A DNA stretch of 64,000 nucleotides from Vulcanimicrobiota bacterium. Lineage in GTDB: Bacteria > Vulcanimicrobiota > Xenobia > Xenobiales > JADMJV01. The notes below the pieces were generated by a model, which worked only from the letters and a program-made list of their open reading frames with translations, ran no database searches and was not told the origin of the DNA. Position numbers and translations under genes: made by a program. The stretch is taken from positions 2,724,891-2,788,890 of the forward strand of contig JBFWNU010000001.1 in assembly GCA_050250895.1 (NCBI GenBank), written 5' to 3'. Shown piece by piece: positions 1 to 64,000 of this stretch. How positions within the stretch are numbered: position 1 is the stretch's first letter; the number at the start of each line of letters is the position of its first letter.

Positions 1-334
1 TCTGCTGGGGCCGGCCGCTGCGGCTCCAAACCACCGTCACGCGCACCCCCAGGGTCCGCTCGACGCTGGTGTTGGGCACGGCGAAGACTTCGCGGCTGAG
101 GGTAAAGTTGGGGTCCGGGCTGGGCGGGGTCGAAGTGCCCACCGCCAAGGCCGAAAAGGGAGCTGCTCGGGCTTCTTCGAGCACCGAGCGAGCCAGGTTC
201 TCGGCTTGCAACTGTTCTTCGCCGCGGCGCACGGCCAGCACCGAGCTGGGCACCAGATTGACCACCAGGATCAGGATAAAGCCTACCAGAGCGATGGCGA
301 AGACCGTTTCTAACAGCGAAAAAGCCCGCTTCAT
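1..334 (-). CDS. Prepilin-type (PilV-like) minor pilin, 3' end truncated by window edge
   Basis: Read by hand: ATG at 334 overlaps the upstream stop (ATGA) and gives MKRAFSLLETVFAIALVGFILILVVNL, a class III signal peptide with hydrophobic helix. Confidence 0.75.
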   Translation of the reverse strand, partial: MKRAFSLLETVFAIALVGFILILVVNLVPSSVLAVRRGEEQLQAENLARSVLEEARAAPFSALAVGTSTPPSPDPNFTLSREVFAVPNTSVERTLGVRVTVVWSRSGRPQQ

Positions 335-2046
335 CGGTGCCGCTCTCGGACCCAAACCACCCTGACCCTTTCAGAGAACTGAATGAACTGATTGGGGTCG
401 AGGGTGAACTTCCCCTTCTTGAGAGTGGGGTCTTTGGTCTTCTGGTAGAGGGCGTCCAGATCGGCCAGGTTGGCCCGAAACTGGTCGAGGAAGGTGTTCA
501 CGTAGGCTTGCAGTTGCTGGCGCACCACGTCGATTGACACCGACCCGGCGTTGGCGTTGCCCTCCCACCACCATTGAGCGGCCTGTTCGAAGTCGGTTGT
601 TTCGCGGTAGTTGGGCCCCCCGGGCAACATCGTCGAAGACCCGATGTGAAAGAGTATGGGCGCGGTCTCGGCCGTCACCAGGTCAGGATCAAAGGAGTCG
701 GTGGCCGGGTTATAGAGAGCGTCCAGGTTGACCTCACCGCCCACCTTGATGTAGGTGAAGCCGTTCATGGGAAGCCCCGGAGTGGGCATATCGACGTGCG
801 CCTCGAACGGAAACTCCCACTCGAAATCCACCGCCTCGGGGGCCCCGATGGCGTTGGTGCGGCTGATGCTAAAGGTCGAGCCGGCCGGGGCTTTGTTCAC
901 CAGGCTGCCGATGAGGGTGATGTCCGAGATCGAGACATCGCCGCGATTGTAGAGCACTCCCACGAAGTGCGAGCTGTCTTTGTCATACCCGTTGATGGTG
1001 ACATCGCCCTCGGCCACCAGCGCCTGCACGTTGTCGGTCGACAGGGCGCTGGCCCCACTGACGGTCACGTCGCCGCTGCAAAAGACCGCTCCCTGGCCGG
1101 TGATGCCGCCATTGACCACCAGGTCTCCGTCCACGTAGAGATAGGCTCCGTCGAGTTCGAGGCCGCCGTTGCTGATGGTCAGGTCGCCGGCCCGGCGCAC
1201 CGGCCCTTCCAGAGTGAGGGTGCTCGATGAGGTACCCGACGTCAGCTCGAACAGGCCCGTCCAGCCGGCCGGGTCGTAGTCGCCCACTTCCAGGTCGGGT
1301 AGAGGCGCCGGGTCCGAGTTCTCCACCACCGAGCCCTGAACGTTGGTCTGGGCTCCCAACAAGATGGTGCCCCCCGATTGGGCGTCTCCGGTGATGATGG
1401 ACGGCTGGGCGGGGCTCGAAGAGAGCACCAGGCTGGCGCCGTTGGCGGCCACGTTGCCGTCTTCGAGCTGTTCGGGAGGCACCGAGGCCAACCCGCCCGA
1501 CAGGTCGGCCAGGGCGTCTACGGCGGCCACATAGAGGCCCCCGTTGGAGGTCAGCTGGCCCGAGGTGGCGATGGCGAACTTGTAGTTGGGAATGCGCAGA
1601 ATCGTCTCGCGCGTGACCACCACCCCGTTGCTTTCGCCCACGGCCATGATCTGGGCCGTGAAGGGAGCCAGCGTCCGCCCGGTGCCCGAGCTGGCCGTGT
1701 CGTTTTCGACATTATTGACCGAAAGCGGGATGAGCCACGCGTTGGCCGTGTCGGTGTCGAAGGTCAGCCGGCCCTGGTCGCGGCCGCTAAAGCTGATCGA
1801 GAGACTGCGCTGGGCCGCGTCGGCACTCAGGCCAAAGGCGGGGTCGTCGGCCAGTTTGTCGATGGCCAGGACGGTCACCGATTCGGCCAGGTTGCGGGCC
1901 ACTTCGAGGTTGCTCTGGCGGGTGGCTACCTGCAGGTGGCTGGTGCCGGTGGTGGCCATGGTCAAGGCTACCAACAGTAGAATTGCGCTCACCATCAGCG
2001 TGGCGACCAGGGAGGCTCCTCTTTGGGACACGCCTGAGTATACCAC
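331..2046 (-). CDS. PilX-like large minor pilin with putative beta-helix/solenoid region (paralog 1)
   Basis: 571 aa; RG|ASLVATLMV N-terminal hydrophobic helix; repeated xxxGDVTI motifs; clear paralog of 2046-3743. Confidence 0.7.
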   Translation of the reverse strand: MVYSGVSQRGASLVATLMVSAILLLVALTMATTGTSHLQVATRQSNLEVARNLAESVTVLAIDKLADDPAFGLSADAAQRSLSISFSGRDQGRLTFDTDTANAWLIPLSVNNVENDTASSGTGRTLAPFTAQIMAVGESNGVVVTRETILRIPNYKFAIATSGQLTSNGGLYVAAVDALADLSGGLASVPPEQLEDGNVAANGASLVLSSSPAQPSIITGDAQSGGTILLGAQTNVQGSVVENSDPAPLPDLEVGDYDPAGWTGLFELTSGTSSSTLTLEGPVRRAGDLTISNGGLELDGAYLYVDGDLVVNGGITGQGAVFCSGDVTVSGASALSTDNVQALVAEGDVTINGYDKDSSHFVGVLYNRGDVSISDITLIGSLVNKAPAGSTFSISRTNAIGAPEAVDFEWEFPFEAHVDMPTPGLPMNGFTYIKVGGEVNLDALYNPATDSFDPDLVTAETAPILFHIGSSTMLPGGPNYRETTDFEQAAQWWWEGNANAGSVSIDVVRQQLQAYVNTFLDQFRANLADLDALYQKTKDPTLKKGKFTLDPNQFIQFSERVRVVWVRERHR

Positions 2047-3743
2047 TAGTGCACTACCCAGACCACTCTGGCCTTCTCGGAGAATTGCAGAAACTGGTTG
2101 GGGTCGAGGCTGAATTTGCCTTTCTGCAGATGCTGGTCTTTCGTCTTCTGGTAGAGGTCGTTGAGGTTGGCCAGGTTGTCGCGGAACTTCTGGCGGTAGG
2201 CCGGCAGAGCTACCTGGGTCAGATGGCCCATCAGCTCTTCCGAGCTGACCTCGCCAGGGATGGCCAGGTTGGCGTTGACCGCCTCGATGGCCTTGTCCAG
2301 GTCGGTCGTCTCGAAGTAGCCGCTGGGGTAAGCATCCAGGTAGATCGGTTTCACTTTGATGCGGAATATGACGGGGATGTTGTCGTCGCTGGCCAGTTCG
2401 GGGTCGATGACATCCGCCTCAGAGTCGTAGAACAGGCTAAGGTCGACATCGGTGGGAGTAAAAATGCCAAAGGCGTCGGCCGGCGCCCCGGGAAAGATGG
2501 GCTGGGCGGTGGCGAAAGGGAAGTCCCACTCCAGGCTCAGCACCTCGGGCACTTCCACCACGTTGGTGTCCGAGATCGAGGTGGTGGTCGGGGTGGCGGC
2601 GTTGTTGACCAGGCTGCCCACCAGCGTGATGTCGCTGATAGCGATGTTGCCCCCGCCATAGACCACACCGTTGAAATGCGAGCTTTGCTGATCGTCGCCG
2701 CTGATGGTCACGTTGCCGGCCGCCACCAGCGCCTGGACGTTGTCGGTGGACAGGGCTGATCCGCCGTTGAGCGTGACGTCTCCAGTGCAAAAGATGGCCC
2801 CCTTGCCGCTGACTCCCCCGTTGACCACCAGATTCCCGTCCACGTAGAGATACGCACCATCGAGTTCCAGCCCGCCGTTGCTGATGGTCAGATCGCCGCT
2901 GCGGCGGACCGGTCCCTCCAGAGTGAGAGGGCTCGAACTGACCGAGGTCGTGAGTTCGTACAGACCGGTCCAACCAGCCGGGTCGTAGTCGGCGACATCG
3001 AGTTCGGGTAGGTTCTCGGGGTCGGCATTCTCCAGCACCGCTCCTCCCACCGACGTCTGGGCGCCCAGGCTGATGCTACCTCCCGACTGGGCGTCGCCGG
3101 TGATGTTGGTGGGAGACAGCGGTGACGAAGCCAGCCACAGAGGGCCTACCGCGTTGGCTACCAGGTGGCCGGGTAGCAACTGGTCGGGTGGCACCGCCGC
3201 CAGTCCCCCGGCCAGAGTTTGCAGGTCGGGCACCGAGGCCACGAAAAGCCCTCCGCTGGACGTCAGGGTGCCGGAGGTGGCGATAGCGTATCTGTAGTGA
3301 GGGATGCGCAGGATGGTTTCTAGCGCATAGGTCACTCCGTTCGACTCACCCACCGCCTTGAGCTGGGCCGAGAAGGGGGCCAGCGAGCGCCCGCTGGCCG
3401 GGGCCGCCGTGTCTTGCTCGAGGTTGTTGTGCGACACCTCCACCCCCCACAGATCGGCCCGATCGGGTTCGAAGGTGAGGCGACCGGTGGTGTTGGCGAC
3501 GACGACTTCGAGAGAGCGCTGGTCGGCATCGCCAGCCAGGCCGAAGTGCTGGTCGTGACTGAGCCGGTCGATGGCCAGAGCGGTCACCGACTCGGCCGCG
3601 TTGCGGGCCTGTTCGAGGTTGGCCTGGCGGGTGGCCAGGCGCAGGTGAAAGCTGCCCACTCCGGCCATGGTCAGCGCTACGACCAGCAGCACCGCCCCCA
3701 CCAGGACGGTGGTGGCCAGGGCTGCCCCCCTGGGCCCGGTCAC
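2046..3743 (-). CDS. PilX-like large minor pilin (paralog 2)
   Basis: 565 aa; RG|AALATTVLV N-terminus; shares long blocks with paralog 1 (e.g. DYDPAGWTGL, LTISNGGLELDGAYLYVDG). Confidence 0.7.
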   Translation of the reverse strand: MTGPRGAALATTVLVGAVLLVVALTMAGVGSFHLRLATRQANLEQARNAAESVTALAIDRLSHDQHFGLAGDADQRSLEVVVANTTGRLTFEPDRADLWGVEVSHNNLEQDTAAPASGRSLAPFSAQLKAVGESNGVTYALETILRIPHYRYAIATSGTLTSSGGLFVASVPDLQTLAGGLAAVPPDQLLPGHLVANAVGPLWLASSPLSPTNITGDAQSGGSISLGAQTSVGGAVLENADPENLPELDVADYDPAGWTGLYELTTSVSSSPLTLEGPVRRSGDLTISNGGLELDGAYLYVDGNLVVNGGVSGKGAIFCTGDVTLNGGSALSTDNVQALVAAGNVTISGDDQQSSHFNGVVYGGGNIAISDITLVGSLVNNAATPTTTSISDTNVVEVPEVLSLEWDFPFATAQPIFPGAPADAFGIFTPTDVDLSLFYDSEADVIDPELASDDNIPVIFRIKVKPIYLDAYPSGYFETTDLDKAIEAVNANLAIPGEVSSEELMGHLTQVALPAYRQKFRDNLANLNDLYQKTKDQHLQKGKFSLDPNQFLQFSEKARVVWVVH

Positions 3744-4999
3744 AGGCTCTCCAATACCTGGTAGATGGGGGCGAAGGTGGCCAGGATGATCACCCCCACG
3801 GCCACGCCCAGGACCATCATCAGAACCGGTTCTACCAATGCCGTCAGGGCCACCAGAAAGTGTTCGACCTCCATCTCGGAATACTCTGCCACGGTGGCCA
3901 GCAGGGTCGACAGGCGGCCGCTCTCTTCACCCGCGGCGGTGAGGTGAACCACCTCGGGCGAGAAGAAGCCGGTGCGGGCCAGCGCCTCCGACAGGGAGGC
4001 TCCATCGCGCAAGGCTTCGCGGCTGGCCAGCAGCGCTTGCCGGGCCAACGGACTCGGGGTCGATACCGACACCAGTTGCATGACCCGGTCGATGGTGAGC
4101 CCCGAGGCGACCAGCAGGCCCAGCATGCGGCAGCATCGGGCCGCCTCGAGGCGACGCAGCAAGTCGCCCAGTTTGGGCACATGCAACAACCGACCCTCGA
4201 TCCACTCGCGGCCGTCGGGATGGCGCCAGGCCCGGGTGGCACAAAACAAGACCAGCCCCGGGACCAAGACCAGCCCGACCATGGTCAGGCGATTGGTCAT
4301 CACGCCGGTGATCAGGCCCAGCAGTCCGGTGCTGCTCTCGGCCACCGTCGGCAGCGAGGCCAGCACCCGGCCCATGATGTTGCCCAGGATTCCCAGGGCG
4401 GCCAACATGCACAGCAGCACCACGGCCGGATAGGTCAACTGGCTCACCAGTTTGCGATAGAGGGCCACTTCCTTTTCTTCTAAATCCGCCAGGTCGTTGA
4501 GCAACCGCCCGAGCTTGCCACTCTCTTCGCCCACCGCCACCGTCCCCACCTGAACCGGCGTAAACAGTCCCGTGCCGCGCATGGCCGTGCTCAGCCGGGT
4601 GCCCTGGCCCAGAGCCGTGACGGCTTTCTCGAGTCGGCGGGCCGCCACCGGACGATAAACCTGGTCGCACAGGGTCTCGAGGCAACGATGCAGATGGATG
4701 CCGGCCTCGAACATCGAGGCCAGTTGGCGCAGGAAGACGGCTCGCTCGGTCAGGCTCCAGCCCGGCCTGGTCAGGGGCTCTTGAGGCTCGGGGGGCTTGG
4801 CCTCGGACACCGGCGGGGGGGGCGGCGGCTTGACCCTGGGCTTGGGAGGCGCCACTTTGGCCACCTCTTGCTTGAGTTCCATCAGCATCAGACCCTGGGC
4901 TTGAATGGCTTTGACCGCTTCGGCCTTGGAGGGAGCCTGCAGGCTGCCCTTGCGGATCCCGCCCCCCTTCTCGGCCGCGACATAGCTGAAGGTCGGCAT
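3740..4999 (-). CDS. pilC: Type II secretion/type IV pilus platform protein (GspF/PilC family)
   Basis: MPTFSYVA..G start, FLRQLASMFEAG, two GEESG.L motifs, LTYP and EP motifs before TM helices. Confidence 0.9.
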   Translation of the reverse strand: MPTFSYVAAEKGGGIRKGSLQAPSKAEAVKAIQAQGLMLMELKQEVAKVAPPKPRVKPPPPPPVSEAKPPEPQEPLTRPGWSLTERAVFLRQLASMFEAGIHLHRCLETLCDQVYRPVAARRLEKAVTALGQGTRLSTAMRGTGLFTPVQVGTVAVGEESGKLGRLLNDLADLEEKEVALYRKLVSQLTYPAVVLLCMLAALGILGNIMGRVLASLPTVAESSTGLLGLITGVMTNRLTMVGLVLVPGLVLFCATRAWRHPDGREWIEGRLLHVPKLGDLLRRLEAARCCRMLGLLVASGLTIDRVMQLVSVSTPSPLARQALLASREALRDGASLSEALARTGFFSPEVVHLTAAGEESGRLSTLLATVAEYSEMEVEHFLVALTALVEPVLMMVLGVAVGVIILATFAPIYQVLESL

Positions 5000-6294
5000 C
5001 AGGGCACCTCGGCCAGGGCGGCCTCGGCGCTGGCCGGGCGCAGGTCGGGCTGCACGTTGAGTAGCTTGAGGATGAGCTGGTCATAGCCGGCCGGCAGGTC
5101 GGGCTGGTGATGAGAAGGCGGGTCGGGCAGACCTCGGGCCTTCTTCAAGAGCAGGGCCACCGGGTCAGCTGCTTGCCAGGGTAGCACTCCGGTCACCATC
5201 TCGTAGAACATTACCCCGGCCGCGTAGAGATCGCAGCGATGGTCAACCGCCTTGGATTCAATTTGCTCGGGAGCCGCATAGGCGGGCGTGCCCAGCAACT
5301 CGCCGGTGGCGGTCAGCTTGGTGAGCTGGTCGGCCTTGGCGATGCCGAAGTCCACCAGTTTCAGGCGGTCTTTGGCTAGAAAGACGTTACCGGGCTTGAG
5401 GTCGCGATGGATCACGCCCTGGCCGTGGGCGTAGACCAGGGCCTCGAACAGCTGGCGCATCAAGCGGCTGGCCTCGCGCGGAGCCAATTTGCCTTCGCGC
5501 TGCAAACGGTCCTCCAGACTCTCGCCCTGCAATAGCTCCATCACCAGATAGGACGGGAGCTCCGGGTCCTCGGACTCATAGAAATCGTGGAGCCGCACGA
5601 TGCCCGGGTGGGTGCAGGCATAAAGCAACCTCCACTCACGCCGCGAGCGCTCGCTTTGATCCTGAGGAACCTTGAGCGCGTAGACATCGCCGTGGCGGTC
5701 TTGCACCTCATAGACGATGGCCATGCCGCCCTGACCGATCTTCTTGATGACCTTGTAGGGCCCGATCTTGACGGGAATCCCGGTGCGCGCCTCGGCCACC
5801 AAGGCTCGCTTTTCGGCCGCTTGAAAGTCCTGCCGTAACCGCCGCCGGCCGGCCATGAGCAAGAGGGTGACCACGCTCGCCGGGATGAGCACGGCCCACA
5901 CCAGACGGGCCCAGTCGGTCTCGGGATAAAGATGGACCGTCACCGAGGCCGGTCCGTTGCGGTTCTGTTGAGACCCTCGCAAGAGGGTGAAAGGCCCCTG
6001 CCGTCCCCGCACCTCGATATCGATGTACTGACCGGGTTCGGCCTGAAAAATGTAGGGAGTGTTGTCGCTAACCTGGTGGAAAGGCTGGTCGGTGTTGGTG
6101 CGCCGCACCCACACCGCCCCGGGGGCGTCGGACTGGATGGTGATGGGATATTCGCGCGCTGCCACCGGGCTGGTCAGCAGCAGCAGCGTTAGACACTCCA
6201 GAGCGAGACGGGCAGGTTTTTGCCGGCCAGATTCACCTGGCCGTGGTGTTGACCGCCATGAAGTTGGCTGCAGCGGTAGGTCTCGTCGTCGCAC
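4999..6294 (-). CDS. Membrane-anchored Hanks-type Ser/Thr protein kinase (start uncertain, probably nearer 6200)
   Basis: IGQGGMAIVY, ALK, HRDLKPGN, DFGIAK, GTPAYAAPE, DLYAAG; signal-like segment and TM helix precede the kinase domain. Confidence 0.9.
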   Translation of the reverse strand: MRRRDLPLQPTSWRSTPRPGESGRQKPARLALECLTLLLLTSPVAAREYPITIQSDAPGAVWVRRTNTDQPFHQVSDNTPYIFQAEPGQYIDIEVRGRQGPFTLLRGSQQNRNGPASVTVHLYPETDWARLVWAVLIPASVVTLLLMAGRRRLRQDFQAAEKRALVAEARTGIPVKIGPYKVIKKIGQGGMAIVYEVQDRHGDVYALKVPQDQSERSRREWRLLYACTHPGIVRLHDFYESEDPELPSYLVMELLQGESLEDRLQREGKLAPREASRLMRQLFEALVYAHGQGVIHRDLKPGNVFLAKDRLKLVDFGIAKADQLTKLTATGELLGTPAYAAPEQIESKAVDHRCDLYAAGVMFYEMVTGVLPWQAADPVALLLKKARGLPDPPSHHQPDLPAGYDQLILKLLNVQPDLRPASAEAALAEVP

Positions 6295-7325
6295 AATACC
6301 GGACAGCCTTTCTCCTTGGTGAGCTTCTCGAGGCGAGCGGCCGTGTTGACGACATCGCCAATCACCGTGTATTCGCGCCGGCGGGTACTACCGAGGTCAC
6401 CTACCACGGCTTCCCCCGTGGCCAGGCCCACCCCAATTCTAGCCTCCCTCTCGGCAGCTACCTCCACCATTTGACGAGCGCAGCCAATAGCCCTCGCTTC
6501 CTGGTCCTCGAGATCGAGAGGGGCTCCGAAAACGGCCAGCAGACCATCGCCCAAATACGACATTACCGTGCCCTGGTGGGCCAGGATGACCTCGGTCATG
6601 CTCTCGAAGTGGGCGTTGAGAAAGGTGAGCAACTCGTCGGGTTCGACCGTCTCGGACAGACTCGAGAAGCCGCGCAGATCGCAAAACATCACCGTCACCC
6701 GCCGGCGGTCGGCGGCCAGTGCCTGGCTGGGTCTGGCCAGAATGGCATCCACCACTTCGGCGCTCACATAGCGAGAGAAGAGGTCCCGGATACGGTTCTT
6801 CTCTTCATCGAGCTGGGCCCGCTCCAGCACCGAGGCGGTCTGGGCGGCGAAGGTCTCGAGAAAGTTCAGGTCCTCGTCCTCGAAGGCGCCCAGCCGCAGG
6901 CGATTGTCGACATAGAGGACTCCCAGGTTGCCGTTGTTGCCCACCACGGGCGCGCACATCACCGCCCGCAGGCCATATTCCTGGATGCTGACGGCGTTGG
7001 CGAAGCGGGCATCGCTCTGGGCGTTGGAGGTGAGCAGCGCTTGGCCGGACCCGAAAACCTCGTAGACGATGCTGCGAGAGACCTGGAAGTCGTCGTCGAA
7101 GAGATTCTCCTTGCTGAAATTGCGGGCGCTCTTGAACTCGAGGGTGCCCATCTCGGGGTCCACCAGCATGATGAAGCCCCGCTCGGCCCCCAGCAACTCC
7201 AGCAGGTGATCCATCAGGACCTCCAGCACGGTGGAGAGGTCGGGAATCGAGCGGGTCACCTGGATCATCCGCGTGAGCGTGGCCAGACGATCCGCGGGAT
7301 GCGGAACCCGTTCAGGAATCAGCAT
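6189..7325 (-). CDS. GAF domain + class III adenylate/guanylate cyclase
   Basis: GAF (AERGFIML, NAQSDARF, GVLYVDNR); cyclase motifs VMFCDLRGFS, LGDGLLAVFG, YTVIGDVVNTAARLE. Confidence 0.9.
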   Translation of the reverse strand: MLIPERVPHPADRLATLTRMIQVTRSIPDLSTVLEVLMDHLLELLGAERGFIMLVDPEMGTLEFKSARNFSKENLFDDDFQVSRSIVYEVFGSGQALLTSNAQSDARFANAVSIQEYGLRAVMCAPVVGNNGNLGVLYVDNRLRLGAFEDEDLNFLETFAAQTASVLERAQLDEEKNRIRDLFSRYVSAEVVDAILARPSQALAADRRRVTVMFCDLRGFSSLSETVEPDELLTFLNAHFESMTEVILAHQGTVMSYLGDGLLAVFGAPLDLEDQEARAIGCARQMVEVAAEREARIGVGLATGEAVVGDLGSTRRREYTVIGDVVNTAARLEKLTKEKGCPVLCDDETYRCSQLHGGQHHGQVNLAGKNLPVSLWSV

Positions 7326-8473
7326 CAGGACTTCTTGCTACGAGATCCGCGGCGGCGCTTGCGTTTGCCCTTTCCGGCCCCGGCCCCGACGGCTTCGAGT
7401 TCGTCCGCTTCCTCGTCTTCGTCTTCGCTATCGTCGTCAGCCGCCACGGCCGGACCGGCGCTGGCAGGCTCGGTGCTGGCCTTGACCCGCTTGTCGATCT
7501 CGACGAGCACCGGCGACGCGACGCAGATACTGGAGTAGGCTCCCGAACCGATGCCGACCAGCAGGGCGAAGGCGAAGTCTCTGAGGGTCGAGCCGCCGAA
7601 GTAGTAAATGCCGATCAGCGTCACCAGCGTGGTCAGGGTGGTATTGATGGAGCGGGTCATGGTCTGGTTGACCGATTCGTTGACCAGCTTGTCGAACGGA
7701 ACGTGGCGACGCAGCTGAACGTTCTCACGGATACGGTCGAAGATGACCACCGAGTCCATCACCGAGTAGCCGACGACCGTCAGCAGGGCAGCTACGAAGG
7801 GCGAATCGACCTCGCGGCCGGCCAGGCTGTAGATGCCCACCATGATGATGACGTCGTGGACCAGGGCTACGTCGGCAGCCACCCCGTAACGCATCTGGCT
7901 GCCGAAGCGAATGAAGATGTAGACCAGTTGTAGGACCAGGGCCAGCACCACGGCGAGCACGGCGTTGCGGGCCAACTCGCCCGAGATGGTGGGGCCGATA
8001 CTGGCGATGCGCAGCTCTTTGAGCGTGCCCAGTTGCTGGCTCAGGTGGTCGAACAGCGCTTTGGCTTCCTCGGTGGCCAGCGGCTGGCCGCCTTCTTTGC
8101 TGACCCGAACCAGAACCTTTTGATACTGGGTCGGCTCGCCCTCGGCGGCGGCCTGGTCCTCGACCATTCCCGCTCCGACCTGCACGGTGGTGCCACCGAT
8201 GCCTTCAAAGCCTTTGAGGGCCTGGCGCACTTCGTCGGGAGTGACCTGCTTGTAAGAACCGGCTTCGATGATGGTGCCGCCGGTAAAATCGAGGCCCCAG
8301 TTGAGACCGCGGGTCGCCAGCGAGCCGAGCGCGACCAGCAAAATCACGGCGCTGATGCCGAAGAAGATATGGCGGGAGCCCACCAGGTCGTACTGACGGG
8401 TCTTGAAGGTCTGGCCCCAGGCCACCAGGCCAATGAGGGCTACGATCCAGAAGATAAGGCTGATGTATTCCAT
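7325..8473 (-). CDS. secF: Protein translocase subunit SecF
   Basis: GLDFTGG, IGPTIS, GYSVMDSVVIFDRIRE, QTMTRSINT, GAYSS. Confidence 0.95.
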   Translation of the reverse strand: MEYISLIFWIVALIGLVAWGQTFKTRQYDLVGSRHIFFGISAVILLVALGSLATRGLNWGLDFTGGTIIEAGSYKQVTPDEVRQALKGFEGIGGTTVQVGAGMVEDQAAAEGEPTQYQKVLVRVSKEGGQPLATEEAKALFDHLSQQLGTLKELRIASIGPTISGELARNAVLAVVLALVLQLVYIFIRFGSQMRYGVAADVALVHDVIIMVGIYSLAGREVDSPFVAALLTVVGYSVMDSVVIFDRIRENVQLRRHVPFDKLVNESVNQTMTRSINTTLTTLVTLIGIYYFGGSTLRDFAFALLVGIGSGAYSSICVASPVLVEIDKRVKASTEPASAGPAVAADDDSEDEDEEADELEAVGAGAGKGKRKRRRGSRSKKS

Positions 8474-8482
8474 GGCGATTCC

Positions 8483-9751
8483 CTAACCCCCGTAGAGGCC
8501 TTTGCCCTGGATGCCGAGGGTCGACATGCAGAACATCAAGAAGTGTTTGGTCACGAAGATGGCCGTGATCATGCTCCAGGCCGTTCCCAGCATCAGCGTC
8601 AGGCCGAAACCCTTGATGCTGGCCGAACCCAGCCAGAACAGAATGGCCGCACCCATGAAGGTGGTCACGTGGCCGTCGAGGATGGAGGAGAAGGCCTTTT
8701 CGAAGCCCAGGTCCACCGCCAGCGACAGCGATTTCCCTTTGTGCATCTCTTCTCGGATGCGCTCGAAGATGAGCACGTTGGCGTCGACCGCCATACCGAT
8801 GGAGAGAATAAAGCCGGCGATCCCGGGCAGCGTGAGCACGAACTTCAGACCGGGGATGTTCATGCTGGCCAGCACGATCAGGGCGTAGACGATCAGGGCG
8901 GCCCCGGCCACCACGCCCAGCATGCGATAGTAGAACAGCATGTAGATCAACACCAGCAGCAGGCCGCAGGCGCCGGCCCTCAGGCTGCTACGCAGTGACT
9001 CGGCTCCGAGCGTGGGGCTGACCGTGTAGCTCTCGAGGATGGTCACGTCAACCGGCAGAGCGCCGGCGTTAAGATAGTTGGCCAGTTCCAGCGCCGACTC
9101 TTTGGTGAACGAACCGTGAATATAACCCGAACCCCCGGTGATGGGTTCGTTGACGTTGGGAGCGCTGATTTCCTCGCCGTCGAAGAAGATGCCCAGCGGC
9201 TTGCCGGTCAGTTCCTTGGTCAGGTCGGCGAACTTGCGCGTGCCTTCACTGGTCATCTCGAAGTCGATCCGCCAGCTCTGGCTGCCACCCATCGAATCCA
9301 GCGACGCCCAGGCCCGCTTGACGGCGCTGCCGTCGAGGCGAGTCGTCCATTTGGCCTCACCGGTCGAGGGGTCGTATTCTTGCTCTTTGAACTCGAGCCG
9401 GCCGGCCTTTTTGACCATCTTCTCGGCTTCAGCCAGGTCGGTAACCTCGGGGATCTCGATGATGAGGCGGTTGAGCCCCTCGGGCGTAATCACCACTTCT
9501 CGGTTGCCATCGGGGTCAAGGCGTTTGCGAAAAACCTGCATCGAGCGCTCTTGAACATCTTGAGTGATCTTGATGACGTTACCGTCGGGATCGGTGATCT
9601 CGTGGAGTTCGACTGCGATGTGCGAACCCGACCGCAGGTCGAGACCGAGTTGAATCAGAAATTTATTGGTGTTGAAATCGTATATCAGATAGATGCACAG
9701 GGCGCAAACCGCCAGGATGCCGACTATCGTTGCGTGATTTTGCCACTTCAT
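8483..9751 (-). CDS. secD: Protein translocase subunit SecD
   Basis: LGLDLRSG, AGALP, VSPTLG, TLPGIAGFILSIGMAVDANVLIFERIREE. Confidence 0.95.
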   Translation of the reverse strand: MKWQNHATIVGILAVCALCIYLIYDFNTNKFLIQLGLDLRSGSHIAVELHEITDPDGNVIKITQDVQERSMQVFRKRLDPDGNREVVITPEGLNRLIIEIPEVTDLAEAEKMVKKAGRLEFKEQEYDPSTGEAKWTTRLDGSAVKRAWASLDSMGGSQSWRIDFEMTSEGTRKFADLTKELTGKPLGIFFDGEEISAPNVNEPITGGSGYIHGSFTKESALELANYLNAGALPVDVTILESYTVSPTLGAESLRSSLRAGACGLLLVLIYMLFYYRMLGVVAGAALIVYALIVLASMNIPGLKFVLTLPGIAGFILSIGMAVDANVLIFERIREEMHKGKSLSLAVDLGFEKAFSSILDGHVTTFMGAAILFWLGSASIKGFGLTLMLGTAWSMITAIFVTKHFLMFCMSTLGIQGKGLYGG

Positions 9752-10079
9752 GGGGCTACTACCTTTCCCCGCTCACCGGGTCAGTGGGCCTTTTTTACCC
9801 CGCAAAGCCGCGTGGGTAAACCGGCCGTGGAGCGGCAGTGCCTTCTAAGTTGAATTTGGCTCTCCTTCCGAGCAAGCGTTCTTTTTGGAGGAGGGGTAGC
9901 TGGCTGAGCGAATCGCCAGGGTTATGAAAAGCATCCTGCGATGTTGGCTCAGCCTTTCGCTCTTTCTGCCGGCCGCCGCCGAGTTGCCCAAGAATCTTGA
10001 CGACCTGAAGACTCTGCACGCCGAGCGGGGGACCTTCAAGTAGCCGGTTTGGGCGAAGCTGCCCACCCTGTCCGAAAGG

Positions 10080-10088
10080 TGGTATAAT
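10080..10088 (+). promoter_or_regulatory. Extended -10 promoter element (TGnTATAAT)
   Basis: TGGTATAAT about 35 bp upstream of the 10124 start. Confidence 0.5.
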
Positions 10089-10123
10089 GTTAGGTGCCAT
10101 GACATGCACCCCCGAGGCCCTCG

Positions 10124-11407
10124 ATGAGTAGAGAAGGTGAGCAGCTGGCCGAGCTTCTGACGACCTTTATCACCAAGCCCGGCAGCCGTCGCGAGATTCT
10201 CGCTGAAGTCACGCCCACCCAGCGCCAGGCTCTGCTCGAGGAGTTGCTGGCGCATCACGACGTGATGGTGGCCGAGGGGCAGCGCGGGGCAGCCCACGAA
10301 TTGCTCTATCTGGGCAGCCGGGTGGCTGGTGACGACCCCGAACTCTTTTACCGGCTCGAGCGCAAACGCATTGGCTGGCTCGACTCTCAGGGCCTGGGTG
10401 GCAAGGCCATCGAGGCCATGCGAAGCCTATTCAAGACCTATCAGCGCAGCAAGACCAAGGCCTTGCGCGGAGCCGAACTGGCCATGGAGCTGGGCATCCT
10501 GCTCGACCGGAGCGGCAGCAAGGAAGAAGCGCTCAAGCTGTTTCGCAGCGCCATCGACCGCTACACCCGCATGGATCACGCCTACAACAAAGCGGCCGCC
10601 TGGTTCAACGTGGCCTCGGTGTTGTACGACCTGGGCCGCATTCAGGCTTCCATCAAAGCCTGTCGGCGCTCACTCAAAGAAGGAGGCTCCGGCCACCTTG
10701 ACCTGGAGACGCACGTCAGCTTGCAGTTGGCGAACTCGTACGAGTCCGACGGCAACGAAGACAGGGCCGAAGAGTTTTATCGTTGCGCGGCCGACGGCTA
10801 TGGCCGGCTGGGCAACCGCCGTCAAGAGAGCAACATCCTCTACCGCCTGGGGTGGATGGCCGTCAAGGAAGAGCGATTCGAAGAAGCCAACCTGTTTCTC
10901 GAGCGGGCCCTCGAGCTAAAGCGCGAGCACGACTACGGCACTGGTCTGGCTTATTACCACTTCCACCTGGCGCTGGGTTACCGCTCGGCCGGCCTGTCCG
11001 AATCGGCCAGCAAGCACTTTCGCCACGCCCTGGCCCTGGCCTCGGCCGTGGGCAATAGCAGCCTCTCCAAGCGAGCCCGCTTCGGTCTCTATCGCCTGGC
11101 TCAGGGCGATGGACGACCGCTCACCGAGTATCTGCGGGCCAAAGCCCCAGGCGGGGGACGTGAGGCCCTGCAGCGAGGCAAGAACGGTCTCTACAGCGAT
11201 CAGGCTCGCGACGGCTACCGCACCAACGTGTGGCGCGAGACGCCTGAGGCTCCCATCCGTGACCGAACCTTCCTGGCGCGCCTGCTCGAAGACCTGTCCA
11301 AGGTCTGGCACAGCACCGGTGTCAAAGGACACGAGAAATTGCGCCGGCAGGGCCGAGCGGTGCTGGCCTGGCAAGCGCGCGTCAAGGGCGGACGCAACCT
11401 CCACTAG
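10124..11407 (+). CDS. Tetratricopeptide-repeat protein
   Basis: 427 aa with successive ~40-aa helical TPR-like repeats (ELGILL..EEAL.LF..A; NVASVLYDLG; RLGWMA..EEA..FLERAL). Confidence 0.75.
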   Translation: MSREGEQLAELLTTFITKPGSRREILAEVTPTQRQALLEELLAHHDVMVAEGQRGAAHELLYLGSRVAGDDPELFYRLERKRIGWLDSQGLGGKAIEAMRSLFKTYQRSKTKALRGAELAMELGILLDRSGSKEEALKLFRSAIDRYTRMDHAYNKAAAWFNVASVLYDLGRIQASIKACRRSLKEGGSGHLDLETHVSLQLANSYESDGNEDRAEEFYRCAADGYGRLGNRRQESNILYRLGWMAVKEERFEEANLFLERALELKREHDYGTGLAYYHFHLALGYRSAGLSESASKHFRHALALASAVGNSSLSKRARFGLYRLAQGDGRPLTEYLRAKAPGGGREALQRGKNGLYSDQARDGYRTNVWRETPEAPIRDRTFLARLLEDLSKVWHSTGVKGHEKLRRQGRAVLAWQARVKGGRNLH

Positions 11408-11443
11408 GCAGGGCTCGCGCCGTTCTCTCGCCAAAGCCCCCGC

Positions 11444-12115
11444 ATGAAAAAGCTATTCTTTCTCTTACCCCTTCTGCTCGTTTCTCTCAACGCCCTGGCC
11501 GAGGTGCGGGCAGTGCCGTTGCTGGCTCTACGCAGTCAGTGGGCGGGTTTCGAGAACACCATCTGGATGGAGCAACGGGCTCGCATCGGAGGCGAGCCGG
11601 TGACCGGCTACATCCAGGGCGTGGGTGGCCGCGACGACGCCATCATGGGCTTTGCCCTGGAGCAGGACTGGGACCTGCTCGAGGCCACCATCGGCTATCT
11701 CGATGGCACCCCCGAGGGCAAGAGCTGCATTTTCGAGGTGGAGGGCAACGGCCAGGTCCTCTACACCTCGGGCACCATCCAGAGCGGTCAGCCCCCCGAG
11801 GTCATTCGCGTACCGCTGCTCAAAGCGCGCCGGCTGATTTTGCGGATCCACTCCGACAAATACAACCAGACGGCCGGGGCAGCCTGGGGAGCGCCCACTG
11901 TTTCCACCGGCGTCAAATTGGACGATCTCAAAACCGAGATGACCATCGACATCAACGGCAAACGAACCCGCGTCAACCCCCCCGGGGGCAATCCGCCCGC
12001 CGAACTCAACGTGCCTATTCCGCTCAAAGCAGGCCCTCACACCTATCGCGTCCAGGTCAACTATGACAAAGAAGGTCGCAAGGTCAATGTTGTCACAGCG
12101 GAGCTAGAAGACTGA
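11444..12115 (+). CDS. Secreted protein with NPCBM/NEW2-like carbohydrate-binding domain
   Basis: Signal peptide MKKLFFLLPLLLVSLNALA; ATIGYLD..FEVEGNGQVLYTS..VPL..ARRLIL..AAWG pattern. Confidence 0.65.
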   Translation: MKKLFFLLPLLLVSLNALAEVRAVPLLALRSQWAGFENTIWMEQRARIGGEPVTGYIQGVGGRDDAIMGFALEQDWDLLEATIGYLDGTPEGKSCIFEVEGNGQVLYTSGTIQSGQPPEVIRVPLLKARRLILRIHSDKYNQTAGAAWGAPTVSTGVKLDDLKTEMTIDINGKRTRVNPPGGNPPAELNVPIPLKAGPHTYRVQVNYDKEGRKVNVVTAELED

Positions 12116-12969
12116 GCGAGATTCGTGTCGAGTTATCGGCCGTCATCCTGGCGGTAGCCGACAACCAGCCCAGGGTCCTGACCGTCGGCGAGGCTGCCCT
12201 GCCTACCGGACCTCTGCTGGCTGCCCAGGATCGGACCCTGGACCTGGCCCTGCGACGCCTGGTCAGCGAGCAGCTTGAGCGCGAGATGGGCTATGTCGAG
12301 CAACTCTACACCTTCGGCGACCTGTCACGCGACCCGCAGGTCCAAGGTCGCCTGCTGTCGGTAGCCTATCTGGCCCTGGCCCGCGAAGAGGACCACCCGG
12401 GCTCGCGTTCGGTCTATCAGTTCTTCCCATGGGAGGATTGGCGCCACGGTACGCCTTCCTGCCTTTCTGCTTTGACTGAGGCTTTGCGGCACTGGGCCGG
12501 CGCCCACCCCGAGCGCCTCACCCGCATTCGAATCTGCTTTGGCCTCGACGGTGCTCCATACAACGGCGAGCGCGTGCTCGAGCGTTTCGAGTTGCTGTAT
12601 GAGGTCGGCCTGGTAGAGGAGTCGTCAGGCCTGGCGGGCCTGGGCCAGCCCATGGCCCTCGACCACCGGCGCATCCTGGCCACCGCCCTGACCCGGCTGC
12701 GCGGCAAGATTCGCTACCGTCCGGTGGTCTTCGAGCTGCTCCCCCAGAAATTCACCTTGCTGCGCCTCCAACGCACGGTGGAAGCGCTGGCTGGCGTCAC
12801 CCTCCACAAGCAAAACTTCCGACGCCTGGTCGAGCATCAGGGCCTGGTGGAAGGAACGGGCCAGGTGGCCCAACAGCAACGCGGCCGCCCCGCCGAGCTT
12901 TTCTGCTTTCGCAGCGACGTCCTCACGGAACGCCCTGCCCCCGGCGTCGGCCTGCCCACCCGCGGTTAG
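12112..12969 (+). CDS. nadQ: NadQ/NrtR-type Nudix-like NAD transcriptional regulator; probable CTG start
   Basis: GYVEQLYTFGD, FPWEDWR, ERVLERFELLYE, DHRRILATAL.RLRGKIRYRPVVFEL, LHKQNFRR; lies upstream of nadABC; frame is open back to CTG 12112 with GGAG upstream. Confidence 0.8.
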   Translation: MSEIRVELSAVILAVADNQPRVLTVGEAALPTGPLLAAQDRTLDLALRRLVSEQLEREMGYVEQLYTFGDLSRDPQVQGRLLSVAYLALAREEDHPGSRSVYQFFPWEDWRHGTPSCLSALTEALRHWAGAHPERLTRIRICFGLDGAPYNGERVLERFELLYEVGLVEESSGLAGLGQPMALDHRRILATALTRLRGKIRYRPVVFELLPQKFTLLRLQRTVEALAGVTLHKQNFRRLVEHQGLVEGTGQVAQQQRGRPAELFCFRSDVLTERPAPGVGLPTRG

Positions 12970-13355
12970 CGGCGGGCCTTTGGCCGCTGAGATGGGAGCG
13001 GCGGGCCCGAGAGGGGAGCAGCGGCTGCGCCGCTGAGGGGGGAGCAGCGGGCCTTTGGCCCGAGAGGGGAGCAGCGGCTGCGCCGCTGAGATGGGAGCCG
13101 GCCTGCGGCCGGAGATGGGAGCGCTATCTCGCTTAGGCTCGATAGCGAGGTGGGAGCAGCGGCTGCGCCGCTGAGGGGGGAGCCGGCCTTCGGCCGGAGA
13201 TGGGAGCAGCGGGCCTTTGGCCCGAGATGGAAGCAGCGGCTGCGCCGCTGAGGGGGGAGCCGGCCTTCGGCCGGAGATGGGAGCGCTATCTCGCTTAGGC
13301 TCGATAGCGAGGTGGGAGCAGCGGGTGCGCCACTGAGGGGAGCCGGCCTTCGGCG
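12970..13355. repeat. Mosaic GC-rich palindromic (REP-like) repeats
   Basis: Recurrent CAGCGGCTGCGCCGCTG and GGCCTTCGGCC hairpins joined by GGGAGC linkers; a ~55-bp block occurs twice about 162 bp apart. Confidence 0.8.
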
Positions 13356-13446
13356 GCTCGGCGTTGCTCGGCCTGCCTACACTGCCGAAGGATTGCGACG
13401 CGAAGCGTCGAGTAACTCCAATCTCGAGCCGTAGCGCAGCGAAGGC

Positions 13447-13747
13447 TCGCTCCTCTCTCCGCGCAGCGGCTCCCCTCTCGATGACGCAGTCATCGCTCCT
13501 TTCTCCGCGCAGCGGCTCCCCTCTCGATGACGAAGTCATCGCTCCTCTCTCCGCGCAGCGGCTCCCCTCTCGATGACGCAGTCATCGCTCCTCTCTCCGC
13601 GCAGCGGCTCCCCTCTCGATGACGCAGTCATCGCTCCTCTCTCCGCGCAGCGGCTCCCTTCTCGCGAAGCGCTCCCTTCTCGCGAAGCGCTCCCTTCTCG
13701 CGAAGCGCTCCCTTCTCGCGAAGCGCTCCTCTCCGCGCAGCGGCTCC
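13447..13747. repeat. 46-bp tandem repeat (x4 plus partial) followed by 18-bp tandem repeat (x4)
   Basis: Unit TCGCTCCTCTCTCCGCGCAGCGGCTCCCCTCTCGATGACGCAGTCA at 13447, 13493, 13539, 13585; then GCTCCCTTCTCGCGAAGC x4. Confidence 0.95.
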
Positions 13748-13776
13748 TTGACAATCTTTGTGCTCAGGTGTAGTAT
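13748..13776 (+). promoter_or_regulatory. Sigma70 promoter of nadABC
   Basis: TTGACA-N17-TAGTAT; AGGAGG ribosome-binding site at 13811. Confidence 0.8.
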
Positions 13777-13789
13777 TATTGGTGAATAA

Positions 13790-13806
13790 ATACTCAATTT
13801 GAGTAT
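13790..13806. promoter_or_regulatory. Palindromic operator, probable NadQ box
   Basis: Perfect ATACTCAA-T-TTGAGTAT between promoter and RBS; a degenerate second copy at 13758-13778 overlaps the -10. Confidence 0.8.
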
Positions 13807-13825
13807 AAATAGGAGGCAAAAAACG

Positions 13826-14800
13826 ATGGCCACTGCCGTGTATGATAAGGTGAAGCACCTGATTCCCGAGTTCGAATGGCGGTTGCATCAGCCACTGATC
13901 GAGCGCATCCAGCAGCTCAAGCAGCAGCGCAACGCCGTGTTGCTGGCCCATAATTACCAGACTCCCGAGATCTATCACGGTGTGGCCGACTACACCGGCG
14001 ACTCGTTGGGTCTGGCTCAAGAAGCTGCGCGCTGCCAGGCCGACGTGATTGTCTTCTGCGGAGTCCACTTTATGGCCGAGACGGCCAAGCTGCTTAATCC
14101 TGAGAAGACCGTGCTGATTCCCGACCCCCGAGCGGGCTGCTCGCTGGCCGAGTCGATCACGGCCGAGGATGTTCGTCGGCTCAAGGCCCGGTATCCGGGC
14201 GTGCCGGTGGTCTGCTATGTGAACACCTCGGCGGCCGTCAAGGCCGAGTGCGATGTGAGTTGCACCTCGTCTAACGCCGTAACCGTGGTAGAGTCGCTAA
14301 AGGCCCCGCGGGTCATCTTCCTGCCCGACCGCTATCTGGCTGCTTATGTGGCCAGTCAGACCAGCGTCGAGATCATCCCCTGGGAAGGCAGTTGCATGGT
14401 CCATGAGCAGTTTACCCCCGAGCAGGTCCAGGCCTATCGTGACCAGTTTCCGGGGGTGCACATCCTGGCCCATCCCGAATGCCCGCCCGACGTGTTGGCG
14501 GCCGCCGACCAGGTTGGGTCGACGGCCGGGATGGTCAACTATGTGCGCACCCACCGCCCGCCCCGAGTGGCTTTGATTACCGAATGTTCGATGAGTGACA
14601 ACGTGGCGGCCGAGTTCCCCGAACTCGAGTTCGTCAGGCCCTGCACGATGTGCCCGCACATGAAAAAGATCACTCTCGCCAAGATCGTGCGCTCTCTCGA
14701 AGAGATGACCTTCGAGGTGACCGTGCCCGAGAATGTGGCCGCTCGGGCCCGGAAGAATGTCGAGCGAATGCTGGCCATCGGTCGCGGCGAGGGCCGCTAA
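13826..14800 (+). CDS. nadA: Quinolinate synthase
   Basis: LAHNYQ, GDSLGL, FCGVHFMAETAK, AGCSLA, YVNTSA, AHPEC, CPHMK. Confidence 0.97.
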   Translation: MATAVYDKVKHLIPEFEWRLHQPLIERIQQLKQQRNAVLLAHNYQTPEIYHGVADYTGDSLGLAQEAARCQADVIVFCGVHFMAETAKLLNPEKTVLIPDPRAGCSLAESITAEDVRRLKARYPGVPVVCYVNTSAAVKAECDVSCTSSNAVTVVESLKAPRVIFLPDRYLAAYVASQTSVEIIPWEGSCMVHEQFTPEQVQAYRDQFPGVHILAHPECPPDVLAAADQVGSTAGMVNYVRTHRPPRVALITECSMSDNVAAEFPELEFVRPCTMCPHMKKITLAKIVRSLEEMTFEVTVPENVAARARKNVERMLAIGRGEGR

Positions 14801-14810
14801 AGGAGGCGTC

Positions 14811-16274
14811 ATGCGTATCCAGGATAGCGATGTGGTCATTGTTGGCGGCGGGCTGGCCGGTTTGGCCGCGGCTCTTCGTCTGGGCCCCGGGGTGACGGTA
14901 CTCACTCGGGGCGCGTTTGCCCACGACGGTTCGAGCAATCTAGCTCAAGGCGGCGTGGCCGTGGCCCTGGGTCAGGGCGACGACCCGGGTTCTCACGCTC
15001 TGGACACCCTGGCGGTGGGGGGCGGGCTCAACAACCACGAGGCCGTACGTCTGCTGACCGAAGAAGGCCCCTCGCGGGTGCTCGAGTTGCTGGCTTGTGG
15101 CGTGGCTTTCGACCGCCAACCCGACGGCAGTTTGGCTCTTGGGCGCGAGGCCGCCCATAGCCATCGTCGCATCGTTCACGCCGGCGACGGCACCGGGGCC
15201 GAGCTGATGCGAGTTCTGGCCCACCACGTTGGTCGAGGCCCGGCTCGTGTCGAAGAGTACGCCACCGCCTTGCAGGTGGTCGAGCACGAGGGTCGTGTTG
15301 CCGGGGTGGTGGCCCGCCAACGGGGCCAACTGGTGTTTTACCGGGCTCCGGCCGTGGTGCTGGCGACCGGGGGCCTGGGCGGGCTCTATCGTTACACCAC
15401 CAACCCGCTCGGTTCGGTGGGAGACGGCCTGGTGATGGCCCTCGAGGCCGGGGCGCGCTTGACCGACCTCGAGTTCGTTCAGTTTCATCCCACCGCCCTG
15501 GTGGCCGCCAACGATCCCTTGCCGCTCTTGACTGAAGCCCTGCGCGGCGATGGGGCGAAGTTGGTGGACGAGACCGGAAAGCCTTTCTGTGACCCCCTCC
15601 AGGCGCGCGATGTGGTGGCCCGGGCGATTTGGTTTCACCGCGAGGCCGGCCACCCCGTCTTTCTTGACCTGCGACCCGTGCCCGACCTGCGGCGCTTTCC
15701 CGGGGCCGTGGCTCGCTGCCGAGCCGAGGGTTTCGACCCCTATACCGAGCCCGTGCCGGTAACCCCGGCCGCTCATTATCACATGGGAGGCATCGCTGTG
15801 GACGCCCACGGTCGTTCCAGTCTCGCGGGACTTTGGGCCTGCGGCGAGGTGGCCGCCACCGGCGTCCACGGCGCCAACCGGCTGGCCAGCAACTCGCTGC
15901 TCGAGGCTCTGGTCTTCGGGCACCGGGTGGCTGAAGACATTCTGGCCGCCGACCTGGTAGCCCCCCGGCGACTGCAGCCGCGTCTGCGACCTCGATGGGA
16001 GCTTGAAGCCCATCAGTTCGAGGCTCTGCGCCGACGCATGTGGTCCCACGTCGGATTGGTGCGAAGCCAGGCCGGGCTGGAAGAGACTCTGGACTGGTTG
16101 GCGGCTCTGCCGCCAGCCGGTCCGGTCAAGCTGGCCCAATTGATGACCCGGGCCGCCCTGGCTCGCGGCGAAAGTCGCGGAGCCCACTATCGCAGCGACT
16201 ATCCCGAGACCAAACCCGGATGGCGACGCCATCTCGACTTCGAACTCGAGGCGGCCGAAAGGATGGCATCATGA
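14811..16274 (+). CDS. nadB: L-aspartate oxidase
   Basis: GGGLAG, AQGGVA, EAAHSHRRIVH, QFHPT, TEALRG, HYHMGG, HGANRLASNSLLE, ESRGAHYR; AGGAGG before ATG 14811. Confidence 0.95.
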   Translation: MRIQDSDVVIVGGGLAGLAAALRLGPGVTVLTRGAFAHDGSSNLAQGGVAVALGQGDDPGSHALDTLAVGGGLNNHEAVRLLTEEGPSRVLELLACGVAFDRQPDGSLALGREAAHSHRRIVHAGDGTGAELMRVLAHHVGRGPARVEEYATALQVVEHEGRVAGVVARQRGQLVFYRAPAVVLATGGLGGLYRYTTNPLGSVGDGLVMALEAGARLTDLEFVQFHPTALVAANDPLPLLTEALRGDGAKLVDETGKPFCDPLQARDVVARAIWFHREAGHPVFLDLRPVPDLRRFPGAVARCRAEGFDPYTEPVPVTPAAHYHMGGIAVDAHGRSSLAGLWACGEVAATGVHGANRLASNSLLEALVFGHRVAEDILAADLVAPRRLQPRLRPRWELEAHQFEALRRRMWSHVGLVRSQAGLEETLDWLAALPPAGPVKLAQLMTRAALARGESRGAHYRSDYPETKPGWRRHLDFELEAAERMAS

Positions 16275-17188
16275 TCTGGCAACTTCAATGGGAATCGATG
16301 GTCAAGACCGCTCTTCTCGAGGACCTTGGCGGCATGGGCGATGTCACCACCGAGGCCATCGTGCCGGTGTCCCACTGCAGCCGGGCCACGATCGTGGCCC
16401 GCCAGGCGGGCGTGATGGCGGGCTCGGCAGTGGTGGTCGAGGTCTTCCGCCAACTCGACCCCGAGTTGCGCGTCGAGGTCAAGGTGGGCGATGGCCAGAG
16501 CTTCACCACCGGCCAAACTCTGATCGCGCTGCGCGGCTCTTCGCGAGCCATTCTGGTAGGCGAGCGCACCGCCCTGAACTTTCTGGCCCGAGCCTGCGCC
16601 ATCGCCAGCCAGACCCGGCAGGTCGTAGAAGCCATCGCGGCTACCGGCGCTCGGGTGGTGGCCACGCGCAAGACCACCCCGGGCTTGCGCCTGCTCGAGA
16701 AGCACGCCGTCGAGATGGGCGGAGGCCTGCCCCACCGTTTCGGTCTGGATGACGCCATCTTGATCAAGGACAATCACGTGGCCGTGGCCGGTGGAGTAGC
16801 CGAGGCGCTCAAAAGGGCTCGCCGCCGGGCTGGCCATATGCTGAAAGTCGAGGTGGAGGTCGATACCCTCGAGCAGTTGGCCGAGGTCCTGCCGCTGGGC
16901 CCGGATGTGGTCTTGCTCGACAATATGCCGCCGGCCACGCTACGACGCGCGGTCGAGATGGTGGCTAGACGCTGCCCCACCGAAGCCTCGGGGGGGATCA
17001 CGCTAGAGACCGCTCGCCAGGTGGCCGAAAGCGGCGTAGATTATCTGTCTCTGGGCAGCCTGACCCATTCGGTGAACGCCTGCGACCTCTCCATGGAGTT
17101 CTCGACAAACACCGATGGTAGTGCTATTCTGGCTGACGAGCATGTTGGAAGCCTACGGTTGGAACAGCCAGTTCCAACAAGCCTTTGA
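16271..17188 (+). CDS. nadC: Nicotinate-nucleotide pyrophosphorylase (carboxylating)
   Basis: GDVTT, ERTALN, TRKTTPGLR, HRFGLDDAILIKDNH, EVEV, LLDNM, EASGGI; ATGA overlap with nadB. Confidence 0.95.
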   Translation: MIWQLQWESMVKTALLEDLGGMGDVTTEAIVPVSHCSRATIVARQAGVMAGSAVVVEVFRQLDPELRVEVKVGDGQSFTTGQTLIALRGSSRAILVGERTALNFLARACAIASQTRQVVEAIAATGARVVATRKTTPGLRLLEKHAVEMGGGLPHRFGLDDAILIKDNHVAVAGGVAEALKRARRRAGHMLKVEVEVDTLEQLAEVLPLGPDVVLLDNMPPATLRRAVEMVARRCPTEASGGITLETARQVAESGVDYLSLGSLTHSVNACDLSMEFSTNTDGSAILADEHVGSLRLEQPVPTSL

Positions 17189-18188
17189 TGCACTCGAACA
17201 TCCTGACTGGCTGGCCGGCCGGGTGGTGGCTCAGAAAGACTACCACTATCAGATCATCACCCGCCAGGGTGAGGTGACGGCCCCGCCGGCCGGTGTTCTT
17301 TTTCACAAGAAAACCACCCTCGACCTGCCCGCCGTCGGCGATTGGGTGGCTGCCTGTCCGCGCGGCGACGACTATGTCATCGAAGAGTTGCTGCCACGCA
17401 CCAGCGTGTTCGTGCGCCAGTCGGCCGGCCGCACCAGTTCGGCCCAGGTCATCGCGGCCAATCTCGACCGGGTGCTGGTGGTGATGGGGCTCGACGGCGA
17501 TTTTAACGTGCGCCGGCTGGAGCGGTTTCTGGTCACCGTCATCGAAGGCGGCGGCCGCCCCGTGGTGTTGCTCACCAAAGCCGACTGTTGTCCCGAATTA
17601 GAAACCCGCCTGGCCGCAGCCGAGGCTTGCTCCCCGGGCTTGCCGGTGCTGGCCGTGAGTGCGGTCACCGGTCAGGGCCTCGAGGCGCTGGCCCCCTACC
17701 TCGAGCGAGGGCAGACGGTGGCCCTGGTTGGCTCGTCGGGAGTGGGCAAGTCCACTCTGCTCAACCGGCTGGCCGGGCGCGACATCGCCCCGACTCAGAC
17801 CGTGCGCGAGAACGACAGTCGGGGGCGCCACACCACGACCCACCGCGAGTTGTTTCTGTTGCCCGACGGAGCCATGGTGGTCGACACTCCCGGCCTGCGC
17901 GAATTGCAGTTGTGGGCCGGCACAGTAGGGCTCGAACTGGCCTTTGCCGACATCTGCGCCCTGGCCGAGCAGTGCCGTTTCGGCGACTGCGGGCATGAAC
18001 TCGAGCCCGCCTGCGCAGTGCGAGCCGCCATCGAAGACGGCAGCCTCGACCCTGACCGTTTGGAAAGCTATCGCGACCTTTGCGACGAGGTCGAGCGCAG
18101 CGAACGCCAGAAGGCCGTGCGCGAGCAAGCCCGTGATCGCCGGCGCAAGAACCGCCGCGACCAGCGCGGCCGCCGCTTCGAAAACTAG
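17142..18188 (+). CDS. rsgA: Ribosome small subunit-dependent GTPase A
   Basis: VGDWV, AANLD, TKAD, GSSGVGKS, GRHTTT, DTPG, CRFGDCGH..EPAC zinc finger. Confidence 0.95.
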   Translation: MLEAYGWNSQFQQAFDALEHPDWLAGRVVAQKDYHYQIITRQGEVTAPPAGVLFHKKTTLDLPAVGDWVAACPRGDDYVIEELLPRTSVFVRQSAGRTSSAQVIAANLDRVLVVMGLDGDFNVRRLERFLVTVIEGGGRPVVLLTKADCCPELETRLAAAEACSPGLPVLAVSAVTGQGLEALAPYLERGQTVALVGSSGVGKSTLLNRLAGRDIAPTQTVRENDSRGRHTTTHRELFLLPDGAMVVDTPGLRELQLWAGTVGLELAFADICALAEQCRFGDCGHELEPACAVRAAIEDGSLDPDRLESYRDLCDEVERSERQKAVREQARDRRRKNRRDQRGRRFEN

Positions 18189-18239
18189 CTGTCAGCGGAT
18201 GTCATGCTCGACCCCCTATACCAGGGTATAGTGGTCAGC

Positions 18240-18941
18240 ATGAAAAAGATCGCCACCCTCTTGCTTGTAGCCCTAATCGTTACCGGTCCGACTCTCGCCC
18301 AGGATAAGAAGAAGAGGGGCGCGACCGCCACCAGTAACTCCAAGGTCTTGGTGACGCCGAGTTTCATGCCCAGGGGTGCCTCAAGCACGATGACCTCGTT
18401 TTCGAGCGCTCCCAGCGGTGCTTCCAAAGTGTTGCAGGGGCCCTCCAGCGTCTTGAGCGCCCCCCGCCTGGCTCCGGTCTCGACGGCCTACGGCCTGGCC
18501 CCGGTTCCGGGTGGCGCATCCAAAGTCTTCACCACCGGCTCCAGCAGTCTGGTCAGTAATTCGAAAGTCGTTCTCACTGGCTCGAGCGCCGGTGTCACCC
18601 CCTCGAAGGTGTTCGTCACTCCCCGCGAGGCCGTTCCCAATCGCGAGCAAGACCCGGTCAACTTCCAGTCTCCCGCCCAGGCCCGTCACACCCAGCAGCG
18701 CTACCAGCGTAACTACTACCGTATCCCGCTGATTCAGGCCCCGGCCATCCCCTCCGTGGCCACTCCGGTCGACAACCAGCACCGCAACTATGTCAACTCG
18801 AAGGACTTCGACTGGGAGCTTCTCTACAACCCGCAGACGATGCATAGCAGGAAAGCCAGAGAATACCGTCAGAGGCATCCCTTTCTAAGGCCTCCGGGCA
18901 CCGATGGCGCCCAACTTGGTCGCCTGGTCTCGGACATCTAG
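18240..18941 (+). CDS. Secreted low-complexity hypothetical protein
   Basis: Signal peptide MKKIATLLLVALIVTGPTLA; Ser/Pro-rich with recurring SKV motif. Confidence 0.6.
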   Translation: MKKIATLLLVALIVTGPTLAQDKKKRGATATSNSKVLVTPSFMPRGASSTMTSFSSAPSGASKVLQGPSSVLSAPRLAPVSTAYGLAPVPGGASKVFTTGSSSLVSNSKVVLTGSSAGVTPSKVFVTPREAVPNREQDPVNFQSPAQARHTQQRYQRNYYRIPLIQAPAIPSVATPVDNQHRNYVNSKDFDWELLYNPQTMHSRKAREYRQRHPFLRPPGTDGAQLGRLVSDI

Positions 18942-18943
18942 CG

Positions 18944-19693
18944 CTAGTGCCGCGGCGTGACGCGGATGGTCTGGGTGAACAGCGTCGGAGGGCTCGAGCC
19001 TTCGTCGCGCAAAATCTTGAGGGTCACCTGCACCAGGCGGGTGTTGCCGTTGGCCGGCTGGGTGCGTGGGTTTTCGGCGGTCAGGCTCTCGGTTCCATCC
19101 TCGCCCCCTTCGCGGCGCACGAACATCACTTCAAAGCCACCCCCGTCGCCGGTGTCGAACTTGCCGCCTTCACCCACCCCATCGATGGTCAGATTCGACA
19201 AGAGCACGTTTTCGAGCAAAGCGTGACTGTTGTCTTTTAGGGCTGACGGCAACATCGAGCTGAGTTGGGGCAGTTGCGGCAATTTGTCCTTGTCACTGAC
19301 GTCTTCTTGCCAGCGATAGAGCGTGCCCGTCTTGGCATTCGTTTTCTTGACCGTATAAAAAACGGTGCTGTCCCACTGGGGGGCTCCGTAGTCGTTGATC
19401 ACGAAATTGCGCTTGTCGTCATAAGCCCCGGCCATCGACAAGCCGGGAGCCTCGGTGGACGAAGTCTTGTTGGGATAGGCCGTGATGCTGGCCAGGGCGG
19501 TGGTTTGCAGGTCTTTGCGAATTACGTCGAGGGCCGAGCCGGTGCGGCCGCTCACCAGTGCATCGGCGTAGACCTGCTTCTGGGTGCGACTGCTGAGGAT
19601 ATAGACCGACCCGATGGTCACCATGGCCACCGCGAACAACCCGATGTAGATGACCATCTCGATGAGCGTGTAGCCCCGCCGATTTAACGCCAT
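18944..19693 (-). CDS. Prepilin-type (PilW-like) minor pilin
   Basis: RRG|YTLIEMVIYIGLF class III signal. Confidence 0.8.
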   Translation of the reverse strand: MALNRRGYTLIEMVIYIGLFAVAMVTIGSVYILSSRTQKQVYADALVSGRTGSALDVIRKDLQTTALASITAYPNKTSSTEAPGLSMAGAYDDKRNFVINDYGAPQWDSTVFYTVKKTNAKTGTLYRWQEDVSDKDKLPQLPQLSSMLPSALKDNSHALLENVLLSNLTIDGVGEGGKFDTGDGGGFEVMFVRREGGEDGTESLTAENPRTQPANGNTRLVQVTLKILRDEGSSPPTLFTQTIRVTPRH

Positions 19694-20130
19694 ACGGGCA
19701 CCTGCACGACCAGTTCCTTGTTGTCCTCGGCGTGGTTGGTGGGGGCGCCCTGGGTCTGGTCGTTGCCCACGTTCTCGCGCCAGGTCAAGGTGAGAGTCAC
19801 GATGTCGTTGTTGTCGGCGGCGTTGCCGATGAAGCTGCCGTTCTGGAACTCGATTTTCTTGTGCAGGATCATCTGCTGCTGGCGCCCTTTGATAAAAAGC
19901 ACAGCCGGAGTGTCGGTCTCTTCGCTCCAGTTCTTGGGAGCCGGCTCGCCGTAGGGGTGAGCCTCGAACTCCTCGAGGTAGTTGATGGCCACTCGCGCGG
20001 CCAGCGTACGCATGCGGCTCTGGGCCGATTGGCGGGCGCTCGACGAAAAGACCGAGAAGAAGGTGAAGAAGCCCAGAGTCATCAGAATCAGGGCGATCAC
20101 GATTTCGACTACGCTAAAGCCTCGCCTCAT
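19684..20130 (-). CDS. Prepilin-type (PilV-like) minor pilin
   Basis: MRRG|FSVVEIVIALILM; ATGA overlap with upstream gene. Confidence 0.8.
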   Translation of the reverse strand: MRRGFSVVEIVIALILMTLGFFTFFSVFSSSARQSAQSRMRTLAARVAINYLEEFEAHPYGEPAPKNWSEETDTPAVLFIKGRQQQMILHKKIEFQNGSFIGNAADNNDIVTLTLTWRENVGNDQTQGAPTNHAEDNKELVVQVPVWR

Positions 20131-23093
20131 CGGCTCCACCCCTCGCTGACCACCTTGGTAAAGCCGCTGGTGACGTCGATGGCGGTGCTGCCTTTTTGTT
20201 GGTCGCGAGCCTCACCATACAGGAAGTCGGCGCCGCGCCCGATGAAATCGGACGGGGAATCGGCCGGCAGGTGGAGCGAGGCGCGCCCGAAGTAGGGCAC
20301 ATAGAGCAGACGCCCGTTGATCTCGATGTCGCCGTTGAGCACTGTCACGGTTCCCACCACATTGCGGCAGTTGGCCCGGAAGCTGTTTTTGGCGACGAAC
20401 ATCCCCGAGGCCACCAGAGGGGTGACGCTACTGCTCGAGCCGTTGCTGTCAAAGCCTATCGCGATGTCCTCGGCGTAGATGAAGACCCCCGGCACCTCGC
20501 GCAGGATGCCGTCGTCTACCGAGTCGATGATCCGCTGCTTGAGCTGGTCGAGCACCTGGTTGAGGACATCTTTGACCTTGTCCATGGCTTGATTGATAAA
20601 CTTCTTGGCCAGATCTTCCAGGCTGTCGATACCGCTATCAAAGCCGGCCAGATCGATGATGGTGTCGAGGGCGTCGCCGATGAAGGAGCCGCCGGGAATG
20701 GCCGCGGCCGCCAGGATTTTCGTGATCACCTTCTGGATGACTTTCTTGACCACGAATACGGCCAGATCGGTCAGCACATCGGTGGCGAAGGTCTTGAGTT
20801 CTTCCTTCCAGTCGAAGTCGACGGTGATACCGCTCAGCGAAAGGCCGGTCAAGCCCTGACCCGCTTTGATGGGATCGATCTTGGGCACCATCGGAACCAC
20901 GCCTTCGCCGAAGAACCACCAGTCACAATGGGTGTAGAGGTTCTCGCCCAGGTTCCAGTTGAGCACCGGGGTATACAGGTAGGTCAGTGCCCGGAAGATG
21001 GTTACGTACATGTTCTTGTGGGGCAACGGGATCGGCGTAGGAACCGGGACTTCGATGACCGGAATAATCGTGATCTGGAAGGTGGTGGCGAACTGGGCCG
21101 GATAAGGGCGTCGCATGTGGAACGGGCCAACCAGTTTGGCCAGGTTGGGGGCCACGTTCACGAAAATGGGGGTGATGGCGTCAGCCGCCTGGACCAGCGC
21201 TGGAGCCTTGAGCACATCGCCCACCCAGCGAGCCAGATCGTCGAGAGTCGCACCGGCAAAAGAGCCGTTGCGCAGGGTGACTTTGCCTCCGCATAGGATG
21301 GAGGCATTCAGCGGATGGATCTGTCCCGGCCGCGAGCCCACCAGCACCGAGCCCAACAGGTTGCTGCCCACCGCTTCGAAGTCTTTGCCCACCACCAAAG
21401 TGGCTCCCTCTTCGAGGAACAACCGGCCTTTGGGAAAGAACGGATTGAGCGACTGGGCGGTGCTCGAAGAGGGCTTTACCAGCGTCAGATTGCCGGTCAC
21501 GGCGAAGACGCCACCCTTTTGCACCCAGACATCGCCGGTCACGGTCATGTCCCCGTCGAAGCGGAAGGTGCGTCCGCGCGGCACCGTCCAGGTCACGGCC
21601 GACTCGAGTTCGCGAGAACCCGAGAAGCTGGTCTTGACATCGAAAAGATCGCTGGTGTCTCGGGTCTTGTCGCTGCCGAAGTGGACGATACGCACCCGCG
21701 GGGCGATGGCGTCGAAGGCGGTGTCAAGATCGAGGGTCAGCATGCCCTCGATGATCTTGGCGAAGCTGTTGATGACCCAGGAATAGCTCCACCCTACCGT
21801 TCCCGACTTCTTGGGAATATCGTCGATGTCGTCCTGGCGGGTGGCGGGCGGGTCTTTAATGTTGCCACCCGTCTGGTTTTCGATCTTCTTGCGGCTGGCT
21901 TCGGCGTTGTCCTTGAGGTTCTGCTCGGCGTCTTTATACTGCTTCTCGATCTTGTCGAGCTCTTTTTGAGCGTCGTCAAGATCCTTCTGCAGGTCGGCCT
22001 TTTTGTTTTTGTCGCTCTCGGCGTTGACCTTGGCCTGCAGGTCCTGGACCTTCTTCTTGGCTGCCTCCCATTTCTCGCGCAGCGCTTTGAGTTCTTTGGC
22101 CGAATTCTGACCCTTCGCTTCATCGGCACCGTCAAAGCTGGCCAGATCCGAAACAAACGGCACGAAGAAATAGACTTCGTAGAACAAGCCGGGGATGGTC
22201 TGGGCGATGACCGGGATGATCGGCATGCGGAAGTTCATCGCTTCTTCCAGCGTCGGGCTGAAGGTGCCGCTGTCGAAGTCTCCGCCGGTGAACAACGAGA
22301 AGACCTCGCCGACTTTGGAAAAGATGTTCCCGGCGATCAGTCTGGTTTTGTCTCCGGAAATCGACTTGCCTTCGAGCGTCTGCTTGGCCTGTTCGCAGGC
22401 TGCCGCCAATTGACCGGAGTAGTCGCGCAGGGGCGCCCCGTGGGCGAAGGCGACGGCCAGGCCATCGTCGATTTCTACTCCGCCTTTGGAGTAGGCGTAG
22501 CCATAACGCAGTTTGTCCAGGTCGATTTTGCCGCTGGCGAAGAGCAGGGCCGCTTCGCCCGAGGGAGCCTCGCCGGCATCCTGGACTTTGTCATTGGCGA
22601 AGGTGGGGTTGGACCAACCAAACACCTCGCTGATGGTGATCTTTCCTTTGGGAGCGTAAGCCGCATAGGTGGCCCCTTCGCGACTGACCACCTCCCACTT
22701 GCGGGGTCCGAACACGCGCAGGGCAAGATCGCTGGTCTTGGGCTTGACCTTGAACTCGCGAACGGTCGGGGGGGACTCGGTGTCTTCCTGCGGGGCCAGG
22801 TCGGGCATGCCGGTAAAAAGCTTGCTGGCGACGATGGTCTCGATCTTGCTGGGATGGTCATCTTCGGTGTCACCCGAGACCGACACCCAGGAAGGCTCGG
22901 CGGCCGCGCTGGTTTGCAGTTCGTGGGCCACCTCGTAGCGGCGTCCCTGTTCAAAGAGGAGCTCGGCTTCAGCCTGCATCATGGTACGCCGGCTGGTAGC
23001 CTGCTGATAATGCAGGCCCGCCACCAGCGTGATCAGGATGAACAGCATCGCCATGACGACCGGCAGTAGGGCGGCACGGCGACGGCACTTCAT
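20127..23093 (-). CDS. Large PilX-like protein with coiled-coil and helical inserts
   Basis: 988 aa; RRRA|ALLPVVMAMLFIL N-terminus; central K/E/Q-rich coiled coil; beta-repeat segments. Confidence 0.65.
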   Translation of the reverse strand: MKCRRRAALLPVVMAMLFILITLVAGLHYQQATSRRTMMQAEAELLFEQGRRYEVAHELQTSAAAEPSWVSVSGDTEDDHPSKIETIVASKLFTGMPDLAPQEDTESPPTVREFKVKPKTSDLALRVFGPRKWEVVSREGATYAAYAPKGKITISEVFGWSNPTFANDKVQDAGEAPSGEAALLFASGKIDLDKLRYGYAYSKGGVEIDDGLAVAFAHGAPLRDYSGQLAAACEQAKQTLEGKSISGDKTRLIAGNIFSKVGEVFSLFTGGDFDSGTFSPTLEEAMNFRMPIIPVIAQTIPGLFYEVYFFVPFVSDLASFDGADEAKGQNSAKELKALREKWEAAKKKVQDLQAKVNAESDKNKKADLQKDLDDAQKELDKIEKQYKDAEQNLKDNAEASRKKIENQTGGNIKDPPATRQDDIDDIPKKSGTVGWSYSWVINSFAKIIEGMLTLDLDTAFDAIAPRVRIVHFGSDKTRDTSDLFDVKTSFSGSRELESAVTWTVPRGRTFRFDGDMTVTGDVWVQKGGVFAVTGNLTLVKPSSSTAQSLNPFFPKGRLFLEEGATLVVGKDFEAVGSNLLGSVLVGSRPGQIHPLNASILCGGKVTLRNGSFAGATLDDLARWVGDVLKAPALVQAADAITPIFVNVAPNLAKLVGPFHMRRPYPAQFATTFQITIIPVIEVPVPTPIPLPHKNMYVTIFRALTYLYTPVLNWNLGENLYTHCDWWFFGEGVVPMVPKIDPIKAGQGLTGLSLSGITVDFDWKEELKTFATDVLTDLAVFVVKKVIQKVITKILAAAAIPGGSFIGDALDTIIDLAGFDSGIDSLEDLAKKFINQAMDKVKDVLNQVLDQLKQRIIDSVDDGILREVPGVFIYAEDIAIGFDSNGSSSSVTPLVASGMFVAKNSFRANCRNVVGTVTVLNGDIEINGRLLYVPYFGRASLHLPADSPSDFIGRGADFLYGEARDQQKGSTAIDVTSGFTKVVSEGWSR

Positions 23094-23806
23094 TCGGCTT
23101 CCTCGGCGTCGAGGTAACGGGTCGGCTCGGCCAATTCATGCAGACTGGCCACCGTGGGCGCCTCGGCACTGGGCTTCCAAAACCGGAAGATCAGTGACCA
23201 CTTCAGCTGGACCATCATCAGGTAGTAAAGAATAAAGTAGAAGAAGAAAAGCGAACTTAGCAGGCTGACCACAGGCACCGTCTGGGCCGGATAGACGGTG
23301 AAGTAGACCACGAAGCCGATCAGGTGCGAACCGATGCCCAGGTTGAGCAGGATTTTCTCGCGCAAACCGATGGTTTCGTCGGCCAGCACGTCTTGAATGG
23401 CCCAGGGTAGCGCCACCAACCAGAGGAGCGCTCCGCCGCAGATGTGACCGACCACCAGCGGGCCGGCCAGTTTAGACTCGCTGTATTGATGCACCAGATA
23501 GCCGAGCAGGCAGGCCTTGGTCAGCAGCAAGCCGCCGATGGGACCGGTCCACAACCAGAGCTTGGTCCAATCGTTGACCGGGCCTTTGAGCTTGGCCACG
23601 GGCGAGCGGCGTAGCAACCAGCGGCAGGCTTCGAGTCCGCCCCACGACATCCCCAGCTGAGCAAATAGCAGCAGCGTCTTCCAGTAGTCTGGCTTGATGA
23701 TGGGATGCTCGCGGTGGATCCAGAAGGCGAAGACCTCAAGACCCGTCACGACCAAAAACATGGCGAAGACCCTCAGCAAACCTTCATCCTTTCTGATACT
23801 GCTCAA
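23090..23806 (-). CDS. Multi-pass membrane protein, unknown function
   Basis: 238 aa with about six hydrophobic segments; overlaps flanking genes. Confidence 0.65.
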   Translation of the reverse strand: MSSIRKDEGLLRVFAMFLVVTGLEVFAFWIHREHPIIKPDYWKTLLLFAQLGMSWGGLEACRWLLRRSPVAKLKGPVNDWTKLWLWTGPIGGLLLTKACLLGYLVHQYSESKLAGPLVVGHICGGALLWLVALPWAIQDVLADETIGLREKILLNLGIGSHLIGFVVYFTVYPAQTVPVVSLLSSLFFFYFILYYLMMVQLKWSLIFRFWKPSAEAPTVASLHELAEPTRYLDAEEAE

Positions 23807-24305
23807 CTGCGAATCTGGGCTTGGCGCCCTTACGCCTGAAGACGTCGGACTTCAGGCAGACCACTCGGTCGAGAAACAGGACCCCGTCGAGATGGTCGAT
23901 CTCATGTTGGAGACAGACCGCCTCAAAGCCTGTTGATTCGAAAACTCGCATGGCTCCATTTTTGTCGAGGGCGCGAACCACGATGGTTTCGGCCCGGGCC
24001 ACGTTGGCGGTGAACTCTGGGATCGAGAGGCAGCCTTCGCGGCCAATCTTCGAGCCTTGTTTTGACACCAGTTCGGGGTTGACCAGGATCAATCGACCGT
24101 GGCCCTCTTTGGGGCTGACGTCGACCGCGATCACGCGCAGGTCGACGCCGATCTGGGGGGCGGCCACGCCCACGCCGGGACAGGCCTCCAGAGTGTCTTC
24201 AAGATCTTGCAATACCCGCCGCACCTCGTCGGTGAAGTCCTCCACCGGGCGGCAAACCTTTTTGAGAATCGGATCCGGATATAAAACGATGGGGCGAACG
24301 GGCAT
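23784..24305 (-). CDS. def: Peptide deformylase
   Basis: GVGVAAPQIG, EGCLS, QHEIDHLDG. Confidence 0.97.
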   Translation of the reverse strand: MPVRPIVLYPDPILKKVCRPVEDFTDEVRRVLQDLEDTLEACPGVGVAAPQIGVDLRVIAVDVSPKEGHGRLILVNPELVSKQGSKIGREGCLSIPEFTANVARAETIVVRALDKNGAMRVFESTGFEAVCLQHEIDHLDGVLFLDRVVCLKSDVFRRKGAKPRFAVEQYQKG

Positions 24306-24307
24306 CT

Positions 24308-24850
24308 TTAGAGGTGGGCCGTCTCCAGGGGCCGGACGGTAATGTCGACGCTGAGTTCCTTTGCCAGCTCTTTCAACCCCGCTTCGAATCCGCCAATCAC
24401 CGCCGACTCGGGCACATCGACCTCGAGGATCATGATGTAGACCGGCGAGCCCTGTCCCACCATCCGGGTATTGACGTCAGTGATGTTGACCTTTCTCTCG
24501 GCCAGACCGCGCGTAACCTGATGCACGATGCCGGGCCGGTCAGCGCCATAGACCGAGACGATGTAGGGCACGCCTGGCTCGCTCTCGGCCTGCTCGGTGT
24601 GGGCCGGCAACTCACGAAAGGACAAAATCAGGCGAAGTTGTTCCGCCACTTTCTGGAGTTCGTCCGAAAGAGCTTGTTCGGGAGTCTGGTCTGGCAGGGC
24701 AACGATCAAAATCATGGCGAACTCGCCCCGCAAGATGGTCATCGATGAATCTTCGATGTTGCAGCCGTGCAGAAAGAGAACCCGGCTGACTTCGGCCACG
24801 ATGCCCGGGCAGTCGCTACCCACCGCTGACAACGCCATCTTTCTCGACAT
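24308..24850 (-). CDS. Tandem ACT-domain protein (GcvR-like)
   Basis: GSDCPGIVAEVS..GCNIEDSSM and GADRPGIVHQVT..VNITD. Confidence 0.85.
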   Translation of the reverse strand: MSRKMALSAVGSDCPGIVAEVSRVLFLHGCNIEDSSMTILRGEFAMILIVALPDQTPEQALSDELQKVAEQLRLILSFRELPAHTEQAESEPGVPYIVSVYGADRPGIVHQVTRGLAERKVNITDVNTRMVGQGSPVYIMILEVDVPESAVIGGFEAGLKELAKELSVDITVRPLETAHL

Positions 24851-24929
24851 CTGACCCCACCTCCAGAAAACTTTGGGGCACGGTTCTCGCTCTCGAGGAG
24901 TTAACCCTTTGCAGGTTCACGAGGGGCCG

Positions 24930-26648
24930 ATGAAAAAGGGCGGGCTAGTGAAAAGCCTCAGACAGCTAGTAATGGTCGGGTTGGCTTTGTTGATCTGGTC
25001 GGTCGCTCCCGGTTGGGCTCAGCTTTTGCCCGAACCTGACGCCGAGACTCCGACGCCCGTGTCGGTCGAGGCGACCGAATCGCCCGAGGCGGGCAAGACC
25101 AGCCCGCGCGACGCGGTGGCCGACTTCCTCAACATCATGCGTGAGGCAGGTCCTTTGCGGCCGGACCTATACCTGGCTGCTCGCCAGTATCTCGATCTGT
25201 CGGGTGTGCCCAGTGTGGTGCGCGACGAGAAAAGCGTTACCCTGGCCAACGACCTTTACAACGTCTTGATGGCCGCCGATGTGGACCTGGCCAGCCTCCC
25301 CGACACCGACCCCGGTCTCGACCGGGTCCGCGTCTATCGCCAGCCCACCGGTGACGAGATCTACCTGGTGCGGGCCGACGACGGCTCGTGGCAGTTCTCG
25401 GCCGACAGCTTGGCCGGCCTCAACCGCATGTATGGGGTGCTGGCCACCAAAGGCAAACTGGCCAGCCTCGAGGTGCCGGCCTGGCTTGACTTTCGCTTTC
25501 TCGGTCTGGCCGGGCTGCAGTGGTTGCTGCTGGTCTGCATTCCCTTTCTGTCCTGGTTTTTTGGTCGGGTCTGCGTACTGGTGGTTCGTCGGCTGGTGAA
25601 AAAGCGCCTCGAGAGCGAAAGCTTCGGTATCTCGCCCGATGAGCAGAAGAAGGTCCTGCGGCCGCTCGGCTGGTTGATCGGCAGTCTGATGGCCTGGGTC
25701 GGCTTCACGGCTTTGATGCTGCCCGAGGCGATGCTGGTGTTGCTGGCCATCCTCTGCAAACTGGTAGCGACCTCAGCTGCGGTCCTTTCTGCCTACCGCT
25801 TTTGCGACGTGCTGGCCATCTTCTTGCATCACGTGGCTAGCCGGACCGAATCGACCTTCGACGACATGCTGGTGCCGCTGGTGCGCCGCTCCCTCAAGGT
25901 CGTCATCACCATCATCGGCCTGCTCTTCATCGCTCAGAACCTGGATCTCGAGGTGTGGAGCCTGTTCGCCGGATTCTCGGTCGTCGGAGCCATGGTGGCC
26001 CTGGCCGGCCAGGACATGGTCAAGAATTTCTTCGGTTCGCTGACGGTCTTGATGGACCGACCCTTCTCGGTCGGAGATTGGGTTGTAGTGGAAGGCGTGG
26101 AAGGAGTGGTAGAGGATGTGGGCTTTCGCTCGACCCGGATCCGCACGTTCTATGACTCGGTCATCTCGTTGCCGAACTCGCGACTGATCACGGCTCACGT
26201 GGACAATTACGGAGCCCGCACCTATCGGCGCTACACTACCAAGCTCAATCTTCTCTATTCCACTGCGCCCGACCGTCTCGAGGCTTTCTGCGAGGGCATT
26301 CGCGAGTTGGTCCGGATTCATCCCCATACGCGCAAAGATTCCTTTCAGGTGTGGGTCAACGACATGTCCGAATACTCCCTTCAGGTGCTGCTCTATGTCT
26401 TTTGGAAGTGCCCTGATTGGGAGAGCGAACTACGAGAGCGCCATCGCTTCCTGGTGGATGTCCATCGGCTGGCCCGCAGTCTCGAACTCGAGTTTGCTTA
26501 TCCCACCAACACCGTGCACCTCGACCGAGAATCGCCCGAATTGGGCAGCCCCGCGCTGACCCACGAGTCCGGAGAGCTCGCGCGCGAACAGGGCCGAGAG
26601 CTGGTCGGAACCTTGACCGCCGCCAGTCTGCCCGAGACCACTGCTTGA
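24930..26648 (+). CDS. MscS-family mechanosensitive channel with N-terminal periplasmic domain
   Basis: ALAGQDMVKNFFGS, DRPFSVGDWV, GVVEDVGFRSTRIRT, PNS, FAYPT; start uncertain (24930 or slightly downstream). Confidence 0.9.
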   Translation: MKKGGLVKSLRQLVMVGLALLIWSVAPGWAQLLPEPDAETPTPVSVEATESPEAGKTSPRDAVADFLNIMREAGPLRPDLYLAARQYLDLSGVPSVVRDEKSVTLANDLYNVLMAADVDLASLPDTDPGLDRVRVYRQPTGDEIYLVRADDGSWQFSADSLAGLNRMYGVLATKGKLASLEVPAWLDFRFLGLAGLQWLLLVCIPFLSWFFGRVCVLVVRRLVKKRLESESFGISPDEQKKVLRPLGWLIGSLMAWVGFTALMLPEAMLVLLAILCKLVATSAAVLSAYRFCDVLAIFLHHVASRTESTFDDMLVPLVRRSLKVVITIIGLLFIAQNLDLEVWSLFAGFSVVGAMVALAGQDMVKNFFGSLTVLMDRPFSVGDWVVVEGVEGVVEDVGFRSTRIRTFYDSVISLPNSRLITAHVDNYGARTYRRYTTKLNLLYSTAPDRLEAFCEGIRELVRIHPHTRKDSFQVWVNDMSEYSLQVLLYVFWKCPDWESELRERHRFLVDVHRLARSLELEFAYPTNTVHLDRESPELGSPALTHESGELAREQGRELVGTLTAASLPETTA

Positions 26649-27472
26649 GAATCCTGGCCCTGCTGCTGCTACTGAGTTGTCAGGCCCTGGCCCAGGTGGG
26701 CAGCCTGGTATCGCTATCGGGCACCGAGGTCAAACTCACCTCGCTGCATTATCGCTTCGACCTGACCGAGCCGAAGGCTCGCCTCAGCCTCGAGGCCACT
26801 CTGGTCAATACCACGGATCGAGCGCTTGACGCCCACTACTTGCTGTTGGCTACCCAGGCGCGTCCTCCGGTCGAACTCGACGGCCGACCCTTACCCGTCG
26901 AGTCGACCTCGCGGGGCGAGTTTTACGGGCATGCCTTTCTGGTGCCCCTGTCACCCCACGAAGAGGCCCGACTGACCTCTCGCGTGACCGTGGTCGGCGA
27001 GCCGGCCTTTGATGCCGGACGGCGTGGCTACCGCTACCATCTGGTGGTGCCGGGAGATGGGACCACCGAGTTCGAGTTCGAGCTGCCCGAGTCTCTTTGG
27101 CTCGGCTCGGCCCTATCGCTCGAGTCCACCGAACCCGGCCGTTATCGGGCTCGGGCCCTGACCGGTCAGGTGGCTTTCACCGTCGGCCCCAAGGCCGACC
27201 TCGGATTCGCCCTGGCGTTGGGCGGGCCCATGGTGGTTTTCTTGCTGGCCAGTCTTATCGCTCTTCGGTGTCGACCGGCCGTGGGCCTGACTCTGGCCAT
27301 GCTGCTCGCCGGCGCGACCTATCAGGCCCTCAGTAAATCGGTCTGGCTGATCTGGTCGACCGAGCCGGCCGTCGAGGACCTGCTGAGGTGGTCGCTGGTG
27401 CTGGCGGTCACGGGGGCCGCCGTGGTCACCACCGCTGCCGGAGGAGTGCGTGAGCCTGCTGAGCGAGAGTGA
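26645..27472 (+). CDS. Hypothetical protein with signal peptide and C-terminal TM helices
   Basis: TTGA overlap with MscS stop; (M)RILALLLLLSCQALA; three hydrophobic C-terminal segments. Confidence 0.6.
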   Translation: MRILALLLLLSCQALAQVGSLVSLSGTEVKLTSLHYRFDLTEPKARLSLEATLVNTTDRALDAHYLLLATQARPPVELDGRPLPVESTSRGEFYGHAFLVPLSPHEEARLTSRVTVVGEPAFDAGRRGYRYHLVVPGDGTTEFEFELPESLWLGSALSLESTEPGRYRARALTGQVAFTVGPKADLGFALALGGPMVVFLLASLIALRCRPAVGLTLAMLLAGATYQALSKSVWLIWSTEPAVEDLLRWSLVLAVTGAAVVTTAAGGVREPAERE

Positions 27473-28148
27473 ACTCGAGCGCCGGGACGTGGTGGCCAAT
27501 TGCTCGATGAATCGGGAACGCGGTCTGGCCAGCTATGTCCGAGAACTCCGCTTCGACCCGCTCGGACAACTGGCCGCCGGGGATTGCTGGCTTGACCTTG
27601 GCTGCGGTCAGGGACGGGCTTTGCGCGAGGCAGCCGAGCGTCGCCCGGATCTCCGACTCTTCGGAGTCGACCTGGTATTGCCCGAGCCTTCGCCTGACGT
27701 TGCGTTCGTGGCGGCGGCGGCCCGCCATTATCGACCCCGCCAACGCTTCGGCCTGATCACGATGGTCCACTCACTCCACTATGTGGGCGACAAACTGGGT
27801 TTGCTCGAGCGGGCGTCCCAATGGCTCGAGGAGCGGGGCCGACTGGTGGCCCACCTCGACCTGGCCAACCTGCGCTGGCCTGACGGTCGCCGGGCCGGTC
27901 CCTGGCTGGTCGGCCAGTTGCGTCAGGGTGGTTGGCTCTATCAGGCGCGCCTTCGCCTGCTCTCGCGGGTGGGACCGGCCCCGTTCGGCCCGGAGGTTGA
28001 ATTCCTTGGGGCTGACCCCTCCGCGGGCCCGAACTTCACCGGCCAGGCTGCCGTCCACTCGGTCTACCGTCGCGCACGAACTTTCGACGAAAAACATGTA
28101 ACAAAAGAAATTTCTGGCCGACGTCAAGACCCGAATGGGCAACTTTAG
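27450..28148 (+). CDS. Class I SAM-dependent methyltransferase
   Basis: WLDLGCGQG, FGVDL, LHYVGD. Confidence 0.8.
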   Translation: MSLLSESELERRDVVANCSMNRERGLASYVRELRFDPLGQLAAGDCWLDLGCGQGRALREAAERRPDLRLFGVDLVLPEPSPDVAFVAAAARHYRPRQRFGLITMVHSLHYVGDKLGLLERASQWLEERGRLVAHLDLANLRWPDGRRAGPWLVGQLRQGGWLYQARLRLLSRVGPAPFGPEVEFLGADPSAGPNFTGQAAVHSVYRRARTFDEKHVTKEISGRRQDPNGQL

Positions 28149-28196
28149 CTCGATCTGGACGGCCTTGGATGCGATTTTGGGAACAGGTTTTCCCGG

Positions 28197-28224
28197 TTGA
28201 CATCGTCTTCTGGATGGATATAAT
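28197..28224 (+). promoter_or_regulatory. Consensus sigma70 promoter driving the non-coding unit
   Basis: TTGACA (28197-28202)-N16-TATAAT (28219-28224). Confidence 0.85.
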
Positions 28225-28230
28225 CAAAAT

Positions 28231-29308
28231 CGTTCCGACCACGGAGCCGCCCCGAATCAGCGTGAGTTCGGTGGGGTCTTACACCCCCAGACGGAATGTC
28301 TAAAGGGTAAGCGTTGGGCGAAGACGACATCGCACCCCCGGCGCCCCGGCCGGTCTCCAGGGCAAGGCTCGACTCGGGCCCTAGAACCCTCGCGAGGTTC
28401 GTCCGGCTCCCGAGAATCGAGAGGTCTGGTGCTGGTAGGTATGGCGGCCAGACAGCGGAACACTCAATTGCCGCGGCGCTCCACGATGCCGAAAGAGAGT
28501 GACTTGAGAACCGGTGGTCCGGTTTACGGTGGCAAACCCACCGGCGGCGCTGCTCGAATGCCGTGACAGAGGCGTCTGTCGAACGCGAGCAGGGTAGCTC
28601 TCCACCATAGAGAGCCTGAAGCCTCGATAAGGATTTCGGGGCGAGGCCCGAGACCCAGGCCGGAACCGTGAGGGTAAAGGCTGCCGCTAGTCGGCAGTGC
28701 CGGAGCAGGTCGAAAACGGGAGTCTGGTGCAGGTGAGGTGGCGGCCAGACACGGAGTCGCTCAGGCCGTAAAGAGCGAGGGTTGCGCTCAAACCATAGAA
28801 GCGCCCAGAGCCGACTGGTTAAAACGGGAGTCGTCGCAACGACTTAAGCCGACGGGTCGTGGAGTGCCCGAGGGTTGGAAATCTCGCGCCTGACGTGAGA
28901 ACGTCGAATAGCGAGCGCGGAACTGCTCGAGTGCCGTGGGGGGTGACCGCCAGAAAAGCGAGCAGGGGTAGCATGCATACCTGAGATATGCGCAGCGCTT
29001 CGTCTGAAGACATTCGAAGCGAGGCCCGACGCTCTTGCCGGAACCGTGAGGGGAAAGGCCGACTGGATTCGTCCAGTTCGGTGCCGGTCAAGGCGGACCA
29101 CGGGAGCCTGGTGCAGGAGAGGCGGCGGCCAGGCAGCGGAGCTATCGCTTGCCGCGACGACCACTAATCGTCGAAAGAGATAGACAGCAGATGTCTCGAC
29201 TGCCTAACAATGAGACGACCCTCCGCTTCGGCGAAGGGACCCCGACGCCTGAGTGGTGGCGGTCGGGAACCGAGAGGCGCTCCCTGGCAGGGCGCCTCTT
29301 TCCTTTTT
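28231..29308 (+). ncRNA. Candidate large (~1.07 kb) structured non-coding RNA with internally repeated modules; family not recognised
   Basis: No credible ORF; bounded by promoter and terminator; dense hairpins; three copies of a stem+pseudoknot module and two copies of a multibranch module with compensatory base changes. Confidence 0.8.
29272..29308 (+). terminator. Intrinsic terminator
   Basis: GAGAGGCGCTC-CCTGGCA-GGGCGCCTCTT followed by TCCTTTTT. Confidence 0.8.
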
Positions 29309-29410
29309 CCGGGGGGCGCGTGGGAGTGGTGGAAATCGCCAGGTGCAGTAGGCGTGGATGCTTAGCTGCGGGCGCTTTGGAACTTTGGGGTCGGGGCTGA
29401 CGAGACAGAG

Positions 29411-29686
29411 ATGGGACTAGCGTTGCGGTTTGCCGGACGGCCGCTGCTTTTTCGGAAGCTGGTGGGCTTGGACGGAGGATGCACGCTGGACGGGATCGCG
29501 GATTTGCAGAACGCGATTCGCGAGGAGTTGGGGTTCGGAGAGCCTGTCGTGGTCCCGGACCGTGGGGCTACCTTCTTTGCCACCGTGGGGATGCCGTTTA
29601 CGCTACATCCGGAGGCCCAGTTCCACGAGGTTCAGCTGCGAAAGCTGAAGGATATTCGGTCAAAGTTCCCGCTGGTTGAGCGGTGA
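29411..29686 (+). CDS. Small hypothetical protein
   Basis: 91-aa ORF with ATG filling the gap before the convergent mqnD; no recognisable motif. Confidence 0.35.
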   Translation: MGLALRFAGRPLLFRKLVGLDGGCTLDGIADLQNAIREELGFGEPVVVPDRGATFFATVGMPFTLHPEAQFHEVQLRKLKDIRSKFPLVER

Positions 29687-29757
29687 CGCAATCTGTGCCG
29701 ACTTGGCTTGGTCGGACCCTTCCACCTCCGCGTTAAAACTCCAGCAAGCACCCCCGG

Positions 29758-30591
29758 TCAGGCGGTGACGAAGTCGACCTCGATCGAACGGGGGATGATG
29801 CCGGCCGAGTGGCCTCGCGAGAGCAGTTCACGCACGGCGGCGCGGCCGGCCTGACCGAAGTCGAGAGTCGTGTCGTTGACGTACATCTCGACGAAGCGGT
29901 CGCAGGTGTCCTTGTCGAGCCCTCGGCCCCACTGCAGAGCGTAGTCCAGGGCCTCGTCGCGGTGGTCGAGGCCGTAGCGGATGGAGCGGTCGAGGATGTC
30001 GGCGACCTGGGCGATGCGTTCGGGGCCCAGCGAGCGGCGCACGATGGTCACTCCCAGGGGCAGAGGCAGCCCGGTCTGCTCTTGCCACCATTGGCCCAGG
30101 TCGACCAGTAGCTCGAGGCCTTCGGCGGCATAGGTCAACTGGCCCTCGTGGATGACCAAACCGGCACTGGCCTCACCCGAGCGGACCGTCTCGAGGATTT
30201 GGTCGAAGGGAACCACTTTGTAGGGGAAGTCTCCGGCGTAGAGGCGGGCTACCAGGAAGGCCGTGGTCAGCTCGCCGGGCACGGCTATCGGGCCGGCAAA
30301 GGCCTCTTCCGCCTCGACCCCGGGGCGGGTCACGAAGATCGGGCCGTAACCCTGGCCCAGGCTGGCCCCCGCCGCCAGCAAGGCATAGTCGTCGGCCAGG
30401 TGGGCATAGGCATGCAGAGAGACGGCCGTGACGTCGAGCTTTTGCTCGAAGGCCCACTCGTTGAGGGTCTGGATGTCCTCCATGACGTGCTCGAATTCGA
30501 ACTCGCCCATGTCGATGCGCCGCTGCGCGGTGGCGCAGAACATGAAGGCGTCGTCAGGGTCGGGGCTGTGACCTACGCGAATCAGGGTCAC
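29758..30591 (-). CDS. mqnD: 1,4-dihydroxy-6-naphthoate synthase (futalosine menaquinone pathway)
   Basis: GHSPDPDDAFMF, DIQTLN, G.GYGP, PGELTTA, IHEGQLTY, LPLPLG, MYVN. Confidence 0.92.
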   Translation of the reverse strand: MTLIRVGHSPDPDDAFMFCATAQRRIDMGEFEFEHVMEDIQTLNEWAFEQKLDVTAVSLHAYAHLADDYALLAAGASLGQGYGPIFVTRPGVEAEEAFAGPIAVPGELTTAFLVARLYAGDFPYKVVPFDQILETVRSGEASAGLVIHEGQLTYAAEGLELLVDLGQWWQEQTGLPLPLGVTIVRRSLGPERIAQVADILDRSIRYGLDHRDEALDYALQWGRGLDKDTCDRFVEMYVNDTTLDFGQAGRAAVRELLSRGHSAGIIPRSIEVDFVTA

Positions 30592-32675
30592 GTGGGCTGG
30601 TCCTTGGTCAGGCCCGTCTTCTCGGGGCCCGACCGAGCCTTCTCGTCGCGCACGATGTTGAGGTTCATGCGCGGTTTGGTGAGATAGGTGTTTTGCTTCT
30701 CTTGCACCGACAGTTCAAAGTTGGAGGTGAACACCAGCGAGTCGGTGGGGCAAGCCTCGGTGCACAAGCCGCAATAGCAGCAACGGGCCAGATCGATGGA
30801 GTAGATCTCGGGGTATTCCCAGCCCTCGTCGTTTTCAGGCGAGGCCAGGTGAATGCAGCTGTCGGGACAGGCGTCGACGCAAACCCCGCAACCCACGCAC
30901 ATTTCGGCCGCGCAGCCGTAACAGCGCTTGCCCTCGCGGCGGGCCATGTCGAGCGAGAAGCCCAGGTCAAGCTCGTCGAAGGTCTGAATGCGCACCTCCC
31001 CCGGAATCTTCGGCATCGGCACTTGATAGTTCATCCGCCGGAAGGGCTTCTGCTTGGGCTCTTTGGACCAGGGTCGCGGGTCGACGAAAGCGCTCTCGGG
31101 CGGGCTCTCGACCTCACCCAATCCGGCGCGCCGCGAGACCACTCCCGAACTCAGGGCCGGAGCCGTGCCGTCGACGTAGGGAGTGACGTGCAGCTCAGCG
31201 TGGCCCGACTTCTCATAGCCGTAGAGAAAGGGAAAGCTGTCGGGGCAGCAGTCGTATTTTCTGGCGATGCCGATGCACACCGCATCGGCCATGCCGATGG
31301 CTTCGATGATGGTCGAAACCTTGGCCACGTCGCCGCAAGCCCACACGCCCTCGCGAGTGGTCTTGCCCTGTTCGTCAACCCGGATGGTGCCGTTGCGGTT
31401 GACCTTGATGTCGTCAGGCAGCCAGGGTATGTCGACCATCCGGCCCAGGGCCGTAATGATCATTCCGCACTCCAGAAGATATTCCGAGCCGGCGATGGGG
31501 CGGGGACTGCGCCGGCCCGAGCGGTCTTTCTCGCCCAGGCGATTCTTGATCACTTCCAGGCCGACCAGCTGGCCGTCTTGGATAATGATACGGTGGGGCG
31601 ACGTCAGCCACTCGAGGTGGATGCCCTCCTCCTCGCCATCTTCAATCTCTTCTTCTTCAGAAGGCATCTCGCGGCGGGTGCGCCGATAGATCATGACCAC
31701 CTCGGCCCCCATCCGGCGACAGGTGCGAGCGCAGTCAAAGCCGGTGTTGCCGCCCCCAACCACCACGACCTTTTTGGGCACTTCGGTGAGGCGGCCGCGA
31801 ATCTGCTCTTCGAGAAAGTCCTCGCCGTAATAGACGTAGGGCTTCTCTTCCGAGGCCAATCCCAGATGGTACGGCTTCCAGGCCCCGGCTGCGATGATGA
31901 CCTCGTGATGCCGCTTCTCGAGCTCTTCGAGGGTGACGTCGTTGCCCACTTCTACCGACAGGTGCAGGGTGATACCGTCGAGCTTGTGGATCCGTTCCAT
32001 CTCGCCGTTGACCACGTCGCGGGGCAGGCGATAGATGGGGATGCCCAAAGTAAGAAAGCCTCCGGGAATATCGCGTTGCTCGTAGATGTGGCACTCGAAG
32101 CCCCACGAGCGCAGCAGCATGGCGCATTGGTAGCCGGCCGGGCCGCCGCCGATGATGCCGATGGTCTTGCCGTGGAGCGGCTGACTGCAGCAGTACTTTT
32201 CATACGAGAAACGCTCGGACTCGGGCAGGTTGGCCTCCCAGTCGGAGTATACTCGCTTGAGCTTGCGAATGGCGATGGGCTCGGGCCCGGTAAAACCGCG
32301 CGAGCACTGTTTTTCGCAGGGGGCCGGGCAGACGCGGCCCAGGGTAGCCACGAACGGGTAGGTCTTGCGCAGCATCTCCATGCCTTCGCGCCAGTTGCCT
32401 TCCCCGGCCAGGGTCACGTAACCGCGGGCGTCGGTGTGGGCCGGACAGCCGGTGGTGCAGGGCGCCCAGCGGGTGCCGGGGTACCAGTCGCTCTTGTTCT
32501 TGATCGATTCGGGACTGTGGAAATCGACCATCCTCAGCATTCCGCGCGAGTTGGCCGGAATCGACTCGTTGCGAACCAACGGATAGTTGATGGTCACCGA
32601 CGGTTGACGAAAATGTTTGTAGGTGACCGACATTCCTCCGAGGATGGCCCGAAGGTTGTCGAGGATGGTTGGCAT
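30588..32675 (-). CDS. NuoI-like 2x[4Fe-4S] protein with inserted GltD/NfnB-like FAD/NAD(P)H oxidoreductase module
   Basis: NuoI-like N-terminus (GMSVTYKHF..VTINYP..SRG); GltD-like APC..GCP, GRVCPAPCE..C, GGGPAG, GGGNTGFDCAR, YRR; C-terminal CVGCGVCVDACP and CCYCGLCTEACP. Confidence 0.85.
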   Translation of the reverse strand: MPTILDNLRAILGGMSVTYKHFRQPSVTINYPLVRNESIPANSRGMLRMVDFHSPESIKNKSDWYPGTRWAPCTTGCPAHTDARGYVTLAGEGNWREGMEMLRKTYPFVATLGRVCPAPCEKQCSRGFTGPEPIAIRKLKRVYSDWEANLPESERFSYEKYCCSQPLHGKTIGIIGGGPAGYQCAMLLRSWGFECHIYEQRDIPGGFLTLGIPIYRLPRDVVNGEMERIHKLDGITLHLSVEVGNDVTLEELEKRHHEVIIAAGAWKPYHLGLASEEKPYVYYGEDFLEEQIRGRLTEVPKKVVVVGGGNTGFDCARTCRRMGAEVVMIYRRTRREMPSEEEEIEDGEEEGIHLEWLTSPHRIIIQDGQLVGLEVIKNRLGEKDRSGRRSPRPIAGSEYLLECGMIITALGRMVDIPWLPDDIKVNRNGTIRVDEQGKTTREGVWACGDVAKVSTIIEAIGMADAVCIGIARKYDCCPDSFPFLYGYEKSGHAELHVTPYVDGTAPALSSGVVSRRAGLGEVESPPESAFVDPRPWSKEPKQKPFRRMNYQVPMPKIPGEVRIQTFDELDLGFSLDMARREGKRCYGCAAEMCVGCGVCVDACPDSCIHLASPENDEGWEYPEIYSIDLARCCYCGLCTEACPTDSLVFTSNFELSVQEKQNTYLTKPRMNLNIVRDEKARSGPEKTGLTKDQPT

Positions 32676-32825
32676 GAGAGTGCCCTTTCTCCCCCTGCAG
32701 TTATAGACTTTTCCAGGGTTCGCTGGGTTTCCCTTCGTCTTGAAGTCGAGCCTTCCTACTGTTGTCAGCCACGCAAAAAGACGGCCCGAGGACCGCCTTT
32801 GCTAGTTCTGACGACTGTGATCGTT

Positions 32826-33077
32826 CTAGAGGTGGCGCGCGATGGCGGCCTGGGTCAAGGCCTCGCCGACCCGCAGTTCGGGACTCACGGCACGCAGATT
32901 CCGGGTGGCCTGGCCGAGTTCGAGGCTGCTCACTTTGGGCAAGAAGAGGTTGCCGGGGTCGCTCTCGCGGCGGGCGACCAGCAAGGCGAAGTTGAGAGGG
33001 TAACGTTTTTCTTCGACCAGTTTCTGCGTCTTCTGAGCGATCTTGTCGGCATACTTCAGATAGTCGGTTCTCGTCAT
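32826..33077 (-). CDS. Small hypothetical protein
   Basis: GGGAGG upstream of ATG 33077; 83 aa MTRTDYLKYADKIAQ... Confidence 0.55.
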   Translation of the reverse strand: MTRTDYLKYADKIAQKTQKLVEEKRYPLNFALLVARRESDPGNLFLPKVSSLELGQATRNLRAVSPELRVGEALTQAAIARHL

Positions 33078-33240
33078 CTTTTTGTGGCCTCCCGCTGGTG
33101 ATGTTGAAATCATAATCTTTGGTCGTTTCCGGAGGGTTGCGAGGGCTTTCCAGATATTGCCAGATTGTTAAAATGTTTGATTTTTCATGTTCACGATTCG
33201 CATCCTGAGAACCGGTCGAAAGTTTGTTATACTCTTTATT

Positions 33241-35520
33241 ATGAAACAGCGTAGAGGAATCGCCCTGATCGTGGTGCTGCTGTTGGCCAGTGTCATGGCC
33301 GCACTGGCCGGGGCCTTCGTGACCCTGAACCGAGCCAACTTCGCCATGGCAGGGGATGTCGGCGAAGAGAGCCTGGCCCGGGCCACCGGAGACTCGGCCG
33401 TCAACTTCGCTTGCAGCCGCCTGACAGCTGACCCCGATTGGGGCGTGCCCGCCGGCTCCAGCGGTTGGACCCAGACGTTCGACTCCACCGAGCTGAAGGT
33501 CTGGGAGCGAGAGCAGGGCGGCATCGTCTCGGCCGTGGGCGTGATGAACGGAGGCAACAGCTGTTTTCAAATTCACTTCCAGGCTCCCAGCGCCGATGTG
33601 GTCGACTTTGCCGCGGTCGACCTCAACTCGATTCGCAGCAACCCGGCCACTCCGGGCAGTTGGACGCCGGCCGCCACCCTGACCCCGGCCCGCTGGGCCT
33701 CGACCAACAACTTCGATGCCCCGGCTGGCACCGTGCTGTCGCAGCCAAAAGTCGGTCTGCGACCCGTGCCGGCCCGCTCGGCCAACGTTCAGGTGCTGGT
33801 TTTCGCGGGGGACACCCAGCGTAAATTCGACACCACCCTGCATCGTCCCAGCGTGATCAGTTACGGGGTTCTGAGTCAGGGCGAGCTGGGCGTCGGCCTC
33901 GGCGGAGACCCTACCACTGGCGACACCAGCGGGGATTGGTCGGTCCTCTCGGCCGACCCCTATGTCAATGAGGTGGCGGGACGCAACGGAGTGCATGCTC
34001 CTGATGTGCTCAACGGCAGCAATGGTCAAACCACCAGCTTCACTGATGGCGGCAAGCTCAAGAGTGGCACCAACATCAATCTTTTTACCAATCTGTCGGT
34101 CGCTCCCGGCAGCCCGCCCGTGGTCACCACCTCGGGAGCCGGCGCGGTGGTCGGTGACGGCGTCAACGATGTCGACGAGAAAAACCAGCTGCGAGCCGCC
34201 ACGCAGGGTCAATACCTGGACCATCAGCAGATTCCCAACGTGGTGGCGACTTACAGCGGCGGCCTGGGTTTATCGGCTGTCACCGTCAGCCTTGACGCTG
34301 GCACCTATCGGTTCATCGCCGATAACACGGTCGAACAATATGATGGCTTCGGCACGTTAGTGGCCACCCACACGGGCACGATCGGGTCGACCGGTATCGA
34401 GCTGGTCAATTCCGAAATGCGCTTTCCCGAGAACCGTGAGGTGGTCGTGACCGGAAACCTCAACGTCGAGCGCGCAGCGACCTACGACAAAGTTCCCTAC
34501 GTAAGCCTGGGTCAGAACGCCAGCGGAGTGGGAGCGGCCTCGGTGCTCAAGGTCAATGGCGATGTCAATCTGAGTGCCGCTATCGCCGGCCAGGGGGCCC
34601 TCGTTTCTCAGGGCAACGTGGCTCTTCAGGGCAAGAGTGCCGTGGCTGCCCCGGCCGACCTGGGAGTGGCCGTGTTCGCGGCCCGCGATGTCACTTTCGC
34701 GCCGGTGGACAGCGCGGCCAGCTCCGCCGCCCCGGCTCAGGTGCTACCGGGTGATTGGAGTTCCCTGAATGATGCTTTCCTGGCTAATTCGGGCATCTCC
34801 AACCTGTGGGACCATCCCACTAAGGGTCTCAACGGCTGGGACACGCTCTCGAGCAGCGAGCGCCAGAAACACATCCGCCTGGGCGGGGGCGGCAACAAGT
34901 ACATTCCCGGCGGCCTGGCCAACGTTGGCGGAGTCGGTTCGTCGGCCTCAGCGGGCCTGACCCAGCGCGCCCAGGACCTGGGGTTGATCGCGGGTGCTCA
35001 GGACTTTACCGCCATCCCCGAATTGAGCGCTTTCACGCCCAACACCGTTCAGGACTATGTCGCGGCCTCGCTCTTTCTCGAGTCGCTGGCGACCGGTTCA
35101 CCGGACCTGACTCTGCTGGTGCCGGGTCCGAGCCTCGACCCCGTCGTGCAGGGCAAGGTCGACGCGCGTATCGAAGCGATGCTCGACAAGCTCTACGAGC
35201 AGAAATCAGGTTCGTTCGAGAATTTCGTCGGGTCTTCCACGGCCAATCCCGTGCCTCTCGCTGGCTACGAGGTCGTCAACCCTCGCGACGCCGAGTTTCG
35301 TGGGGTCGTCTACTCGGGGGGCAATATCGTAGCCAATATGGGAGGCTATCGGTTTAGCGTGGATGGAGCCGTGGCCGCCCAGGGCGATGTCTTGATGGAC
35401 GGAGTCAAGAAGCTGACCAGTCGCTACAATCCCACCTACATCGAGCGTTTCACGGACGCGTTCGATGTCTCGAGCACCGAGTCGGCCCAGGTCAAAGTTG
35501 TCTATCAGTCGGAATATTGA
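33241..35520 (+). CDS. Large PilX-like minor pilin
   Basis: MKQRRG|IALIVVLLLASV; Gly/Ser/Thr-rich beta-repeat segments (GALVSQGNV, GVVYSGGNI, GAVAAQGDV). Confidence 0.75.
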   Translation: MKQRRGIALIVVLLLASVMAALAGAFVTLNRANFAMAGDVGEESLARATGDSAVNFACSRLTADPDWGVPAGSSGWTQTFDSTELKVWEREQGGIVSAVGVMNGGNSCFQIHFQAPSADVVDFAAVDLNSIRSNPATPGSWTPAATLTPARWASTNNFDAPAGTVLSQPKVGLRPVPARSANVQVLVFAGDTQRKFDTTLHRPSVISYGVLSQGELGVGLGGDPTTGDTSGDWSVLSADPYVNEVAGRNGVHAPDVLNGSNGQTTSFTDGGKLKSGTNINLFTNLSVAPGSPPVVTTSGAGAVVGDGVNDVDEKNQLRAATQGQYLDHQQIPNVVATYSGGLGLSAVTVSLDAGTYRFIADNTVEQYDGFGTLVATHTGTIGSTGIELVNSEMRFPENREVVVTGNLNVERAATYDKVPYVSLGQNASGVGAASVLKVNGDVNLSAAIAGQGALVSQGNVALQGKSAVAAPADLGVAVFAARDVTFAPVDSAASSAAPAQVLPGDWSSLNDAFLANSGISNLWDHPTKGLNGWDTLSSSERQKHIRLGGGGNKYIPGGLANVGGVGSSASAGLTQRAQDLGLIAGAQDFTAIPELSAFTPNTVQDYVAASLFLESLATGSPDLTLLVPGPSLDPVVQGKVDARIEAMLDKLYEQKSGSFENFVGSSTANPVPLAGYEVVNPRDAEFRGVVYSGGNIVANMGGYRFSVDGAVAAQGDVLMDGVKKLTSRYNPTYIERFTDAFDVSSTESAQVKVVYQSEY

Positions 35521-35941
35521 GCCTCGCGCGTTTTCACTCTTAGAGTTGGTGCTGGCCTTTGGCATCGTGGCCTTGCTTTTCCTCACGCTGGGACTGCTGT
35601 TTCTCAGCCTGTTGCGCGGCTCAGCCAAGGCCTCCAATACCACCGTAGGAGTCGTCTTTGCCCAGGATGTGCTCGACAGCGTCATTCGCAACGACCTCTA
35701 CTCGGCGAGCGCCGGACCGCGCAGCCAGGGTATCTACACGGTCGACGAGGCCAACTTGACCAATTTCTTCTACACGGTCGATTCGACTCAGGTACCACCC
35801 GTGGGCGGGGTGCACGCCGGTGGCTATCTGGTCACGGTCGAGGTGTGGTGGTGGACTGGCGATGCTCAACAGGCTCGCGCCGGACAGGGCCGGCTATCGA
35901 CTCGGGTGACCCGCCTGCACCTGCCTGGGAGTCTGCCTTGA
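35465..35941 (+). CDS. Prepilin-type (PilV-like) minor pilin (start 35465 or TTG 35498)
   Basis: RA|FSLLELVLAFGIV; C-terminal VTVEVWW. Confidence 0.7.
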   Translation: MSRAPSRPRSKLSISRNIEPRAFSLLELVLAFGIVALLFLTLGLLFLSLLRGSAKASNTTVGVVFAQDVLDSVIRNDLYSASAGPRSQGIYTVDEANLTNFFYTVDSTQVPPVGGVHAGGYLVTVEVWWWTGDAQQARAGQGRLSTRVTRLHLPGSLP

Positions 35942-36564
35942 GGCGAGGCTTTACCTTGCTCGAGGCGGTGTTGGGAGTGGGTCTCTTGGCCTTGCTGAGT
36001 CTGGCCGTGTTCGGCCTCTTTCGCCTGGGCTCGGACCACTTTCGCATCGGGGTCATGCGCAACGACTTGCAGGGTCAGGGAAGACGCGCCATCGCTTTGC
36101 TGCAGCGAGAGCTGCCGCGCAGCAGTTATCCCAGCGTGGGCGTCTTCAATAGCGGGCTCAATCCCCCTCGCGACGCCATCTCGTTTGCTACCCTGAGCGA
36201 CTGGAACGACCCGGTCCTGTTCGACCCGGCCGGGGGACGCCCTGAATGGGACCGCTACTACTTTTTCTTCTGTACCACCGACCTGCCCCGGGGACGACTG
36301 GGGTATGCGGTGGTCGATCCCGGCGGTGAGGCCAAGACTCCCTGGGCTAACATGGCGACTTTTACGCCGGTGGTTGCGCCTCCGAATGTGGCCGGCGAGT
36401 TGACCCGAGTCACCGTGCTGGCCGATAGCGTCGAGACATTCCAGGTGCGAGACTTGAGCGACCAGATCGCCTTTGACCTGGTGCTCTCAGGCCAGGGTCT
36501 TGATGTCAACCGTCGTCAGGAACGTTACCAGTTCACCTTTACGCTCAAGCCGATTAACCCTTAG
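35938..36564 (+). CDS. Prepilin-type (PilW-like) minor pilin
   Basis: TTGA overlap; (M)RRG|FTLLEAVLGVGLL. Confidence 0.75.
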   Translation: MRRGFTLLEAVLGVGLLALLSLAVFGLFRLGSDHFRIGVMRNDLQGQGRRAIALLQRELPRSSYPSVGVFNSGLNPPRDAISFATLSDWNDPVLFDPAGGRPEWDRYYFFFCTTDLPRGRLGYAVVDPGGEAKTPWANMATFTPVVAPPNVAGELTRVTVLADSVETFQVRDLSDQIAFDLVLSGQGLDVNRRQERYQFTFTLKPINP

Positions 36565-37402
36565 CCGATACCGTTGTGCTGTTGAACCAGCCCGGCCGGT
36601 CGATGGTCAGGCTTTGACCGTCGCGCCGGATCTCGGTGTCGTTGGCCAGACCGGCCGGGTCCACCAGAATCCTGTCGGGCTCGACCGTGATGGTGGTGCC
36701 GTTGGCGAATCCGGGCCTGTCGATGGTCAGGCCGTTGCTGTTGACCGAGATGCGGGTGCTGTCGAGGGCCCCGGGAGGATCGATGTCGACATGGTTGCCG
36801 GCCCGCGAGATGACGAAGGCCTGACCGGCGCCACCGGGATCGACCACCAGGCGGTTGTTCTGGCGTTCGACCGTGATCTCGTTGAAGGCTCCGTGGGGAT
36901 CGATGATGGTGAGGTTTTCGCTCTGGCGGATGTCGACATCGAGCCGCGAACCGCGCCGGTCGAGCTTGGCTCGGCGCCCATCGATCGTCACGTTGGTCGA
37001 ATCGAACCAGCTCGGATTGATATTGACCCGATCGCCGTGGTGGGTCACGTCGGTGGCGTTGAACATTCCCGGAGGATTCACCTGAAACGAGCCACCCAGG
37101 CCGGCGACCGCCGCCTCGATGGGAGCGTAGAAGGCTAGAAAGGGCACGAAACTCAGGTTGCCGTTGAGGTCGTAAAAAAGACCGTCGCCCAGCGAGATGC
37201 CATAGTCGGAGCGGTCTACCGCGACCTTCTCCTCCCGGGTCTTGCCGTCGGGGTCCTTGACGGTGCGCACCTCTTGCTGGCGGATCAAATCGATCTTGAC
37301 CAGATCCTCGGGGGCATAAGCCACCTCGAGTTTGATGTTTTGAGCTCCCCGGGTGAAGCCAGGGCTGGCCGGCGGCGTGGTCGGCGTGGGTCGAATCTGC
37401 AT
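36554..37402 (-). CDS. Hypothetical protein with ~21-aa tandem beta repeats
   Basis: GAGGAG RBS; about nine repeats of IDPPGxxNxTxIxxxGNxLx. Confidence 0.75.
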   Translation of the reverse strand: MQIRPTPTTPPASPGFTRGAQNIKLEVAYAPEDLVKIDLIRQQEVRTVKDPDGKTREEKVAVDRSDYGISLGDGLFYDLNGNLSFVPFLAFYAPIEAAVAGLGGSFQVNPPGMFNATDVTHHGDRVNINPSWFDSTNVTIDGRRAKLDRRGSRLDVDIRQSENLTIIDPHGAFNEITVERQNNRLVVDPGGAGQAFVISRAGNHVDIDPPGALDSTRISVNSNGLTIDRPGFANGTTITVEPDRILVDPAGLANDTEIRRDGQSLTIDRPGWFNSTTVSAKG

Positions 37403-37466
37403 GACGTAACTCCTCGGCCCCACTCTAGAGGCGGCGAATTACGTGTTTATGAACGAGTTTTGAACT

Positions 37467-39032
37467 TTAACCCAGGTTGACCGGGCACTTACCCCGGGCT
37501 TGGAGTTGGCCGGTCAAGACCCGGCCCAGTGCGTTGAGGCTGAGGGGAGTGTAGTTGTAGCTCAAAACCACGTTGGGCGCCTCGATGTGGGCCAGCAGAT
37601 AGGGGCTGGCCAGGGAGACCACCACACAGTTCGTCTTTTGTTCGAGCAACAAGCGAATAAGGTCTCGCTGTGAGTCGGGGAGGCGGTCGCGGCCGTAAAC
37701 GGCCACCACCACGTTGGCGAACTCACCGGCCTGTTGGGCCAACATGGTCAGGGCCGGACCATCGCCGTGGCTATGATAGCGCTTCTCCTCGGTCTCGACC
37801 CCGGTCATGTGGGCCGCCAGCGATTCGCTGCGCGAGACCTCTCCCAGCGGAGTCTGGGGCAGCAGATCGGGCATCAGTACCAGTGTTTTTCCGCGCAGCG
37901 GCAAGACCCCGGGCTGCTGGCGCAAAACGGTGATGGTGCGGTCCACGATCGAGGCCATGCCGCGGCGATGGCCCTCGAGATCGTAGTTGACCGGAGTGGG
38001 GCGTTCGCAGAAGCGGCGTTTGAGTGCAAAAATTCGCTCGAGGGATGCATCCAGCCGTTCTTCGGCCAATCGTCCGCTCTGGACCGCCTCGACCAGACCG
38101 CGCAAACTCTCGAGATGATTCTGGAACGGACCACAGGCCAGCACCACATCGGCTCCGGCTTCGACGCTCATGACGGCGGCCTCGGCGACTCCGAAGCGGT
38201 CGGCGATGGCCAGCATGGCCATCGAGTCGGTGAAGATCAGGCCTTCGAAGCCCATCTGCTCGCGCAGCAAGCCCGTCAAAATCGGGCGCGACAAGGTGGC
38301 CGGAAGGCCCGGGGTAGGGTCGAAAGCCGGAAAGGTGATATGAGCCGTCATGATGGCTTCTACCTCGGCCCCGATGGCCGCCCGGAAGGGCGCCAGTTCG
38401 ACCTGCTCGAGCCGCTCACGCGAGTGGGGCACGGTGGCCAGGGCGATATGCGAGTCTTGACTGGTATCGCCGTGGCCGGGAAAGTGCTTGGCCGTCGACC
38501 CTACCCCGCCCTCGCGCAGGCCGCGAATGGCCGCCTGGCCGTGGCGTCCGACCAGTTCGGGATCGTCGCCGAACGAACGGACACCGATAATCGGGTTGTC
38601 AGGATTGCAGTTGACGTCCAGACAGGGGGCGAAGTCGAGGTGGATGCCCAGGCTGGCCATTTCACGGCCCATGATGCGATGAGCCTCGAAGGTGGCCTCG
38701 GGGTCGCCGGTGGCGGCCAGAGCCATCGGTCCGGGCGAAAGCGTCATCTCGTCAAAGCGAAAGCGATCGACAAGACCGCCCTCCTGGTCGACCGTCATCA
38801 GAGGCACGATCGAGCCGGCCTCGTGGATCTGGTTGACCAGGTCAACCACTTGCTGGCGGGTCGAAACGTTCTTGGCGAACAGGATCACCCCGTTCCAGGG
38901 GTGGGCCGTCAGGTGGGCCCGGGTCGGCTCGGAAAGCTCGAGACCCGGGATGTCGATCATGATCATCTGGGCGGCTTTGGCCTCAAGTGAGAGGGAAGAA
39001 ATGGGGGGGATGGACTCGGTCAGTTGGCTCAT
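37467..39032 (-). CDS. nagZ: GH3 beta-N-acetylhexosaminidase (NagZ-like)
   Basis: DQEGG, FAPCLD, IGVRSFG, KHFPGHGDT..DSH, IMTAH, TDSM; start reassigned to MSQLTES. Confidence 0.88.
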   Translation of the reverse strand: MSQLTESIPPISSLSLEAKAAQMIMIDIPGLELSEPTRAHLTAHPWNGVILFAKNVSTRQQVVDLVNQIHEAGSIVPLMTVDQEGGLVDRFRFDEMTLSPGPMALAATGDPEATFEAHRIMGREMASLGIHLDFAPCLDVNCNPDNPIIGVRSFGDDPELVGRHGQAAIRGLREGGVGSTAKHFPGHGDTSQDSHIALATVPHSRERLEQVELAPFRAAIGAEVEAIMTAHITFPAFDPTPGLPATLSRPILTGLLREQMGFEGLIFTDSMAMLAIADRFGVAEAAVMSVEAGADVVLACGPFQNHLESLRGLVEAVQSGRLAEERLDASLERIFALKRRFCERPTPVNYDLEGHRRGMASIVDRTITVLRQQPGVLPLRGKTLVLMPDLLPQTPLGEVSRSESLAAHMTGVETEEKRYHSHGDGPALTMLAQQAGEFANVVVAVYGRDRLPDSQRDLIRLLLEQKTNCVVVSLASPYLLAHIEAPNVVLSYNYTPLSLNALGRVLTGQLQARGKCPVNLG

Positions 39033-39043
39033 CGCCGCGAGTT

Positions 39044-40486
39044 CTACGCGCGTAGATCCCGAACCTTCTCGAGGTTTTTCGCGGTCTCCATCACGGTCTT
39101 GATGGCTCGGGAGAGGAAGGTCAAGCGCCGGGATTCGAGATATTGATCGAGGTCGTCGACCAGGGCCCCCAGCCCAGCCACGCCCTCGGCGACCTGCCTT
39201 TGAGCCTTCAGCACATGTTCGGGCAACTCGAGTCCGGTGGGGAACTGATCGAGCAGATATTGAGCTCCCAACTGCCGACCGCGGGTCAGCCGCACCCACT
39301 CGGCCAGGGTGGCGGTGGCCTCTTCGCCGGTCAACTGTTCTTCGCAGGCCCCCAACAAGCCACGCCAGAAGGCGTCTTTGCCTGTCTCTTGCTGCTGCAG
39401 CATCTGTTTGGGCATGCGGGCGCCGCAATCGCAGATCCTGGCCGTTATCGGGTTTGACGAGCCACAGCGCGGGCAGTTGAGCAGGCCCTCGCGCTGCGCC
39501 AACCCCCCGAAAAGAGCCATCTGCTCCGCCAGTTCGGGACCGGCCTCCAGCAACATCGGAAGGGCGTCGTTTTGCCGCCGAGCCGAGTCGGGTTTGGCCA
39601 GCACCAGTTCCAACGCCTGGCCGCTCTGCTCGAGGGCCCAACGGCAGGTGCCCAGACTCTCGTAGACGTGGCTCTCGGGGTCGCTGGCACTGGCTGCCGC
39701 CATTTCGAACTCGAAACAGGTGCGCACCAGTTGGCCGCGCGCCCATTGCAAGCACTCGAGCAGCCGGGCGGGCGGATAGATGGCGTCGGCGGCCGCGGCC
39801 AGACCGTGGATGGACCAGTCGAGCACGGGCACACCGGTGGGGCCGCCGCCGTAGGCCCAGGCCATCGACGAGATGAAAACCTCCTCGAGCCCCTCGCAGG
39901 CGATCAGAAACTTCTCGGCTCCGCTGGCCAGATGGCGTTTCTCGTGGTCGCCCAGAAAAGCGTCCATCTCTTGCAGCGCAGCCAGCACCTCACGGCAGGC
40001 CTTCTGGGCTTTACCCCCGCGAAAAGGGTCGCTGTCTTGCTCGAACCTCTTCATGCCCTCGGCGAATTGGGCCCAGAGGGCCTCGATCACCGCCGCCAGG
40101 CCGTCGGGCTCGAGTTCGCCGCGCCCCAGCAAACCCAGGACCTGTTGAAAGAAGTTGAGCAAGGGATAAGGCTGCTGGCCGCCCTCGATGGAGTATTCGG
40201 GAGGAACGTCAAAGAGCGGGCAGACCCAGCTGGCGATCTCGGCCCGTTCGTGAGGCAGGGTCTCGTCGAGGTATTGGACCAGCTCGGCCCCTCGCAAGAC
40301 CTGGGCTTGCAGCAAGACCACCTGCCAGCTTACCGGTTTCTCGCCCGGAGGCTGGCGTAACCAGGCTAGACTGTTGAAGAACTCGGCGTTCTCGTTGGGC
40401 AGCTGGTCGAGCACCAGACCGGCCACGCGTCGCAGCAGGCGAGCGCATTGGCGAGAGGGGTTATCCAACAGGTGCAGATGTAGCAC
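39044..40486 (-). CDS. Helical hypothetical protein with zinc-ribbon motif
   Basis: 480 aa; CPRCGSSN....ICDCG. Confidence 0.65.
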   Translation of the reverse strand: MLHLHLLDNPSRQCARLLRRVAGLVLDQLPNENAEFFNSLAWLRQPPGEKPVSWQVVLLQAQVLRGAELVQYLDETLPHERAEIASWVCPLFDVPPEYSIEGGQQPYPLLNFFQQVLGLLGRGELEPDGLAAVIEALWAQFAEGMKRFEQDSDPFRGGKAQKACREVLAALQEMDAFLGDHEKRHLASGAEKFLIACEGLEEVFISSMAWAYGGGPTGVPVLDWSIHGLAAAADAIYPPARLLECLQWARGQLVRTCFEFEMAAASASDPESHVYESLGTCRWALEQSGQALELVLAKPDSARRQNDALPMLLEAGPELAEQMALFGGLAQREGLLNCPRCGSSNPITARICDCGARMPKQMLQQQETGKDAFWRGLLGACEEQLTGEEATATLAEWVRLTRGRQLGAQYLLDQFPTGLELPEHVLKAQRQVAEGVAGLGALVDDLDQYLESRRLTFLSRAIKTVMETAKNLEKVRDLRA

Positions 40487-40492
40487 CCCGCG

Positions 40493-42538
40493 TTAGAACT
40501 GAACCACCTTGCGGCGCTGAGTGTTGTCGACGCGAACGAAGCGAAGGACCGTCAGGCTCGAAAGGCGGATACGGTCGCCGGGACTGAGCTTGCGTTCGGC
40601 CCCGGGCAACAAGGAAACGCCGTTGAGGAAGGTCGGGTTGGTCTCGCTACGATGCTGGATATAAAACTGCTCGTCTCGAAAGACGATCGAGACGTGGGTG
40701 CGGGAGACTTCGAGGTCGCTCAAGCGCACCTCGCAGGCCTTGCCGCGACCCACCACGATGCGCTGCTTCGAGAACACGAAGGCTTTGTCTTGGTCGTTGG
40801 CCACGCCGCTTTCGACGGCCAGGCGAAATTGCGCCAGCACATCGACGGTGTGACGCTCGAGAAAGCAGAAGATCGAGTCGCCCAGCTCGATCCGGTCACC
40901 GGTCATGAGCACCACATGGTCGTTGGACTTGAGGGGAACCTGGTTGACGGTCACCGAGCCGCTCTGCCCTTCGTTGAGCAAGGAGAACCGTTTTTCGCGA
41001 TAACGCAGCATGGCCTGGCGATTCGACACACCAAAGCTGTCGATGATGATGTCGTTGGTGCGCTCGCCGGTGGCCCCGATGGAGATGGTGCGTCCCTCAG
41101 GCAGATCGCCCTCGGAGAGGGCTATCTGGCAGCCCTGATTTGGCCCGGCCAGAAAGTCGAAGACGTAGTCGTAGGTTCGCTTCCAGGGCCAGGACAGAGG
41201 ACTGGGTGCCGGCTCGGCGCTCGCAGGAGGTCGGCGCGCCGGGGCGGCCGGATTTTGGGCTGCCACTTGCGAGCGGTTGCCCAGGGTTTCGCGACCCGAG
41301 ATGGTGTCATTGCCCGGCACGGCCGTGCGTCGCGCCCACACGGGGGAAGCCTCGTCGGTGGGCACGGTGTGTCCCACCGTATCGTCAGAAGGGATCACAT
41401 CGGGTTGAATCGGTGCCGGCTGGTAGCTGCGCACCGGCGATGGGGTCGGCTCTGGCGCCGGCTGGGGACTGGTGGGCGGGCTGCGAAACGGCGACTGGGC
41501 CGGTTGCCACTCGTCCTGGCCGGAGCGTGGCGTCATCAACCCCGGTCGGGTGTCGGCCAGCGAGACCCGATCGGTTGGCGAGGGGCGCGCCGCGCGCCGA
41601 ACCACCAGGGCCGAGCGCCCGGCCAGGATGACATCTCCTTCCTGGAGCAAGGTGGGACGCTGACGATCCACCGGGATCTCGCGTGGACTACCGCTAACCA
41701 CGCGACGGACCGCCATGGGCACCCGGCTCGAATCGGACTGCAGCAAGCCGTAGGTGCCCTCGCGACCCTGCCATACCAACATTCCCTGTTCGGAGGGTAA
41801 GGCGTCGTCGTTGAGCAGAACGCCTTGACCACCGCGGGGGTCATCAAAGCCCTCGCGGTGACCGATAATCAAAATCATCTCTTCGAGCGGGAAATTGGCA
41901 CCCTTGTCGGGTCCTTCGGCCACCACCAGCATGTAGGCTGTGTCTGACGGCGTTTCGCCGCGGCTGGGGGTGACGCTAAAGGAGGTCCCGGAAGGCTTGC
42001 GCGGCGGCGGCTCCCAACCGTAACTGGGCGCTGGCGCGGCCGGCTCTGGAGCCATCGGCCGCTGAGGGGGAGGATCGCGACGTTGGCGCTCGACCTCGGA
42101 AAGCGCCTCGAGAATGGGACCCACCACCGAACTGGGGGGCTTCTTGGGCTTCTGCACGGCCTTGCCGAGGCGCCCGCTGCGAGCTTCGGCCTCGCGCTGG
42201 GCGGCCACCGGGTCGGCCTTCTCGAGACCCACCACCAGCAATCCCATCTGAATAGTGCAGCCAGGGTCGAGCAGCTTTTTCTCGACCGGGGCGCCATCGA
42301 TCAGGGTCGGGTTGGTGCGACTTTTGTGTTCGATGAGATACTTGTTTTTCTTTTTCTGCCACTTCAGGACAGCATGAATACGCGACACCGTAGGCTCGTT
42401 GAAGAAGATCATCTTCGGTGCGCGTTCGGACTTGTTGGCGGCTCTACCGAGGGTAATCTGCTCGTGCTCGAGCGGCACGACGCGGCCTTTATTCTTCCCC
42501 TCGATGACCCGTAGCTGCAGTCCTGAAGTCCAGGTCAT
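40493..42538 (-). CDS. Multi-FHA-domain protein (four FHA-like domains, Pro-rich linkers)
   Basis: LGR..VSRIHA..SRTNPT and VGR..VSRTH..SETNPTFLNG canonical domains; two degenerate internal domains. Confidence 0.85.
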   Translation of the reverse strand: MTWTSGLQLRVIEGKNKGRVVPLEHEQITLGRAANKSERAPKMIFFNEPTVSRIHAVLKWQKKKNKYLIEHKSRTNPTLIDGAPVEKKLLDPGCTIQMGLLVVGLEKADPVAAQREAEARSGRLGKAVQKPKKPPSSVVGPILEALSEVERQRRDPPPQRPMAPEPAAPAPSYGWEPPPRKPSGTSFSVTPSRGETPSDTAYMLVVAEGPDKGANFPLEEMILIIGHREGFDDPRGGQGVLLNDDALPSEQGMLVWQGREGTYGLLQSDSSRVPMAVRRVVSGSPREIPVDRQRPTLLQEGDVILAGRSALVVRRAARPSPTDRVSLADTRPGLMTPRSGQDEWQPAQSPFRSPPTSPQPAPEPTPSPVRSYQPAPIQPDVIPSDDTVGHTVPTDEASPVWARRTAVPGNDTISGRETLGNRSQVAAQNPAAPARRPPASAEPAPSPLSWPWKRTYDYVFDFLAGPNQGCQIALSEGDLPEGRTISIGATGERTNDIIIDSFGVSNRQAMLRYREKRFSLLNEGQSGSVTVNQVPLKSNDHVVLMTGDRIELGDSIFCFLERHTVDVLAQFRLAVESGVANDQDKAFVFSKQRIVVGRGKACEVRLSDLEVSRTHVSIVFRDEQFYIQHRSETNPTFLNGVSLLPGAERKLSPGDRIRLSSLTVLRFVRVDNTQRRKVVQF

Positions 42539-42707
42539 GAACGGGAACTTCTAGCGCCTTTGGACTGTGCCCTCCTGGGAAAAGTGGGGTTCTGGCAAAG
42601 ATTTGTTCACGATCCTGTAACAATTTTAGCAGCCTGTTAACCTGTTCGCCCCCTGAGAAGTGATAGTTCGATACTATGATGAGAAAAAGCCACGAGAGAG
42701 TAACCCA

Positions 42708-43022
42708 ATGCTGAGACTGGACAACCGTCGCCGAGCCCCCCGCTTTAACAACCCCCTGACCGTAGAATGCAACGGCTTTCGCGCCACCTTGCTTAACCTC
42801 AGTCATGACGGGGCCCGCCTGATGCTCGAAGACGATAGTCCGATGCTGCGCCTGCGAATGGGCCTGGGTGCTCACGAAGTCAGCATGCTGGCCGAAGTGG
42901 TTTGGAGCGAGCAGTGGGGCGGCCGCCGCGTGGTCGGGGTCACTTTCTTCGGCATGTCCGATCACACTCGGACGGTGGTTCGCTCCTGGCTTACCAAGCA
43001 ACTCACGCCCACCGCTGCTTAA
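42708..43022 (+). CDS. Stand-alone PilZ domain protein
   Basis: NRRRAPR and NLSHDG motifs, AEVVW, GVTF. Confidence 0.85.
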   Translation: MLRLDNRRRAPRFNNPLTVECNGFRATLLNLSHDGARLMLEDDSPMLRLRMGLGAHEVSMLAEVVWSEQWGGRRVVGVTFFGMSDHTRTVVRSWLTKQLTPTAA

Positions 43023-43073
43023 GGGAGCAGCCTGCGGCTGAGATCTCGACGCTTCGCCTCGACAGGGAGCGGC

Positions 43074-44135
43074 TCAGCGGCCAGCCAGGGCCAGCACCTC
43101 GAGATGATGCGTGTGGGGGAAGAAGTCGTAGGGACGCAGGCTTTCAACCCGGTAGCCATGGGCTTCGAGTTGTTCCAGGTCGCGACGCAGGCTGCCCGGG
43201 CTGCAGGAGAGGTAGGCCAGCCGGACCGGACGCGCAACTTCGGCCAACCAGGAAAGAACCGACCTCTCCAGGCCCGTCCGGGGAGGGTTGAGGTAGGCCA
43301 GGCGTGGGCCGCAAGTCCACCAGGCCTCGAGTTGAGGTAGGCGATGTTCGGCTTTGCCTCGCAGGATGGTCGCTTCGGGGGCATTGAGGGCGGCCATTTG
43401 CACCGCTTCGCCGCTGAGTTCCACGCCAACCGCCCGGGCTCCCGCCGCAAGCCAGAGGCGCAGGCTGTGCCCTAGACCGCAGTAGAGGTCGACGAGTTGG
43501 CTCTCGGGGCCAGCCCCAAGAAACTCGGCAGCTTCTTGCAGCGACTCCTGATGTAGCTGGGGCCGGACCTGCAGGAAGGCGGTGGGCCCATAGGCCAGGC
43601 CCCGCTCGTCGGTGGAGCGCGAGCGACCCCATAGTAGACGCCAGGCACCTTTGCCGAACATCCGCTTGCCGGCGGCCGGGTGCACATGCAGCCACAGGCC
43701 GTCAAGGCCCACGCTGGCCAGCCAACCGGCGTCCAACTCGAGAGCATGGTCGGCCCGGCTCACCAGTGTTGCCTGGGCTCCGTTAACCACCAGAAAGGCG
43801 AGCCGTAAGCCGGGCGGCAGGTCGGCCAGGCCGGAGGCCAGGCGATTGACCCGGTCGGTGTGGAGCGGGCAGTGGGGGATGGCGATGAATTCCTCCTGGC
43901 GTCGCAGGCCGAACTGCCAGCCCCGGTCGTACTCGGCCCTCAGTCTGACCCGGTCACGATAGTGCCAATCCTCGGCTCCGAAACGGGCGGTCTGCAGTCG
44001 GTCCAGCCAGGGGTCAAGCTTGGTGCGGGCCCAGGCCAACTTGGCCTCGAGGCTCTGGCTGGCCGACAGGTCCCGATAGCGACACCCGGGGCATTCGGGG
44101 CGGCACCCGACCGGAGGATTAGCGGTCGGGGGCAA
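43074..44135 (-). CDS. RlmD/TrmA-family RNA (uracil-C5)-methyltransferase
   Basis: C..ECPGC, AFLQV, DLYCGLG, NPPRTG, YLSCSP.SL.RD, DFFPHTHHLE; start placed at TTG 44135. Confidence 0.85.
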   Translation of the reverse strand: MPPTANPPVGCRPECPGCRYRDLSASQSLEAKLAWARTKLDPWLDRLQTARFGAEDWHYRDRVRLRAEYDRGWQFGLRRQEEFIAIPHCPLHTDRVNRLASGLADLPPGLRLAFLVVNGAQATLVSRADHALELDAGWLASVGLDGLWLHVHPAAGKRMFGKGAWRLLWGRSRSTDERGLAYGPTAFLQVRPQLHQESLQEAAEFLGAGPESQLVDLYCGLGHSLRLWLAAGARAVGVELSGEAVQMAALNAPEATILRGKAEHRLPQLEAWWTCGPRLAYLNPPRTGLERSVLSWLAEVARPVRLAYLSCSPGSLRRDLEQLEAHGYRVESLRPYDFFPHTHHLEVLALAGR

Positions 44136-45771
44136 CGGCGGTGGCCAGCGGGGCCAACTTGTTTTCGATGGCCTCGAGCATGGGCGACAGAGTGCTCGCA
44201 TCGATGGCCGAGACACAAGGGAAGGGATACTCGTCGAGGATCTCCTCGAGTTCTTCTGACGACACCTGATCGGCTTTGTTGAAGACCAGCAAGATGGGCA
44301 GGTTGTCCAGGGCCAGGTCAGCCAGGATCCGCTCCACCGCCAGGATCTGATCGCGAAAGTGAGGGTTCGACACATCCACCAGATGCAACAACAGGTCGGC
44401 GTCATAGAGTTCTTCGAGGGTGGCGTGGAAAGCCTTGGCCAGATCGCTGGGCAGATCGCGGATGAATCCCACCGTGTCGGTCAGGATGGCGTGTTGGCCT
44501 GAAGGCAGATAGAGCCGTCTGGAAGTAGGGTCCAGGGTGGCGAAGAGACGGTCTTCGGCCAGGATGTCGCTGCCGGTCAAGGTGTTGAGCAGGGTCGACT
44601 TGCCGGCGTTGGTGTAGCCGACGATGGAGATGATCGGCAGCGGCGAGCGGTTGCGGGCCGAGCGCAAGACTTTGCGGCGCTTGGAAAGCTGCTTGAGTTC
44701 TTGCTCGAGGCGGGCGATACGGTCGCGCACACGCCGGCGCAAGACCTCGAACTTGGTCTCGCCCGGGCCGCGGGCGCCGATGCCGCCGGTCAGGCGCGAC
44801 AAGAAGTCGTCTTTGAGCACGAGGCGAGGCAGGCTGTACTTGAGCATGGCCAGTTCAACCTGCAGCTTGCCGCCGCGACTGTGGGCGCGGTGGGCGAAGA
44901 TGCCCAGAATCAGCTGGGTTCGGTCCCAGACTTCAAGTTCGCCGAACTCCGAGATAGCTCGGACCTGCGAGCCCGAAAGCTCACCGTCAAAGACCATCAG
45001 GTCGACATCTTTTTGCATGCAGTGGATGTAGAGTTCTTTCATTTTGCCGCTACCGACCACGAACTTCTTGTCGAGCTTGTTGCGGCGCTGCAGAATGGTG
45101 TCGACCACTTCCAGGTCGGCCGACTCGGCCAGGTCGACCAGCTCTTCCATCGACTCGCGCAACTCGTCGAGGCGACCGGTGGTGACGCCCACCAGAATCG
45201 CGCGTCGGCGCTTTCCGTCAACCTTGCGTGAGGCGCGAGTGGTGGCCCCGAACTCTTCCTCGAGGCTGCGGATGAAGCCTTGGAAGTCCAGGCGCAGGTC
45301 ATGGATCGCAACCGGAGGGTCGGTTTGCCAGGGCGGGCCGTCGCCATGCTCGGGTTGGAGGTAGCCGATGAAGACGTTGCCGGGCAGGCCGTTCTCTTTG
45401 ACCTCGATGGCGGCTACCAGGTCAAAACGCAGCAGGGCCAGGTCGGTCAGGTCGTCGTGGCTCAGGGGCTCGCCCTTGAGATGGGTGTGCAGGAAGCGCA
45501 GGCCACGAAAGCGAGACTTGCCAACGCGATAACGCCCCATCTCGGAAATCTCGATCTGGCGGGCGTCGCCGACGATGACGTCGACCAGCTTTCCGGCTCG
45601 GTCGACGAGAATGCCGATTTGGCGGCCGGTTTCCTCAGAGAGTTCGGTCACGGCCCGAGCGAGTTCGGGGGTGATGACCTGGTCGGGGGGGATGCGTCGC
45701 TGATAAAGCCGCTCCAGCCTTCCTAGCTGGTTCGGCTTCAGTCCGAGGGTGTTGCCTTTGACCTTTTTGAT
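44119..45771 (-). CDS. hflX: GTPase HflX (long form), probable ATC start
   Basis: [45 protein letters not shown]; N-terminal [17 protein letters not shown] extension back to ATC 45771 with GGAGG upstream. Confidence 0.92.
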
Positions 45772-46006
45772 ACGCTATCCTCCGGCCCGTATTCTAGCCG
45801 AAAGAACCAATTTTGGTCAACAGGCGGAATGACGCGCCATGAGAGAATTCGGCAGCGTTTACTGTTTGCAAAATTAGGCCAGGTCTAGGCGGCTGGTATT
45901 TTTTCTCCAGGTTTAACATGTTGGAAGCAATTTTTACATGGTGTTTACAGATTTTGTGAGTTGCACCCGTTATACTTCTACTTAGAAAGCTCATCTGGAG
46001 GACAAT

Positions 46007-47161
46007 ATGGGTCGCAGTCTCAATCTCACCGGTGCACTTCCACTTACGGCCGTCGAGCGGCCCCAGCGCAATGTCGTCGAGTTGCTCGAGAAGTCGCTGG
46101 TGCGATTGCCGGGGATGTCCCCCGAGGGACTCGCCGCCCTGCGCACCTACTCGGCTCAGGCTACCCAGGACAGCAGCCGTTTGCGGGATATGGACGGCAT
46201 CAAGAAGCCCGACTTCGATGACGTCTGGACCCGCCATCGCGATGCCGAGAACGAGGGGCCCACCAGCCGCAGCGTCAGTGAGTTGCAGCGCCGGCTGAGC
46301 CTGGACTGGGACCGAAATCCTGGCATCAAAGCCCTCATCGACGTGCTGACGCGCGAAGGGTTGGCCACTCCCGAGAACCTCTCTCACCTCGAGCGGATCT
46401 ATCGCACCCACGGCTCCGACGCGGCCGAGAAGGTGGCCAAGACCCTGGCTGACTTCGCCGGTCACTATCGCGACGGCCTGGGCGCCGAGCAGAAGCAGCT
46501 GATTTCGGATGCTCTCCACGATATCGCCGTGCCTTCCGACATCAACCAGCGTAACGTCGGCTCGTGCGCGGCCACGGCTGCCCAGATGAAGCTGGCCATC
46601 GAGAAGCCCGAGGAATATGCCCGCATCCTGTGCGACCTGGCCCGGGGGCAGAACACTGAACTGCTCAACGGAGACACCCTCCGGCCCAACGACACCTGGC
46701 GGGGCGACGGTGACGACCGCCGCAGCCTCTCGTGCAAGATCATGCAGAACGCCTTCATGCAGTATGCCCAGGGCAGTTACAACAGCAAGACCGGCAAGGA
46801 CGACGGCCTCAACTGGGGTCAGCAAGAGAACTTGCTGGAAGGCCTCTTTGGAGATAGCGACTACGATAACGACTCCACCGGCATGTTCACCGACAAAGAC
46901 GACCTCTACTCTTACGTCGAAGATGACCTGTCTCGCGGTCGGGCGGTGGTGGTTTCCTTCCCCAACCACGCCGTCACGGTGGTGGGCATCGACAAGCGCA
47001 GCACGCCCCACAAGGTCATCATCGACTCCTGGGGTGGCCAGTATAGCATGTCCGTCGAGGAGTTCAAGAAATACGTTCAGGCCGTGCGCAGCCTCGATGA
47101 CAGCGGCTGGGATGATCGAAAGACCCCCGACGGCCAGCTCACCATCGTGGGCGACCACTAG
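46007..47161 (+). CDS. Putative papain-fold (C39-like) cysteine peptidase domain protein
   Basis: GGAGG RBS; INQRNVGSC, NHAVTVVG, IIDSWG give a Q-C-H-D arrangement. Confidence 0.6.
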   Translation: MGRSLNLTGALPLTAVERPQRNVVELLEKSLVRLPGMSPEGLAALRTYSAQATQDSSRLRDMDGIKKPDFDDVWTRHRDAENEGPTSRSVSELQRRLSLDWDRNPGIKALIDVLTREGLATPENLSHLERIYRTHGSDAAEKVAKTLADFAGHYRDGLGAEQKQLISDALHDIAVPSDINQRNVGSCAATAAQMKLAIEKPEEYARILCDLARGQNTELLNGDTLRPNDTWRGDGDDRRSLSCKIMQNAFMQYAQGSYNSKTGKDDGLNWGQQENLLEGLFGDSDYDNDSTGMFTDKDDLYSYVEDDLSRGRAVVVSFPNHAVTVVGIDKRSTPHKVIIDSWGGQYSMSVEEFKKYVQAVRSLDDSGWDDRKTPDGQLTIVGDH

Positions 47162-47361
47162 CAACTTCGCCCCGGGAAAAGGAGTACTTACTCGCCTCCA
47201 GGCTCTCTCTCTCGAGCCGATAATCACGGGGTCCGACCTGGTTTTGACCGGTGACCCCGCTGGTGAAAAGGACTTTCCACGAATTTTGGGGGTAGGCAGG
47301 CCCGCCTTGAGTCAGCACGAAATTGATGACCTGGGGGAGTCTCGCAGGGAAAGGGTCTTTC

Positions 47362-49458
47362 TTGTCCGAGAGAGAGACAATAGACGAGTTCGAAGAGCCG
47401 AAGGGCCACATCCTGGTGGTTGATGACGAGGAGATCAATCGTGACCTCCTTTCTCGACGCTTAGAGAAGCGCGGCTATCTCGTGACGACTGCTGTCGACG
47501 GCACCGAAGCGCTCGACTTTGTCGAACAGAACGCCTTCGACATGATTTTGCTCGACATCATGCTGCCCGGCATCGACGGCATCGAGGTGCTCGAGCGAAT
47601 TCGTCGCGTCCACGCCGCCAGCGAGCTTCCCGTCATCATGGTCAGCGCCAAGGATGACAGCGAAGGCATCGTGCAGGCCCTGACCCTGGGCGCCAACGAC
47701 TATGTCACCAAGCCGGTGGATTTTCCGGTCGTTTTCGCCCGCATCCAGACCCACCTCAACCATCGCCAGGTGAAGATTGCCCTCAAAGAGAGCGAAGAAC
47801 GCTATGCCCTGGCTCTGGCCGGGGCCAACGACGGCCTCTGGGACTGGGACCTGCGCACCGACCGCGTCTATTACAGCCCCCGTTGGAAGGCCATGCTGGG
47901 CATCGGCGAGGCGGAGTCGGTGCTGGCCTCGCCCGAAGAATGGTTTGGCCGCGTCCATCCAGATGATCTGCCTGAACTCAAGGAACGATTGCAGCGCCAT
48001 CTCGAGCAAGGCACGTCGCACTTCGAGAGCGAGCATCGCATGCTCCACACCGATGGCTCCTATCGCTGGGTGCTCAGCCGAGGAATGGCCGTGCGCGACT
48101 CCCAGGGCGAGGCTTATCGGATGGCCGGCTCCCAGTCGGACATCACGGCCCGTAAGGTCTATGACCCCTTGACCGGCCTGCCCAACCGGGTGCTGTTCAT
48201 GGACCGTCTCTCCCACGCTTTGCGCCGCTTCAAGCGCTACAAGAACTACGAGTTTGCGGTTCTCTTGCTCGACCTTGACCGGTTTCGTATCGTCAACGAC
48301 AGTCTCGGTCATCACATCGGCGATCAGCTGTTGATTCACATGGCCCGACGTCTCAATCTGTGCGTGCGCACCGGCGACACGGTGGCCCGCTTCGGCGGCG
48401 ACGAATTCACCATTTTGCTCGACGATATCAAGGACGTCAGCGACGCCACGCGCGTAGCCGAGCGCATTCAGCAGTCCCTCAAGACGCCTTTCCGCCTCGA
48501 GGGCCACGAGGTCTTCACCACCACCAGCGTGGGTATCGCTCTGTCGGCCACCGGCTACGAAGTGCCCAACGACGTGGTGCGCGACGCCGATACCGCCATG
48601 AACCGGGCCAAGGCCCTGGGCAAGGCTCGTCACGAGATGTTCGATCGGGCTATGCACACCCAATCTTCCAAGCGGCTGCAGCTCGAGACCGACCTGCGCA
48701 AAGCCGTCGAGCGCGAAGAGTTCGTGGTTTACTACCAGGCCATCGTGTCTCTAGAAGACGAGTCGATCAATGGTTTTGAAGCACTGGTGCGGTGGATGCA
48801 CCCGACCCGCGGCATGGTGCCTCCCGACGAATTCATCTCCATCGCCGAAGAGACCGGATTGATCCTGCCCATCGACAAATTCGTGCTGCGCGAGGCCTGC
48901 CGTCAGACCAAAGAGTGGCAGGCCGAGTTCGGTCCCCTGACGATTAGTGTGAACCTCTCGGCCAAGCAGTTCGCCATGCCCAACATCGTGCTCGAGATCG
49001 ACCAGGTGCTCGAGAAGACGGGGCTCAATCCTAACGACCTCAAAGTCGAGATCACCGAGAGCGCCCTGATGGACAATGCCGACTCGGCAGCCGAGATCTT
49101 CCGACAACTCAAGGCTCGCAACGTGCGCCTCGGACTTGACGACTTTGGCACCGGCTACTCATCCTTGAGCTATCTGCACCGTTTTCCTCTCGACACCCTT
49201 AAGATCGATCGCTCGTTCGTCAGTCGGATGGACAACACGGGCGAAAACGAGGCCATCATCCGCACCATCGTTTCCTTGGCCCAGAACATGGACTTTCAGA
49301 CGGTGGCCGAAGGTATCGAGACCAGTTCTCAGTTTAGTTCGCTACGCGAACTCGAGTGTCTCTACGGTCAGGGGTATTTCTTCTCGAAGCCGATGCCGCC
49401 TGAGGAGGCCGAGCAACTCCTGGCCCGGAAAGTAGGGAGGCTGAAGGCTCAGCCCTGA
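47362..49458 (+). CDS. REC-PAS-GGDEF-EAL diguanylate cyclase/phosphodiesterase
   Basis: ILVVDD..DIMLP..KP; DGLWDWD PAS; ARFGGDEF; [17 protein letters not shown]; start approximate. Confidence 0.93.
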
Positions 49459-49511
49459 AGCTGACCAACTACATAGACCGCTTCGTTCCTGGCTCGTTAC
49501 GCTCGGAGGGC

Positions 49512-50834
49512 GTGGACCCGTTTCGTCGCTCGCGTCTGGTGGTGGGCTTTTCCTGGTTGGGCGGGTTCTGGTGCCTGGTTTTCTCGTTCATGTTCTCGGT
49601 CCAGTTCCACGAGACGCCGGCCGCCTATGCCAGCCTGGCTGCTTGCTTTTTGTGTCTGCTGACGCCGATGGTTTTACGTTGGACGGGCTCTCCGACGGCG
49701 GCAGGCAACTATCTGTTGAGCGTGGCCTTTCTCACTCTGGCCTTCTTTTCATGGAACTTCGGCGGTTACAAGGCACCGGCCCTGACCTGGACGGTGTTGT
49801 TGCCCATGGTGGCCATCATGGTGGCCGACAACCGCTCGGGGGTGGCCTGGTCGTGCGTGGTCATTGCCCTGGTCATCGGTCTCTACTTCGCCGATCTGTT
49901 CGGTTATCAAGCTCCCGAACTGCTGGCCCCCGAGGACATGCGCATCGTGGCCTGCGTGGCCACCATCGGCCTCATGGTGCTCATCGTGCTCTTCACCCTG
50001 CTCTACGAGACCTTCAAAGACCGCACCCTCGAGCGACTCAAGATGGCCAATCTCAAGCTTTCCGAAGCCCGCGACCGGGCGCTGGAGGCCAGCCGCACCA
50101 AGAGCACCTTCCTGGCCAATATGAGCCACGAACTCCGTACGCCACTGAATGCGGTCATCGGCTACAGCGATATGCTGGTGGAAGAGGAAGCCATCCGCCC
50201 TGAAGAGTTCCAGGCCGACCTCAAGCGTATTCGCGCGGCCGGCAAGCACCTGCTGCGGCTGGTCAACGACATCCTCGATCTGTCCAAGAGCGAAGCCGGC
50301 AAGATGGAACTCGAGATCGACGATTTTGCCCTCAAGCCGCTGGTCGAGGAGCTGGTCGAGACGATGGCCCAGTCGGCGGTCAAAAACGAGAACGCTATAG
50401 CCTGCGAGTTCGGCGCCTCGCTGGGCGAGATGCGCAGCGATGCCACCAAGGTCCGCCAGTGCCTCTACAATCTGCTCAGCAATGCCTGCAAATTCACCCA
50501 CGGAGGCAAGATCGTGGTGACGGTGAAACGGCTCAGCATCGACGGCCGCGAATGGTTCGAATTCTGTGTTAGCGACACCGGCATCGGGATGACCCCGGAG
50601 CAACGGGCGCGGGTTTTCGAACCGTTCGTCCAGGCCGACACCACCATGGCCCGCCGCTACGGCGGAACCGGACTGGGTCTGTCGCTGACGGTGCGCTTCT
50701 GCCAACTGCTGGGCGGCACGCTGGCGGTCGAATCCGAAAAAGGCAAAGGCTCGATCTTCACCCTCATTCTCCCCGCCGAAATCGACGGCGCGGCCGAAGA
50801 ACTGCTGGCTCTTCCCGGCGAGCAGGACCTGTAG
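49512..50834 (+). CDS. Membrane sensor histidine kinase
   Basis: Several TM helices; [37 protein letters not shown]; frame is open back to CTG 49455. Confidence 0.92.
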
Positions 50835-50887
50835 GCTCGCCAGGGAGCCGGCCTTTGGCCGGAGAGGGGAGCGCTCGCTGCGCTCGC

Positions 50888-51199
50888 GGGATAAGGAGCG
50901 GCCTTCGGCCGGGAAAAGGAGCGACCTTCGGCCGGGATAAGGAGCGACCTTCGGCCGGGATAAGGAGCGGCCTTCGGCCGGGATAAGGAGCGGCCTTCGG
51001 CCGGGATAAGGAGCGGCCTTCGGCCGGGATAAGGAGCGGCCTGCGGCCGGGATAAGGAGCGACCTTCGGCCGGGATAAGGAGCGGCCTTCGGCCGGGATA
51101 AGGAGCGGCCTTCGGCCGGGATAAGGAGCGACCTTCGGCCGGGGAAAGGAGCGGCCTTCGGCCGGGATAAGGAACGACCTTCGGCCGGGGAAAGGAGCG
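50888..51199. repeat. 23-bp tandem repeat, 13 copies plus partial
   Basis: Unit GGGATAAGGAGCGGCCTTCGGCC with minor variants, period 23 from 50888. Confidence 0.95.
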
Positions 51200-51264
51200 A
51201 AGCTCGCTGAGCTCGCTTCGGGAAAGAAAAAAGCGGCCCAAGGCCGCTCTCAGCGCGCAGCGCT

Positions 51265-51505
51265 GCTCCTTCTCCCGGTGGCGAAGCCACCGCTCCTTGT
51301 CGAGGCGGAGCCTCGAGATCTCCGGGCGAAGCCCACGGCTCCTTCTCCCGGTGGCGAAGCCACCGCTCCTTGTCGAGGCGGAGCCTCGAGATCTCCGGGC
51401 GAAGCCCACGGCTCCTTCTCCCGGTGGCAAAGCCACCGCTCCCTGTCGACGCGACAGCGTCGAGATCTCAGCCGCAGGCTGCTCCCCTTCGAGGCGAAGC
51501 CTCGA
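51265..51505. repeat. 73-bp tandem repeat (2 identical copies plus a degenerate third) made of short hairpins
   Basis: Copies at 51265, 51338, 51411 containing GGTGGC-GAA-GCCACC, GAGGC-GGA-GCCTC, GGGC-GAA-GCCC. Confidence 0.92.
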
Positions 51506-51507
51506 TT

Positions 51508-52383
51508 CTACATATCGTCGAGAGCTTTGTCGACCATCTGGTTGTAGTCTTTGACCACGTCGACCGAGCTACTGACGGCTTCACCATAGCCTTTGGTGTA
51601 GCCTTTGTAGGCGCCGGTGGCGATGCCGTAGACGGCTCCGCCGACCAGACCCAGCGGGGTGGCGATCACGGCCGCGACTGGTAGCAGGGCGCTGCCGACG
51701 ACTTTCAAGGGCAGGCTGGCCTCGCTGCTCCACATCTCGTCATAGCACTTGAAGAGGGCGCGAGGGGTGTGGAGCAGGGTCACGGCGCCGATGCCGAGAC
51801 CGTCGACCACACCAGCGGTGGCGCCGGCGGCCAGGCCTTTGGCGCCGCCCGCGATGCTGATGTCGAAAGGCTCTTCGCCGGGCTCGAGTTCGTCGGTCTC
51901 ATACTCCTGCAGCTCCTTGACCAGCTTGCCGGCCAGATCCGTGTGGAAGGTCTTCACGTCTTCGACGCCTTGTTTGACAGCGCCGCCGAAGCCGTTCTCG
52001 ATGCCCTCGGTGAAGCCGCGATAAAGGCCGAAACCGGCCGAGCCCAAAGCGGTCAGAACCGGAGCGGCGATGACGGCGGCGGGCAGGGTGAGGGCGATGC
52101 AGGTCTTGATGACCGGACCCAGCTGAGGGGTGGCGAACAGCGCTTTATAGGCGTGATAGGTGGCTTTCGGGGCGTTGATGATCGAGGAGGCGGTGTTGCC
52201 GACCGTCTCGATGCCGGCTACGGCTACGGCCGCGCCGAGGCCCGTGAAGGCCTGGCCCCAGGTAACTTTGTCTTCGTCCACGCCCTGGCTGCTGATGGGG
52301 GCGTCCTGGGGAGCCGGGGCAGGTTTGTTGGCGCTCAGAGTGCGCGCGTAGGCGTTGTTATAAGGAAGTGTGGTGACAGTCAT
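51508..52383 (-). CDS. Hypothetical Gly/Ala-rich protein with two homologous hydrophobic halves
   Basis: GGAGGG RBS before ATG 52383; duplicated pattern P.A....Y..(L/M)...LP.A.V(I)A.P....G....G...G..(E/K)G...G..AV...V..VK. Confidence 0.7.
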   Translation of the reverse strand: MTVTTLPYNNAYARTLSANKPAPAPQDAPISSQGVDEDKVTWGQAFTGLGAAVAVAGIETVGNTASSIINAPKATYHAYKALFATPQLGPVIKTCIALTLPAAVIAAPVLTALGSAGFGLYRGFTEGIENGFGGAVKQGVEDVKTFHTDLAGKLVKELQEYETDELEPGEEPFDISIAGGAKGLAAGATAGVVDGLGIGAVTLLHTPRALFKCYDEMWSSEASLPLKVVGSALLPVAAVIATPLGLVGGAVYGIATGAYKGYTKGYGEAVSSSVDVVKDYNQMVDKALDDM

Positions 52384-52619
52384 TTGGTGTATTCCCTCCG
52401 AATACTGTATGTATTTTTGTATTTCAGAATCTGAGGCACGGTTGGCGGACCGGGCACCAGGCGAAATCATTTGCTTGCGTTCCTGTCTTATCAACCGCAT
52501 ATGGCCGCTCTATTGCGCTGTTGTTAAAAGTGGGACACGTTTGGCATCTCGGCCGCGGCGGGTATATCTACGGGACTACGCGAGGTCGCTGCCGCGGCCC
52601 GATCTGGAGGAAAAATTAA

Positions 52620-53240
52620 ATGGCAACCAAGACCGCTTTTGAGCTTCCCGCGCTCCCTTACGCTCACAACGCCCTCGAGCCTCACATCGACGCTCGGACC
52701 ATGGAAATTCACCACGGCAAGCATCACGCCGGCTATGTGACCAAGCTCAACGCAGCCCTGGAAGGTCACGCCAACCTGCAGGCCATGAGTATCGAAGAGC
52801 TGATGAGCAAACTCAACGAGGTGCCCGAGTCGATTCGCACGCCTGTGCGCAACAACGGTGGCGGCCACGCCAACCATTCACTCTTCTGGCAGATTATGGG
52901 TCCCGCCGCCGGCGGCGCTCCCAGCGGCAAGCTTGGCGACGCCATCAAGGCAGCCTTTGGTAGCTTCGACAACTTCAAAGAGAAGTTCGCCGACGCCGCC
53001 GCCTCTCGCTTCGGTAGCGGTTGGGCCTGGCTGGTGGTCAACAACGGCAAGCTCGAAGTGATGTCGACTCCCAATCAGGACACCCCCCTGATGGAAGGCA
53101 AGACCCCCATCCTGGGGTTGGACGTGTGGGAACACGCCTACTATCTGAACTATCAGAACCGCCGCCCTGACTACATCTCCGCCTTCTGGAATGTGGTCAA
53201 CTGGGCCAAGGTGGCCGAGAACTTCGAATCAACAAAGTAA
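52620..53240 (+). CDS. sodA: Superoxide dismutase, Mn-type signatures
   Basis: [44 protein letters not shown]. Confidence 0.95.
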
Positions 53241-53263
53241 CCTATATCGGCGGCTCCCCGACC

Positions 53264-53299
53264 CAGGAAGACCTTTCCCCCGGGGGAAAGGTCTTCCTG
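53264..53299. terminator. Perfect 36-bp palindrome downstream of sodA, probable terminator/stability hairpin
   Basis: CAGGAAGACCTTTCCCCC-GGGGGAAAGGTCTTCCTG; no strong U tail. Confidence 0.6.
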
Positions 53300-53535
53300 C
53301 GTTAAGAAAGTCACGTCCCGCCCTCGGGTGACCGGTGTTTTCCGTTGGTCAGTCGGGGCGAACTTCCTTTCGGGTTCAGGGGGATTCCGCCCCGTATTGA
53401 TAGAAATTCACCTTGCCCACGTTGCCCTGAGGCAGGCCCAGAGTCCTCGGATTTGCAGGAGCCGTATGCCCGCGTCAGAAACGCTTCGTGCGGTAGGGGA
53501 GTAGATGAAAGGCCGGTTGAGTTCCCCGAAAAAGG

Positions 53536-56500
53536 GTGCCCAAGTGGTCGGTTGGCATTTTGGCGGACGAAACGAAAACGGTACGTAAGAGACCGAAAGA
53601 GGCGGAGGTAGAAGCTCCCGGCTCTAGGGCCGAGGAGATTCTTGCTGCCTACAAGCGTTCCCAAATCACGGCCAAAAAGCTCAAGATCCGTCTTGACAAG
53701 GTCAGCGCCCAGGCCAAGGATTACAAGCGCGAACTGGCCGAAATGGAGCGCGAGCAAAAGCGCAACGCCGCCACCATCGCCCGCCTCGAGAAAGAGCTGG
53801 CCAGCGGCGAGGGCGGGGGCGGATCCGGTCGAGAAGCGGCCCTGACCGCCAAGCTCGAAGCCTCGCGACGTAACAACGCCAAGCTCAAAGACGCTTATCA
53901 GGCCAAATCCGAGAAGGTGGCCGAGCTGACGGCTGCCAACAAGCGCCTGGAAAAGGCCGTCAAAGGCGATTCGAGTCAGCTGGCCGCCGAGGTCAAGCGG
54001 CTCGAAGAGTTGCTGGCTCAAGCTAGCGGTGGCGCCGATCCCGAAGAACTCGACGAACTCAAACTTCAACTCGAGGCCCACCAGGATCTACTGTCGGAGG
54101 CCGAGCTGCGCGTGGCCGAACTCGACGAGGGCCTGGCCGAACGCGATGCCAAGGTTTCTGAACTCGAGCGCAAGGTGGCCGGGCTCGATAGCCAGCTGGC
54201 GGTTCAAGAGGGCAAGATCGAGCTGCTCGAGAGCGAACTCTCGGGGGCCACCGCCACCGCCACGCAAGAGAAGGAGGCGGCCGAAGAGCTGCGCTCGGAA
54301 CTCGAGTCGTCCACCCTCCTCATCGCCGATCTCGAGGGCCTGCTCAACGAGCAGGAGACCCGCATCAGCCAGCTGGAAATCGAGTTGACCGAGCGCGAGG
54401 CCGCGCTGGTCGAGGCTCAGAGCGATCTCAAAGAGACGGCCGAGAAGCAGCTGGCCACCGTCGAGGCCAAGCTAGCCCACAAAGAGGGCCAGCTGGAAAT
54501 GCTCGAGAGCGAGTTCGCCGGCGCCAAGTCTCGGGTCGAGGAGCTGCAGGAGGAGCTCGAAGCCCAGAATTCGCTGACCGGCGAGCTAGAAGAGCTTCTC
54601 AACGCCAAAGACCAGGAACTGGAAGAGCTGGCCGCCGAGTTCGATGCCGCTACCAGCAAGGTCGAAGAACTCGAAGAGACGGCAGCCGCCCGCACGGCCG
54701 AAGTGGAAGCTCTCGAGCAGAGCATCGGTGAGCTTCAGGCCGAGCTTAAGACCTCGCAGGAGCTACTGGCCAAAGAAAAGTCCGAACGCGACAGCGACCG
54801 CCAGAATATCGCTCGACTCGAGGCCAAGCACAAGCGCAGCGAAGAGGTGCTCGAGACGGTCAAGAACCGCTACGAGCAGCTGCGCGAGGCACTCAAAGCT
54901 CATAAAGAGAAGGCTCTCACCCTCAAAGAGCACCTGGTGGCTGCCCTCGAGCGAGCCGAGGGCGCCGAAAGGCGGGCCGAAGAACTCGAGCGCCAGAAGG
55001 GTCAGCTCGAGAGCCAGTTGACCACCCTCAAGGGCACCCTCGCCGACACCGAGAATCGGGCCGAGGAGCTGGAAGGGACCCTGCTCGACACCGAGTCCGA
55101 GCGGGCTCAGGCGGCCTTTCGGGTCGAAGAACTCGAAGAACAGCTGGCCACCAGCAAAGCCGAGGTCGACGAGCTCGCTACCGAGCTTACGGCCGTCCAG
55201 GACGCCAAGAGCCTCAGTGAGGACCGGCTGGCCGAACTCGAGCCAGAACTCGAAGAAACTCGAGCCCTGTTGGATGAGGCCCTGGCCACCTCAGAAGAAG
55301 CCAGCCTGAAAGTGGTCGAACTCGAACAGTCCAAGAACGAGGCCGAGGCGGCTCTTGAAGAACTCAGAACGGAATTGGTGTCGGCTCAGGAGGAAGTCAG
55401 CTCGCTAACCGAGGCTCTCGACACCACCGACGAGCAACTCAACGGGGCTCAACAAGAGATCGAGACCCTGCAGGCGCAGCGGGACAAGCTCGACGAGGAT
55501 CTCAACCTTTCCCTGGGGCGCGAGCAAGAGCTCAACTCGAGGCTGGCCATCGAGGGACGCAAAGTGGCCAAGCTCGAGGCCGCCTTCAACGAAGCCAGAA
55601 CCAAGCTTCAGACGGCAGTCGGCAAATATGCGGCCATCAAAGAGACGGTCTTTCACAAGCAGACTCGCCTGGATGAACTCAAGGTCGCCCTCGATCAGGC
55701 CACCAGCGAACGCGACGCCAGGACCCAGCAGCTAGAAGCCCTCCAAGAGAGGGTGGTCGAGCTCGAGGCCCTCATCGAAGTGGGTCAGCAAGAGCAAGAG
55801 CTTTTGCGCAACGAGCTGAGCGAAGCCAACGAAATCATCGCCGAGCGAGCCTCTCAGGTCGAAGGGCTCGAGAACGAACTGGCCGACCGTGACGCGGCCG
55901 CCGAGGACATGGCCACCACGCTCGAGTCTCACGAGCAAGAGATCGAGCGCCTGACCGAAGAGGTCGAGCGGCTGGCCCAGGCCGAGACCGAGCTGGCCGA
56001 GATACGCCTGGAGTTCGAAGCGGCTTTGCTCGAGGTCGCCCAACTGGGCGAGACCATCGAAGCGCAGGCCGAGCAGCTGCAAGAGAAAGACCAGGAGCTG
56101 AGCGCGCGCGCCGAGCGGGTGAGCCGCCTCGAGGGCGGATTGTCCGACGCGGCCACTAAGTTGAAAGCGGCCAAGGAGCGGATCGCCGCTCTCGACGCCG
56201 AGTTGCGCAAGGCCGTCGATAAGCATCGGCGTCAGGCGGAAGAGCTCAACCGCCGCTCGCGCCAATTGACCGAGATGGAGGCGCGGCTGGCCCAGACCAC
56301 CGAAGGGGTCCATGCCAAAGACACCCTGCTCGAGCAGGTGCAGTCGCGCCTCGAGGCCGGCCATTCTCAGGTCGAAGAGCTGCAGGCCGAGCTGGCTAGC
56401 CGCGAGGCAGAACTCGAGGACCTCAACTTCGAACTCGAGCGGCTGGGCGAGCTGGAAGAGGTTCTGGTCAAGAAAGAAGACGAACTCGAGCGCCTGCATG

Positions 56501-59500
56501 CCCAGCTCGAGACGCTCAAAACCGAGATGGCCACGTCGCAGGCCGAGGCGGCCGAGCGCGAAACCGGTCTGCGCGCACAGATTCGCGAGCTGACCCAGGA
56601 GCTGACTTCGGTTCGCGAACGCACCCAGGCCTCGGCTGTCCAGGTCGAGGAGCTGGCTCGCGAGCACGATCAGGTCAACACCGAGGTCGAAGAGCTACGC
56701 GAGGCTCTCCAGGTCTCGCAGGACGAGTATGCGGACCTGACCCTGGCCATGCAAAAGGTCGAGGAAGAGCTGGCCGCGGCCCAGGAGAAGGTGGAGCGGC
56801 TCACCGCCAGTCAGGGCGATTCTAGCCAACAGAACCAGCAGCTGAGCGAGCAATTGCGAATCGAGACGATCAAGGTCCAGAAGCTGCAGGCGGCTCTCAC
56901 CGACAACCACGAAAAGCTCAAGACGGTAGCCGGCAAGTATACCGTCATCAAAGAGACCGTCTTTCAGAAACAGGCCAAGCTCGACGAGACGCGGGCCGAA
57001 CTGCAGGCGGCCCACCAAGAGCAAGAGGCCTCGCGCCAGAAGAGCGAGGCTCTGGCCGCTCGGGTGGAAGAACTCGAGATCGCGCTAGCCACCTCGGAAG
57101 AAGAACTCAAGCTTTTACGCGAGCAGGTCGAGATGGGCGGCCAACAGATCGAAGACCAGGGCCTCGAACTCGAAGAGAGCCAGACCGTGCTGAGCCAGCT
57201 CGAGCACGAACTCAGTGAGCGCCAGGACATCATTGGGGAACTCGAGCAAGCCCTCGAGGGCCGCGAGTCGGAACTGGCCGAGCTCAACCTCGAATTGGAG
57301 CGGCTGGCCGAAGTCGAGGCCCGGTCCCATGAGCTGCAAGAGGTCTCGCGCCAGGCCCGGGAAGAATCCGCCCAGCTCCAGCAAGAGGTGGCCACCCAGC
57401 GGGCCCGCATCGCGTTTCTCGAACAAGAGCTGACCGACGCCCGCAATCTGGCCGAGACCTCGGACGTCAAGGCCAGCAATCTGCAGCAAGAACTCTCCTC
57501 GCGCATCGGGAGGCTCAAGAAGCTCGAGAACCAGTTGGGCAGCGCCGCCGCCAAACTCAAAGCGGCCAAGCGTCGTATTGGCGACCTCGAGGCCGCCTAC
57601 TCGACCACCACCGGCAAGGCTCGCGAACTGGCCGACGAGCTGCAAGCCAGGGCCCGCCGCATGGGAACTCTCGAGGCCCGTATCGCCGAACTCGAAGAGG
57701 CCCGCGGTCAGAGCGACGGCGAACTGACCGAGCTGCGGACTCGACTGGAGGCAAGTCAGAATCGGGTCCAGGAGCTCCAGACCCAGCTCGATGCTCGCGA
57801 CAGCGATTTGGACGAGCTTTCCCAGGAGCTGGCTCGCCTGGGCGATCAAGAACTCGAGAGCCAGTTCGAGTTGGGCACCGCTCAGGAAGAGGTCGAGAAG
57901 CTCAAGGGCCAGATCGAGACTTTGACGGCCGAACGAGACCAGGCCGTGGCCCAGATCGAAGGGGCTCGCAACCAGGCCGAAACCGCCGATTTGCGGGCCT
58001 CCCACCTCAAAGACGAGCTGTCGGAGCGGGTAGGCAAGTTGGGCAAGCTCGAACGAGCCCTGGGCGAGGCCGCTGCCAAGCTCAACAAGGCCAAGAGTCA
58101 CATCGCCAACCTGGAAGAGACGCTGGGCGCCACCGTAGAGAAGTGTAAGGAACTCGGGGCCGAGGCTCGCGGTCGCGGCCAGCGGGCCGAGCGCCTGGAG
58201 CAACTGCTGGTCGAGGCCCGCGAACAAGCCAAGGATGCTATTGAAGCCAGGGTCCGGCTCGAGGAAGAACTCAACGACGCTCGCCGCAAGACCGTCGAAC
58301 TCAACTCTCTGCTGGGTAGCCGTTCTTCCAGTGTGGGCGAGCTGGAAGAGCAGTTGGCCGAGAAAGAAGCCCTGGTGGTCGACCTCGAGCAGATGCTCGA
58401 GTCGCGCGACGCCGAGCTTGAAGATATGTCGGCCGAGCTGGCTGCCCTGGGGGGACTCGAGGACGAGCTTGGCAATCTGCGCAACGAGCTGGAGAAAGAG
58501 CGCGAGTCGAATCAGGAGTTGAACTCGCAGCTCGAGCAGACCCAGGCCACCGTCAGTCGCCTGGAAGGCGAACTGGCCGAAGCCGAGAACCGCCAGATGG
58601 CGGCCGAGCTTACGGCTAAGAACCTCAAGGAGCAGCTGAGTTCGAGGCTGGCCCGGGTGGACAAACTCGAGCAAGGCCTGGGGGCGGCCGCCTCGCGATT
58701 GAAGCTGGCCAAAGCCCGCATCGACGAACTCGAGACCCAACTGCAGGCGAGCGTGGCCGAGGCCGGTGAGGCCCGCAGTCAGGCCACCAGCTTCAAAGCG
58801 GAACTGCAACAGTCTACCCGCAAGATTCACGCCCTCGAAGAAGGCCTTTCCAATTCGCAGCAAAGCCTGCATCGGCTCGAAGAGAAGCTGGCCCGCCGCA
58901 ATCAGCGCATTGAAGAACTCGAAGAGGCGCTCACCCACAAGGCCTCGGAGATCTCGCATCTCAATACCGAAGTGCTCGATTTGGCCGAGCTGCAGGGTCG
59001 GCTCGAGAGCCTGGGCGAGCAACTCGAGCGGCGCAACCGCCAGATCCAGGAGACCCGCAACGAACTCGAGCAGAGCCAGAACCGGGTCAAGGAACTCGAG
59101 GATGATCTGGCCGTGGCTCAAGATGCGGCCGAGACCGCCGAGCTGCAGAATACCAATCTGCGCGAAGAACTCTCTTCTCGGGTCGAGAAACTATCGCGCC
59201 TGGAAGGTGCCCTGGGCCAGGCGGCCGCCAAGCTCAAGACGGCCAAGAGTCGTATTGGCGAACTGGAAGGCTCGCGTTCTCAGGCCCTGGAGCGCTGTCG
59301 CGAACTCGAGCGTGAGGTGACCGAGCGCTCCAGTCTGCTAGCTCGTCTGCGGGCTGAACTCTCCAGAGCCACCACCGCCCAGGACAAGCTCGAGCGAGCC
59401 AAATTGATCGTCAACGAACTGCGCGACCGGCTCGTCCTCGAGCAACGCCAGCGCCGCGACCTTGAGCAAGAACTCGAAGGGCGGGCCACTCGCATCGCCC

Positions 59501-61809
59501 AACTCGAGGCCCGCCTGTCTTCCGATTCGGGCGAGACCGACCAGGAACTGGGCGTGCTGCGGGGGCGTCTGGCCGAAGTCGAGGCCCGACTCGAGTCGCG
59601 CACTCGCTCGCTGGATACCCTGCGCCACGAGCTCAACGAGCGCGAGGAAGTGATTCGTGATCTGACAGCTACCCTCGAGAGTCGCGAGCTCGAAATGGAA
59701 GGCCTGTCGGAAGAGTTGGCTAACCTCGATCGGCTCGAGACCGAGGTGAGCGGGCTCAAAGAGCGGCTCGAACGTTCTCTGCAAGAGAAGGCCGGCCTCG
59801 AGGCCGAAACGCGCGAGCGCGAGCTAGAACTGCACACGCTGCGCAGCGAACTGGCCGAGGTTCGAGGCCGCTCCGACTCCGAAGACGTGCGCGTGACCAG
59901 TCTGCAAGACGAGCTGGCCTCGCGACTCGAGCGTATTTCCAAGCTCGAGAAAGGCCTGGGCGCGGCTGCTTCCAAGCTGCAGGTGGCCAAGCGACGCATT
60001 CTCGAACTCGAGGAGAAGGTTCAGAAGGCTAGCGAGCAAGCCCTGACGACCAACGAGAAGACCACCGAGGCCAGCGAGCGGCTGGTGGCGGCTGAAGCCA
60101 GGGTACGTGAGCTGTCGGCCAACCTGCAGAAGAAGGAGCAGGCTCTGGCCACCCTGGAAGCTCGCCTGGAGCAGAAAGAGGCAGCCGTTGACGAGCTGGA
60201 GGCAGTCGCCCGTCAGCGCGAGCAGCGCATCGATGAACTCACGCGGGCGCTGGCTGAGAATTCGCAGGCGGCCGTCGGTAGCCCCCAGCTCGAAGAAGAG
60301 CTGACCAACCTCAAGCTTTCCGAGCAGCGCCAACGCGAGCAGCTCGAGCAGCAACAGGCGCGTCTGCGCCAGCTCGAAGAGCAGTTAGCCGAGGCCCAGC
60401 GAGCTGCCGAGACGGCCGACCTGCGCACCAATCACCTGGCCTCCGAGCTGGGCGGCCGCTCCGAGCGAGTGACCCGGCTCGAAGAGGCCCTGGGGACCGC
60501 CGCCGCCAAACTCAAAGCCGCCAAGAAGCGCCTCGATGAGCTGCAAGAAGCGCGTCGCAAGAGCCTTGAAGAGGTTCGTCGCCTGGAGGACGTGGTGCTC
60601 GAGCGCGACAGCGCCCTGGCTCGCCACCAGACCGAGAAGTCCGAACTCGAAGCCAGACTCGAGCGCCTGGGCCAGGAGCGACAGCAGTTGCAGGCCGAGC
60701 TGCAGAAAGCCACGGCCGCCAAAGTTCAATCCGAGAGTCTGCTGGCCAGCCAGGGAGCCGGTGAAGACGCCCTGCAGCAGCAGCTGGCCGAGAAGACCGG
60801 TCTGGTCAATACTCTCGAAGCCCGGTTGCAAGAGCGTCTCGACGAGAATGCCCGGCTGGTGGCCGAGATCGACCGCCTGGCCGAGGTCGAGACCGAACTC
60901 GAAGACCTGCGCGCCCAGTTCGAGGCCCAGCGCCAACGCAACCAGCGTCTCGAGCAAGAGCTGGCTGCTCGTGAAAACGAGATGGCCGAACTCGAGACCG
61001 AGGTGCACACTCTTCATCAGAGCACCGAGACGACCGACCTCAAGGCCGAAGACCTCAGGGCCGAACTCGACCAGCGGGACCAGGCCATTCGGCGCCTGGA
61101 GGGCGAGCTGGGCGAGGCCAACTCTCGCCTCAAATTGGCCGACACCCGAGTCGACCATCTCGAGCAAGCCCTGGGCGCCAGCCAGCAAAAGGTGCGCAGC
61201 CTCGACGAAGCCCTGGCACTGGCCCAAAAGCAGTCTCAAGACACGTCGGCTCTCGACGACCTGAACTTCCGCCTCACTCAGGTCACCACCCAGCTGGCCG
61301 AGACCGAAGAGGCCTGGTTCGCCAGTCAGTTTCAGGTGGAAGAGTTGCAGAATCTGCTGGATGAGCGCGAGCAAGAAATCGAAGAACTGCGCGAAGAGGC
61401 CGGTCGTAATACCGATCTGGAGGGCCGGCTGGGCGAAACGCTGGCTGCCGCCGAAGAGCGCGAGAGAAGGCTGCGCGAACAGCTGGAGGCCCGCGACCTG
61501 GATCTCGAAGATATGGAATCCGAACTCGCCCACAATCTCGATCGGGCCGAGACGGCCGAGCTTCAGGCCAGCAATCTTCAGGAAGAGCTGTCGGTTCGTT
61601 TGGGCCGAATTGCCAAGCTCGAGAGTAACCTCGGCGCGGCTAAGGGTAAATTGAATGAGGCGCGCGAGAGAATCGCTCAGCTCGAGGAGCAGCTGGCTAA
61701 CGCCGGTGGCAAGCACCAATCGATGGAATCGCAACTGGTCGAACTCAACCGGTTGCGCGGACGAGTTCAAGAGCTAGAAGAATCGCAGGCGCGACTGGAG
61801 GCGAGATGA
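53536..61809 (+). CDS. Giant (~2750 aa) coiled-coil protein with periodic internal repeats
   Basis: Continuous E/L/A/R/Q-rich heptad sequence, almost no Pro; no ATPase, signal or TM motif seen; start may be TTG 53560. Confidence 0.85.
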   Translation: MPKWSVGILADETKTVRKRPKEAEVEAPGSRAEEILAAYKRSQITAKKLKIRLDKVSAQAKDYKRELAEMEREQKRNAATIARLEKELASGEGGGGSGREAALTAKLEASRRNNAKLKDAYQAKSEKVAELTAANKRLEKAVKGDSSQLAAEVKRLEELLAQASGGADPEELDELKLQLEAHQDLLSEAELRVAELDEGLAERDAKVSELERKVAGLDSQLAVQEGKIELLESELSGATATATQEKEAAEELRSELESSTLLIADLEGLLNEQETRISQLEIELTEREAALVEAQSDLKETAEKQLATVEAKLAHKEGQLEMLESEFAGAKSRVEELQEELEAQNSLTGELEELLNAKDQELEELAAEFDAATSKVEELEETAAARTAEVEALEQSIGELQAELKTSQELLAKEKSERDSDRQNIARLEAKHKRSEEVLETVKNRYEQLREALKAHKEKALTLKEHLVAALERAEGAERRAEELERQKGQLESQLTTLKGTLADTENRAEELEGTLLDTESERAQAAFRVEELEEQLATSKAEVDELATELTAVQDAKSLSEDRLAELEPELEETRALLDEALATSEEASLKVVELEQSKNEAEAALEELRTELVSAQEEVSSLTEALDTTDEQLNGAQQEIETLQAQRDKLDEDLNLSLGREQELNSRLAIEGRKVAKLEAAFNEARTKLQTAVGKYAAIKETVFHKQTRLDELKVALDQATSERDARTQQLEALQERVVELEALIEVGQQEQELLRNELSEANEIIAERASQVEGLENELADRDAAAEDMATTLESHEQEIERLTEEVERLAQAETELAEIRLEFEAALLEVAQLGETIEAQAEQLQEKDQELSARAERVSRLEGGLSDAATKLKAAKERIAALDAELRKAVDKHRRQAEELNRRSRQLTEMEARLAQTTEGVHAKDTLLEQVQSRLEAGHSQVEELQAELASREAELEDLNFELERLGELEEVLVKKEDELERLHAQLETLKTEMATSQAEAAERETGLRAQIRELTQELTSVRERTQASAVQVEELAREHDQVNTEVEELREALQVSQDEYADLTLAMQKVEEELAAAQEKVERLTASQGDSSQQNQQLSEQLRIETIKVQKLQAALTDNHEKLKTVAGKYTVIKETVFQKQAKLDETRAELQAAHQEQEASRQKSEALAARVEELEIALATSEEELKLLREQVEMGGQQIEDQGLELEESQTVLSQLEHELSERQDIIGELEQALEGRESELAELNLELERLAEVEARSHELQEVSRQAREESAQLQQEVATQRARIAFLEQELTDARNLAETSDVKASNLQQELSSRIGRLKKLENQLGSAAAKLKAAKRRIGDLEAAYSTTTGKARELADELQARARRMGTLEARIAELEEARGQSDGELTELRTRLEASQNRVQELQTQLDARDSDLDELSQELARLGDQELESQFELGTAQEEVEKLKGQIETLTAERDQAVAQIEGARNQAETADLRASHLKDELSERVGKLGKLERALGEAAAKLNKAKSHIANLEETLGATVEKCKELGAEARGRGQRAERLEQLLVEAREQAKDAIEARVRLEEELNDARRKTVELNSLLGSRSSSVGELEEQLAEKEALVVDLEQMLESRDAELEDMSAELAALGGLEDELGNLRNELEKERESNQELNSQLEQTQATVSRLEGELAEAENRQMAAELTAKNLKEQLSSRLARVDKLEQGLGAAASRLKLAKARIDELETQLQASVAEAGEARSQATSFKAELQQSTRKIHALEEGLSNSQQSLHRLEEKLARRNQRIEELEEALTHKASEISHLNTEVLDLAELQGRLESLGEQLERRNRQIQETRNELEQSQNRVKELEDDLAVAQDAAETAELQNTNLREELSSRVEKLSRLEGALGQAAAKLKTAKSRIGELEGSRSQALERCRELEREVTERSSLLARLRAELSRATTAQDKLERAKLIVNELRDRLVLEQRQRRDLEQELEGRATRIAQLEARLSSDSGETDQELGVLRGRLAEVEARLESRTRSLDTLRHELNEREEVIRDLTATLESRELEMEGLSEELANLDRLETEVSGLKERLERSLQEKAGLEAETRERELELHTLRSELAEVRGRSDSEDVRVTSLQDELASRLERISKLEKGLGAAASKLQVAKRRILELEEKVQKASEQALTTNEKTTEASERLVAAEARVRELSANLQKKEQALATLEARLEQKEAAVDELEAVARQREQRIDELTRALAENSQAAVGSPQLEEELTNLKLSEQRQREQLEQQQARLRQLEEQLAEAQRAAETADLRTNHLASELGGRSERVTRLEEALGTAAAKLKAAKKRLDELQEARRKSLEEVRRLEDVVLERDSALARHQTEKSELEARLERLGQERQQLQAELQKATAAKVQSESLLASQGAGEDALQQQLAEKTGLVNTLEARLQERLDENARLVAEIDRLAEVETELEDLRAQFEAQRQRNQRLEQELAARENEMAELETEVHTLHQSTETTDLKAEDLRAELDQRDQAIRRLEGELGEANSRLKLADTRVDHLEQALGASQQKVRSLDEALALAQKQSQDTSALDDLNFRLTQVTTQLAETEEAWFASQFQVEELQNLLDEREQEIEELREEAGRNTDLEGRLGETLAAAEERERRLREQLEARDLDLEDMESELAHNLDRAETAELQASNLQEELSVRLGRIAKLESNLGAAKGKLNEARERIAQLEEQLANAGGKHQSMESQLVELNRLRGRVQELEESQARLEAR

Positions 61810-62864
61810 CAGGCAAGGGCGTGAGCGATCTCGAGAAGCTGCAAAGCCAGCTACTGCGAGAGAAAGCACGAGCGGAAGAGGCTGAAGCCGGCCGGGTTCT
61901 GGCCGAGAAGAAGATGACTCTGGCTCAAGAAGAGGCGGCCCGTCTGGGTCGCGAAATGGCGCAATTGCAAGCTCAGCTCGAATCGCTACGAGCCTCCCGC
62001 CAACCCGGGCCCGAGAGTTCTGCCGGTTCACCCTCGCAGGAGGAACTCGAGCAAGCGCGTGCTCGAGTGGTCGAGCAAAATCGCGACTACGAACGGTTGG
62101 CCGGGCGGCTGGAAGAAGAGTCGGCCGCCAAGACCATGGCCCTGGCCGATGCGGCCCGCCAGCGCAAACTGGTCAACGAACAGCAACGCAAGCTCGAGTC
62201 GCTAGAGAAAGAGATCTCGAGACTCGAGGGCCTGGCTGCCGAACTCCGCGAGGGCAAGACGGTGGTGAGCCCCGACCAGAAACGCCTCGAAGAGATCGAG
62301 AAGGCCCTGCAAGGGGTGCGGCTGGCCCTGAGTCAGAGCGAGTCCAAGCGGGGCGAGCTAGAAGAGTCTTATCGTCTGGCCCGCGAGCGAGCCGACACCC
62401 TGACCGGTCGGTTGGAGGACCTCGAGAAGACTCTGCGACGCAAGGATCAGGAATTCGACACGCTGGCTTCTAGTCTGATGCAGGCCCAGGAGCGAGCTCG
62501 CCAGCTCGAGACCGAGCTACCGTTGAGTAGCGGGATGGAAGAGGAGCTGCGCGAGCAATTGGCGGGAGCTCGCACCCAAACCGAGGATCTTCGTCGTCAA
62601 CTGGCCGAACGACAGCATGAACTCGACCAACTGCAGAAGGAACTTCAGACGTCCCAACTGGTGAAGACGGCCCTGGCCGAGCGCGACACCCGCATTCGTT
62701 CACTAGAAGAGAAGCTCGAGGCCTATCGCCAGGCTCGCGACCAGCCCGCCCCCGAGGATCCGGTGGCCCGGGCCCAGGCGCTCGAGGCCGAGCTGCAGGT
62801 CAAGGAACGTCAGATAGGCCGCCTCGAGCAGACCATCCGTCGACTGTCCTCGCCTCAGCTCTAG
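61806..62864 (+). CDS. Coiled-coil protein coupled to the giant coiled-coil gene
   Basis: ATGA overlap; 352 aa heptad-rich. Confidence 0.8.
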   Translation: MTGKGVSDLEKLQSQLLREKARAEEAEAGRVLAEKKMTLAQEEAARLGREMAQLQAQLESLRASRQPGPESSAGSPSQEELEQARARVVEQNRDYERLAGRLEEESAAKTMALADAARQRKLVNEQQRKLESLEKEISRLEGLAAELREGKTVVSPDQKRLEEIEKALQGVRLALSQSESKRGELEESYRLARERADTLTGRLEDLEKTLRRKDQEFDTLASSLMQAQERARQLETELPLSSGMEEELREQLAGARTQTEDLRRQLAERQHELDQLQKELQTSQLVKTALAERDTRIRSLEEKLEAYRQARDQPAPEDPVARAQALEAELQVKERQIGRLEQTIRRLSSPQL

Positions 62865-63769
62865 CCTGCCAAGGAGGTGAGAGGTCGGGTCGAGACCGTG
62901 ACCACCGGGTCAGGGCCCACCACTTCTAGCACCGGTTCACCGTCTGCACCCAGAAAGCGGTGGACGGCGATGGGCGATTCGAGCTCGCAGCGAGCCTGAG
63001 CCTCGGCCACTGCCGGTCCGTCGGTGAGGCGCTCTAGCGAGTGGATCCAGCGCAGGGCGGGGTCGTGGCTGAGCGAGCAGACTTGATCGAACTCGTAGTG
63101 CATGGCCTCTTCGTGAGTGTAGAGACTCATCCACACCTGGCGACCCTCTCGATAGAAAGTCTGTAGGTAGGCGGCCTGGCGTAGACGGTCGGGCTCGGAA
63201 TGCGCGCTCACGGGGGTGGCGAAGGCGTCCTCGGTGACCGACTCTAGATAGGCCTGGAGACGAGCCCGCTGGCAAGAGTCTACGGGTTCCAACCGCAGTC
63301 CGGCCCGAAACGGCGGAGTCATTCGACTCCAGCGTACCACCCCACTCAATTCTACGGCCCCCAGACCGTTGTCGAGGTCCAGGCTCAGAGCTAGCTCGTC
63401 TCCAGGTCTGAGAGGGGCATGGGTCAGCAACTGCGTTCCCTCCGCGGTCAGGTCAACCGTAAGGGCCTCGAAGTTCGGCAGCCATTGGGACCGGGTTCGC
63501 AAACTGATGGGCAGACGGGATTGACTCCGCAGCGGATACTCCACCCCTTCGGCCACAGGGACCTGGAAATCGCCCTCGATCAGGCTGACCGAACTCAGCC
63601 ATCCGTCCGATAAACGGCGATGCGCCTGGACCTTGACCAGAGCTCCCAGCAGTTCGACCGGTTCGTCCCAGCTAAGCCGCTCGGCCGTCTCGACGAGGGC
63701 CTCTCGGCCGGTCCGGCCGACCAGCCGTGCCTCGATGGGTTGATTCTTAACACTAAAGAGCGACAGCAT
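62861..63769 (-). CDS. PilZ domain-containing protein
   Basis: RSQSR and DLTAEG motifs, GVVRW, AGLRL. Confidence 0.7.
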   Translation of the reverse strand: MLSLFSVKNQPIEARLVGRTGREALVETAERLSWDEPVELLGALVKVQAHRRLSDGWLSSVSLIEGDFQVPVAEGVEYPLRSQSRLPISLRTRSQWLPNFEALTVDLTAEGTQLLTHAPLRPGDELALSLDLDNGLGAVELSGVVRWSRMTPPFRAGLRLEPVDSCQRARLQAYLESVTEDAFATPVSAHSEPDRLRQAAYLQTFYREGRQVWMSLYTHEEAMHYEFDQVCSLSHDPALRWIHSLERLTDGPAVAEAQARCELESPIAVHRFLGADGEPVLEVVGPDPVVTVSTRPLTSLAG

Positions 63770-63949
63770 AGCTCCTCCTCGGGTGTCTTCAGGGCTATTC
63801 GGGCCCGCTTAAAGCATAGGCTGGCGGGGTGGACCTGCCTGAGCCTCCGCGGGATGACATCATCCCATCCTAGGGGATAGTCAGAGGCGGCCAGAACCTG
63901 GCTTCACCCCCGGCAGGCCTCGGTCGGATAGAGGAGGAAAGGAGCGGCC

Positions 63950-64000
63950 ATGGTCCTGTGGGATACTTTTATCGAAGCCGGTCGAGGCTACTTCGAGAAA
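63950..64000 (+). CDS. Start of a gene truncated by the window edge
   Basis: GGAGGAAAGGAG RBS then MVLWDTFIEAGRGYFEK. Confidence 0.55.
   Translation, partial: MVLWDTFIEAGRGYFEK

What the first reader, a model, noticed from the sequence alone, without database searches (positions are those of the whole stretch)
28197..29308. Stand-alone ~1.07-kb structured non-coding transcript, candidate novel giant ncRNA
Seen: a consensus TTGACA-N16-TATAAT promoter, then about 1075 nt with no convincing ORF in an otherwise densely coding region, then a GC hairpin with a U-rich tail. The sequence is packed with helices. The first helix (CGTTCCG 28231-37 / CGGAATG 28292-98) begins at the expected start site, and there are GNRA/UUCG-type loops (GTGA, GCAA, TTCG). 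Known: stand-alone RNAs of this size class include GOLLD, ROOL, OLE and HEARO. I do not see the signature motifs of rRNA, tmRNA, RNase P or group I/II introns. Inference: an abundant, independently transcribed large RNA, possibly a new class.
Basis: partly seen in the sequence, partly recalled or inferred. Interest (0 to 1): 0.93.

Follow-up and report, generated by a model that had tools for sequence, protein, structure and literature searches.

The report
New large modular RNA family, Xenobia
This is a real gene for a roughly 1.1-kb non-coding RNA built from three repeated, heavily folded modules; it belongs to a multi-copy RNA family, found so far only in a little-studied bacterial lineage, that matches no described RNA family and has no known function.

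Summary
A 12-of-12 sigma-70 promoter (28197-28224) and a hairpin plus T-run (29272-29310) bracket about 1076 nt with no coding signal.

It is one of six paralogous RNA genes in this 9.5-Mb genome, each with its own promoter and terminator and unrelated neighbours. Complete homologs of 991-1647 nt occur in related MAGs titled Vulcanimicrobiota / Candidatus Xenobia. A covariance model finds the family in 21 of 151 genomes of the phylum, all in three large-genome families.

The RNA is a head-to-tail array of three homologous modules (28283-28504, 28559-28780, 28932-29186). Each module has a multi-helix junction, GNRA-capped hairpins, a long-loop hairpin and pseudoknots. Covariation is strong: 94.5% of cells paired and 37 of 40 pairs compensatory across 46 module copies.

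Contigs of RNA libraries from three studies lie on the gene. 32 of 50 strongly matching metagenome contigs are transcript-sized and begin at the predicted 5' end.

No Rfam family matches, and five literature searches found no description.

Its proposed first helix is not.

Function is unknown. My best guess is a multivalent structural scaffold.

The parts
28197..28202 (+). -35 hexamer of the promoter
   Evidence: 6 of 6 matches. A -35 of the same type stands before 5 of 5 other paralogs. It was also found before 10 of the 11 relatives' copies whose upstream DNA is held; the exception, L031 (= L009), has a 19-nt spacer outside the pattern used (repeated).
28219..28224 (+). -10 hexamer of the promoter
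   Evidence: 6 of 6 matches, spacer 16.
28231..29306 (+). Predicted primary transcript, about 1076 nt. The 5' end is inferred from the -10 hexamer, the 3' end from the terminator.
   Evidence: homology to the paralogs starts just after the promoter and ends at the terminator. RNA-library contigs lie at 28258-28719, 28690-29278 (X5), 28361-29288 (X17), and 28251-28505 and 28837-29127 (X20).
28232..28271 (+). Two 5' hairpins: 28232-28236 with 28243-28247, and 28252-28256 with 28267-28271
   Evidence: 97.8% of 179 cells paired and 6 of 10 pairs changed on both sides. Covariation 0.422 against 0.154 shuffled and at most 0.080 slid.
28283..28504 (+). Module 1, the most diverged copy. Includes the long-loop hairpin 28425-28452 and the 3' pseudoknot 28455-28501.
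   Evidence: model R1, 47.1 bits, E 1.4e-15, full model length. Coordinates of the helices.
28544..28780 (+). Module 2. The upstream pseudoknot starts near 28544; the core modelled by R1 is 28559-28780. The long-loop hairpin is 28723-28749.
   Evidence: repeats D1, D2, D4 and D9 at spacings of 373-384 nt to module 3; 81.4 bits, E 1.7e-26. Coordinates.
28781..28916 (+). Linker between modules 2 and 3. Holds an extra copy of the 11-nt-loop hairpin (28784-28804) and a GNRA hairpin.
   Evidence: partial R1 match to model positions 39-59, 10.7 bits, E 0.00054. The stretch is conserved in all six paralogs.
28917..28965 (+). Module 3, 5' pseudoknot. Stem S1 is 28917-28920 with 28934-28937. Stem S2 is 28923-28927 with 28961-28965. 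A GNRA hairpin lies at 28939-28950.
   Evidence: S2 and the hairpin carry compensatory changes. S1 is 100% paired but shows only one-sided change.
28966..29027 (+). Module 3 junction. The closing stem is 28966-28968 with 29025-29027. Hairpin H3 (28971-28991) has a conserved 13-nt loop. Hairpin H4 is 28996-29021.
   Evidence: helices 4-6 are 100% paired. H3 has 2 of 4 and H4 2 of 7 pairs changed on both sides. On 46 modules all 4 and all 7 pairs are.
29030..29095 (+). Module 3 variable arm: outer stem 29030-29032 with 29093-29095, inner stem 29038-29041 with 29084-29087, enclosing GNRA and UUCG-type hairpins. In relatives the arm is longer.
29107..29133 (+). Module 3 long-loop hairpin H8: a 5-bp stem with a near-invariant purine-rich loop. 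It is the most conserved element of the family and the basis of the search pattern.
   Evidence: 2 of 5 pairs compensatory; 5 of 5 compensatory, 99.1% paired; the pattern hits 17 of 17 homologs.
29136..29183 (+). Module 3, 3' pseudoknot. S1 is 29136-29139 with 29152-29155, S2 is 29142-29146 with 29179-29183, and the inner hairpin is 29156-29172. An A-rich linker precedes the 3' strand of S2.
   Evidence: S1 is 92.5% paired in 161 cells and 2 of 4 pairs covary, in columns the model treated as unpaired. Searches cover S2 and the hairpin.
29187..29271 (+). Variable 3' tail
   Evidence: length and sequence differ between subfamilies.
29272..29310 (+). Intrinsic terminator: hairpin 29272-29300 followed by a T-run
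   Evidence: All 6 paralogs and the 12 complete relatives end in such a hairpin, with different stem sequences.

Best explanation
Window 28231-29306 (+) is a stand-alone gene for a trans-acting, folded, non-coding RNA of about 1.08 kb. It belongs to a family that Rfam 15 does not hold and that my literature searches did not find.

The family's members are tandem arrays of one ornate module of about 230-380 nt. There are three copies here and four to five in a sister family. Each array sits between a strong sigma-70 promoter and an intrinsic terminator.

Each module folds into:
- a small multi-helix junction;
- GNRA-capped hairpins;
- a hairpin with a near-invariant purine-rich loop;
- pseudoknots with an A-rich linker.

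The third module is the conserved core. Modules 1 and 2 are older, diverged copies.

Shown here: the transcription-unit anatomy, the absence of coding signal, the base-paired structure, six paralogs, restriction to large-genome families of the Xenobia lineage of Vulcanimicrobiota (Eremiobacterota/WPS-2), and presence in RNA libraries.

Inferred, with about 0.3 confidence for this step alone: the RNA works as a multivalent structural scaffold. Its repeated modules would either bind several copies of one partner or pack against each other as a pseudo-oligomer within one chain. That would be the single-chain counterpart of the homo-oligomers formed by OLE, ROOL and GOLLD.
For: TRANSCRIPTION UNIT
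- Perfect promoter and a terminator.
- Homology among the six paralogs runs only from promoter to terminator.
- 12 further complete homologs of 991-1647 nt in relatives end in a terminator; a TTGACA-type -35 was found before 10 of the 11 with upstream DNA held.

NOT CODING
- Longest ORF is 106 aa, against 137 +/- 44 in shuffles.
- Variable columns by codon phase: 194, 199, 194 (p = 0.97).
- Indels that are multiples of 3: 8 of 31 and 7 of 38.

STRUCTURE
- Module 3 in 18 sequences: 96.6% of 944 cells paired against 87.7 +/- 0.6 shuffled. 23 of 53 pairs changed on both sides against 12.3 +/- 1.7 (0 of 500 shuffles as high). Slid controls give 32-46% paired.
- 46 module copies aligned to model R1: 94.5% paired, 37 of 40 pairs compensatory, covariation 0.560 against 0.206 shuffled and at most 0.089 slid.
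- A pseudoknot stem that was not in the model: 92.5% paired, 2 of 4 pairs covary.
- G-U pairs occur. On the other strand they would be mismatches, so the plus strand is the folded one.

MODULARITY
- R1 matches W three times at full model length: 47, 81 and 222 bits.
- All 14 R1 hits in the genome lie inside the six paralogs.
- Arrays of 4-5 hits follow a TTGACA-N17 promoter in family f2.

DISTRIBUTION
- 21 of 151 genomes of the phylum, counting G000: f1 14 of 15, f2 5 of 5, f5 1 of 1 without G000. None in the other 18 families searched, for example f3 0 of 19 and f15 0 of 71.

RNA EVIDENCE
- Contigs of RNA libraries from three studies lie on the gene. Word depths are 3223 and 2572 (X5) and 358 (X17); X20 has low-depth pieces. 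The DNA run has depth 8.7.
- RNA contigs of two studies stop at 29278 and 29288 without a loose end, while a DNA contig goes on. The tool rates this a weak hint.
- Of 50 strongly matching metagenome contigs, 32 are 1113-1896 nt long and begin at model positions 3-30 with at most 9 unaligned bases. 9 carry more than 100 nt of 5' flank.

STAND-ALONE
- No protein family recurs next to 3 or more of 18 loci, among 109 flanking ORFs.
- Neighbours are unrelated housekeeping genes.
- The downstream gene is convergent at 4 of 6 paralogs.
Against: - No experiment or read-level data define the ends, the strand or the abundance. Contigs cannot show these, and an RNA library can hold DNA.
- I cannot show that the transcript-sized metagenome contigs come from RNA. 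That is inferred from where they begin.
- The A3 alignment was fitted to the model, which inflates pair counts. A1 and A4 were not fitted.
- The sequences are related, so shuffle controls overstate significance.
- Nothing bears directly on function: no partner gene, no ligand, no phenotype.
- The scaffold step rests on analogy and on the repeat architecture alone.
- Rfam and the paper library are finite, so a description elsewhere is possible.
Confidence: 0.85

Rival explanations
1. Protein-sequestering decoy of the CsrB/RsmZ type. The repeated modules and the several paralogs would present many copies of one loop motif that titrates an RNA-binding regulator.
For: Six paralogs. Tandem repeats within each RNA. 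Recurrent hairpins with conserved loops: the H3-type loop occurs in modules 2 and 3 and again in the linker, and the H8 loop is near invariant. Two promoter types among the paralogs, with and without upstream DnaA-box-like sites, would fit differential regulation.
Against: Known decoys are short, with simple stem-loops. Here whole junctions and pseudoknots covary and are conserved, far more than a loop display needs. No candidate protein was identified and no protein family recurs beside the loci.
Confidence: 0.2
2. A catalytic RNA, or the RNA subunit of an enzyme, with module 3 as the active core.
For: Module 3 has long stretches of invariant unpaired nucleotides next to covarying helices and pseudoknots. 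This pattern is typical of ribozyme cores, a comparison I make from general knowledge rather than from a call.
Against: No match to any ribozyme model in Rfam. RNase P RNA and tmRNA are present elsewhere in the genome. No substrate or partner gene is indicated. Six paralogs are unusual for a housekeeping ribozyme.
Confidence: 0.08
3. A selfish or mobile repeat, or a decayed remnant of one (retroelement RNA, insertion-sequence end, satellite), rather than a cellular RNA gene.
For: Several copies per genome. Two copies lie 5 kb apart at 97% identity. One weak, below-cut-off transposase-family hit lies between them.
Against: Copies are 59-88% identical yet keep their base pairs through compensatory change. 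Each has its own promoter and terminator, and homology stops there. No terminal repeats flank W. No transposase, reverse transcriptase or integrase recurs beside the loci. No match in viral contigs.
Confidence: 0.03
4. A cis-acting leader or array of riboswitches that controls a downstream gene.
For: The tandem arrangement of similar folded domains recalls tandem riboswitches. A 91-aa ORF starts 105 nt downstream of W on the same strand.
Against: A strong terminator ends every copy. The downstream gene is convergent at 4 of 6 paralogs. The downstream genes are unrelated. The 91-aa ORF has no Pfam match.
Confidence: 0.02

Closest known systems
OLE RNA (ornate, large, extremophilic; Rfam RF01071)
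   Same: Large stand-alone bacterial ncRNA with an intricate covarying structure and long conserved unpaired stretches. Function is unresolved and the taxonomic range is narrow.
   Different: No match to the OLE model in this genome, with the caveat that the tool's control genomes also gave no OLE hit, and none in the window. OLE is about 600 nt and forms a homodimer (abstract of 10.1101/2024.12.08.627333). From my own recall, it is single-copy, found in Firmicutes and flanked by its partner genes. Here the RNA is about 1.1-1.6 kb, internally repeated, has six copies and has no conserved neighbour.
GOLLD and ROOL RNAs
   Same: Giant, ornate RNAs of unknown function. By cryo-EM they form RNA-only homo-oligomeric cages (abstract). 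This is the precedent for reading repeated RNA folds as architecture.
   Different: No match to ROOL (same caveat on controls) or to any other Rfam family. Those RNAs are often phage-borne and near tRNA genes, which I recall rather than tested. Here no tRNA lies within about 1.5 kb of any of the 6 paralogs, the motif has no hit in viral contigs, and the repeats are within one chain rather than between chains.
tmRNA
   Same: A stable RNA that holds a string of several H-type pseudoknots.
   Different: A normal tmRNA lies elsewhere in the genome (C3:741155-741536, 180.6 bits). ARAGORN finds no tmRNA in the six loci. There is no conserved reading frame.
CsrB / RsmX-Y-Z type decoy RNAs
   Same: Several paralogous genes per genome. 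Internally repetitive RNAs with their own strong promoters and terminators that act in trans.
   Different: Those RNAs are 100-400 nt and are made of simple GGA-loop hairpins, which I recall rather than tested. Here the units are 230-380 nt with junctions and pseudoknots that covary.

Membership tests
Any Rfam 15 family (including OLE, ROOL, GOLLD, HEARO, raiA, RNase P, tmRNA, 6S, group I/II introns, riboswitches) | Match to the family's covariance model at or above its gathering score | tested here: not met
   0 matches in the 64-kb window. In 28000-29500 at E up to 10 there are only three chance hits to eukaryotic families, at 11.7-18.7 bits, far below their cut-offs. 0 matches in 14 homologous loci totalling 91.6 kb.
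OLE | Match to RF01071 anywhere in the genome | tested here: not met
   0 matches. The tool's 14 control genomes also gave none, so this run alone is weak. Searches cover the locus itself.
ROOL / GOLLD | Match to the model; frequent phage or tRNA neighbourhood | tested here: not met
   ROOL model: 0 matches (same caveat). GOLLD was covered only through the all-family scans. No tRNA in the six loci. The family motif is absent from viral contigs.
tmRNA | tRNA-like domain plus tag reading frame | tested here: not met
   ARAGORN finds none in loci L001-L006. The genome's tmRNA is elsewhere.
RNase P RNA | Match to the bacterial RNase P model | tested here: not met
   The only match is at C1:1125467-1125845, 305.3 bits. 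That is not this locus.
Group II intron | Intron domain models; reverse-transcriptase ORF | tested here: not met
   The D1-D4 model RF01998 has 0 matches in the genome. No long conserved ORF. No hit.
Cis-regulatory leader / riboswitch | Same-strand downstream gene reached without a constitutive terminator; conserved gene association | tested here: not met
   Terminator at every copy. Convergent downstream gene at 4 of 6 paralogs. No recurrent neighbour.
CsrB/RsmZ-type decoy | Many copies of a short protein-binding loop motif; a cognate RNA-binding protein | tested here: inconclusive
   Repeated conserved loops exist, but no partner protein was sought or found.

The most novel reading that the evidence does not exclude
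This would be the first natural giant RNA built by tandem multiplication of one ornate fold. The array has 3 to 5 modules in genomes, and possibly 6 or more in related environmental contigs of 3-4 kb. It would fold into a pseudo-symmetric, RNA-only architecture within a single chain. It would be expressed at stable-RNA levels from several genes, many of them preceded by paired DnaA-box-like sites, which would tie the particle to the replication or growth state of large-genome Xenobia.
Probability: 0.2. Interest if true: 0.95.

Novelty: categorically new. Interest (0 to 1): 0.88.

Why it matters
Large, intricately folded bacterial RNAs are rare, and each class found so far (RNase P, tmRNA, OLE, GOLLD, ROOL, raiA) has opened new biology or new structural principles.

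This family has several features that make it worth study:
- It is longer than those classes.
- Covariation support is strong.
- It is apparently abundant in wastewater RNA libraries.
- It comes from a phylum with almost no cultured members.
- Its design is a tandem array of one module in several paralogous genes. I did not find that design described for the classes compared here.

It offers a well-defined target for cryo-EM and for partner hunting. It is also a natural test of whether internal repetition can replace the homo-oligomerisation seen in OLE, ROOL and GOLLD.

Tried and rejected
FOLDING ENERGY. Single-sequence z-scores are -1.97 (plus strand) and -2.10 (minus strand). They do not discriminate and I dropped them as evidence.

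RFAM. Scans at gathering and at E up to 10 found nothing real.

OTHER NEGATIVE SEARCHES
- tRNA neighbourhood: none.
- Viral contigs: 0 matches.
- Conserved neighbour genes: none among 109 flank ORFs.

The pairing 28231-37 with 28292-98 is rejected.

K-TURN IDEA. Reading by eye, I considered a kink-turn in the 3' pseudoknot. I rejected it because the position that would have to form a sheared pair covaries as a Watson-Crick pair (A1 pair 428-442).

FLANKS IN THE RNA RUNS. The three RNA runs have no cover on the flanks 27400-28218 and 29311-30100, while DNA run X6 covers 27400-29016 in one 5334-nt contig.

X20 was laid and gave only low-depth pieces plus pieces of related RNAs.

SEVEN PATTERN HITS IN OTHER PHYLA. 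L030, L037, L039, L040, L041, L043 and L045 have no nhmmer match. I treat them as chance.

LIMITS OF THE DISTRIBUTION. The pattern used is specific to module 3 of family f1. The covariance model was run only inside the phylum. The family's absence elsewhere is therefore not shown.

LITERATURE
- 0 papers hold Xenobia together with 'noncoding RNA'.
- None of the 12 listed GOLLD/ROOL papers mentions Eremiobacterota.
- One search found 0 papers.
- I read only listings, plus the outline (abstract and introduction) of 10.1101/2024.12.08.627333.
- Supplements were closed and may hold RNA lists I could not see.

TOOL PROBLEMS
- One search failed on a script error of mine and was repeated.
- One search returned no answer, but its files were there and were read.
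- Complex prediction, structure prediction and the large protein-homology, representative-library and Atlas searches were not used, because there is no protein to test. Pfam scans of neighbouring ORFs were run.
Full report
WHAT IS AT THE COORDINATES. The consensus scan finds one promoter-like site in 27500-30000: TTGACA-N16-TATAAT at 28197-28224, 12 of 12 matches, against 0.3 +/- 0.5 expected. It also finds a hairpin of 11 pairs at 29272-29300 followed by a T-run. Terminator-like sites as a class are not enriched there (3 found, 2.2 expected). The weight of this one comes from comparison with the paralogs. Between promoter and terminator the longest ORF is 106 aa, on the minus strand. Flanking genes are ordinary. 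Upstream lie a mechanosensitive-channel protein and a methyltransferase. Downstream, on the other strand, lie a menaquinone-synthesis protein and an oxidoreductase.

IT IS ONE OF SIX GENES. BLAST of the RNA against the window's own 9.5-Mb assembly finds five more copies. Trimmed from promoter to terminator they measure 1076 (W), 1128, 1156, 1158, 1154 and 1154 nt. W is 68% identical to P2 and about 61% to P3-P6, and P3-P6 are 81-97% alike. Each copy has its own TTGAC-type promoter and its own terminator with a different stem sequence. Similarity begins just after the promoter and stops at the terminator. The neighbours are unrelated: peptidases, a NUDIX protein, an S1/P1 nuclease, a WD40 protein, a GGDEF protein and a sensor kinase. 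At 4 of the 6 copies the downstream gene is convergent. No tRNA gene lies in the six loci. Among 109 ORFs flanking 18 loci, no protein family recurs at three or more loci.

RELATIVES AND TAXON. BLAST finds matches in 11 of 41 related genomes (counting G000), all of them in the same family (f1: 10 of its 15 other genomes). A 25-letter gapped pattern from the most conserved hairpin hits 17 of 17 homologs, and in the own genome it hits only the six paralogs. Scanned over one genome for each of 185,579 species, it gives 30 stretches. Of these, 23 are true homologs by nhmmer and 7, from other phyla, are not. The true ones lie in MAGs titled Vulcanimicrobiota bacterium, Candidatus Xenobia bacterium or plain 'bacterium'. 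A few MAGs carry titles from other orders; I suspect these are mislabelled, because their RNA copies score the same as those of family-f1 handles. Vulcanimicrobiota is the phylum also called Eremiobacterota or WPS-2 (abstract listing of PMC10927679). Twelve distinct complete homologs of 991-1647 nt were extracted, each ending in a terminator; 10 of the 11 with upstream DNA held show a TTGACA-type -35, the eleventh (L031) having a 19-nt spacer that my pattern excluded.

NOT CODING. ORFs in the 18 homologs differ in strand, place and length. W's longest (106 aa) is below the mean of 200 shuffles (137 +/- 44). Variable alignment columns fall evenly on the three codon phases: 194, 199 and 194 of 341, 342 and 341 (p = 0.97), and 70, 66 and 61 in module 3 (p = 0.77). 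Only 8 of 31 (W against P2) and 7 of 38 (W against P3) indels are multiples of three.

INTERNAL ARCHITECTURE. The repeat finder shows direct repeats at spacings of 373-384 nt and 681-682 nt. I aligned the best-conserved unit from 18 sequences (A1) and drew a structure by hand from compensatory changes seen in the alignment. It has 12 helices and 53 pairs, including two pseudoknot stems.

Results on A1, which was not fitted to any structure:
- 96.6% of 944 cells form standard pairs, against 87.7 +/- 0.6 in shuffles and 32-46% when partners are slid by 1-3 columns.
- 23 of 53 pairs show changes on both sides, against 12.3 +/- 1.7 (0 of 500 shuffles reach it).
- The covariation score is 0.284, against 0.121 shuffled and 0.04-0.09 slid.

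A covariance model of this unit (R1, 263 positions, 40 pairs) matches W three times over its full length. The matches are 28283-28504 (47.1 bits), 28559-28780 (81.4 bits) and 28932-29186 (221.7 bits). All 14 of its hits in the genome fall inside the six paralogs. The RNA is therefore a tandem triplication of one module, and the third copy is under the strongest constraint.

I then aligned 46 module copies, from this genome and from family-f1 and f2 loci, to R1 (A3). There, 94.5% of 1716 cells pair, against 73.8% in shuffles. 37 of 40 pairs carry compensatory changes. The covariation score is 0.560, against 0.206 shuffled and at most 0.089 slid. That alignment is fitted to the model, which favours it. 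The slid controls and the unfitted A1 give the same answer.

THE PSEUDOKNOTS. A motif recurs at both ends of each module (seen, where I picked the instances by eye from a noisy list of 196 candidates). It consists of:
- a 4-nt strand;
- two purines;
- the 5' strand of a 5-7 bp stem;
- a short or very long loop;
- the complement of the first 4 nt;
- a small hairpin;
- an A-rich run;
- the 3' strand of the stem.

The order of strands makes it an H-type pseudoknot. The crossing stem was left unpaired in the model. Even so, in A3 it pairs in 92.5% of 161 cells, and two of its four pairs covary. The pair types are A-U 22, G-C 9, G-U 4, C-G 1 for one, and G-C 27, A-U 10, G-U 1 for the other. Its covariation score is 0.282, against 0.156 in shuffles (0 of 500 as high). 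In module 3 of W the two knots are at 28917-28965 and 29136-29183.

THE 5' END. Two local hairpins (28232-28247 and 28252-28271) are supported: 97.8% paired, 6 of 10 pairs compensatory.

DISTRIBUTION. R1 was searched in 151 genomes drawn from the phylum and matches 21 of them, counting G000. Without G000 the counts by family are:

| Family | Genomes with a match |
|---|---|
| f1 | 14 of 15 |
| f2 | 5 of 5 |
| f5 | 1 of 1 |
| f3 (2-5 Mb genomes, same order) | 0 of 19 |
| f4 | 0 of 3 |
| f15 | 0 of 71 |
| Remaining 15 families | 0 |

These are samples, and some genomes are incomplete, so I write 'not found in those searched'. In family f2 a TTGACA-N17 promoter is followed by 4-5 back-to-back module hits within about 1.3 kb. 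The number and spacing of modules therefore vary between lineages.

EVIDENCE OF RNA. The run index lists 21 runs from 9 studies that hold part of the stretch, 9 of them on record as RNA. I laid three RNA runs from three studies and one DNA run.
- X5 has contigs on 28258-28719 and 28690-29278, with word depths 3223 and 2572.
- X17 has one 928-nt contig on 28361-29288, with depth 358 and about 5% of letters different, so it comes from a relative.
- X20 has low-depth pieces.
- The DNA run has a 5334-nt contig that runs from the upstream gene into the RNA at depth 8.7.

Contigs show presence, not ends, strand or level.

The pattern scan of JGI metagenome records gives independent support. Among the 50 strong matches (200 bits or more):
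- 32 contigs are 1113-1896 nt long and begin at model positions 3-30 with at most 9 unaligned bases. 13 of them begin at position 14. Only 2 of the 32 reach a T-run at the 3' end.
- 9 have more than 100 nt of 5' flank.
- 9 start inside the RNA.

Random breaks in DNA assemblies would not cluster like this. The simplest reading is that these are assembled transcripts. I could not check what kind of library they came from.

COMPARISON WITH KNOWN RNAS. No Rfam 15 family matches the window, the locus at E up to 10 or 14 homologous loci. RNase P RNA and tmRNA are found elsewhere in the genome. The OLE, ROOL and group-II D1-D4 models find nothing in it; for OLE and ROOL the tool's control genomes were also silent. 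The pattern is absent from viral contigs. Five literature searches found no description.

The closest analogues are OLE, GOLLD and ROOL. These are large ornate RNAs of unknown function that form RNA-only homo-oligomers (abstract of 10.1101/2024.12.08.627333). The present RNA differs in four ways: it is longer, it has many copies, it has no conserved neighbourhood, and it is built of repeats within one chain.

MECHANISM. Shown: a discrete, non-coding, tightly folded RNA with repeated modules and several gene copies, each behind a strong promoter. Several homologs also have A/T-rich tracts just upstream of the -35 in otherwise G+C-rich DNA (seen, not quantified), as stable-RNA promoters often do. 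Inferred: it acts in trans as a multivalent scaffold. I put about 0.3 on that step. I put about 0.2 on the related decoy reading, about 0.08 on catalysis, and little on mobile-element or leader readings, for the reasons given under the rivals.

VERDICT. This is a real, and as far as I can tell undescribed, class of large structured RNA. The main open points are its function, its exact ends and its range outside the phylum.

Noticed in passing
Upstream of paralogs P3-P6 (L058, L059, L060) and of relatives L027, L031, L034, L042, L049, L051; none at window 27970-28235: Sites within one mismatch of the 9-mer DnaA-box consensus (consensus recalled from memory) lie mostly 90-120 nt upstream of the predicted start, often as a pair 12 nt apart. 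They occur at 10 of the 17 loci that have upstream sequence. The genome-wide density is 0.052 per kb, so about 0.014 would be expected per locus. W and P2, which have the perfect -10 hexamer, have none. This suggests two regulatory classes of the RNA genes.
   Followed up: partly
Metagenome loci L077, L082, L094, L098, L135, L152, L106, L124: Contigs of 2.1-4.1 kb with no nhmmer match to the family still carry many same-strand R1 module hits along their whole length. In L082, partial hits recur about every 550 nt. The contigs break inside the conserved hairpin motif. They look like a related family with six or more modules, possibly RNAs of 3-4 kb or longer; their source organism is unknown.
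   Followed up: partly
G000:C2:138084-139241 and 143085-144238 (L059): Paralogs P4 and P5 lie 5 kb apart on the same strand and are 97% identical, so this is a recent local duplication. Between them lie a WD40-repeat gene and an ORF with a below-cut-off transposase-family hit.
   Followed up: no
Genome-contig loci L027, L032, L036, L050, L051, L054, L056: MAGs whose record titles name Burkholderiales or Selenomonadaceae carry full-length copies of this RNA. Their scores are identical to those of family-f1 handles, so the titles are probably wrong assignments.
   Followed up: no
window 30693-33101 (+): An 802-aa ORF with no Pfam match overlaps, on the opposite strand, the 695-aa oxidoreductase gene at 30588-32675, which has strong Pfam matches. 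It is probably a spurious ORF of G+C-rich DNA.
   Followed up: no

What the first reader, a model, noticed from the sequence alone, without database searches (positions are those of the whole stretch)
28424..29183. Three copies of a stem + pseudoknot module with compensatory changes inside the RNA
Seen: the module starts at 28424, 28722 and 29106. Its first stem is GTCTGG/CCAGAC twice and GCCTGG/CCAGGC once, around a conserved TGC.GG..GGCGG core. The next stem is GCGG/CCGC, ACGG/CCGT, GCGG/CCGC. That stem's loop matches a segment after an AAA(GA) linker in every copy: CACTC/GAGTG (28461/28497), TCGCTC/GAGCGA (28757/28773), CTATC/GATAG (29142/29179). The sequence differs between copies but pairing is kept. 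Inference: selection on RNA structure, and the RNA grew by tandem duplication of a folded domain, which is unusual for known large ncRNAs.
Basis: seen in the sequence. Interest (0 to 1): 0.88.

Follow-up and report, generated by a model that had tools for sequence, protein, structure and literature searches.

The report
Large RNA built from repeated pseudoknot domains
The three look-alike stem-plus-pseudoknot modules are real parts of an abundant non-coding RNA of about 1,050 bases that belongs to an apparently undescribed bacterial RNA family built by repeating one folded domain head to tail, and its function is still unknown.

Summary
A covariance model built only from orthologues of the third module, with no window sequence, finds exactly three strong matches in the 64-kb window. 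They lie at 29100-29186 (E 5e-21), 28417-28504 (E 3e-15) and 28716-28784 (E 1e-12). Among 17 homologous RNAs, all three pseudoknot helices and the 4-bp stems they cross keep pairing through compensatory changes.

The modules sit in a transcript of about 1.05 kb. It has a perfect sigma-70 promoter and an intrinsic terminator, no Rfam match and no credible ORF. Metatranscriptome contigs from two studies cover just this gene.

The genome holds six paralogues. The pseudoknot unit occurs seven times in this RNA. A stretch of about 230 nt is duplicated at 70% identity (z = 35).

Relatives carry 3 to 5 tandem domains and metagenome contigs up to 11. I found no reverse transcriptase, phage or plasmid link.

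Function is unknown. My best inference is a multivalent scaffold RNA.

The parts
28197..28224 (+). Promoter: TTGACA, 16-nt spacer, TATAAT. The transcript start is inferred at about 28231-28240.
   Evidence: 12 of 12 consensus matches. One site was found in 2.5 kb against a mean of 0.3 in shuffles. TTGAC lies at the same distance from the conserved 5' 'CACGGA' in all 17 full-length genes. One contig from a sequencing run begins at 28240.
28232..28311 (+). 5' domain with the first pseudoknot: stem GGGG 28273-28276 / CCCC 28284-28287, loop strand CTTAC 28278-28282, hairpin 28289-28301, tail strand GTAAG 28307-28311.
   Evidence: The helix 28278-28284 / 28304-28310 is 86% paired, and 5 pairs change on both sides in 17 RNAs. 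GGGG/CCCC changing to GAGG/CCTC in relatives was seen by eye.
28424..28453 (+). Hairpin e1 (finding's module 1, first stem) with the loop TGCTGGTAGGTATGGCGG.
   Evidence: Sequence. Part of the R1 match 28417-28504, 57.1 bits, E 2.9e-15.
28455..28501 (+). Pseudoknot of module 1: GCGG/CCGC, CACTC 28461-28465 / GAGTG 28497-28501, inserted hairpin 28475-28490, linker GAAAGA.
   Evidence: Alignment A2: the stem is 100% paired and the pseudoknot helix 95% paired, with A-U to G-C in 4 RNAs and C-G to U-A in 1 RNA.
28544..28592 (+). Pseudoknot at the start of the second domain: GCGG/CCGT, CTGCTCG 28550-28556 / CGAGCAG 28586-28592, hairpin 28565-28580.
   Evidence: The helix 28550-28555 / 28587-28592 is 93% paired, with 4 pairs changed on both sides. 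Weak R1 match 28510-28594, E 0.06.
28593..28710 (+). Rest of the second domain: GGGTAGC hairpins, and a three-way junction (CCGG 28660-28663 / CCGG 28700-28703) that carries a GTGA tetraloop hairpin at 28666-28673.
   Evidence: Helices with covariation. Part of the 239-column internal repeat with 28966-29095.
28722..28750 (+). Hairpin e2 (module 2, first stem) with the loop TGCAGGTGAGGTGGCGG.
   Evidence: Part of the R1 match 28716-28784, 48.3 bits, E 1.3e-12.
28752..28778 (+). Pseudoknot of module 2, without an inserted hairpin: ACGG/CCGT, TCGCTC 28757-28762 / GAGCGA 28773-28778, linker AAA.
   Evidence: Fixed-register count over 17 orthologues: 94 of 102 cells paired, and 0 of 1000 partner shuffles as high.
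28780..28916 (+). Hairpin GGGTTGCG...CGCCC (a relative of the GGGGTAGC hairpin) plus a connecting domain with hairpins at 28829-28844 and 28883-28915.
   Evidence: Helices with covariation. 28778-28794 matches the family anchor motif with 3 mismatches.
28917..28965 (+). Pseudoknot at the start of the third domain: GCGG/CCGT, CTGCTCG 28923-28929 / CGAGCAG 28959-28965.
   Evidence: Sequence. Paralogue variants CTGTCA/TGACAG, CTGCTA/TAGCAG and CTGCTT/AAGCAG.
28966..29095 (+). Most conserved part of the family: the GGGGTAGCATGCATACC hairpin, an 11-bp hairpin at 28992-29025, GAGGCCCG, and a three-way junction at 29037-29088 with a GTGA tetraloop hairpin.
   Evidence: 85-93% identity across genera. 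Perfect match to the anchor motif at 28965-28981. Helices.
29106..29134 (+). Hairpin e3 (module 3, first stem) with the loop TGCAGGAGAGGCGGCGG. Relatives insert an extra hairpin inside this loop.
   Evidence: Part of the R1 match 29100-29186, 76.1 bits, E 5.1e-21. The stem is 100% paired, with 3 of 6 pairs compensatory.
29136..29183 (+). Pseudoknot of module 3: GCGG/CCGC, CTATC 29142-29146 / GATAG 29179-29183, hairpin 29156-29172, linker GAAAGA.
   Evidence: Alignment A1: the pseudoknot helix has 6 of 6 pairs with changes on both sides and is 93% paired. The stem is 100% paired with 2 of 4 pairs compensatory.
29187..29217 (+). Seventh pseudoknot: GCAG 29187-29190 / CTGC 29200-29203, GTCTC 29193-29197 / GAGAC 29212-29216.
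   Evidence: Found by the pairing scan in W and P2. Relatives were checked only by eye.
29241..29267 (+). Weak fourth copy of the hairpin: CCCGAC/GTCGGG around GCCTGAGTGGTGGCG.
   Evidence: Inside the R1 match 29234-29331, 17 bits, E 0.0036. Paralogue P2 has TGCTGGAGTGGAGGCGG at the same place.
29272..29309 (+). Intrinsic terminator: an 11-bp stem followed by a run of T.
   Evidence: The stem is 96% paired with 5 compensatory pairs in 17 RNAs. Run contigs end at 29276-29288.

Best explanation
Shown:
- The three modules belong to three successive folded domains of a stand-alone non-coding RNA of about 1.05 kb. It runs from about 28231 to 29310 on the + strand and has its own strong promoter and terminator.
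- Each module is a hairpin with a conserved purine-rich inner loop, followed by an H-type pseudoknot. The pseudoknot has a 4-bp stem whose loop pairs with a strand lying behind an optional small hairpin and an A-rich linker.
- The RNA holds seven such pseudoknots.
- It is one of six diverged paralogues in this genome.
- It belongs to a family absent from Rfam 15 that is built from tandem copies of one folded domain of about 190-280 nt. That domain consists of the hairpin, the pseudoknot, a GGGGUAGC hairpin junction, and a junction carrying a GNRA tetraloop.
- Domain number ranges from 3 to at least 11.

Inferred:
- The family grew by repeated tandem duplication. Pseudoknot sequences drifted apart between domains, so that each domain folds on itself rather than with its neighbours.
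- The RNA is a stable, abundant scaffold that shows the same conserved loops several times along one chain. It would offer a multivalent surface for an unknown protein or other partner, or let the domains pack on each other.

I give the structural and evolutionary part about 0.9. I give the scaffold function about 0.3.
For: RNA gene:
- The promoter matches 12 of 12 and a terminator follows.
- No ORF inside exceeds 106 aa, and the 4 ORFs I tested have no Pfam hit.
- Six loci in the genome each have a promoter, the conserved 5' end and a terminator.
- 11 full-length homologues of 992-1502 nt occur in relatives.

Three copies: model R1 scores them at E 5e-21, 3e-15 and 1e-12, and nothing else in 64 kb scores above 17 bits.

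Structure: covariation counts are. 55 consensus helices were predicted, many with compensatory pairs.

Duplication:
- z = 35 over 239 columns.
- Second and third units separate on one branch (SH-aLRT 98), with mirrored branching.
- A sister genus has 5 tandem domains spaced 214-242 nt between promoter and terminator.
- A second family has 3 and 5 anchors.
- In 80 metagenome loci there are 1-11 anchors per contig, and 132 of 180 spacings are 200-299 nt.
- A consensus of 111 non-redundant units keeps 7 helices, 71-94% paired.

Expression: contigs from three RNA-library runs of two studies cover 28258-29278, 28286-29203 and 28361-29288. Their word depths are 2572-3907 and 358. The flanking bins read 0-8.

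Not mobile:
- No RVT_1 match in the 99.6%-complete genome.
- No match in phage or plasmid records, nor in IMG/VR.
- One paralogue is syntenic across genera.
- A metagenome locus is syntenic with three genomes of the second family.
Against: - No partner, ligand or phenotype is known, so the scaffold role is inference only.
- Folding energies of the modules are ordinary (z 0.23, 0.16, -0.74).
- The most conserved loops never vary, so covariation says nothing about them.
- The first domain resembles the other two only over the 50-76-nt module (z about 11).
- In 15 of 17 RNAs the second and third domains are barely alike in sequence (z -0.9 to 6.2). There, common descent rests on architecture and on an unrooted tree.
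- The expression data are assembled contigs of 90-99% identical relatives, found with this very gene. They cannot give levels, strand or true ends. The tool warns that depth is a poor measure.
- I chose the sequences and cut points of the alignments myself. The module 2 count was made in my own script.
- Tandem Repeats Finder sees no array.
Confidence: 0.8

Rival explanations
1. The transcript is a precursor. The tandem domains are cut apart into unit-size RNAs of about 200-260 nt, which are the working species, as in tRNA or CRISPR arrays.
For: The regular 200-299-nt spacing in arrays of up to 11 units. Each domain folds locally. RNA-library contigs break near 28690-28719 and 29091-29105 in two runs.
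Against: Those breaks lie exactly on the repeated hairpin sequence, where assemblers split contigs anyway. One run has a single contig across 28361-29288. In this RNA the domains abut without spacers and differ in make-up. No known ribozyme was found.
Confidence: 0.12
2. It is a protein sponge of the CsrB/RsmZ or 6S kind. The repeated hairpin loops titrate many copies of one regulator, which is why several paralogues with strong promoters exist.
For: 3-4 copies of a near-invariant purine-rich loop per RNA. Six paralogues with strong promoters. High representation in RNA libraries. This is a special case of the scaffold idea.
Against: The GGA word typical of CsrA sites (recalled) is not kept: GGT replaces it in many loops. 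The elaborate pseudoknots and junctions exceed what known sponges need. No candidate protein was sought or found.
Confidence: 0.15
3. It is the RNA part of a reverse-transcriptase or defence system, as in the UG27 arrays of structured units, retrons or DGRs.
For: Arrays of pseudoknotted units with conserved motifs in an asymmetric inner loop, and with variable unit number, are described for UG27 loci (preprint 10.64898/2026.09.22.753630, section 9 read).
Against: No RVT_1 match anywhere in the genome. No shared neighbouring gene across the six paralogues. No phage or viral match. Units here are 190-280 nt against about 150 nt. Each gene has its own promoter and terminator.
Confidence: 0.02
4. 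It is repetitive or selfish DNA (satellite, MITE or REP-like) that happens to be transcribed. The pairings are leftovers of the repeats.
For: Many copies per genome and tandem units.
Against: Compensatory changes keep helices across orthologues. Promoter and terminator are conserved at fixed places. Synteny holds across genera. No inverted ends or transposase were seen next to most copies.
Confidence: 0.03
5. It is a cis-acting leader, such as a riboswitch array, for the downstream gene.
For: The pseudoknot modules look like aptamers. An ORF without any Pfam match starts at 29411.
Against: A strong terminator ends the RNA about 100 nt before that ORF. Downstream genes differ among the six paralogues. 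RNA contigs stop at the terminator.
Confidence: 0.03

Closest known systems
Large ornate bacterial ncRNAs of unknown function (OLE, GOLLD, ROOL, raiA)
   Same: A long, highly structured, abundant non-coding transcript. It has many conserved unpaired nucleotides and pseudoknots, and no known biochemical role.
   Different: No match to any Rfam 15 model. It is built from tandem copies of one domain, with six paralogues per genome. It is not on phages, whereas GOLLD and ROOL are often phage-borne (recalled). It was found in only three families of one class among 401 genomes searched in the phylum. Homo-oligomer formation, shown for GOLLD, ROOL and OLE (PMC12286853, abstract seen), is untested here.
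UG27 reverse-transcriptase ncRNA arrays (preprint 10.64898/2026.09.22.753630)
   Same: Arrays of structurally conserved, sequence-diverse units with a pseudoknot and short conserved motifs in an inner loop. Unit number varies between relatives (section 9 read).
   Different: Those arrays lie in prophages beside three proteins, with units of about 135-167 nt. This RNA has no reverse transcriptase in its genome, no shared neighbours, units of 190-280 nt, and is a single promoter-to-terminator gene.
tmRNA
   Same: Several H-type pseudoknots in a row within one stable RNA.
   Different: ARAGORN finds no tRNA-like domain or tag frame. There is no Rfam match. The genome's own tmRNA is elsewhere at 180.6 bits.
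CsrB/RsmZ-type sponge RNAs
   Same: Repeated hairpin motifs along one RNA, several paralogues, strong promoters and terminators.
   Different: This RNA is about three times longer, with pseudoknots and multi-way junctions. The GGA loop word is not conserved. No CsrA link was tested.
Tandem riboswitch aptamers (e.g. glycine)
   Same: Duplicated folded domains side by side in one transcript.
   Different: Those are 5' leaders with two aptamers. This is a terminated stand-alone RNA with 3-11 domains and no constant downstream gene.

Membership tests
Any Rfam 15 family (including OLE, GOLLD, ROOL, HEARO, raiA, tmRNA, RNase P, 6S) | Score at or above the family's gathering threshold against its covariance model. 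| tested here: not met
   0 matches in the 64-kb window at gathering. In 27900-29500 at E up to 10 there were only 3 chance-level matches, the best at 18.7 bits against a threshold of 34. 0 matches at E up to 0.1 in 10 related loci. 0 at gathering in 16 other loci.
H-type pseudoknot (structural class) | Two helices in crossing order (stem 5' strand, loop strand, stem 3' strand, tail strand), each supported on its own. | tested here: met
   In module 3 the stem is 100% paired with 2 of 4 pairs compensatory, and the crossing helix is 93% paired with 6 of 6 compensatory. Modules 1 and 2 are. That both helices form at the same time is not shown by sequence.
tmRNA | A tRNA-like acceptor domain plus a tag-peptide reading frame. 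| tested here: not met
   ARAGORN finds 0 genes in the window. The canonical tmRNA is on another contig at 180.6 bits.
UG27 / reverse-transcriptase-associated ncRNA arrays | Lies beside a reverse transcriptase and its accessory genes. | tested here: not met
   PF00078 has 0 matches in the whole genome, while the control genomes ring. The neighbours are a methyltransferase and an MqnA-like gene.
UG27 / reverse-transcriptase-associated ncRNA arrays | Prophage context. | tested here: not met
   No match in 50,697 phage records or in IMG/VR.
CsrB/RsmZ-type sponges | Many GGA motifs in hairpin loops, bound by CsrA/RsmA. | tested here: inconclusive
   The loops hold AGGAG in some copies but GGTG or TGGT in others. 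Presence of CsrA and binding were not tested. The motif is recalled from memory.
Protein-coding gene | A conserved open frame. | tested here: not met
   The longest ORF inside is 106 aa, on the opposite strand. 4 ORFs have no Pfam match. The paralogue alignment is full of indels and paired changes.

The most novel reading that the evidence does not exclude
This is an RNA counterpart of repeat proteins. A single chain of tandem, near-equivalent folded domains would stack through their GNRA tetraloops and conserved inner loops into one ordered, pseudo-symmetric superstructure. Its size would be set by domain number (3 to 11 or more). It would form within one molecule the kind of assembly that GOLLD, ROOL and OLE reach by oligomerising, and would serve as a multivalent platform in the cell.
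Probability: 0.22. Interest if true: 0.92.

Novelty: categorically new. Interest (0 to 1): 0.85.

Why it matters
Few large structured bacterial RNAs are known, and each has opened a new question. This one is abundant and multi-copy, and it shows a way of growing that is well known for proteins but barely documented for natural RNAs: head-to-tail duplication of a whole folded domain, with natural variants of 3 to at least 11 domains.

That gives a ready-made series for cryo-EM, probing and folding studies. These could address how repeated RNA domains avoid mispairing. It also gives a clear target for finding a new RNA-protein or RNA-only assembly in a poorly known, mostly uncultured bacterial lineage.

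Tried and rejected
- Rfam at gathering and at loose E-values found nothing usable.
- Tandem Repeats Finder found no array in the window or in L017, because the copies are under about 70% alike.
- The genome contigs pattern scan gave 36 stretches. On reading them, 20 are this RNA. Their MAG titles are 8 Vulcanimicrobiota, 4 Candidatus Xenobia, 4 'uncultured Burkholderiales', 2 'bacterium' and 2 'Selenomonadaceae'. Another 12 are one conserved coding stretch in Acidobacteria-type and other MAGs. I take it for DNA polymerase III alpha from recall and did not test that. The last 4 are other chance matches. All 16 were set aside.
- The R1 hit in the second family (L082) lies in a coding-looking stretch and was rejected. 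The single 25.6-bit R1 hit in G098 was not inspected. G098 also has one anchor-motif match.
- A kissing contact between the purine-rich hairpin loops and the CUCCAC-like loops of the inserted hairpins looked attractive by eye. It did not hold for the window's third module, and I dropped it without a count.
- An extension of the 4-bp stem that competes with the pseudoknot was considered and not counted.
- Nested MFE folding picks the pseudoknot helix and leaves the 4-bp stem open. The stem rests on covariation alone.
- The taxon of most metagenome contigs is unknown. I tested only one long contig, L096. Its neighbouring protein is 95%, 92% and 80% identical to proteins next to RNA loci in three genomes of the second family. 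L121 and L143 were not followed.
- For the sequencing runs, parts of the stretch without cover and the small-share runs X20 and X21 are no evidence of anything.
- I could not search outside the phylum with a structure model, so 'restricted to this class' means only 'not found elsewhere in what was searched'.
- Supplementary files of papers were not opened. Those of the two language-model preprints may list clusters that include this family.

Full report
**What is there.** I read window 27800-29800. A TTGACA-16-TATAAT promoter with 12 of 12 matches sits at 28197-28224, and an 11-bp terminator hairpin with a T run sits at 29272-29300. Between them lie about 1,050 nt with no ORF over 106 aa. The four ORFs I tested have no Pfam match. 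The flanks are ordinary genes: a methyltransferase at 27450-28148 and an MqnA-like gene at 29758-30591 on the other strand. No Rfam 15 family matches. ARAGORN finds nothing. The genome's own tmRNA and RNase P RNA are elsewhere.

**The observation.** To ask whether the three copies are more than chance, I aligned 17 orthologues of the third module from other loci, none from the window, and built model R1 without the pseudoknot. I searched the whole window with filters off. The three modules score 76.1, 57.1 and 48.3 bits (E 5.1e-21, 2.9e-15, 1.3e-12). The next match scores 17 bits and is a fourth, hairpin-only copy just before the terminator. Folding energy alone is unremarkable, with z-scores of 0.23, 0.16 and -0.74.

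**Homologues.** The 9.5-Mb genome holds six copies. Printed side by side, each has a TTGAC promoter, the same 5' start, colinear conserved blocks and a terminator. The window copy is 73% identical to one paralogue over 798 columns. It is about 74% identical to the other four over 363 columns. nhmmer finds 11 more full-length RNAs of 992-1502 nt in relatives.

**Covariation.**
- Module 3: 96.6% of 357 cells are paired, against 33-41% when partners are slid. All six pseudoknot pairs change on both sides, and the crossed 4-bp stem is 100% paired with two compensatory pairs.
- Module 1: 92.3% are paired against 25-50% when slid. The pseudoknot is 95% paired with two compensatory pairs.
- Module 2: MAFFT split the loop, so I counted a fixed register in a script. 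94 of 102 cells are paired, against 26-58 when slid. None of 1000 partner shuffles is as high, and there are 14 distinct hexamers in 17 RNAs.
- Both helices of each module are therefore under selection, in the crossing order of an H-type pseudoknot.

**More than three.** A pairing scan and RNAalifold on the 17-RNA alignment show the same plan at four more places: 28273-28311, 28544-28592, 28917-28965 and 29187-29217. The plan is a short stem, a loop strand, an optional hairpin, an A-rich linker and a complementary tail. That makes seven pseudoknots in this RNA. Two of the extra helices carry 4-5 compensatory pairs.

**Duplication.** Window 28544-28761 aligns with 28917-29149 over 239 columns at 70.3% identity, z = 35 against dinucleotide shuffles. 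The first domain matches only over the module, with z about 11. This strong similarity is seen only in the window RNA and one paralogue. The other 15 RNAs give z from -0.9 to 6.2. In a tree of 34 units, all second units and all third units lie on opposite sides of one branch (SH-aLRT 98). The window lineage is basal on both sides. The tree is unrooted. The simplest reading is one duplication older than the sampled family.

**The wider family.**
- In a sister genus the RNA runs about 1.24-1.4 kb from promoter to terminator. It consists of five tandem domains spaced 214-242 nt, each with the hairpin, a compact pseudoknot, a GGGGTAGC hairpin and a GNRA junction.
- A 23-nt anchor pattern hit at least 120 metagenome contigs, where the scan stopped at its limit. 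Of the 80 loci returned, 53 are shorter than 1.5 kb.
- A looser anchor gives 1-11 units per contig, and 132 of 180 spacings fall at 200-299 nt. One contig is eight units of about 225 nt.
- A consensus of 111 non-redundant units keeps seven helices, 71-94% paired.
- None of 10 such loci matches Rfam at E up to 0.1.

**Distribution.**
- R1 matches 14 of 151 genomes of the phylum. In the window's own family it matches 11 of 15.
- The anchor motif matches 18 of 401 genomes: 11 of 15, 5 of 5 and 1 of 1 in three families of one class. It matches 0 of 19 in the small-genome family of the same order and 0 of 297 in the largest family. The reversed-pattern control gives 0 everywhere.
- Loci of the second family have 3 and 5 anchors.
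- Record titles of the matching MAGs mostly read Vulcanimicrobiota or Candidatus Xenobia.
- One long metagenome contig is syntenic with three genomes of the second family.

**Expression.** Contigs from three RNA-library runs of two studies cover 28258-29278 (two contigs), 28286-29203 (three contigs) and 28361-29288 (one contig). Their word depths are 2572-3907 and 358. The flanking bins read 0-8. A run of unknown library type holds a 1038-nt contig equal to 28240-29276. These are contigs of 90-99% identical relatives, found with this gene. They show presence in RNA libraries and ends that agree with the promoter and terminator. They do not show levels.

**What it is not.**
- No reverse transcriptase is found in the genome.
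- No phage, plasmid or viral-contig match exists.
- No neighbouring gene is shared among the paralogues.
- One paralogue keeps its downstream small ORF and thioredoxin across genera.

**Literature.** Six text searches found no description of this family. I read passages of two 2026 preprints, section 9 of one of them and passages of the 224-motif paper. The nearest analogue is the array of about 150-nt units linked to UG27 reverse transcriptases in gut prophages.

**Verdict.** The function is not known. A multivalent scaffold is my best inference, at about 0.3.

Noticed in passing
G000 C1:114737, C1:1926439-1926459, C2:139349, C2:144346 (upstream of paralogues P3-P6); also L009, L010, L020, L027, L029: DnaA-box-like 9-mers (at most 1 mismatch to a consensus recalled from memory) lie about 70-110 nt upstream of the -35 of four of the six paralogues. 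There are 5 sites in 1.04 kb, against 0.052 per kb genome-wide. By eye, similar sites lie upstream of several relatives' RNA genes. None lies upstream of the window copy or of P2.
   Followed up: partly
window 28100-28224 and the same region of 16 other RNA genes: TTGAC lies at a fixed distance from the conserved 5' 'CACGGA' in all 17 genes. It is often preceded by an A/T-rich tract in this 63% G+C genome, which looks like a strong UP-element-type promoter.
   Followed up: no
window 28240-29276 (run X1): A run of unknown library type (listed as 'DNA?') holds a 1038-nt contig that equals the RNA gene from end to end. It has no flank, as if it were cDNA.
   Followed up: no
window 28430-28447, 28728-28744, 29112-29128; L081 583-611, 815-843, 1034-1063: The conserved hairpin loops are purine tracts that often contain Shine-Dalgarno-like words (AGGAG, GGAGG, GGTGG). 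This was not quantified.
   Followed up: no
G000 C1:112077-116010 (paralogue P3): This copy lies directly downstream of ORFs that read like ribosomal proteins L10 and L7/L12. It lies upstream of a small conserved ORF plus a thioredoxin-like ORF. The small ORF is kept next to the RNA in two genomes of another genus. The protein names are from reading the sequences and were not tested.
   Followed up: partly
G000 C2:138085-139245 and C2:143085-144245 (paralogues P5, P6): Two nearly identical RNA genes lie 5 kb apart on the same strand. Similar ORFs lie downstream of each, which points to a recent segmental duplication.
   Followed up: no
L012 1210-2647 (-) and 2739-3071 (+): In one relative, two RNA genes of the family sit back to back on opposite strands, less than 100 nt apart.
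   Followed up: no
window 29411-29686: A 91-aa ORF just downstream of the terminator has no Pfam match. I could not tell whether it is a real gene.
   Followed up: no
L040, L046, L049, L052, L053, L058, L059, L061, L062, L064, L066, L069: The 24-base RNA pattern also matches one conserved protein-coding stretch in unrelated MAGs. This is a reminder that pattern hits need reading before counting.
   Followed up: yes

Follow-up and report, generated by a model that had tools for sequence, protein, structure and literature searches.

What are the two similar, densely paired segments at 28550-28720 and 28923-29104 of the window, the 64,000-nucleotide stretch of Vulcanimicrobiota DNA analysed here? 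A preliminary description took them for two copies of a multibranch module 'B' alternating with a separate module 'A'. We find that one free-standing noncoding RNA gene holds three full repeat units, and that copies 1 and 2 form the multibranch cores of two of them. The duplication itself is real and far above chance, and every string quoted for it lies where it had been placed. A repeat search aligned 28635-28711 with 29013-29089 (77 nt, 71%), 28697-28751 with 29081-29135 (55 nt, 80%) and 28544-28565 with 28917-28938 (22 nt, 86%), and a blastn self-match paired 28635-28756 with 29013-29141 at 73.6% identity (E 7.6e-14). A covariance model, R1, built solely from copy 2 with its A hairpin and 16 orthologs or paralogs, found copy 1 (28590-28750) at 85.9 bits (E 2.5e-23) together with further units, bearing out the claimed recurrence.

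B and A are not separate alternating modules; they are the two halves of one repeat unit of ~170-250 nt. From 5' to 3', the unit comprises an H-type pseudoknot, the junction GGGGUA, hairpins P2 and P3, a three-way junction, GGGAG and the 'A' hairpin. Helix P5/P6 closes the three-way junction of P7, a GNRA hairpin (P8) and a variable hairpin (P9). The P2 loop has the consensus CAGACCNRAG, and the loop of the A hairpin is purine-rich. In the pseudoknot the stems cross in the order S1-5', S2-5', S1-3', S2-3', with compensatory change in both: S1 occurs as GCGG/CCGC, GGGC/GUCC and GGGG/CCCC, and S2 as CUGCU/AGCAG, CUGCCAG/CUGGCAG, CUCAUUC/GAAUGAG and CUAUCCU/AGGAUAG. The pairing of CTGCTCG with CGAGCAG around an internal AATGCCGTG had been read as a plain stem; the pairing stands, as stem 2 of this pseudoknot. 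Of 79 units, 59 have the pseudoknot head, whereas 50 shuffles averaged 6.3 such units and never exceeded 11; the shuffle control is the measure here, as the script seeks the best fit. P8, read from the alignments with no scored control, has the loops GUGA, GCGA, GCAA and GUAA on the stems CC/GG, CCC/GGG, CCCG/CGGG, CCCA/UGGG and GCC/GGC. Two known motifs were also compared with the unit. An HDV-like nested double pseudoknot was rejected for the unit head because the P3 hairpin and P1.1 of that fold are missing, and a kink-turn does not fit the P5/P6 internal loop (A opposite GACCA).

Three alignments show covariation of the helices. In alignment A1 (17 orthologs), 96.7% of cells are paired, compared with 23-51% in slid controls, and 10 of 30 pairs show compensatory change. 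The corresponding values are 92.1%, 28-42% and 30/30 for alignment A2 (79 genome units) and 91.0%, 31-48% and 30/30 for alignment A3 (150 metagenome-contig units); because A2 and A3 were aligned against the model, the pair counts from them are biased in its favour. None of 500 shuffles reached the observed covariation score in A1, A2 or A3. The column pairs with the highest mutual information are nearly all in modelled helices; an extra pair joins a CAG 5' of P3 with a CUG in the P3 loop (A:U 58, G:C 26). For the A hairpin (helix 6 of alignment A2), 95.9% of cells are paired and all six pairs are compensatory, and in the copy 1 core 322 of 353 cells (91.2%) pair across 13 orthologs of that unit. 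Single-sequence folding was unexceptional (z -1.64 for copy 1, -0.84 for copy 2), and minimum-energy folds miss the closing helices; such z-scores are uninformative in this GC-rich RNA. By eye, neither pairing of the P2-loop ACC with the A-stem GGU nor kissing of A loops with pseudoknot-hairpin loops gave a consistent pattern.

The alignments also revise the hairpins as first drawn. In copy 2 the first hairpin had been placed in the register GCATA/TATGC, in which 65% of cells are paired and no pair is compensatory, while GCATG/TATGC is paired in 95% of cells, with compensatory change at two pairs. Nor are the hairpins wholly replaced between the copies, since the first-hairpin loop keeps ACC..AG in both and in most units of the family. 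What does hold is the picture of conserved, mostly unpaired, purine-rich junctions (GGGGUAGC, RGGCC, GGAACCGYGAGG..AAAG and GGGAG) between compensatorily varying stems. The junction letters are kept in 63 units outside model building, and a lack of junction conservation among homologs, which had been named as grounds for doubting the preliminary description, is therefore not what we found.

The RNA is ~1,075 nt long, runs from promoter to terminator on the + strand at about 28231-29306 (Table 1), and its start near 28231 is inferred. It holds three full and three reduced units, full and reduced alternating. Its order had been given as 5' domain-A-B-A-linker-B-A-3' domain; the 5' domain, the linker and the 3' domain also match R1, so the order is instead a string of units. 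The R1 match for unit 0 is 1584-1729 of the window locus, L001 (window position = L001 + 26724). The TTGAC box and the terminator each align in 6/6 paralogs, and similar promoters precede the RNAs of relatives L071 and L054. Pseudoknot K1 shares its topology with the unit heads that the pseudoknot search scored, and repeats D3, D4 and D8 pair the K5 stretch with it. Orthologs of K2 carry GCGG/CCGC, GGGG/CCCC or CCGG/CCGG as S1, the S2 of K4 is CTGTCA/TGACAG in paralog P2, and the paralog P2 head orthologous to K3 was scored by the search (row L012:1910-2015). Within the linker, GGGTTGCGCT..AGCGC forms a P2-like hairpin with CAAACCATAGA as its loop and is followed by AAAACGGGAG and another hairpin; the 3' end of the linker shares sequence with the head of the following unit. 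Positions 28713 and 28821 each carry repeat D12, AAAACGGGAGTC. A hairpin 3 is the best conserved A copy, with an extra loop hairpin in L008, L002, L015 and L004.

Table 1. Features of the RNA gene in window coordinates (S1, S2: pseudoknot stems; 'w/': paired with).
Feature	Position	Strand	Detail and basis
Promoter	28197-28224	+	sigma-70: TTGACA, 16 nt spacer, TATAAT; 12/12 matches
5' leader and unit 0 head	28231-28307	+	conserved CACGGAGYCGCCCCG motif, pseudoknot-like head; alignments of 6 and 17 full-length RNAs, upstream sequences of first units
Unit 0	28308-28453	+	degenerate third 'B-like' core and A hairpin 1; R1 36.7 bits, E 3.2e-9
A hairpin 1, stem	28424-28429 w/ 28448-28453	+	GTCTGG w/ CCAGAC
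Pseudoknot K1, 3' of A hairpin 1	28455-28501	+	read from sequence
K1 S1	28455-28458 w/ 28471-28474	+	GCGG w/ CCGC
K1 S2	28461-28465 w/ 28497-28501	+	CACTC w/ GAGTG; hairpin 28475-28490
Pseudoknot K2, copy 1 head	28545-28592	+	pseudoknot search, row L001:1866-2026
K2 S1	28545-28548 w/ 28560-28563	+	CGGC w/ GCCG
K2 S2	28550-28556 w/ 28586-28592	+	CTGCTCG w/ CGAGCAG (also by sequence reading); hairpin 28566-28579
Copy 1 multibranch core	28593-28720	+	GGGTA junction; R1 match
Copy 1 P2	28597-28602 w/ 28610-28615	+	GCTCTC w/ GAGAGC
Copy 1 P3	28621-28627 w/ 28636-28642	+	
Copy 1 P5	28647-28650 w/ 28717-28720	+	CCCG w/ closing CGGG (CGGG also by sequence reading)
Copy 1 P7	28660-28663 w/ 28700-28703	+	CCGG w/ CCGG
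Copy 1 P8	28666-28673	+	GNRA hairpin CC-GTGA-GG
Copy 1 P9	28681-28686 w/ 28692-28697	+	
A hairpin 2	28722-28750	+	GTCTGG 28722-28727 w/ CCAGAC 28745-28750; purine-rich loop TGCAGGTGAGGTGGCGG
Pseudoknot K3, without inserted hairpin	28751-28778	+	read from sequence
K3 S1	28751-28754 w/ 28766-28769	+	ACGG w/ CCGT
K3 S2	28757-28762 w/ 28773-28778	+	TCGCTC w/ GAGCGA
'Linker', a reduced unit	28776-28955	+	R1 16.5 bits, E 0.002 (L001 2052-2231)
Pseudoknot K4, copy 2 head	28917-28965	+	pseudoknot search, row L001:2239-2410
K4 S1	28917-28920 w/ 28934-28937	+	GCGG w/ CCGT
K4 S2	28923-28929 w/ 28959-28965	+	CTGCTCG w/ CGAGCAG (also by sequence reading); hairpin 28938-28951
Copy 2 multibranch core	28963-29104	+	GGGGTA junction; alignment A1, model R1
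Copy 2 P2	28971-28975 w/ 28987-28991	+	GCATG w/ TATGC
Copy 2 P3	28996-29002 w/ 29015-29021	+	CGCTTCG w/ CGAAGCG; nearly invariant loop
Copy 2 P5	29025-29028 w/ 29101-29104	+	CCCG w/ closing CGGG (CGGG also by sequence reading)
Copy 2 P6	29030-29032 w/ 29091-29093	+	CGC w/ GCG
Copy 2 P7	29037-29041 w/ 29082-29086	+	GCCGG w/ CCGGT
Copy 2 P8		+	CC-GTGA-GG
Copy 2 P9		+	CTGGA-TTCG-TCCAG
A hairpin 3	29106-29134	+	GCCTGG 29106-29111 w/ CCAGGC 29129-29134; loop TGCAGGAGAGGCGGCGG
Pseudoknot K5, 3' of A hairpin 3	29136-29183	+	read from sequence
K5 S1	29136-29139 w/ 29152-29155	+	GCGG w/ CCGC
K5 S2	29142-29146 w/ 29179-29183	+	CTATC w/ GATAG; hairpin 29157-29171
3' partial unit	29175-29268	+	R1 14.4 bits, E 0.008 (L001 2451-2544)
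A-like hairpin 4	29241-29246 w/ 29262-29267	+	CCCGAC w/ GTCGGG; clear A module in paralog P2
Intrinsic terminator	about 29272-29310	+	11-pair stem, T-rich tail

Is the locus transcribed? Contigs from four RNA libraries of three metatranscriptome studies cover only 28251-29288 and leave the flanks uncovered, contig depth being zero over 27500-28171 and 29348-30000. Word depths were 2572-3907 (X5, X7) and 358 (X17), and the RNA appears to be highly expressed in activated sludge and wastewater communities; this reading comes from assembled RNA contigs of runs picked for holding the stretch, and the contigs carry neither strand nor exact ends. They stop at 29278-29288; about 20-50 nt at the start of the predicted RNA and about 20 nt at its end are free of contigs, which are uninformative on the true ends.

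That there is no RNA gene here at all, the region being protein-coding, a mobile-element relic or a DNA-level repeat, is hardly credible. Open reading frames of 62-106 codons do overlap the locus, as can be expected because the genome is GC-rich, and there are several copies per genome, as a mobile or repeated element would have. However, none of the five overlapping frames has a Pfam family, indels do not come in threes, substitutions in stems are compensatory, no transposase or integrase lies near the six paralogs, and the head pattern has no match in viral contigs. Transcription is indicated by the promoter, by the terminator and by the restriction of RNA-library cover to the gene.

The same contigs bear on whether the transcript stays whole. 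A long precursor could be cut between units into many structured RNAs of ~200 nt, as happens with tRNA arrays and clustered small RNAs, and a tandem head-to-tail array under one promoter and one terminator, with a conserved junction between each A hairpin and the next pseudoknot, would suit such a design. Yet RNA contigs bridge the unit borders, in a 928-nt piece at 28361-29288 and in pieces of 465 and 590 nt elsewhere, although contigs are compatible with processing. The units of window-type RNAs are moreover unequal and position-specific, and follow a unique 5' leader. We consider processing into single units improbable.

Our next question was whether this RNA belongs to a known family. It is almost certainly a structured noncoding RNA of several units whose family has no entry in Rfam 15. 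None of the 4227 models, which we take to include GOLLD, ROOL, OLE, HEARO, raiA, RNase P, tmRNA, SRP, 6S, riboswitches and self-cleaving ribozymes, matched anywhere in the window at its gathering score. At E up to 10, 28050-29450 gave four weak matches, to eukaryotic families and all far under the cut-off, and at E up to 1 eight related divergent loci gave four, none near the cut-off. It is not the RNase P RNA of the genome, whose canonical gene lies elsewhere (G000:C1:1125467-1125845; 305 bits, over the cut-off). We found no description of the RNA in the non-subscription literature searched; the accessible part of PMC10434106 mentions routine Rfam annotation only.

Several known systems share parts of the design. 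GOLLD, ROOL and OLE are large ornate orphan noncoding RNAs of bacteria. Like them, the window RNA is free-standing and very large, with many conserved junctions, pseudoknots, GNRA loops and strong covariation; unlike them, it is a tandem array of one unit whose copy number varies in the family (2 to at least 12), each genome encodes many paralogs, viral contigs gave no match and neither tRNA nor phage genes adjoin it. NORAD, a human long noncoding RNA, binds PUMILIO through repeated units. The window RNA resembles it, by analogy only, as a long RNA with repeated units of a few hundred nucleotides and a proposed multivalent platform. In contrast, NORAD is eukaryotic and shows no sequence relationship, and compact pseudoknotted folds are not known for its units. 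Repeated copies of one fold also occur in tandem glycine riboswitch aptamers, as the available part of PMC9481103 describes. The window transcript likewise has several copies of one complex fold. Tandem riboswitches, however, are 5' leaders with an expression platform and two or three copies, whereas the family described here reaches 12 copies, and the window RNA is ended by a terminator of its own, among neighbours that are unrelated and often convergent. A riboswitch or other cis-regulatory leader was rejected on these grounds, together with the separate promoter.

Six full-length, collinear paralogs occur in the genome, and all six have both a promoter box and a terminator. No neighbouring gene is conserved among them, the neighbours differing at each, and by the list of open reading frames a convergent gene lies downstream at 4/6; the RNA is therefore not a leader. 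Among 151 genomes sampled from the phylum, 21 had matches: 14/15 in family f1, 5/5 in f2, 1/1 in f5 and none in the others. The RNAs of relatives range from 2 to at least 12 tandem units and from about 0.5 to at least 2.9 kb, and the array lies between a single promoter and a single terminator: six units are so arranged in L071, and two in L054. In L071, L094 and L090 the units follow head to tail with almost no spacer. Metagenomes yielded 272 unit matches in 69 loci, including one 2,859-nt contig with 12 unit heads, and viral contigs yielded no match to the unit-head pattern. Identity across paralogs and genera is 70-89% for copy 2; among the B1 units that were compared, likeness is only about 38-68%. 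As judged from these comparisons, unit 2 (copy 2 with A hairpin 3) is by far the best conserved in window-type RNAs, and may be the main working unit.

A scan of genome contigs with the A-loop pattern returned 10 loci. L030, which scores the same as L019, was the only clear nhmmer match to the family. L033 gave weak matches (best E 0.042) and was recognized as a real member on reading the sequence, and the remaining eight, unmatched by nhmmer, look like chance finds. The scanned collection of genome contigs seems to lack close relatives. L033, which at first resembled a member from a different lineage, belongs to G151; the matches in G151 and G006 have the same contigs and coordinates, which makes L033 one more divergent paralog, of about 1.33 kb, from the same family of genomes.

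What would such an RNA do? The best explanation as a whole, to which we give about an even chance, is a repeat-unit RNA gene acting as a multivalent platform or decoy. Every unit would fold alone into the same compact tertiary module, and the RNA would thereby show the same conserved surface several times. It would most likely act stoichiometrically, holding several copies of one partner, which would more likely be a protein than a small ligand. For multivalency we count the varying unit number with a conserved core, the many paralogs, the consensus-like promoters and the high depth. The mechanism itself, multivalent binding or a scaffold, is proposed tentatively, at somewhat less than even odds. 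The unequal units of the window's subfamily speak against a simple array of equal binding sites, and A-loop sequences differ between units (GGAGAGG, GGTGAGG, GGTAGG), so a shared binding site there is not evident.

In the preliminary description, each unit would be a ligand-binding aptamer or a catalytic core present several times. The conserved junction nucleotides between variable, covarying stems are what such a core would have, as are pseudoknot-rich folds, which are typical of aptamers and ribozymes. We regard it as quite improbable, given that no known riboswitch or ribozyme model matches, that there is neither an expression platform nor a regulated downstream gene, and that a catalyst or sensor needs no 2 to 12 copies per chain. 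The variable unit number, the lack of a match to known ribozymes or riboswitches and the free-standing gene fit repeated binding or architecture better than catalysis.

Repeated binding sites in an abundant RNA also bring to mind CsrB, CsrC and RsmX/Y/Z, abundant protein-sequestering RNAs made of simple GGA hairpin repeats of about 20 nt. The window RNA is likewise abundant and free-standing, with repeated elements whose copy number varies between relatives, and the stoichiometric logic proposed for it is theirs. A sponge titrating CsrA through GGA motifs of the A-hairpin loops could draw on this repetitive design and on the GGAG or AGGA of many A loops, for example CAGGAGAGG and UGGAGUGGAGG. 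However, several A loops have no GGA, among them GGTGAGG and GGTAGG and including A hairpins 1 and 2 of the window, and CsrA sites are far smaller and simpler than these units, each a pseudoknotted multi-helix fold of 170-250 nt. The distribution also speaks against a sponge: CsrA (PF02599) was found in 6 of 41 relatives (f1 4/15 plus G000, f2 1/5) and is scarce where the RNA is present (f1 14/15, f2 5/5). CsrA and the RNA do not co-occur, and we rejected the sponge as very improbable.

Could the units instead bind one another? In an architectural RNA, they would pack through the P8 GNRA loop, the P2 loop and the A loop into a pseudo-symmetric body, closed or helical, that would be the covalent equivalent of the RNA-only assemblies formed by many identical chains. 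Each unit has a GNRA hairpin and conserved loops that lack a secondary-structure partner, and the head-to-tail units with almost no spacer would suit such packing. Large ornate bacterial RNAs form RNA-only complexes, according to the accessible part of 10.1101/2024.12.08.627333, which lends the idea a precedent. Against it, we found no covariation between units; the single candidate tertiary pair (unit position 4/19; G:C 63, A:U 5, A:C 7) lies within a unit. A range of 2 to at least 12 units fits a fixed closed shape poorly, and there is no homology to the ROOL or GOLLD models. On balance such a body is unlikely, if less so than the other alternatives to a multivalent platform or decoy.

To our knowledge, very few bacterial RNAs of a kilobase or more have dense tertiary structure. 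Each of rRNA, group II introns, GOLLD, ROOL and OLE opened structural and functional work. Compared with Rfam 15 and the literature searched, the design is new: a complex folded unit in tandem, with a copy number that varies between relatives. With this finding, six 'intergenic' stretches in this genome, each of about 1.1 kb, and many places in its relatives receive a label. The family is also tractable, with a covariation-backed secondary structure, hundreds of natural variants and short single units (about 170-220 nt) whose length suits probing and cryo-EM. At a little under even odds, we propose that the window RNA represents, as type example, a class not yet described. Its members would be covalent multimers (2 to at least 12 copies) of a ~200 nt pseudoknotted domain, 0.5 to at least 2.9 kb long, with many paralogs per genome in large-genome soil and sludge bacteria and deep cover in sludge and wastewater metatranscriptomes, and they would serve as multivalent RNA machines. 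If true, this would be a bacterial counterpart of the repeat-built long noncoding RNAs of eukaryotes, or a single-chain version of RNA-only cages. It would make testable both the use by bacteria of long repeat-built RNAs as multivalent platforms and the evolution of RNA domains through duplication, reduction and concerted change.

RNA libraries contain the window RNA, a free-standing, highly structured molecule made of several units. Copies 1 and 2 of the duplicated module sit within a free-standing gene in which a perfect sigma-70 promoter and an intrinsic terminator with a T-rich tail enclose ~1,075 nt. A coding region was rejected, as none of five ORFs overlapping the stretch contains a Pfam family. 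The flanking genes (a mechanosensitive channel, a methyltransferase and a menaquinone-synthesis gene) are ordinary and bear no relation to the RNA. In the host genome (9.5 Mb, 17 contigs), six full-length paralogs are collinear and 1.1-1.2 kb long; all have a TTGAC box, share the 5' motif and carry a terminator, and their neighbors differ from locus to locus. In the ORF list made in this analysis, the next downstream gene is convergent at four of the six, so the RNA is not a leader; its own promoter and terminator likewise led us to reject a cis leader. The genome has a canonical RNase P RNA at another locus, the window RNA has no match among Rfam 15 families, and literature searches found no description of its family. 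Paralogs P4 and P5 share an orientation on contig C2, separated by 5 kb, and in the relative G013 two family members (L005 2721-3071 and 1210-2679) stand back to back on opposite strands. Three Pfam-less ORFs adjoin the gene. The 351-codon ORF shares ~230 nt with the end of the 591-codon channel gene (24873-26648), and hence the start of one of them was probably called too early.

Parts of the RNA stretch were found in 21 public runs from nine studies, nine of these runs being recorded as RNA. When contigs assembled from four metatranscriptome runs in three studies were compared with 27500-30000, cover was confined to 28251-29288; the contigs come from runs chosen for containing the stretch and carry neither strand nor exact ends. 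The longest piece, 928 nt, spans 28361-29288. Word depths over the window RNA were 2572-3907 (runs X5 and X7), 358 (X17) and ~3 (X20), with zero depth in these chosen runs over both flanks (27500-28171 and 29348-30000). Other contigs from these runs, 836 and 1,124 nt long (word depths 2,490 and 10,451), match the window RNA only in the conserved A3 stretch (29103-29134) and are thus probably other family members, which seem even more abundant than the window RNA in those samples.

Every string quoted in the preliminary description is present where it was placed, and the proposed duplication holds, the likeness of the copies being beyond chance. A repeat search of the window paired them in families D1 (77 nt, 71%), D2 (55 nt, 80%), D5 (22 nt, 86%) and D11 (13 nt, 92%), and a blastn self-comparison aligned 129 columns at 73.6% identity (E 7.6e-14). 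The strongest test is the match to copy 1 of R1, a covariance model of the unit (180 positions, 30 base pairs) built only from copy 2, the next A hairpin and 16 orthologs and paralogs of this stretch. R1 also matches the 5' domain, the 'linker' and the 3' domain.

Features of the window RNA and adjoining ORFs
Feature	Coordinates	Strand	Detail
ORF	26417-27472	+	351 codons, Pfam-less
Sigma-70 promoter	28197-28224	+	TTGACA-16 nt-TATAAT
5' domain	28308-28453		R1 36.7 bits, E 3e-9
Pseudoknot after A1 hairpin	28455-28501		
Copy 1 pseudoknot	28545-28548 with 28560-28563		CGGC/GCCG
Copy 1	CTGCTCG at 28550 to closing CGGG 28717-28720	+	window sequence
Copy 1 and its A hairpin	28590-28750		R1 85.9 bits, E 2.5e-23
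Pseudoknot after A2 hairpin	28751-28778		
'Linker'	28776-28955		R1 16.5 bits, E 0.002
Copy 2 pseudoknot	28917-28920 with 28934-28937		GCGG/CCGT
Copy 2	CTGCTCG at 28923 to closing CGGG 29101-29104	+	window sequence
Pseudoknot after A3 hairpin	29136-29183		
3' domain	29175-29268		R1 14.4 bits, E 0.008
Intrinsic terminator	29272-29300	+	T-rich tail
ORF	29411-29686	+	91 codons, Pfam-less
ORF	32701-34224	-	507 codons, Pfam-less

These matches, and tandem units in relatives, show that 'B' and 'A', described as separate alternating modules, are instead two halves of one repeat unit. Between a promoter and a terminator, locus L071 (genus g2, same family as the window genome) carries six head-to-tail units (~1.42 kb in all) and L054 (family f2) carries two (~0.51 kb in all). 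Metagenome contigs are tiled by six (L094, L124), seven (L123) or eight (L084) units with a period of ~215-255 nt. Accordingly, the window RNA strings together three full units, each with an A hairpin, in alternation with three reduced ones. Such a string could be a precursor cleaved into units, which we consider improbable. The 2,859-nt metagenome contig L090 holds 12 unit heads (period ~255 nt) with an enlarged unit body and a single R1 match at E up to 1e-4. Both ends of L090 are truncated; some family members are thus longer than 2.9 kb and make up a divergent subfamily. A divergent paralog of ~1.33 kb and lower GC (L033 1031-2375, in genome G151, whose matches equal those of G006) comes with a promoter-like box and a terminator of its own and has six or more P2-type heads but only two clear A hairpins; several subtypes thus occur in one genome.

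Each unit opens with an H-type pseudoknot head, followed by the junction GGGGUA and hairpins P2 and P3; the P2 loop, CAGACCNRAG, is conserved family-wide. P5 (the CCCG/CGGG pairing described earlier) and P6 close a three-way junction of P7, P8 (a GNRA hairpin inside GGAACCGYGAGG) and P9 (a variable hairpin), and the junction GGGAG leads to the A hairpin with its purine-rich loop. The CTGCTCG/CGAGCAG stem does pair, but as stem 2 of the pseudoknot rather than as a plain stem with an internal loop: in copy 1, the supposed loop supplies the GCCG that pairs with CGGC immediately upstream of the stem. The same pseudoknot recurs after all three A hairpins.

In alignment A1, a plain MAFFT alignment of 17 copy-2 orthologs, 96.7% of cells were paired (slid controls 23-51%), with compensatory pairs at 10/30. 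Corresponding values were 92.1% (28-42%) and 30/30 in alignment A2 (79 units from the host genome and relatives), and 91.0% (31-48%) and 30/30 in alignment A3 (150 metagenome-contig units), pair counts that lean towards the model because both alignments were fitted to it. None of 500 shuffles reached the observed covariation score in any of the three. Among copy 1 orthologs alone (n=13), 322/353 cells were paired (91.2%), P6 being weak. The pseudoknot head was found in 59 of 79 units, versus 6.3 on average (at most 11) in 50 shuffles, and the misses include units whose long insertion exceeds the 90-nt look-up window; the sequence of stem 2 is highly variable among units. The modelled helices rank top in a mutual-information scan of alignment A3, which gave one extra pairing, between the CAG immediately 5' of P3 and a CUG in the loop of that hairpin (A:U 58, G:C 26). 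Unit position 4 possibly pairs with position 19 in the P2 loop (G:C 63, A:U 5, A:C 7, G:U 1). For copy 2, the register first proposed, GCATA/TATGC (65% of cells paired, no compensatory pairs), gives way to GCATG/TATGC (95%, two). Single-sequence folding of the copies was unremarkable (z -1.64 and -0.84).

Letters conserved in 63 units outside the model are cAGgGGUaGc.ugCAgACC..Ag, GgCc, gg..ccg..agg and gGagcc.Gg.g..gg. They keep the junction and loop letters named in the preliminary description, and the P2 loop is conserved as well. The accompanying suggestion of repeated aptamers or catalytic cores, still putative, appears improbable to us. Units are position-specific within the window's subfamily and copy 2 is kept across paralogs and genera (70-89% identity), so the duplication predates both; copies 1 and 2 are 67% identical in the window RNA, 69% in paralog P2 and 45-57% in most other members compared. 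Constraint is strongest on the unit formed by copy 2 and the A3 hairpin. The 3' half of unit 1 (P5 to A hairpin; 28635-28756 vs. 29013-29141) is far nearer unit 2 in the window RNA and paralog P2 (R1 scores of 85.9 and 63.1 bits) than in paralogs P3, P4 and P6 (~24-26), a sequence pattern suggesting either that units within a gene have undergone gene conversion or that the other lineage has drifted faster.

R1 matched 21 of 151 genomes sampled across the phylum (1-12 matches per positive genome): 14/15 in family f1, 5/5 in f2 and 1/1 in f5, with 0/19 in f3 (small genomes, same order) and none in all other families sampled. Using blastn alone, matches were found in 11 of 41 relatives. The unit-head pattern occurs in at least 134 metagenome stretches; it had no match in viral contigs, and a phage-borne element was rejected on this count. 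A CsrA sponge was also rejected, since CsrA is present in 6/41 relatives whereas the RNA occurs in nearly all of f1 and f2. The CsrA-domain match of the host genome (C1:555315-555470, L202, outside the window) falls within a 411-codon open frame, and that of G009 within one of 355 codons. CsrA usually has 60-70 residues, and the host match may be a fused or mis-framed CsrA.

Each unit would fold on its own into the same compact module, and the chain would thereby display one conserved surface several times. An architectural RNA that packs on itself is a doubtful alternative. What speaks most against a simple array of equal sites is that, in the window's subfamily, the units differ in how well they are conserved. 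We favor a stoichiometric role because unit number varies around a constant core, paralogs are many, promoters are consensus and RNA-library depth is high; with a probability of roughly 40%, the RNA may offer one partner a multivalent platform or decoy.
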